Positions 1 to 22,525 of a DNA stretch of 22,525 nt are shown piece by piece. Under the pieces are notes generated by a model. It ran no database searches, was not told where the DNA came from, and saw only the letters and a list, made by a program, of their open reading frames with translations. The stretch comes from Zygophlyctis sp. KS116. Its lineage: Eukaryota > Fungi > Chytridiomycota. The translations under genes and the position numbers were made by a program. Every line of letters starts with the position of its first letter. The stretch's first letter is position 1. The stretch spans positions 1-22,525 of the forward strand of contig BAAFSQ010000163.1 in NCBI GenBank assembly GCA_054661495.1, written 5' to 3'.

Positions 1-204
1 GCAGTCTCCAGAGCACTCATGGAACTCTCAATGTCTCTTAAACCTGCAGAGTTTGAAGTTCAGAATATTGAATTCATCGAAGAAGAACTTTTGGAAAATT
101 ATAGGATTGATTCAAGATATTCAATCTTTCAAAATGAAACTGGAAATTCTGCTACTGGTCCGAATAAGTACTCTATGGCAACTTTAAAAAATTCTGAAAA
201 TTGA
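1..204 (+). CDS. 3' end of a hypothetical protein entering from the left edge
   Basis: Frame 1 is open from base 1 (AVSRALMELSMSLKP...) to TGA at 202-204. No family motif recognised. Confidence 0.5.
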   Translation, partial: AVSRALMELSMSLKPAEFEVQNIEFIEEELLENYRIDSRYSIFQNETGNSATGPNKYSMATLKNSEN

Positions 205-271
205 TTGAATATTATTGTTGCTTTAGTAATAAAAGTAGTGAGTACTTTACAAGTTGAAAAAACAGTAATTG

Positions 272-310
272 TGAGCGTTGAACTCTGGATTTCTTTACTT
301 TCAAAAGGTT
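272..310 (+). repeat. 39-bp direct repeat, copy 1 (copy 2 at 2121-2159)
   Basis: TGAGCGTTGAACTCTGGATTTCTTTACTTTCAAAAGGTT versus TGAGAGTTGAACTCTGGATTTGATTACTTTCAAAAGATT: 35 of 39 identical, ungapped. Confidence 0.9.
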
Positions 311-600
311 ACCCTAAGCCGTGTAGAATGGCTCAGTATCTGCTTTAATCATATTCCTGAATATATGACTTGTCAAATTGTTCCTATGCTGATATCCTTG
401 CTTTCACATATAAAGCCTTGAATTAGAACTCTTATGCTCACTCTGATCATGTTGGGATTTTATGTAGACTAATAGTTTTATTTTGTCATTGAGAAGTGTG
501 TATTCTAATGCACGATCTAATCTAAAATTAGATTATGGGTCTAAAAATAGAATTCAAAGAATAGATTTAGCGCCAATGCCGCACAAGATTCCTAAAAAAA

Positions 601-903
601 ATGATCTATGTAAAAGCTTTCTTGGTTCTTCTCTCTCTCTCTCTCTCAAATGTGCTTGCAGCAACATGTAAACAAGCGGACCCGGGAGAAAAATGCAATA
701 CTGAAGCAGCACAAGCATGTGCCCAACCATGCGTTTCTGGAGGTCACTGCATAGCTGGAACCACCCAACTTAGCCTTTGTGTCATTTCAAATTTGAAGCT
801 TGGTGACGCTTGTGGCCAGGTGTATCGTCGGTGCGGTGCTGGTCTTGAATGTCGTGATAAAAAGTGCAAAGTTAAAACAGTTTACAATCCTCCTTGGAAT
901 TGA
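601..903 (+). CDS. Small secreted cysteine-rich protein (100 aa, 10 Cys)
   Basis: Signal-peptide-like N-terminus MIYVKAFLVLLSLSLSNVLA, 10 Cys in the mature region, higher GC than the flanks, intronless. Confidence 0.8.
   Translation: MIYVKAFLVLLSLSLSNVLAATCKQADPGEKCNTEAAQACAQPCVSGGHCIAGTTQLSLCVISNLKLGDACGQVYRRCGAGLECRDKKCKVKTVYNPPWN
630..647 (+). repeat. (TC)9 microsatellite inside the signal-peptide coding region
   Basis: tctctctctctctctctc encodes the LSLSLS stretch. Confidence 0.9.
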
Positions 904-1072
904 TTAGTGTAAATAAATTGCCTTGTATCATGAATCTTTGTGATTTAAGTCTTGAGATAATGGCGAAACGAAGAATTTATTTCTTAGAACACACTGTGTT
1001 CTAACACCCGTGCCGTTTTTTATTGTTCAGGATAAACTTGTCTTGATAATTCCTTCTGATATTTGACTTCGT

Positions 1073-1279
1073 TCATTTCTTGAGTCGGCCCATACCCATG
1101 CAGCTAACACAAGACGGTTTCAACTGTCTTTCAGAATAAATTCGCCCAAAAGTAACATAGGGGCAAATACTTGCAGCCAGACAGAAGGGGATATTATGAG
1201 CACAATCGAAGAGGTCTTTTGACCATCTGTGTCCTGGAATCTCTCGAGTATACACAATCGTGGTATTTCCTTGAGCCAT
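1073..1279 (-). pseudogene. Truncated PLAC8-family (Cys-rich) protein
   Basis: WSKDLFDC...C...CPYVTFGRI matches the PLAC8 N-terminal signature. It stops after 68 aa. TKSNIRRNYQ beyond the stop resembles the family's R..IR..Y motif, but I could not rebuild an intact C-terminus. Confidence 0.65.
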
Positions 1280-1281
1280 TT

Positions 1282-1432
1282 ACTGGCGAAATGATGAAAT
1301 TGCTTGGTAATGCATCATATGGAAAGTGTATAACAACATGAATCTGTCAAAATTGTTACTGAAAGCCAATATCCAAAATATATTGCAAAGAATACTTACA
1401 AATCTCATGAAGACCTTGTTGATGGATATGAG
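1282..1432 (+). mobile_element. Fossil family B (probably protein-primed) DNA polymerase fragment, Polinton/Maverick-like
   Basis: TGEMMKLLGNASYGKCIT at 1282-1335 is the PolB KxxxNxxYGK motif. After a frameshift it continues HESVKIVTESQYPKYIAKNTYKSHEDLVDGYE. Confidence 0.75.
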
Positions 1433-2042
1433 CAAACATACCGAAAATATAATTGTGTATTGTTTGTGCAGAAATATAATACACAAACAATTAGGAGAGA
1501 TTTAACCGAACACTGGATTCTATGATTGTCAGATACCAAAACTCGAGGAATACAAATAAATATATAGATGTACTGGATAATATTGTACACAATTACAACC
1601 ACACTTTTCATCAAAGTATTCAAAATATTCTGAAAGAAAGTTTCTGATGAATCCAAATTCTGGTGTTGTATTAACTAATCATTTCAAGTTTCCAAATGAC
1701 ATTCAAGTTGGTGATTATGTCCGAATCTTGAAAGAGAAGAAACAGTTTCCAGAAAGGATATGATGACAACTTTAGTAGACAAATCTACCATGAATTTTGG
1801 GAAAAGGGTATACATTCAGTCTTCAAGATGAAAACGGACATGGATTAGATAGGAAATACAAGTATTATGAATTAAGTAAAGTCACAAATGTTGAAAAGTA
1901 CCTTAATAGACAATCTGATAGAGATACCCCATTGACTAATCAGCAATAGAGAAACAGGCGTGAAATTGAATAGTTATTGGAGCACACAGTTGAACCTCTT
2001 CAGAAGAAACGTAAGATTATTTCCAGAAACTTATTTTCTTAA
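1433..2042 (+). mobile_element. Fossil retroviral-type (rve, DDE) integrase, C-terminal half, Polinton/virophage-like
   Basis: HKQLG / ERFNRTLDSMIVRYQNSRNTNKYIDVLDNIVHNYNHTFHQSI (from 1495), IQVGDYVRILKEKKQF / KGYDDNFSRQIY, and GYTFSLQDENGHGLDRKYKYYELSKV. Several frameshifts and in-frame TAG stops. The left boundary is approximate. Confidence 0.85.
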
Positions 2043-2120
2043 AGTATTTTATGACACTTGATATAAAAACAATTAAGAGATACAGAGATTACATGGCTTA
2101 TGTACGAAAATGGGAAGAAC

Positions 2121-2159
2121 TGAGAGTTGAACTCTGGATTTGATTACTTTCAAAAGATT
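2121..2159 (+). repeat. 39-bp direct repeat, copy 2
   Basis: 35 of 39 identical to 272-310. Confidence 0.9.
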
Positions 2160-2206
2160 GGATAAGCGCAAAGCACATGAAGCGTTATCAATTGTAAAAT
2201 ATTGAG

Positions 2207-2437
2207 ATGTCTGAAAACGTTGATTTTACGTATGTTTTTGTCACAGTCTTTATGTTTCTTGGTTTGCTGGTATTAATAAGTGCATTCTGTTTTTTAGTAC
2301 CTTTAACGTACAAAAGAATGAAAAGACTATTTGCTTTACAGGATAAAATTTTGGAAAATAGTAACATTAACATAGGATATTCACTCAATATTTCTCCTAT
2401 TGCCAACACCCACTCTATGGTAAATACTGAAAAATAA
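2207..2437 (+). CDS. Small single-pass membrane protein (76 aa), hypothetical
   Basis: One long hydrophobic segment followed by basic KRMKR (positive-inside pattern). No family recognised. Confidence 0.45.
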   Translation: MSENVDFTYVFVTVFMFLGLLVLISAFCFLVPLTYKRMKRLFALQDKILENSNINIGYSLNISPIANTHSMVNTEK

Positions 2438-2665
2438 TGGAATCATGGAATCATGTAAATGGAATAAAATTGTATTTTTATATTGTAAAAAGTTGATCTA
2501 TAATGAGACTTTAATCGGATCTTACAAGATTCGCAGGAGACTAGATTTACGATTTGCGATTGTCCAGGCGAATCGATGACTGCTTTAAGCGCTGATATAC
2601 GTTAAGCCTGAAAGCCATAGATTCAATAGAATCACAAGCCTGCGACTGGTTAATCATAATTTTAA

Positions 2666-3514
2666 ATGAAATATACTTTGGTATCTGGTTTGATCGCTGC
2701 TACATTAGCTCTTGGATTTCCAATAATTCAAAATGATCAAGACTTTGATGGGTTTGATGTCGATGGTGGATTTGATGGCATTGATGGATTTGACTTTAAT
2801 GAAAAAGTTATCAGTCGAAATAATCCATGGGAGAAACCATTGCCATCAGACTCTATGGCACCATGTCCTTTTCTTAATTCAGCCCGTAATCACGGATTGT
2901 TACCAAGATCCGGACGTAATGTAACAACAGATGAGATTTATAATGTTTTGACAAATGTTGCTGGATTAGACGAGTCGATTTCTAATTTTTTAATTAAAAA
3001 TATAATGGACATTGGGTATACTAATGAACAAGGACAAAAAGTGTTGGATTTTGATTCTCTTCAAAAGTAATTTTAAATTTATAACATTATTAGACATGGT
3101 GTATTTGAACATGATGCATCTCTTTCAAGATTTGATTCTGATGTTGGGAATAATACAATCTTTAATGAGGAAATTTACTCGCATATTAAACAATTTACTA
3201 CAGAGAAAAATGGCCGAGAGTATCTGACATTAAGAGGATTGGGAAAGTTTCGAAGATTTAGACAAAATGAATGTAAGAAGCAACATCCTCAAACTTTTGC
3301 TTTTGGACTTCAGGCTCAAGTAACTGCTGCTGGAGAGGCAGCTCTGATCTATAATATTTTCAAGGATGCAACTGGTGATATTAGAATGGATTGGTTGGAT
3401 ATGTTCTTTACGCAAGAAAGATTTCCTTTTGAGCTGGAATGGAATTTTGGGAAAGTTTCTCTTAAACAACTCTTGTCCATCAGTTCAATGATTATGTTTT
3501 ATCAAAATATATAA
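2666..3514 (+). CDS. Secreted heme-thiolate peroxidase / short-type unspecific peroxygenase (273 aa)
   Basis: Signal peptide and PCP heme-ligand motif (APCPFLNSARNHGLLPRSG). Removing the 27-nt intron 3067-3093 gives KHGVFEHDASLSRFD (EHD motif). Probable catalytic Glu in AAGEAA. Confidence 0.93.
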
Positions 3515-3625
3515 ATCTGATTCTATAAAAATTAAAAGATTCTATAATTCCAAGATCTACCGAGTCATGCAGATCTTTACACACTTTGGATCGGACAGAA
3601 GCTTTCTCGTAGACTTTTCCTGATA

Positions 3626-4137
3626 ATGATATCTCTTGGATTTATAGTAGAGAACCACTTCCTCTTATTATTTCCTCTGATTCTTTCCCAATTCTCAGCA
3701 TCTTGTCTGTTGCATTTCCCAAAATCCAAAGATTTCCTTGGAAAATATTTGATGGGAATTTTAGGAACTGTGGATCCTCTAGCCATTTCTAAATGGTACT
3801 CTGGATCTATTTATTCCCTTGGAATATTAACTCTCTTGCTAGAAATCATGAAATCTTCAATGGGTTATGAAAAATTAAAGATTGAAACTGGAAATTTTAT
3901 TACAGATACTTTTTTGAAAAATCAGTATACAATAACTTCAGTGATCTTGAGTCTCCAATATCTCAATTTAGTATTTGAAAATGTAATTTTATATTAAATA
4001 ATTTCTAGACAATGTTAAAAAAGTATGATTTTCTGATTGATCTTGCACTTTTTGCAGTCACAAGCTTGAATCTAGTTGTCCGAATGGTGAAAACTGTTCA
4101 AGAGAAATCCTCCTCGGTTCGTGTCAAAATTGACTAG
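3626..4137 (+). CDS. Hypothetical multi-pass membrane protein (161 aa)
   Basis: The ORF from 3626 joins through the 26-nt GT-AG intron 3983-4008 in frame to TMLKKYDFLIDLALFAVTSLNLVVRMVK...RVKID*. Several hydrophobic segments. Start codon uncertain. Confidence 0.6.
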
Positions 4138-4233
4138 GGTAAATGTTGAGGTTTTACATTTGTTTTATGAAAAAAAACCGTTGCAATTTAAATTTAATAT
4201 TATGTAGTGAATGCGTCCTCTGGCCATCTTTAT

Positions 4234-4355
4234 TTTTTCTAATTTTTCTAATTTTTCTAATTTTTCTAATTTTTCTAATTTTTCTGATTTTTCTAAATTT
4301 TCTAAATTTAAGTACAAAAGCACTAAAGCACTAAATTTAAGTACTAAAGCACTAA
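4234..4355 (+). repeat. Tandem 9-mer (TTTTTCTAA) in about 8 copies, followed by AAAGCACT repeats
   Basis: Directly visible, intergenic, upstream of taxilin. Confidence 0.9.
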
Positions 4356-4402
4356 TATTTTAGCATGAAGAATAATGAGTTTATAGGGCTACAATTGAGA
4401 AA

Positions 4403-5305
4403 ATGAAAATTCCAGTTCAAGTTTTATCTGAAATGTCTACAGAAATGTCTAAACAGGGAAAATTAGAAAATCTAGCAAGAGAATTATCAAAAGAACTTGC
4501 CATTGAAAGGAAAAAAACAGAAATTTTAAAGTTAAAAATTCAAGATTTAAGTGAAAAACTGGAAAAATTCAAGGATTTCTCTGATAAATTCCAGGAATTC
4601 CAACAGGATAATTCTACAAGACAGGAAAAATTACAAGATTTAGTTACAATACAACAGGAACAAATTCAAAATTTCAAGGAAAACTCTGTAAAATCTCAAT
4701 CTGTCTTGGAAAATCTACAGTCTTATTCTCTAGATCTCTTGGAAAAATTAAAAGTTTCAACTGGAAATGAAAATTCTTACAAGATTCAAGTGGAAAATTA
4801 CAAGACTGAAATTGAAAAAATGGGTTCAGAATTTAAGAAATACAAGACACAATTTGATACATTTCTGTCAAGTTTCAAGAAATCAGAAAAATCTAATCTA
4901 CAATTAAAAGAAAGAATTCAAAAAGTGAATTCAAATTTACTTTTAGTTGTTCAAGAGTCTCAAGGAAAATCTGAAGAAATTATAAAGCTACAAAAAGAAA
5001 ATCAGAAATTGAAAAGTCTTTGTAGAGCTCTGCAGTTCAAGTCAAATTCTGATATTTCCACTCAAGAAGAGTTTTGTGATTCAAAGATCAAGTCTCAAGA
5101 GTCTCCATCTGTCAAGGAAGAGTCTCTGAATGTTGATGTAGGAACTCAAGATTTATCACAGGATTTATCACAGGATGTTGATAAAGAATCTCAAAAACTG
5201 GAGGATTTGGATGAAAAATCAATGTTTCAAAATTTAGATTCTTGTATTATTGAATCTGCCTCCAAAGATTTTGGGTCTAGTACAGAATCTTCATCCCATT
5301 CTTGA
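4403..5305 (+). CDS. Taxilin-family coiled-coil protein (300 aa)
   Basis: KLENLARELS near the start, QFDTFLSSFKKSEKSN and KLKSLCRALQ, all typical of taxilin. Acidic tail. Confidence 0.75.
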   Translation: MKIPVQVLSEMSTEMSKQGKLENLARELSKELAIERKKTEILKLKIQDLSEKLEKFKDFSDKFQEFQQDNSTRQEKLQDLVTIQQEQIQNFKENSVKSQSVLENLQSYSLDLLEKLKVSTGNENSYKIQVENYKTEIEKMGSEFKKYKTQFDTFLSSFKKSEKSNLQLKERIQKVNSNLLLVVQESQGKSEEIIKLQKENQKLKSLCRALQFKSNSDISTQEEFCDSKIKSQESPSVKEESLNVDVGTQDLSQDLSQDVDKESQKLEDLDEKSMFQNLDSCIIESASKDFGSSTESSSHS

Positions 5306-5879
5306 TTCCAGGATGAATCAGTCATATTCATGGTAGGTTCATGCTCTAAAATATCTTCAAGAGTTGAATTAAGTTGGGAAATAGTATAGTCTGCCGTGTA
5401 TTTTTGTACTAAAATCCATATCTTATAAGCATACCGTTTTAGAAATATTTCTTCAGGGATTCTAAAAGTTAGAAATTAAAATTACAGTTTAGGAACAATA
5501 TCATATCTCATCTTTGCAAGAGCAGGATCTAATTTCAAGAGAACTGCTGCAACAGGAACAAACTCTGGCATTGAGAATTCAAACATTGAGTTTTTAGGGA
5601 TTTCAGTCATGAAATTGTCCTTGTTCTATCGATAAGAGAATATCATAATACATTTGATAATAAAAGTATTTCATGTCTTAGAGAATCTTGCTCCTGGGCA
5701 GATAGATTGTCCCATGGCATAACAATAACATTGGTTGTTTTAAGAGATTTCGTAGGTTTAGAATTGGTTTCAAACTCATTCAAGATTCGGACAACATTGT
5801 TGAAAGAACTTAATTTCTTTCCAATGTTTCCAAGAGGTAACCATTCAGGATTAGTTTGTGCAAATACTTTATTGAACAT
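5227..5879 (-). CDS. BSD-domain protein, SYAP1-like (200 aa)
   Basis: Introns 5626-5651 and 5462-5485. Spliced product reads PW...LRHEILLLSNNKDNF...AAVLLKLDPALAKMRYDIVPKLIPEEIFLKRYAYKI. Spliced length 603 nt. Confidence 0.85.
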
Positions 5880-8012
5880 GCAGCGATAACTGTTTTAAAA
5901 AGGAAAACGCCAAATCGGAAATAATAGAATCTTGAGAATTGGTCCAGTCTAACGCCATTTCTGCAACGGCTTCTATTTCTGAAGCTGTGAATTCAGACTT
6001 TAAAAGAGTTGGTGATAAAGATGTTACAATCATTATCAACGCCTCCAATACTCCAGATCTGATAGGAGCAGGACAATTCTTAAACTGAAGAATTACATTA
6101 AAGAGATCACGACTCATGCCGCGAATATTAGGACTATTTGCTAAGACTCAGTAGTATTAGAAATTACCTGAACATTGTAGAATAAGACCAAGGGTGGATA
6201 AAGTACGAGAAATGAAAATAAAAGAGATTGATGTTCCATCATTACATGACCTAATTTAAGATAAATCAGCATACCATTTGTGAATTTGTGATATTAAAGG
6301 ATTGAAAAAGTATACACACAATTCAGAAAACGTTTTAGAATTTTTAAATGGCACGATTTCTCCACTAAGGGAAATTAGACCAAGTTTCTCCCTTGAAACT
6401 TTAGGCTGCTGACTTAATTCAACGCATGCATATCCTAGAGATAATAACATATCCATTCTTTGCATCATTCCAGAATTTCTGCTATATATCTGTTTTGCAA
6501 AATATCTATGTATTTAAAATAATAATAAAATACATTGGCATTGTTTTCGGCAAACGCATCAAAAGAGAAATCATGGCTTTCATTCTGTTATCATTCAAAC
6601 TTTGAATCTCATAATCATTTGTGAAATAAATGATCTTTTCTGCAATTTTTTCCCCGATTTCATCTAAATCTTTAAATTTAAAAAATTACTCATTTGAATT
6701 TCTGACGCTGTCATAATCAAACTAGGCAAAGAAGCCATTGACAATTCAATTTTTTCAGGATCTGCAGCATCTCCAGACTTTAAAAGTTCCAAAGAGTCTT
6801 GTAAATACTTGAATGACTTTATCATTTCTCGGCTTGGAGTTACTAGAGATTTTTTAGAGTCTTTGTTACTAATCTCTGATTCTTTGTCGCTATTAAAGTC
6901 TTTAGAATCATGAATATTCTCCATTGAACAAGTCATCCAAATCTTGAATTCCTCGACATGTTGCTTTTTCAATTCAAAATCTAATTTTTGATCATCTTTT
7001 ACTTTTTCAGAATAAAATTGACCAATAATCATCCCACAGTTTCTGATAATGAGACTGCTTGAATCAAGATATAGAGAAACTCCTTTGATAAATATATTAA
7101 AAGGTTACCATTTATAACTTGTAATTTTAGATTTGCAATAAATGGTTCCCCTAAATGCTCTAAAGCCAGCAATAAGAAATTCGTGTAATTTACACAACTT
7201 TTGACAGAATTTGACAATATTAACTTTGAATTTCCCCAATTCCTAATCAAACTTTTTGTAAACTGTACCAGATATTCTTGATTTACAGAAATAGAATGAA
7301 TCAATAAATGCATTCTTTGATAGTCTTGAAATTTTTGAAAAAATCTATTTTCCAAAACCATTTTTAGTGAATATTCTTGATTATCCTTTATCCTAATCAT
7401 ATTTGTAAATCTATGACAATTTTGAAGAAACCCAAAACTAATTTCAGAAACTAAAAAATCCAAATAATAAACCAAAAACAATTCCTGTTCATACATTGTC
7501 AACTTTAACAGTAGATTTGCAATTATATGAATAGACACCTCTTCAGACCCACTATTAGCCAAAGATTTAAAAAACAATTGTAAATTCCCAGTCCTTGTAA
7601 CCTTTTCCAAAAACTTTTCTAATTCTATTCCAGATCTAGAACCATTTAAAACCATCAAGAAATCTGTAAATACTCTTGATAAATCCAAAGAATATCTTGA
7701 ATTTATAGAAAATATTAAATTTATCCATTCTTCCCAATCCCTTTCCGACACTGTTTGCACCCAAATCCACTTTATAGAGTAAAATTCCATTAAAATTTCT
7801 ACATAATATTTCTCTTTAAATTTCAAAAATAGTTTCAAAATCTTTAAAAGATCTGCTAAATCCAATGGAAGAAAGAGATCATCAATCAATAGTTCCTGTT
7901 CCAATGGATTCAGTTGATTCCTTATTGCATCTATATTTTCTAGAATTAATCTTCTTAAAGACTGTATGTTTGTCCTTGTTACAACTGATCTTGCATTGAG
8001 CAATTGTTGCAT
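5869..8012 (-). CDS. TEL2: Telomere length regulation protein Tel2 (TTT complex), 670 aa
   Basis: Introns 7083-7108, 6664-6689, 6506-6533, 6251-6274 and 6141-6167. Motifs NGVSLYLDSSSLIIRNCGMIIGQ and QRMDMLLSLGYACVELS. Spliced length 2013 nt. Confidence 0.82.
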
Positions 8013-8014
8013 CA

Positions 8015-8215
8015 CTTACTTATCCTTACTTATCCTTACTTACCTTATAATTTCTTATAAAATTCTTTATAATTCTTTATAATTTCTAATAATTTCTTAT
8101 AATTTCTTATAATTCTAATATAATTTCTTATAAAATTTCTTATAAAATTTCTTATAATTCTAATAAAATTCTAATAAAATTCTTTATAATTCTTTATAAA
8201 ATTCTAATAAAATTA
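8015..8215. repeat. Low-complexity tandem repeats filling the divergent TEL2 / Rad60-like promoter
   Basis: (CTTACTTATC) in about 3 copies, then degenerate TTCTTATAAT / TTCTAATAAAA units. The plus strand has no G for about 200 nt. Confidence 0.85.
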
Positions 8216-8228
8216 GTCAAAAAGATAA

Positions 8229-9263
8229 ATGGAAATTATCAGTTCGAGTCCAGAGACAGAGACAGACTCACGCAAGAAAATTAGAAGAAAAAAGTCAGAT
8301 TCAGACTCTGAGGAAATTGTTTCTAGAAATCCTCAAAGAAATTTCAGGAAAAAGATTTCTTCAAAAGTTTCTGGAAAAGATTTCTTTGATTTTAATGATG
8401 GATTTACAAAATTAAAACCAAGTCTTGATACAATTTCTACTCTAGATAACTCTATGGTCGAGTCTAGTCTATTAAAATTAAAACATGAAAACCCCAACAA
8501 GGCTGACAGTCCAGAACCGCTAAAGTCTGACTCTGATGGCTCAATAACTCCTCCGCCTGCAATCTTTCAACAAGAGGAATTGAAAAGTGTATTTTCTAGA
8601 CTGAAAAACTTTAAGCCGGTTCAAAAAAAAACTAGTGTAATTTCTATAAAACCTCTAGACTCTAAAACTCTAAAAATTTCAGTGATTTTAAAGACTTGGC
8701 CAGAAACAATAGACAAGGAAATATTTTCAAATTCTATAGATTCTATGGAACCTTTTCGTAATCTTTTAAAGAAACTCGATATTTTACTAGATAAACAAGT
8801 GGTTCTAGTCTATAAAAATACTAGAATTTATCCTTCATCAACTCCAAAATCATTAGAATATTTAGGCCTAAGTAGTGATTCTACACCATTGATTTGTTAT
8901 TCTCTACTAGATTTTAATAGTTTTCAATCATTCTTGTCTGAAAAGAAATTGGAATTACTCTCGGATCAGACTACTAGACACGATTTACAAGATGATTTAC
9001 AAGATTTACAAGATGATGATTCCCTTAATATCAAAATTCTAGATAAATTTGGTTCTACTCTCAAATTAGCTGCTAAAGAGGTATTTTGAATTTTATTAAT
9101 TTAAAAGACTACTCTTGTAGATCAAATCCTATTAAAGTGGTCAGAGAATTTTAATAAGCCTTTGGAGAGCTTTAAATTGCAGTCTCAAGGTGATTTTATT
9201 ACTGGATCTTTAAAAGATGCAGATGTAGAAGATGGTGATGTTTTGGAAATATTTTATATTTAA
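8229..9263 (+). CDS. Rad60/Esc2/NIP45-like protein with C-terminal SUMO-like domains (335 aa)
   Basis: Disordered S/K/D-rich N-terminus and a first ubiquitin-like region (LVYKNTRIYPSSTPKSL). The 27-nt intron 9081-9107 completes a second domain ending SLKDADVEDGDVLEI. Confidence 0.78.
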
Positions 9264-9266
9264 ATG

Positions 9267-9839
9267 TTATAATTTTGCAATTTTTAGACTTTTAGAAATT
9301 TGTAAAATACCAGAGAGAGCATATACTAGACTTGCAAGATGAAAAGATAATCCTAAATCCTTGAATAAAATTGGAAAATATTGTATGCAAAAAGTAATTA
9401 GTACTGTTGAAGGAATTGGAGTCCCTTCAAAAAACAATACTTTTCCATCGACACTAGTTTCATTTAGAGTAGAATTATATCTAGCCAATCTTAACACTCC
9501 ACAATTCACAAAAAACACTAGAAATATCATGTCCAGCAGAGAGTCTAGTCCATGTGAAAATCCCCAAACAGCTGGAGCAACCCCAAAAGCAATCAAGTCT
9601 GCCAAAGAGTCCAAGTCCTGTCCAATCACTGATCTAGAAAACAAACGAGCGATTTTTCCATCGAAAATATCAAAAAATAAAGAAAAAAACATTAAAACTA
9701 TTGAAATTTGAGAATAATATTCATCTTTTGAATTGCTGTAAAGGATGGAATTTAAAATAGATAATAGTCCACAGGATGAGTTACCCAGGGTTACAATATC
9801 TGCCAGAGATAGCATTTTAACAAGAGAAAATCTTGTCAT
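9267..9839 (-). CDS. CHO1: CDP-diacylglycerol--serine O-phosphatidyltransferase (phosphatidylserine synthase)
   Basis: CDP-alcohol phosphotransferase motif DIFDGKIAR...GQDLDSLADLIAFGVAP, plus RLARYN, FEGTPIP and ISKSLKI. Confidence 0.93.
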   Translation of the reverse strand: MTRFSLVKMLSLADIVTLGNSSCGLLSILNSILYSNSKDEYYSQISIVLMFFSLFFDIFDGKIARLFSRSVIGQDLDSLADLIAFGVAPAVWGFSHGLDSLLDMIFLVFFVNCGVLRLARYNSTLNETSVDGKVLFFEGTPIPSTVLITFCIQYFPILFKDLGLSFHLASLVYALSGILQISKSLKIAKL

Positions 9840-10061
9840 TTTTACAAGGGTTTAGCAAGGGTCTTTCTTGTCTCTACCAAGTCTCTATTTAATAAGTCAA
9901 AACTTTTAAATTTTATTAATACTTAGAGTTTGTAGTCCGTCTCTTTTGAGTAATTAAATCAGGTATAATGTCCATTGAGTTAATACTCGATATGAAACCG
10001 TCTGAAAACAAGAATTTGAAAGAAACAGTAAATTTTTTTTGCTCAAAACAAATTTTTCTTG

Positions 10062-10682
10062 ATGTTATCAGTTGACAGGAATTGGGATTTTTCTCTGGAA
10101 GATAGAATATTGCTGGTTGGAGAGGGGGATTTTTCTTTTGCATGCTGGCTTTGTGAATATTTGACGGATGGATCAAACATTACGGCAACTGCTTTTGACT
10201 CTGTGGAAACTGCAGAGATCAAGTATCCAAATTTACAAGAGAAATTAGAAATTTTACAAGACTATGAAGCAAAGGTGTATTTCAATATTGATGCAACAAA
10301 TTTAAAGAATAAGAAAATCAAGGTTTATGACAAAATTATATTTAATTTTCCTCATGCTGGAAGAGGGATTAAAGATCAAGATCGAAATATTTTATGTAAT
10401 CAAGAACTGCTTCTTGGGTTTTTGTCTCAAGCAGAAAGTTATTTGGCAGAATTTGGTAGGATTTACGTGACTCTAAAATTGGGGATTCCATATGATCTTT
10501 GGGATTTAAAAAAGATATCGGTTAAATGTGGGTATGCAACCTTGAAATCTTTTGTTTTTAATCCAAAAGATTATCCAGGTTATGCACATAGAAGGACAAT
10601 AGGTTTTAAAGAAGGAGTCTCAAAAGATGATTCTCAAGAATGCAAAAATTGTAGAACTTGGTGTTTTATAAAAAAGTCATAG
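10062..10682 (+). CDS. BMT5: 25S rRNA uridine-N3 methyltransferase BMT5-like (DUF2431)
   Basis: ILLVGEGDFSF, IDAT, IIFNFPHAG, DQDRNI..NQ.LL and YPGYAHRRT. Start placed at ATG 10062, uncertain. Confidence 0.88.
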   Translation: MLSVDRNWDFSLEDRILLVGEGDFSFACWLCEYLTDGSNITATAFDSVETAEIKYPNLQEKLEILQDYEAKVYFNIDATNLKNKKIKVYDKIIFNFPHAGRGIKDQDRNILCNQELLLGFLSQAESYLAEFGRIYVTLKLGIPYDLWDLKKISVKCGYATLKSFVFNPKDYPGYAHRRTIGFKEGVSKDDSQECKNCRTWCFIKKS

Positions 10683-13197
10683 AATTTTTACACTTTCAAG
10701 ATGATCGATTTCAATTGGTTCGGGATCAATGAAATTCTCTTCGCCTCGCATTAGTTTTTCTACATATTGTTGTCGACTTATTGAGACTTTGACTTGCCGA
10801 GGCATGGAAGGATTAAGAAATACAACCAAGAGTAATACGAGTAATACAGAGTGTTCAAAGATGAGAATGAAAACAAGCCGTCCAATCCATTTTTGATCAG
10901 GTTCAAATGATGATAGATATGCCTCCTCAAAATATGTAGAAGTAAACGCAATTATAGACGCATTCATGGCTACTCCTATAAATGATAATCCAGTGATCCA
11001 TCTTTCCCAAATACCTATATTTCTCGCTATATTTTAGTACAATATTCTTACCTTGGTGGGAAAACGGCCTTTTATATCTAGTCACGATATTGATAGTATC
11101 AATCTTTCTTTGAAGAATATTGTGGACTAAGGCGAGGAGTGGAGCTACAGGAAATGCCACAGAGAAAAGTACTATAAAACCAAACTGTACAGTGGCAGCT
11201 AAATATCCATCCATCTCGACATTCTTTAGTTCTACATTCGTAAGGTAAGCGTCGCATAGCAATTGGGGATATTTCTTATTCTGGGTTATTTCATAATGAC
11301 GTTGTCTGATTGTCCAAAAGTTTTTAAGATAGAAAATAAGACTATTTTCCATGTAGGCATCATACAATTTTTTTAGCAGGGGCTCTAATACATTTAGAAC
11401 ATGTGCTACCACTGATCTCGTTAAAAATATGACTGTCTGTATTTTAGAGATTATAGCATACCATTTGAATTGTTAACTCCATCATGCAGTTCCGATTGAT
11501 GCATTCTGACTTCAAGGAGTTACTACCGTATAAAGGCATATCAGTTCTTTGAATCCAAATATTCACAACAGCCACATATATTATGATACCATAGTAATTT
11601 ACAAAATGAAAAACCAAATGCTTAAAAATGAGCAGATTCATATTGCGAAAAGTTTTTATGATTCTCAAAATCGGTGAGCTTTTTAGATATGTACATTCCA
11701 ATTGGCTGCAAGACTGCGATAGTTATAAAATATAGCGAGGCGGATATAGTTGTAGAATACGTTGTTATTTCCGGATAATAAGACCTTAAAGCACTATGAT
11801 ACCAAACATAAAGAGCAATATTTGAAACAGCCATTAAAAACTACTTCATAAAACGTTAAAAATACCAAAATAAGGATCGACCATCCAGAAACGAAATAAA
11901 GCCAAATTCTAGTTTCAAATGGCTCAAATGGCTCTAGCTTTCCAGTAATTTGATTTCGCCTCGTATACTTGGGACTCCAGAGTGGCCTTTGAGTTTCCTT
12001 ATGAACCAGTGTAGCAGTACTCCACTGTGAAGATAGAGTCGCTTGCCGCCTTGCCCAAAATTGAATATAAAGTACTCCCCAACAAGAGATAAACCACGCA
12101 TACGGTAAAGTTAAAGGATTGTCGAAAACATTTGCATAAATTTGATCTGATGTGGAATTGTAGCGAAGTTTCCAATTTGAATCAAAAAATGAATGAAAAA
12201 CACCATAAACAAATACAAAAGATCCAACCATGCCTGCTACAAATAACCAAAAAGAATAATGTCCCATCCATGCATATTGAAATGCAATTCTTTCCCCAAA
12301 ATATAATCGTACTCTATGAATGGGCTGGCATTTAATCCACCCCCTCCAAATCTGATATAAAATCGCTCTTTGATTAGGAGCGCTACCAACCTCATACGCA
12401 CTACCATCATGAAGAGCAAATGCACAAATATATACCCCATCTTCAAGCAGGATTTCTATATCTTTTTTAGATCCTTTGCGATTTGCAATCTTTACTCTAC
12501 TAACAACTCCATGAGTTACTAGATTTCGCTGAGAATTTGTAAATAAATTTAGTCTTGACTTCATCCCATTTTCTATCTCCTCTTGACTTAAAAAATGATT
12601 AATATTATCCATTGAGAATTTCGCACTTATATTTTCTATTTCTGCGTCTTGATCATTCAAGTACCATCTATTGAAAAACAGCTCCAAAAATGAATACGGT
12701 GTTTCTTTTTCAATTTGCGATAATAATTTCTTCAATGATATAAACTGCAAAGACTATATAATGAGCTATACAAAGTACCTTTAATGGGATCCTAATAGAT
12801 AGCCGTTCAGCCTCGCATGCCAACTTTTGAAAAGGACAATAAACCTTTACATATGAATTTACAGAGTCCCTATCTAATTCCCTTTCTAAAACCAGTCCTT
12901 CCTTTAATAAAGCGTATTCAAACTGTTTTCGGACACCATCACTGCAATCCGTTCTATTGTACATTAACACATAGTCCCAATGAGTCTGTTCTTTTAAATA
13001 TACAACTGTTATTAGTTTTTATGATTTGTACTTGATACTAGAGCATCGCCTAAAGGGAAACTAGAATACCTGTCCAAAGCTTCATTCATTGTGAGATGAT
13101 TCTTGTTGCTTCTAATTGAATTGTACAATTCGACATCTTCAAAACTACAAAATAAAATCTCTCGATCTTGTATTGTTTTGATATAGATTTTGGTCAT
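10677..13197 (-). CDS. Anoctamin/TMEM16 paralog A, with a frameshift near 11630
   Basis: Introns 13006-13031, 12754-12778, 11841-11865, 11437-11461 and 11027-11051. Motifs QPIHRVRLYFGERIAF, LTDFENH, QFGFIVLFSVAFPVAP, RPF..ARNIGIW and FILIFEH. Spliced length 2395 nt is not a multiple of 3. Confidence 0.88.
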
Positions 13198-13224
13198 AGT
13201 AAAATGAAAGATTGTCGGAATTTC

Positions 13225-13272
13225 AAGCGCAATCTTATCTATTAAGCGCAACTAAAGCGCAATTTTAAGCGT
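13225..13272. promoter_or_regulatory. Cluster of AAGCGCAA motifs between the two anoctamins
   Basis: AAGCGCAA at 13225, 13244 and 13255, and AAGCGT at 13267, within a 75-nt intergenic gap. Regulatory role inferred from position only. Confidence 0.45.
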
Positions 13273-16020
13273 TCAAACGGGACTGTTTAATTCAATGTCC
13301 GGATATCTTGGATCATAATCTGGATTGAATGGGGGAGGATTTGGTTCATCCATGGGTAAATCATACATGTCTTCATCAGTCTCCCCATTCAAAATCTTTT
13401 CCAGATAATAATGCCGTTCTATAGCATTTGCAACTTTTTCTGGTACTTTTGGTAAAAATAAATTGAAAATATAAACAGTCAGTAGAACTGCATTCTGGAA
13501 ACAAAGAATGAATCCTAATCTAGCACCCCATTTTCCAAGATCTGAAGTGAAATATCCTATATATTGAGTTTCAAAATAAGGAGAAGAAAATGCTATTATT
13601 GTTGGATTTATGATTGCAGCTAATTTAGAAAAAATTGAAATCCATGTTTCCCATGCTCCTATATCATTATCTTGAAGAGCAAAAGGTCTTTTATATCTTT
13701 GCAAAAGATGATTAGAGTCTTTAAGTTAAGAAATAAAAAATACCAATCCTTTTCTGAATAATATTGTGTAATGCTGCAAAAAAGGGCGCAACAGGAAAGC
13801 TTACAGAGAAAAATACGACAAATCCAAATTGAATTACTGCAGTATTATATCCATCCAAAGAAATATGCATATGATCGATGCTATAAAGTTATCAAAAGAT
13901 TATTACTTTGCCAAGACAGAATCTTCAAAGAATTGTGGCACCCGAGAAGATGATAATGAAGCACCTTCCTCTGAACTTAGAATTTTTGATTTTAGAATTC
14001 TGGATTTTCCCAAATCTTTAATTTTCTTTCTTGACTTCTTTCCTCTAGCTGCTAATTTGATTGCATTCTCTACAAGCGGGAACATGAAATTAATAAAATG
14101 TGTCAGAAATGATTTGCCGAGGAAAATGACTCCCTTTATCTTAGATGGTGATTTTTACCATTTGAATTGTTAGCTCCAAAAGGCAATTATTGTATATGCA
14201 TTTTTCATTCAGTTCAATGCTAGAGAAAGAACCTAATTGACCTTCTTGGACCCATTTCTTTACCAGAGCAATGTAGAATAGTGTACCGTAAAAATTTATG
14301 AAATCAAACAGCATAAATTTTGAAATGATGGAGTCTTTTGCATTAAGTTAAATTAATCATTTACCTTGATGACTGGTTGCCTTTTTATGGTTTTCTTTTT
14401 CAGTTAATCTTTCATAAATCTTTTTAATGCTTACTTTTTAGATATGTATCTTGAAAAATAACTTAAAATCAGCGATGCAAATAGAGAGATAGCGGCACTT
14501 GTAAGAGGAGCGTAGTACTTGATTTCAGGGTAGTTATTTTCAAGAAAAGATGCAAGAACAGCATTGTAAACGACGTATGATTCTACAACCACCAGCATTA
14601 TGACACACATAATAGATATTAGCGTCCATGAGATTATCTTAACTTTTGTTTGCTCCGCATAAGAGATATATGGTTCCAGTTTCCCTGTAACCGTGCTTAG
14701 TCCCAATTGATTATGCTTCCATCCTGGTCTAAGTGGCTCTTCATAGCTAAAATTGATCATATTCCATTTAACCATCAAAAATTGATTACGTCTTTTCCAC
14801 CATTGAACATAAATGATAGCTAATTAGTTAATTAAAGGTTAAATTACACCAAACAGACATAAAGAAAGCAAAAGGAACCGTAAGAGCCTATTTTATCAAA
14901 TCAATTCAAGATTTACATTATCAAAAGCTTTACTGATTCTCATAACAGACTCTTCATTATATTTGATTGAGCTTCAATTAAGAAAAATATTCTTTACCTG
15001 ATTTTTACAGATGAGAATGATATGTAAATTCCATAAATTGTTACGGCTAAACCCACAAATCCAGCTAGAAATAGCCAAAATGTATAATGCTCTAGCCATG
15101 CAAAGTAAAAAGCAATTTTTTCCCCATAGTAGTCTCTAATCATTTGAATCGGTTGAGGAGTTAGCATGGACCTCCATTTTGTCATTAGATCAGATCTAAG
15201 GTTGTCAACAGAATTAAATCCTTTTGATCCATCATGCGGAGTATAAAAACTGAAATAGACATTAAGGTTTATAAGATGAAATAAATCTTTTGGTTCTCCC
15301 TTTGCATTCCGGAATCGCACTCGAGTCACAATATTATACACCATCAAGTTTCTAGTGGCGGATGAGAATAGTTTTAAAATGGCGTGTATCTTTTCGTCCG
15401 ATCCTTCATCAATAAACCAATCCAACTTGGATTTTCTAAATTGCGCATGTAACTGGGTCATTTCCGCATTATCATTAGTCTCCCAATAGTCATACTTGAA
15501 TTTGACCTTTTTTTCATCTTGTTCAATTGCTCTCCTGATGTGATCAAGAGATTTTGACTTTAAAATAAATTCCCGATTTCATACCTTTAGCGGCAACTGC
15601 ATTTTAAATCGTTCAGCTGCAGTGAGCATTCTATCAAAAGGGCAAAGTATCTTTAAAAAGGCATCAGACTTTCCTAAATCTTAAGCTCCATTTTATCTCA
15701 CCATCAGGCGCAGCTTCCCTTTCTAGGACCAATCCTTCCTGAAGCAAACAATACTCAAATACATTTCGAGATCTTTTGTGCTTATTATTTGCAGTATCGT
15801 ATCTTAGAATAGCGTCCCATTTAACCTTTTCTTTTTGATAAATCAGCTTTACATAAGCGTCCCCCATCGCATCTCCAGCATATGCTTCTAAAGCATCCAT
15901 CATGTTATCATACTTTGTTTCTAATATCATATCATACAGATCAGTGTCTTTAGTATCTAAAAACAATAGCTCTTTTAACCCATTCTTTCGGACGATAATC
16001 TTTGGACCATTTTGCGCCAT
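13273..16020 (-). CDS. Anoctamin/TMEM16 paralog B (825 aa)
   Basis: Ten introns: 15674-15701, 15558-15584, 14972-14997, 14888-14916, 14820-14847, 14409-14434, 14335-14364, 14134-14158, 13881-13906 and 13719-13743. Motifs QPIQMIRDYYGEKIAFYFAWL, ENHK, QFGFVVFFSVSFPVAP and RP....DIGAW. Spliced length 2478 nt. Confidence 0.92.
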
Positions 16021-16074
16021 AATAATCAAGTTCGGACATTTTATTTATCCTGCAATACTCATGCACAATCAAAA

Positions 16075-17033
16075 TTAATTTGACTGTAACGTCCTAGATA
16101 TCATGCGAAGAGGAGGACACCCGCATGATTCGTGACAGCATTTCACAACATAGTAAAGAAGACGGTATATAAGCAGCACATCCGACTCATTGTAAGAGTA
16201 GAGATCAAGGTGAAAATCTCTACTTTGCCAAAGCAACCCATCATTATCAATGTAAATAACTCTCCATGTCTCTGCATCTGACTGTACTGCCCAAATATTC
16301 TTATTAGCCTTTCCAGCATCAACTCGAATTTTGTATAGAGAAGCTGCTTGAGCAAAACAATTCAAAAGATCATCTGCTCCAAGTTTGTTTTTAGCCTCTA
16401 AAGCAATCAAATGATTATCCATAGGAAATGATTTTGCAAACAGGTCATCATTTCTTGTAAATCCAATCGTATAATCCATCTTTCCACTCATTTGTAATTT
16501 TTCAAAAATACCAGTATCCCCTTTGACAATTCCATTTGCAGAGAATTCCAATCCCTTGTAAATCCATAAACTATTTCCAAATTCTTGCCTGAGAAGAATA
16601 TCACTTAAGAATAAATCTATAAATACTACATGTGAACCTTGATTAAACTGATGAAATACTTGACCAATCTCTTCAAATTTAGTCTGAAATCCAGTCCTTG
16701 GAAGTATATTAACATCGATATTTCCGATAAGACATATCAACTCCAGTCACCAAATGTATCCATTTTCTACCAGATTCAGAGAATGTTCGATCCCGGGACG
16801 GTGCAGTTTCCAAGTATTTTTGTAAGATTTCTAAATATCTTGATTTTTCTTGTTTTGTCTCTTCTATCAACTCTTTTGCTGATTGTAGATCGAATTCCTC
16901 ATCTCCGCTAATCGTTTCTCTTGTTCCTTTTCAGCAGATTGATTATAGTCTTGCTGTATTCTTCTATTTCTGATTCAATATTAGCCAATCTCCTCTTGAC
17001 CCAATCTATTTTATGATTAAATTCCAGAGTCAT
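16075..17033 (-). pseudogene. Frameshifted coiled-coil plus PD-(D/E)xK restriction-endonuclease-like protein (Crinkler-effector-type C-terminal domain)
   Basis: The open 3' part 16075-16740 has SGKMDYTIG...HLIALEAK and IWAVQSDAETWRVI. The 5' part from ATG 17033 needs about three frame changes with no usable GT-AG intron. Confidence 0.6.
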
Positions 17034-17105
17034 TTTTAGACAAGGAAATGCAAACTATTATTAAAAGCAAAAAACTATTTTATTCCAATTCTAAGAATTC
17101 CACAA

Positions 17106-17861
17106 TTAACTTAACCGTTGTTTCTTTAAAGCAACTTGTTCTGATGAATTTTCCTAAAATAAATTTAAATATATTTACATCATCTAGCTCATCTTCTCCA
17201 GCCTCAAACTCTTCTTCTTCATCAAATTCATCTTCTTGATCATCTTCTTCTTCTGCATCTTCTGGTTCTTCTTCACGTGAATTTCCGTCTTCTTCTTCAC
17301 GTGAATTTCCGTCTTCTTCTTGACGTGAATTTCCTTCTTCTTCTTCAGAATTTTCATCTTCTTCTTTAGCAGATCCATCATCACTCTCTTCCTCTCCACT
17401 AGAATACTCTACTTCCTCTCCATTTCTGGCCCTAAAGTCTAGTGATTCTAGGTTTGGTAAGAGGTTGAATATAAGGGCACGTTTCTCTTCTGAATTTGTG
17501 AGTGGAGTTTCTACTAAATTTAAATATTTTAATTGAATTAATGTTTTCTGGAATTTTAATTGTATTAACTTACCAATGGTTGAAGAGAGTCTAGAGTTAA
17601 TTTTTTATTGTTTGATAAATCAAGTCTAGTTAGTAGTGGACAATTTTTAAGTGGAGATAAATCTGTGAGTTTATTGTCCATTAAATCCAACTATTGTTAA
17701 AATTAGAATTTTTTTACCTTTGTTAAATTTGGCATATGAGGGAAATTTGCTATTGATGTTAAACCACAATTGTTGAGAGATAGGTATATAACATTTTTAT
17801 CTATTTTAGGTAATAAACGATCAAATGGTTGACTCTGATGATCCAAAACTAACGACTTCAT
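17106..17861 (-). CDS. ANP32: Acidic leucine-rich nuclear phosphoprotein 32-like (225 aa)
   Basis: Introns 17691-17717, 17548-17573 and 17154-17178. LRRs (LSLNNCGLTSIANFPHMPNLTKLDLMDNKL), LRR cap (RALIFNLLPNLESLD), acidic tail and terminal KKQR. Confidence 0.85.
17266..17346 (-). repeat. 24-bp tandem repeat, 3 copies, in the ANP32 acidic tail
   Basis: GAAGAAGAAGACGGAAATTCACGT units encoding EEEDGNSR. Confidence 0.9.
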
Positions 17862-17896
17862 TAAGAAAAAAATTTTACTCGAAAAATTGCGCGATT

Positions 17897-20800
17897 TTAG
17901 TCATCATCACTTTCTATTATAGACTTTGTCTTTTTCTTAGTTTCTTCGTCATTCTCAACTACTTTAATAGATTCAGTAGATTCCATAGGCTCTACATTGT
18001 CATCAGACTCATCATCACTTTCAATAATGGCTTTACTGAGAGTTGATGATTTACCCTTTACAGATTCTACAGATTCAAGGGTGTCATTAGTAAGTTCTTC
18101 TTCAACCTTGTTGATTTCTTCCTTTACAGGTTTAGTCTTTTTTCTTTTTTTAACAACAGGTCCAGAGGATTCATCTGATGATTCCTGTTTGATTTTTTTA
18201 GTAGTCTTTCGTTCACTATAATTCTTCATTTTTTCATTTTCTAAAGCCATTAAAGCTTTAAGTTCTAGTCTTTTTCTTTCGATTTCTTCCTGTTCAAGTC
18301 TTTCATTTTCTTGCTGACGGGCCTTTTATCTAAATATTTAAAAAATTACAATTTTTTCTAGTTTTTCTGCCTCGGCACGATCCCTTTCCGATTTCATTTC
18401 TTCCAGTCTTTCATTTTTGATTCGATCTAGTGTTTCAGTCTCATGAATTTTTTTTTGGAGAATTCTTAGTACTACAGATACAAATTCTGCTCGCTTTTTT
18501 GCATGTTCGGCTATGAAACCAGAGGATTTATCAGTGGTAGATTGAGAGAGTTGAGTAAATATTCTATGATTAGTTACATTAAATTTACTCCATTGTAGCT
18601 TCTACTCGAGGAATAGCGCTTTTCATTGCAGCCAATGAACGCTTTTCCAGAGGCTGGTCAGTCAAAAGTAATCCATATTGCTGTTCAAGAAGGGCCCAAT
18701 TGAATTGAGTCGCCAAATCATCAGGGAAAAGTTCTTTGGCTTTTGTTAAATGTTTTTGTGCTGATTTCAGGATATCCACATTTTTGCCTTGTTTTGCTAC
18801 ACTGTAAAGAGCTTTTGCAAGAGCATTGTAAACAAAGGGATCATTTTGATGACTATTTTTCTTCAAAATACTTTCAAACTAGCTATGAGCATTCTTTTCT
18901 ATTACCAATGTTGCTGCTTGATGAAACTGCCCAAGATCCATCAGAATAAATGCCAGATTGATGGTGATCTGATAAAGTGGGGCCACTTCTTGAACCTAAT
19001 TAATTTACTTAAGTTGATATTACCTGGGTATAAATATCACGTGCCATTGGAAGCTCTTTCATTTCTGCCATTACAGATCCAATCCCAGCTGCTGCGTACA
19101 GGTTAAACGGCTTAATTTTTATGGCACGATCAAAAAATTCAAACGATTTGTTCAAATGATCCTGTCTTTGTTTGTTATATGCATCTTTTTCTTCTTTCTT
19201 GTTCATATCTTTTGGAGGTGCTAAATAATAATGCATTTTCAGGTATAAGTTTCCATACATTGTCAATGCGTAAGGATCATGCTTATCAATTTTTGTTAAA
19301 ATATGATCAAGCACTCGCTTGACCCTTGTCCAGTCTTTGTTTTGAAAATAACACAAGCCAAGTATATGCCAAGCCTGGAGATTTTCTTTATCATATTCAG
19401 TAATTTCCTTAAGCATTCCGATAGCTTCGCTTGTTTTTTTCTCCTTATATCGCATTGAGGCGAGTCGGAGCAGTGCTAAGATTAGACAGTTTGCTTAATT
19501 ACAATCCAAATACGAAGGGTGTGCTTCAATCAGCTCGAGATACATTGATTCCGCCTTTTCAGAATCCCCCAACATTTCATATAAAGTTGCAATGTTGAAC
19601 TTTATTGTAACTTTGCTAGCTTCGGAAGTATTGGAATTTTGCATATCAGTCATTTTTAAGGCTTCAGCGTAAAGCATTTTAATTTTTTCGACTCCTTCTG
19701 AATCAACAGATTCCATCTGAATTTGATTCATAACTGCGACATTATTTAAAAGTTCCGCTGGTATCTTGTAATTTTCAGTATTTTGAAGAATTTGCAAAGC
19801 GTGCTCGCAATCTAAAATTTAGAATTCTTCATTTACATTTCATCGCCTGCTGAATATCTGTATCTTCTAAAAGTGCGGCCCATTCAATTAAAACTTCAAA
19901 GTCGAACAAATATTCGCTTTCAGTCAGTTCGATTCCGGGTCCAACTTCATCCGATCGATAAGTCTTCATCAAATTCTTCATTTTTTCATAGAATGAAAAT
20001 GCTTTGGGTCGTGTATCTAGAGACTTTGAATATACAGTGGCCAATTTCTAATAATTTAAATCGCAAAGCAAATACCTTTATTGTTTCATAATTTTCAGGA
20101 TCTTTGGCAATGACCTTTTCAAAATGTAAAATTGACTTTTCCATTTCACCTTTATAAATATATAATTGTCCAAGCCCATAATTTAGCATAATGGAGTCAT
20201 TTCCTGAAATACTTTCAAAAATTTCCAAAGCAGCGTTATAATTCCCCTAATTTTATTTATAAAATTTAAAATACCTGAGCTTGAAAAATCAACCCCTTCA
20301 TGTATTTACAATCCACAACCAGTAAAGGAACATGCGAGTTTTTTAAAGAGGTTTCTACCAAGACTAAGGCCTATAATTATTATTATTATTTGTCGGCGTA
20401 CTTTTTGATATTGTCCCTTCTCAAAAAATCTTCGAGCCATTTCTAAAGCAACTGTAGAATTTTTTGGATTTAATTTAAAAGCTACTTGTAGACTCTGATT
20501 GGAGCTTGATCTAAATTTTGTAATTTCTTCCTTTGATAATCCCGAATCTTTAGAAGCATTCATATCCATAATTGAAGATAATGCCAAAGCATCAACATTT
20601 TCAGAATCTTTTTCTAAAGTCCTTTTAATAGCAGCTCTTGCTTCTTTCATCATTCCTAAATGATGAAAACAAATCGCAATATAAACACGAATATTTGGAA
20701 TATCTGAATCAATTCTAAAAATTGTTTGATAAACCTTTAAAGTTTCTTTAATATCTCCTTTTTGATTAAAAACCACAGCTTGACCAAATAATGCAGGAAT

Positions 20801-21330
20801 ATAGTATGGATCTGCATTAATAGCATAATTTAAGAAATATTCTGCTCCTTTAAAATCATTTCTTTCGATTAAAACATTTGCTCTTGAAGCAAGAGTCATA
20901 ACATCATATTGATCCAATTGAGTAGCAGCATCCAGTAATTGTGTAGCTTCAGTAAGTAGTTCCTCCCTGTTTCTAGGAGAATCTTGATCTTTATAAGTAA
21001 AGCTCTGCCCTTCACCTAAACCTCGAGCTAATTCGAGCAGATATGTAGCTAGAGAGTTTAGAATGAGTAATTTAAACTTTTCCTGATTTGTAGCCTGATC
21101 AAATACATTTTTTCCTGCTCTTAAAAATTTCTCAAATTCCATATTCATCCCTTTTTTCCTATATTCCATCTATTGTTAAATTTGAGAATTACAGCAAATT
21201 GGACAAAATATTTCAGTGGGACTTTTTCTTCCAAGAGAATATTTAATATGGTTTCATCATACCCTTCGAGATCATTCAAATCAATCTCTACAACCTCTTC
21301 ATTTCCCACGGGAATTTCAATCGACGGCAT
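17897..21330 (-). CDS. CTR9: PAF1 complex TPR subunit Ctr9 (1063 aa)
   Basis: N-terminal SIEIP...VEIDL..L...ILLEEK, TPR array, DKHDPYAL, PFNLYAAAGIG, and charged tail ending KSIIESDDD. Nine introns: 21170-21192, 20371-20401, 20247-20274, 20048-20075, 19812-19836, 19476-19502, 18996-19023, 18564-18588 and 18323-18349. Spliced length 3192 nt. Confidence 0.92.
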
Positions 21331-21371
21331 TTTTTTTAGCTTTAGGTGCACAAATGCTAGCCAATGTAAAA

Positions 21372-22122
21372 TCAATATATTAAGAAATTACTCCTTTTAA
21401 AAAAACTAGTCGCCAGTTTTCTTCCAGATTCCGAAGGCTGGGAAAAAGCAATCTTGTCTTTTGAGACTTTAGAGTCTTTGAATGCTGCATCTAGTAATTT
21501 TGTAGCTATTCCCTGTCTTCTACTAGACTTTGAGACCCAAATTTTGTAGATTCCTAAATTACAATCAACAGGTTCAGGATTATAATATACGCTTCCGCAT
21601 ATTAATGGTTTAGAATCATTTCTTTCAGATTCTTTAGGAAGAACAATGTGTCCGAATTTAATAGTTTCTGTGAGTAAAACTCCTTCAATTCTAGAATTTA
21701 TCTGATAGAAAAACTTCTAAAATTATTAATAGAAAATATACTTGATATTCTTTACAAGAATCTAAACTTGATCCAAGAGTATCATCAACAATACTTAATA
21801 TTTCTTGAATCTGCAAGTTGAAATTATTTAATTTTACCTTTTTGGTATCGGTAGCTGTTTCTTGGGTGATTTTAATTATTTTAGATTTAGAGTCTTGAGT
21901 TAATATTTTATAGGAATTCTCTGTTAAATTACAGGCTGTTCTATTCTTGAAGTTTGCATGATGTTTTTTGTGCAATTTGATGTCCGATTCACTAAAAGAA
22001 TAAGTCATGAGACATTCCGGACATGTTTTAGAAGTTGGTCCAATACATGATTGTCTCTTTTTAACTATTTTGGAGTTTTTGGAATTCCCTTGTAAGAGTT
22101 TGGCAAGACCTGGTCGGGTCAT
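21372..22122 (-). CDS. ECO1: Cohesin acetyltransferase Eco1/ESCO (232 aa)
   Basis: Zinc finger CPECLMTY...DIKLHKKHH and acetyltransferase motifs GIYKIWVSKSSRRQGIATKLLD and IAFSQPSESG. Intron 21717-21741 and probable intron 21811-21837. Confidence 0.93.
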
Positions 22123-22220
22123 TTTAATGAATATTCAAACTCACCTAATTCATATAAAACTCAAAGAATTTTTTAATCAATCAGTTAACAAAACAAACAG
22201 CCAAATTTAGGATGGTTGAT

Positions 22221-22525
22221 CTATTTCTTTCCTTTCCCACCTTTTCCTTTCCCACCTTTTCCTTTCCCGGATTTCTTCCAACATTTAAATTTACGCACAT
22301 TTGGAACTGGGTAGTACGGCTTTGTACCTCCCCCGATGGCCAACATTTTTCCATACACGTTTGCAAACACCTGATCGAAAGTAGATTCTGGCTGGGTTGA
22401 AAAGTAACGCATGAAAGCTTCGATTGAAGATGCAGTTGGATCACGAACTTGTCCACTTGGAACTGTACTAGGATAGAATACCATTTCAGCTGGAGTTCTT
22501 ATATGTCCTTTTGTGGATTCTGGAT
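22221..22525 (-). CDS. 3' end of a probable heme peroxidase (plant/fungal superfamily) with a Gly/Lys tail
   Basis: FDQVFANVYGKMLAIG resembles the final helix (F..F..A..KM...G) of class I/II heme peroxidases. The ORF is open to the window edge. Confidence 0.45.
   Translation of the reverse strand, partial: PESTKGHIRTPAEMVFYPSTVPSGQVRDPTASSIEAFMRYFSTQPESTFDQVFANVYGKMLAIGGGTKPYYPVPNVRKFKCWKKSGKGKGGKGKGGKGKK

What the first reader, a model, noticed from the sequence alone, without database searches (positions are those of the whole stretch)
10677..16020. Tandem anoctamins that have both lost the Ca2+-binding site and share histidines there
Known: TMEM16 channels and scramblases bind Ca2+ through TM6 NN..E, TM7 EY.E and TM8 E...D (mouse TMEM16A N650/N651/E654, E702/E705, E734/D738). 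Seen, by manual alignment: TM6 is RSVVAHVLN (A) and KSFLTHFIN (B); TM7 is DGYLAATVQFG (A) and DGYNTAVIQFG (B); TM8 is ALVHNILQRKID (A) and AALHNIIQKRID (B). Four of five acidic ligands are neutral, only the TM8 Asp remains, and both paralogs keep His in TM6 and TM8 plus an Asp one residue before the TM7 site. The paralogs are otherwise very divergent, so the shared changes look selected. They also share an extra ~50 aa N-terminal segment (KI.....E.LF....D..LY..I...M..AL..Y....GDA.V). Inference: a Ca2+-independent subfamily that may be constitutive or gated by pH, a transition metal, voltage or force, and may form heterodimers.
Basis: partly seen in the sequence, partly recalled or inferred. 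Interest (0 to 1): 0.82.

Follow-up and report, generated by a model that had tools for sequence, protein, structure and literature searches.

The report
Fungal anoctamins without calcium-binding sites
Two neighbouring genes of an uncultured freshwater fungus encode TMEM16/anoctamin membrane proteins from a conserved chytrid-type subfamily that has replaced almost every calcium-binding residue, two of them with conserved histidines, so they most likely work without direct calcium gating, as yeast Ist2 does.

Summary
Window 10677-16020 (minus strand) holds two tandem anoctamin genes with 25-30 nt introns: A has 6 exons and 798 aa, B has 11 exons and 825 aa.

**Calcium site.** HMMER alignments to mouse TMEM16A/F and a 57-sequence alignment agree. 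Of the five acidic ligands only the TM8 Asp (D738 equivalent) remains. N651 and N730 are both His.

**New points**
- A third paralog on another contig has the same site.
- The signature defines a monophyletic clade (SH-aLRT 100). It includes proteins of Spizellomyces, Gaertneriomyces, Rhizophlyctis and Borealophlyctis, plus many freshwater metagenome fragments.
- The three proteins of this genome also lack the TM2 Glu and TM10 Asp of the third Ca2+ site.
- Both genes are under purifying selection (pN/pS about 0.1 between strains).
- Gene A has a 2-base frame break in the window. Two independent metagenome assemblies do not have it.
- The shared N-terminal segment occurs in all fungal relatives, including those with an intact site.

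**Reading.** Loss of direct Ca2+ gating is well supported by sequence. The activity itself (constitutive scramblase, or pH/metal gated) is inferred. Yeast Ist2 is a known precedent, so I rate this a new variant of a known kind.

The parts
10677..13197 (-). Gene A, anoctamin paralog. Exons: 13197-13032, 13005-12779, 12753-11866, 11840-11462, 11436-11052, 11026-10677 (stop TGA at 10679-10677). 798 aa when read with the 2-base allele seen in other strains.
   Evidence: Pfam hits on exon pieces. Five introns of 25-26 nt located. Translation. pN/pS 0.13 against the strain in run X3.
11629..11630 (-). Frame break in gene A. The window lacks 2 bases here (minus strand reads ...GCT C|A TTT TTA AG...) and runs into TAA.
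   Evidence: The window's spliced CDS is 2395 nt, which is 1 mod 3. Contigs of runs X3 (depth 229) and X4 carry + strand GA behind 11629, which restores ...QYESALIFKHLVF....
11053..11436 (-). Exon 5 of gene A. It encodes TM6, TM7 and TM8 in one piece. Site codons: A565 at 11406-11404, H566 at 11403-11401, N569 at 11394-11392, G631 at 11208-11206, A634 at 11199-11197, H659 at 11124-11122, Q663 at 11112-11110, D667 at 11100-11098.
   Evidence: phmmer alignment to mouse TMEM16A. Multiple alignment. Codon coordinates.
13273..16020 (-). Gene B, anoctamin paralog, 825 aa, intact. Exons: 16020-15702, 15673-15585, 15557-14998, 14971-14917, 14887-14848, 14819-14435, 14408-14365, 14334-14159, 14133-13907, 13880-13744, 13718-13273 (stop TGA).
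   Evidence: Ten introns of 25-30 nt give one open frame of 2478 nt. Pfam hits. pN/pS 0.08. An indel polymorphism lies inside the last intron at 13734/13735.
13717..14103 (-). Site codons of gene B: T567 at 14103-14101, H568 at 14100-14098, N571 at 14091-14089, G642 at 13852-13850, T645 at 13843-13841, H670 at 13768-13766, Q674 at 13756-13754, D678 split across 13744 and 13718-13717.
13032..13197 (-). N-terminal segment of A (first exon). The matching segment of B lies in 16020-15850. The pattern is ...I/V..R.IL....D...F..I......AL..F...GDALVK..Y....HWD.VL.
   Evidence: It aligns in all fungal relatives, including Mortierella and chytrid proteins with an intact site. It is absent from the animal and choanoflagellate sequences shown.
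12061..12063 (-). Gene A codon Q362 at the TM2 Glu of the third Ca2+ site (E425 equivalent). Gene A S756 (10808-10806) sits at the TM10 Asp (D884 equivalent). In gene B these are Q360 (14805-14803) and K768 (13449-13447).
   Evidence: Alignment columns LEFWKR and PD. Coordinates. Site definition from PMC7786149.

Best explanation
A and B are functional tandem paralogs of a fungal, ANO7-like TMEM16 subfamily whose orthosteric Ca2+ site between helices 6, 7 and 8 has been dismantled.

Shown:
- Four of the five acidic ligands are neutral.
- The two Asn ligands N651 and N730 are conserved His.
- The TM7 Glu is a conserved Gly.
- Only the TM8 Asp remains.
- In this genome the TM2/TM10 third Ca2+ site has also lost its acids.

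Inferred:
- The proteins are not gated by direct Ca2+ binding.
- A polar network of His, His, Asn/Gln and Asp holds helix 6 against helices 7-8, the job that the two Ca2+ ions do in canonical members.
- The protein would then act as a Ca2+-independent, probably constitutive, lipid scramblase with some ion leak. This is analogous to yeast Ist2, where a lysine takes the place of Ca2+.
- The histidines leave room for modulation by pH or a transition metal.
For: Family and fold:
- Pfam Anoctamin plus Anoct_dimer matches.
- An AlphaFold model of paralog C's TM3-TM10 exon has pLDDT 86.6. Its best Foldseek matches are TMEM16F, TMEM16A and TMEM16K.

Site loss:
- HMMER alignments to mouse TMEM16A/F and the multiple alignment.

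Conservation:
- The signature appears in 17 library representatives and 10 full-length proteins.
- These form one clade with SH-aLRT 100.
- Named members come from four chytrid genera.

Selection:
- 14 synonymous and 7 nonsynonymous differences in A, 10 and 3 in B, against the strain of run X3. That gives pN/pS of 0.13 and 0.08. None touches a site residue.

Third site:
- Lost only in A, B and C.

Hinge:
- The Gly at the TM6 hinge position is Thr in A and Ala in C but kept in B (hinge role from PMC7118279).

Precedent:
- Ist2 lacks the site and is a constitutively active scramblase (PMC12618243).
Against: - No functional or expression data exist. No RNA run holds the locus.
- In TMEM16A, simply neutralising site acids mostly lowers Ca2+ sensitivity rather than opening the channel (my own knowledge), so a constitutive state is not guaranteed.
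- Up to three acids could still sit near the site: the TM8 Asp, the Asp one before the TM7 position, and a Glu just before the TM6 Pro in A and C.
- B keeps the hinge Gly.
- Gene A is broken in the window sequence itself.
Confidence: 0.6

Rival explanations
1. The histidine pair, the TM8 Asp and the Asn/Gln form a new ligand site for protons or a transition metal such as Zn2+. The protein would then be gated, not constitutive, with Ca2+ sensing swapped for pH or metal sensing.
For: The His at the N651 and N730 positions are nearly invariant in the clade (one Gln and one Gly exception), while the E705 position drifts. In TMEM16A both positions contact the bound Ca2+ (PMC7118279). A site of two His plus a carboxylate is a common Zn2+ ligand set (my own knowledge).
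Against: Some clade members carry Arg at the E734 position or Lys at the E654 position (Gaertneriomyces, Spizellomyces, P0027). That points to a tethered positive charge rather than a bound cation. No geometry could be measured.
Confidence: 0.17
2. Ca2+ control is retained indirectly or through other residues. One route is a low-affinity site built from the remaining Asp/Glu residues. Another is a Ca2+-binding partner acting on the cytosolic domains.
For: A and C carry a Glu one helical turn below the E654 position. All three carry an Asp one before the TM7 site. Chytrid members of the clade still have the third-site Glu and Asp.
Against: B lacks the TM6 Glu. A, B and C lack the third-site acids. 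At most three carboxylates replace five.
Confidence: 0.13
3. The site is decaying because the genes are losing function: relaxed constraint in a reduced genome, with gene A already a pseudogene.
For: The window's copy of A has a 2-base frame break. The E705 position is variable. The terminal branches of A, B and C (0.73-0.88) are somewhat longer than the median of 0.61.
Against: pN/pS is about 0.1 in both genes. All 15 introns keep the frame. The break is absent from two other assemblies, one of them at depth 229. The signature is conserved across chytrid orders.
Confidence: 0.05

Closest known systems
Yeast Ist2 (TMEM16 homolog, constitutively active ER scramblase; PMC12618243)
   Same: A TMEM16 fold with the conserved Ca2+ site lost by substitution. 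It is the documented case of Ca2+-independent scrambling in the family.
   Different: - Ist2 keeps the helix-6 Glu and the helix-8 Asp and bridges them with a Lys at the E506/E705 position. A and B have Ala/Thr there, no helix-6 Glu, and two His instead.
- Ist2 resembles the TMEM16H/K-like fungal group and has a long disordered tethering tail. A and B carry the Anoct_dimer domain, sit nearest ANO4/5/7-like proteins, and have short C-termini.
Animal ANO4/5/6/7-type anoctamins (TMEM16F structures 6QP6, 8SUR and others)
   Same: Best structural and sequence matches. Same N-terminal Anoct_dimer domain and ten-helix domain.
   Different: The animal proteins keep N-N-E on TM6, E-x-x-E on TM7 and N-x-x-x-E-x-x-x-D on TM8, plus the third site. 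They lack the fungal N-terminal segment.
Other chytrid and Mortierella ANO7-like proteins (Polychytrium, Cladochytrium, Batrachochytrium, Blyttiomyces, Clydaea, Siphonaria)
   Same: Sister group in the tree. They share the N-terminal segment and the overall architecture.
   Different: Most keep Asn, Glu and Asp on TM8, and some keep the TM6 Glu. They lose mainly the E705 ligand, and a Lys follows that position.
nhTMEM16 and afTMEM16 (fungal Ca2+-activated scramblases)
   Same: Fungal TMEM16 scramblases with the same fold.
   Different: They are a distant branch with weaker matches and no Anoct_dimer-type hits here. Their Ca2+ site is complete and they are activated by Ca2+.

Membership tests
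TMEM16 / anoctamin family | Anoctamin transmembrane domain (PF04547) above the curated cut-off | tested here: met
   The exon pieces of A and B score 31-96 bits against a cut-off of 28, except the last exon of A at 21.9. The six-frame genome search gives 151 and 87 bits.
TMEM16 / anoctamin family | N-terminal cytosolic Anoct_dimer domain (PF16178), as in animal ANO1-7 | tested here: met
   55 and 37 bits in A, 37 bits in B, against a cut-off of 22.
TMEM16 / anoctamin family | Ten-helix TMEM16 fold | tested here: met
   Tested on paralog C's single exon covering TM3-TM10. pLDDT 86.6, pTM 0.81. The best Foldseek matches are TMEM16F/A/K with probability 1.00. A and B are 38-40% identical to C. 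The joined A and B proteins were not folded.
Ca2+-activated TMEM16 channels and scramblases | Five acidic ligands on helices 6-8 (E654, E702, E705, E734, D738 of mouse TMEM16A) plus N650, N651 and N730 | tested here: not met
   Only the D738 equivalent remains. N651 and N730 are His.
Ca2+-activated TMEM16 channels and scramblases | Third Ca2+ site: TM2 Glu (E425) and TM10 Asp (D884) | tested here: not met
   Q/Q/K and S/K/H in A/B/C. Both residues are near-invariant in the other sequences of the 57-sequence alignment.
Ca2+-activated TMEM16 channels and scramblases | Activity requires cytosolic Ca2+ | not testable with these tools
   Needs a reconstitution or patch-clamp assay.
Ist2-type constitutive scramblase | Lys at the E506/E705 position, salt-bridged to a retained helix-6 Glu and the helix-8 Asp | tested here: not met
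   Ala (A), Thr (B) and Ser (C) at that position. The helix-6 Glu is replaced by Asn (Ist2 description).
Ist2-type constitutive scramblase | Long disordered C-terminal tether with a basic plasma-membrane-binding end | tested here: not met
   By my count from the translations, only about 50 (A) and 65 (B) residues follow TM10, with no basic cluster at the end.
His-Gly-His-Gln/Arg-Asp subfamily of fungal ANO7-like proteins (defined here) | H at N651, G at E702, H at N730, Q or R at E734, D at D738, and placement inside the clade | tested here: met
   A, B and C carry all five and fall inside the clade with SH-aLRT 100.

The most novel reading that the evidence does not exclude
The conserved His-His-Asp(-Asn/Gln) cluster is a new ligand site. 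It would convert a TMEM16 scramblase or channel from a Ca2+ sensor into a pH or Zn2+/transition-metal sensor in zoosporic fungi. In this freshwater lineage all three anoctamins would have been fully uncoupled from Ca2+.
Probability: 0.15. Interest if true: 0.8.

Novelty: new variant of a known kind. Interest (0 to 1): 0.55.

Why it matters
Direct Ca2+ binding between helices 6-8 is the defining control of TMEM16 proteins, and within the family those residues are described as strongly conserved (PMC5868767, PMC12618243).

Ist2 showed that one branch escaped this control through a tethered lysine. The clade found here is a second, independent escape:
- It lies in the branch closest to animal ANO4-7.
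- It uses a different solution, a conserved histidine pair and in some members an Arg or Lys.
- In one lineage the third Ca2+ site is lost as well.

This gives natural sequences for asking what the Ca2+ ions do mechanically in gating, and whether a histidine pair can replace them.

The clade has members in cultured chytrids. One is Spizellomyces punctatus, which to my knowledge can be transformed, so the question is testable at the bench.

Tried and rejected
- **Organism guesses.** I considered a ciliate, a dicyemid or an orthonectid because of the 25-nt introns and the 12.7 Mb assembly. I rejected these. There are no in-frame TAA/TAG codons apart from the frame break. The anoctamins fall among chytrid proteins. 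The neighbouring BMT5-like gene has its best named hits in chytrids and Mucoromycota at 50% identity or less.
- **Programmed +1 frameshift at TTT-TAA in gene A.** Rejected, because other strains simply have two more bases there.
- **First regular-expression survey of the site motifs.** It failed and I replaced it with pairwise alignment.
- **HMMER pairwise alignment of TM6.** It is gapped and unreliable. I relied on the equal spacing between ELTxQ and the Pro, and on the multiple alignment.
- **Model coordinates.** They are not released to scripts, so I did not measure the site geometry.
- **Literature.** Searches for TMEM16 or anoctamin together with chytrid terms found nothing.
- **Earlier scan notes.** Word searches found nothing on anoctamins or on the organism.
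- **RNA.** No RNA run holds the locus, so expression and splicing are not confirmed.
- **Joined proteins.** The spliced A and B proteins were built only inside scripts, for local alignment and the tree. They were not sent to any search, fold or complex tool; those tools received single exons by reference. Folding of whole A or B and a heterodimer test were therefore left out.
Full report
**What is there**

The region lies in AT-rich DNA (about 32-35% G+C). Its minus strand carries a chain of short open frames that all match Pfam Anoctamin (PF04547) or its N-terminal Anoct_dimer domain (PF16178).

The frames join through GT..AG introns of 25-30 nt.

- Gene A runs from the ATG at 13197 to the TGA at 10679-10677, with 6 exons.
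- Gene B runs from the ATG at 16020 to the TGA at 13275-13273, with 11 exons and one clean frame of 825 codons.
- The two genes are head to tail, with 75 bases between B's stop codon and A's start codon.

**A break in gene A**

As written in the window, A's spliced frame is one base too long and hits TAA after ...QYESAHF.

I laid contigs from four other freshwater metagenome runs on the region. Two independent runs (X3 at depth 229, and X4) carry two more bases behind 11629. With those bases the frame reads ...QYESALIFKHLVFHFVNYY..., which is the family's conserved motif, and A becomes 798 aa.

The break is therefore either an assembly error or a private lesion of the assembled strain. It is not a feature of the gene.

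The same comparison gave 40 substitutions against the X3 strain.
- A has 14 synonymous and 7 nonsynonymous differences. B has 10 and 3.
- This gives pN/pS of about 0.13 and 0.08.
- None of the changes falls on a site residue.
- An indel polymorphism lies inside B's last intron.

Both genes are under purifying selection.

**The calcium site**

Exon 5 of A encodes TM6-TM8 in one piece, so splicing cannot affect the reading.

phmmer aligns TM7-TM8 of A and B to mouse TMEM16A without gaps:
- The E-Y-M-E of TM7 is G-Y-L-A in A and G-Y-N-T in B.
- The N-N-I-I-E-I-R-L-D of TM8 is H-N-I-L-Q-R-K-I-D in A and H-N-I-I-Q-K-R-I-D in B. B's Asp lies across its last intron, so it is seen only in the spliced alignment.

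For TM6, the stretch from ELTxQ to the conserved Pro has the same length as in TMEM16F (sequences). The 57-sequence L-INS-i alignment gives N650->A/T, N651->H and E654->N.

Four of the five acidic ligands are therefore neutral, only the TM8 Asp is kept, and the polar ligands N651 and N730 are both His. Their role in TMEM16A is described in PMC7118279.

The Asp one residue before the TM7 site is not informative, because canonical anoctamins often have Asp or Glu there.

1. The genome is a 12.7 Mb assembly in 1175 contigs. It holds only one more anoctamin locus, on contig C57.
   - This paralog C has the same site: R-H..N on TM6, G-Y-E-S on TM7 and H-N-I-I-Q-W-R-I-D on TM8.
   - No canonical anoctamin was found in the assembly, though it may be incomplete.
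2. An exhaustive phmmer search with A's exon 5 found 1123 relatives.
   - Among the best 150, 17 carry the signature: His and Asn/His/Lys on TM6, G-Y on TM7 (Ala for Gly in P0027), and H-N..Q/R...D on TM8.
   - Most of the others have the canonical N-N-E-D pattern.
3. The named members are chytrid proteins: Borealophlyctis nickersoniae, Rhizophlyctis rosea (two), Gaertneriomyces (two) and Spizellomyces (two). The rest are freshwater metagenome fragments at 46-76% identity.
4. In a maximum-likelihood tree the signature carriers form one clade with SH-aLRT 100.
   - A, B and C form a subclade, with A and C closest to each other.
   - The sister group is made of other chytrid ANO7-like proteins.
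   - The site was therefore lost once, before these chytrid orders diverged, and has been kept since.
5. Within the clade the two His, the Gly and the Asp are nearly invariant.
   - The E734 position is Gln or Arg.
   - The E654 position is Asn, His or Lys.
   - The E705 position drifts.
6. The TM2 Glu and TM10 Asp of the third Ca2+ site are near-invariant across the alignment, including the chytrid clade members (site defined in PMC7786149). In A/B/C they are Q/Q/K and S/K/H.
7. The Gly at the TM6 hinge position is Thr in A and Ala in C, but is kept in B.

**The N-terminal segment**

The ~50 aa block that A and B share is real. It aligns in all fungal relatives, including those with an intact site, such as Mortierella P0090 and the environmental P0158/P0159. 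It is missing from the animal and choanoflagellate proteins shown.

It marks the fungal branch, not the loss of the Ca2+ site.

**Organism**

The locus is found in freshwater, lake, river and estuary metagenomes from 15 studies.

- The neighbouring BMT5-like methyltransferase has its best named hits in chytrids (Gorgonomyces, Zopfochytrium, Dinochytrium, Polychytrium) and in Mucoromycota, at 50% identity or less. Unnamed environmental relatives reach 56-98%.
- A TTC21/IFT139-like frame suggests the organism has a flagellum.

The best description is an uncultured freshwater zoosporic fungus with no close sequenced relative.

**How it most likely works**

The fold is that of a TMEM16. A model of paralog C's TM3-TM10 exon has pLDDT 86.6, and its best matches are TMEM16F, TMEM16A and TMEM16K.

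Shown by sequence: the orthosteric Ca2+ site is gone, and in this genome the third site is gone too.

Inferred:
- The proteins are not gated by direct Ca2+ binding.
- The conserved His-His-Asp network, with Asn and Gln, links helix 6 to helices 7-8 in place of the ions.

The precedent is Ist2. It lacks three of the acids, uses a Lys to bridge the helix-6 Glu and the helix-8 Asp, and scrambles lipids constitutively (PMC12618243). The Arg or Lys found at site positions in Gaertneriomyces, Spizellomyces and P0027 fits the same idea of a built-in charge.

I rank a constitutive or otherwise Ca2+-independent scramblase as most likely. A pH- or metal-gated site built on the histidines comes second. 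Residual or indirect Ca2+ control and loss of function are less likely.

None of this has been tested functionally, and I could not obtain model coordinates to measure the site.

**Comparison and novelty**

These are true TMEM16 family members, closest to animal ANO4/5/6/7. They fail the defining test of the Ca2+-activated class.

They are not Ist2-type either. They have no Lys at the E705 position, no helix-6 Glu and no long tether, and they sit on a different branch.

Surveys of the family describe the site as conserved within anoctamins (PMC5868767; bioRxiv 2022.04.22.489151). Full-text searches pairing TMEM16 or anoctamin with chytrid terms found nothing.

I rate it a new variant of a known kind.

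**Method note**

The spliced proteins were joined only inside scripts that read the window, for the local alignment, the tree and the SNP classification. In those scripts A was read with the two bases seen in runs X3 and X4.

All database searches and the fold used single exons by reference.

Noticed in passing
window 10677-10682: The stop codon of gene A (minus strand, 10679-10677) and the stop codon of the convergent BMT5-like methyltransferase frame (plus strand, TAG at 10680-10682) sit directly next to each other. There is no spacer between the two coding regions, so the genome is very compact.
   Followed up: partly
window 9267-9839 (minus strand): A 190-aa frame matches CDP-alcohol phosphatidyltransferase (PF01066), a phospholipid synthase of the phosphatidylserine/phosphatidylinositol synthase type. 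It lies about 0.8 kb from the anoctamin pair. The proximity may be chance.
   Followed up: no
window 20306-21169 (minus strand): A TPR frame gives sub-threshold matches to the TTC21/IFT139 N-terminal repeats (PF25062 34 bits against a cut-off of 40; PF25060 21 against 27). These belong to an intraflagellar transport protein, which hints that the organism builds a flagellum.
   Followed up: no
G000:C57:19098-20655 (locus L001; exons 159-1126, 1156-1477, 1504-2598): This is the third anoctamin paralog, C (794 aa). It has the same degenerate site and is closer to A than the tandem neighbour B is.
   Followed up: yes
window 13719-13743 and 13201: Strain differences in length fall outside coding sequence. 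One base is inserted inside B's last 25-nt intron (at 13734/13735) in three runs. One base is missing at 13201, just upstream of A's start codon, in run X3.
   Followed up: partly
P0063, P0089, P0095, P0157, P0164 (chytrid sister clade): Other chytrid ANO7-like proteins mostly keep the TM8 ligands. They have lost the E705 ligand (Ala, Thr or Ser), and a Lys follows directly. This recalls the lysine that replaces Ca2+ in Ist2.
   Followed up: no
P0093 / P0313 (Saprolegnia parasitica and S. diclina, about 1900 aa): An oomycete anoctamin-domain protein also has a histidine-rich degenerate site (TM7 D-Y-F-H, TM8 H-N..A...H). It appears to be an independent case.
   Followed up: no
P0096, P0106, P0116, P0127, P0131 (unnamed fragments): A further group of relatives has D-D-Y-M on TM7 and N-N..Q...D on TM8, so E705 and E734 are both neutral. 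Their origin is unknown.
   Followed up: no
window 13032-13197 and 15850-16020: The N-terminal ~50 aa block conserved in all fungal ANO7-like proteins has no Pfam match and is absent from animal anoctamins. Its function is unknown.
   Followed up: partly
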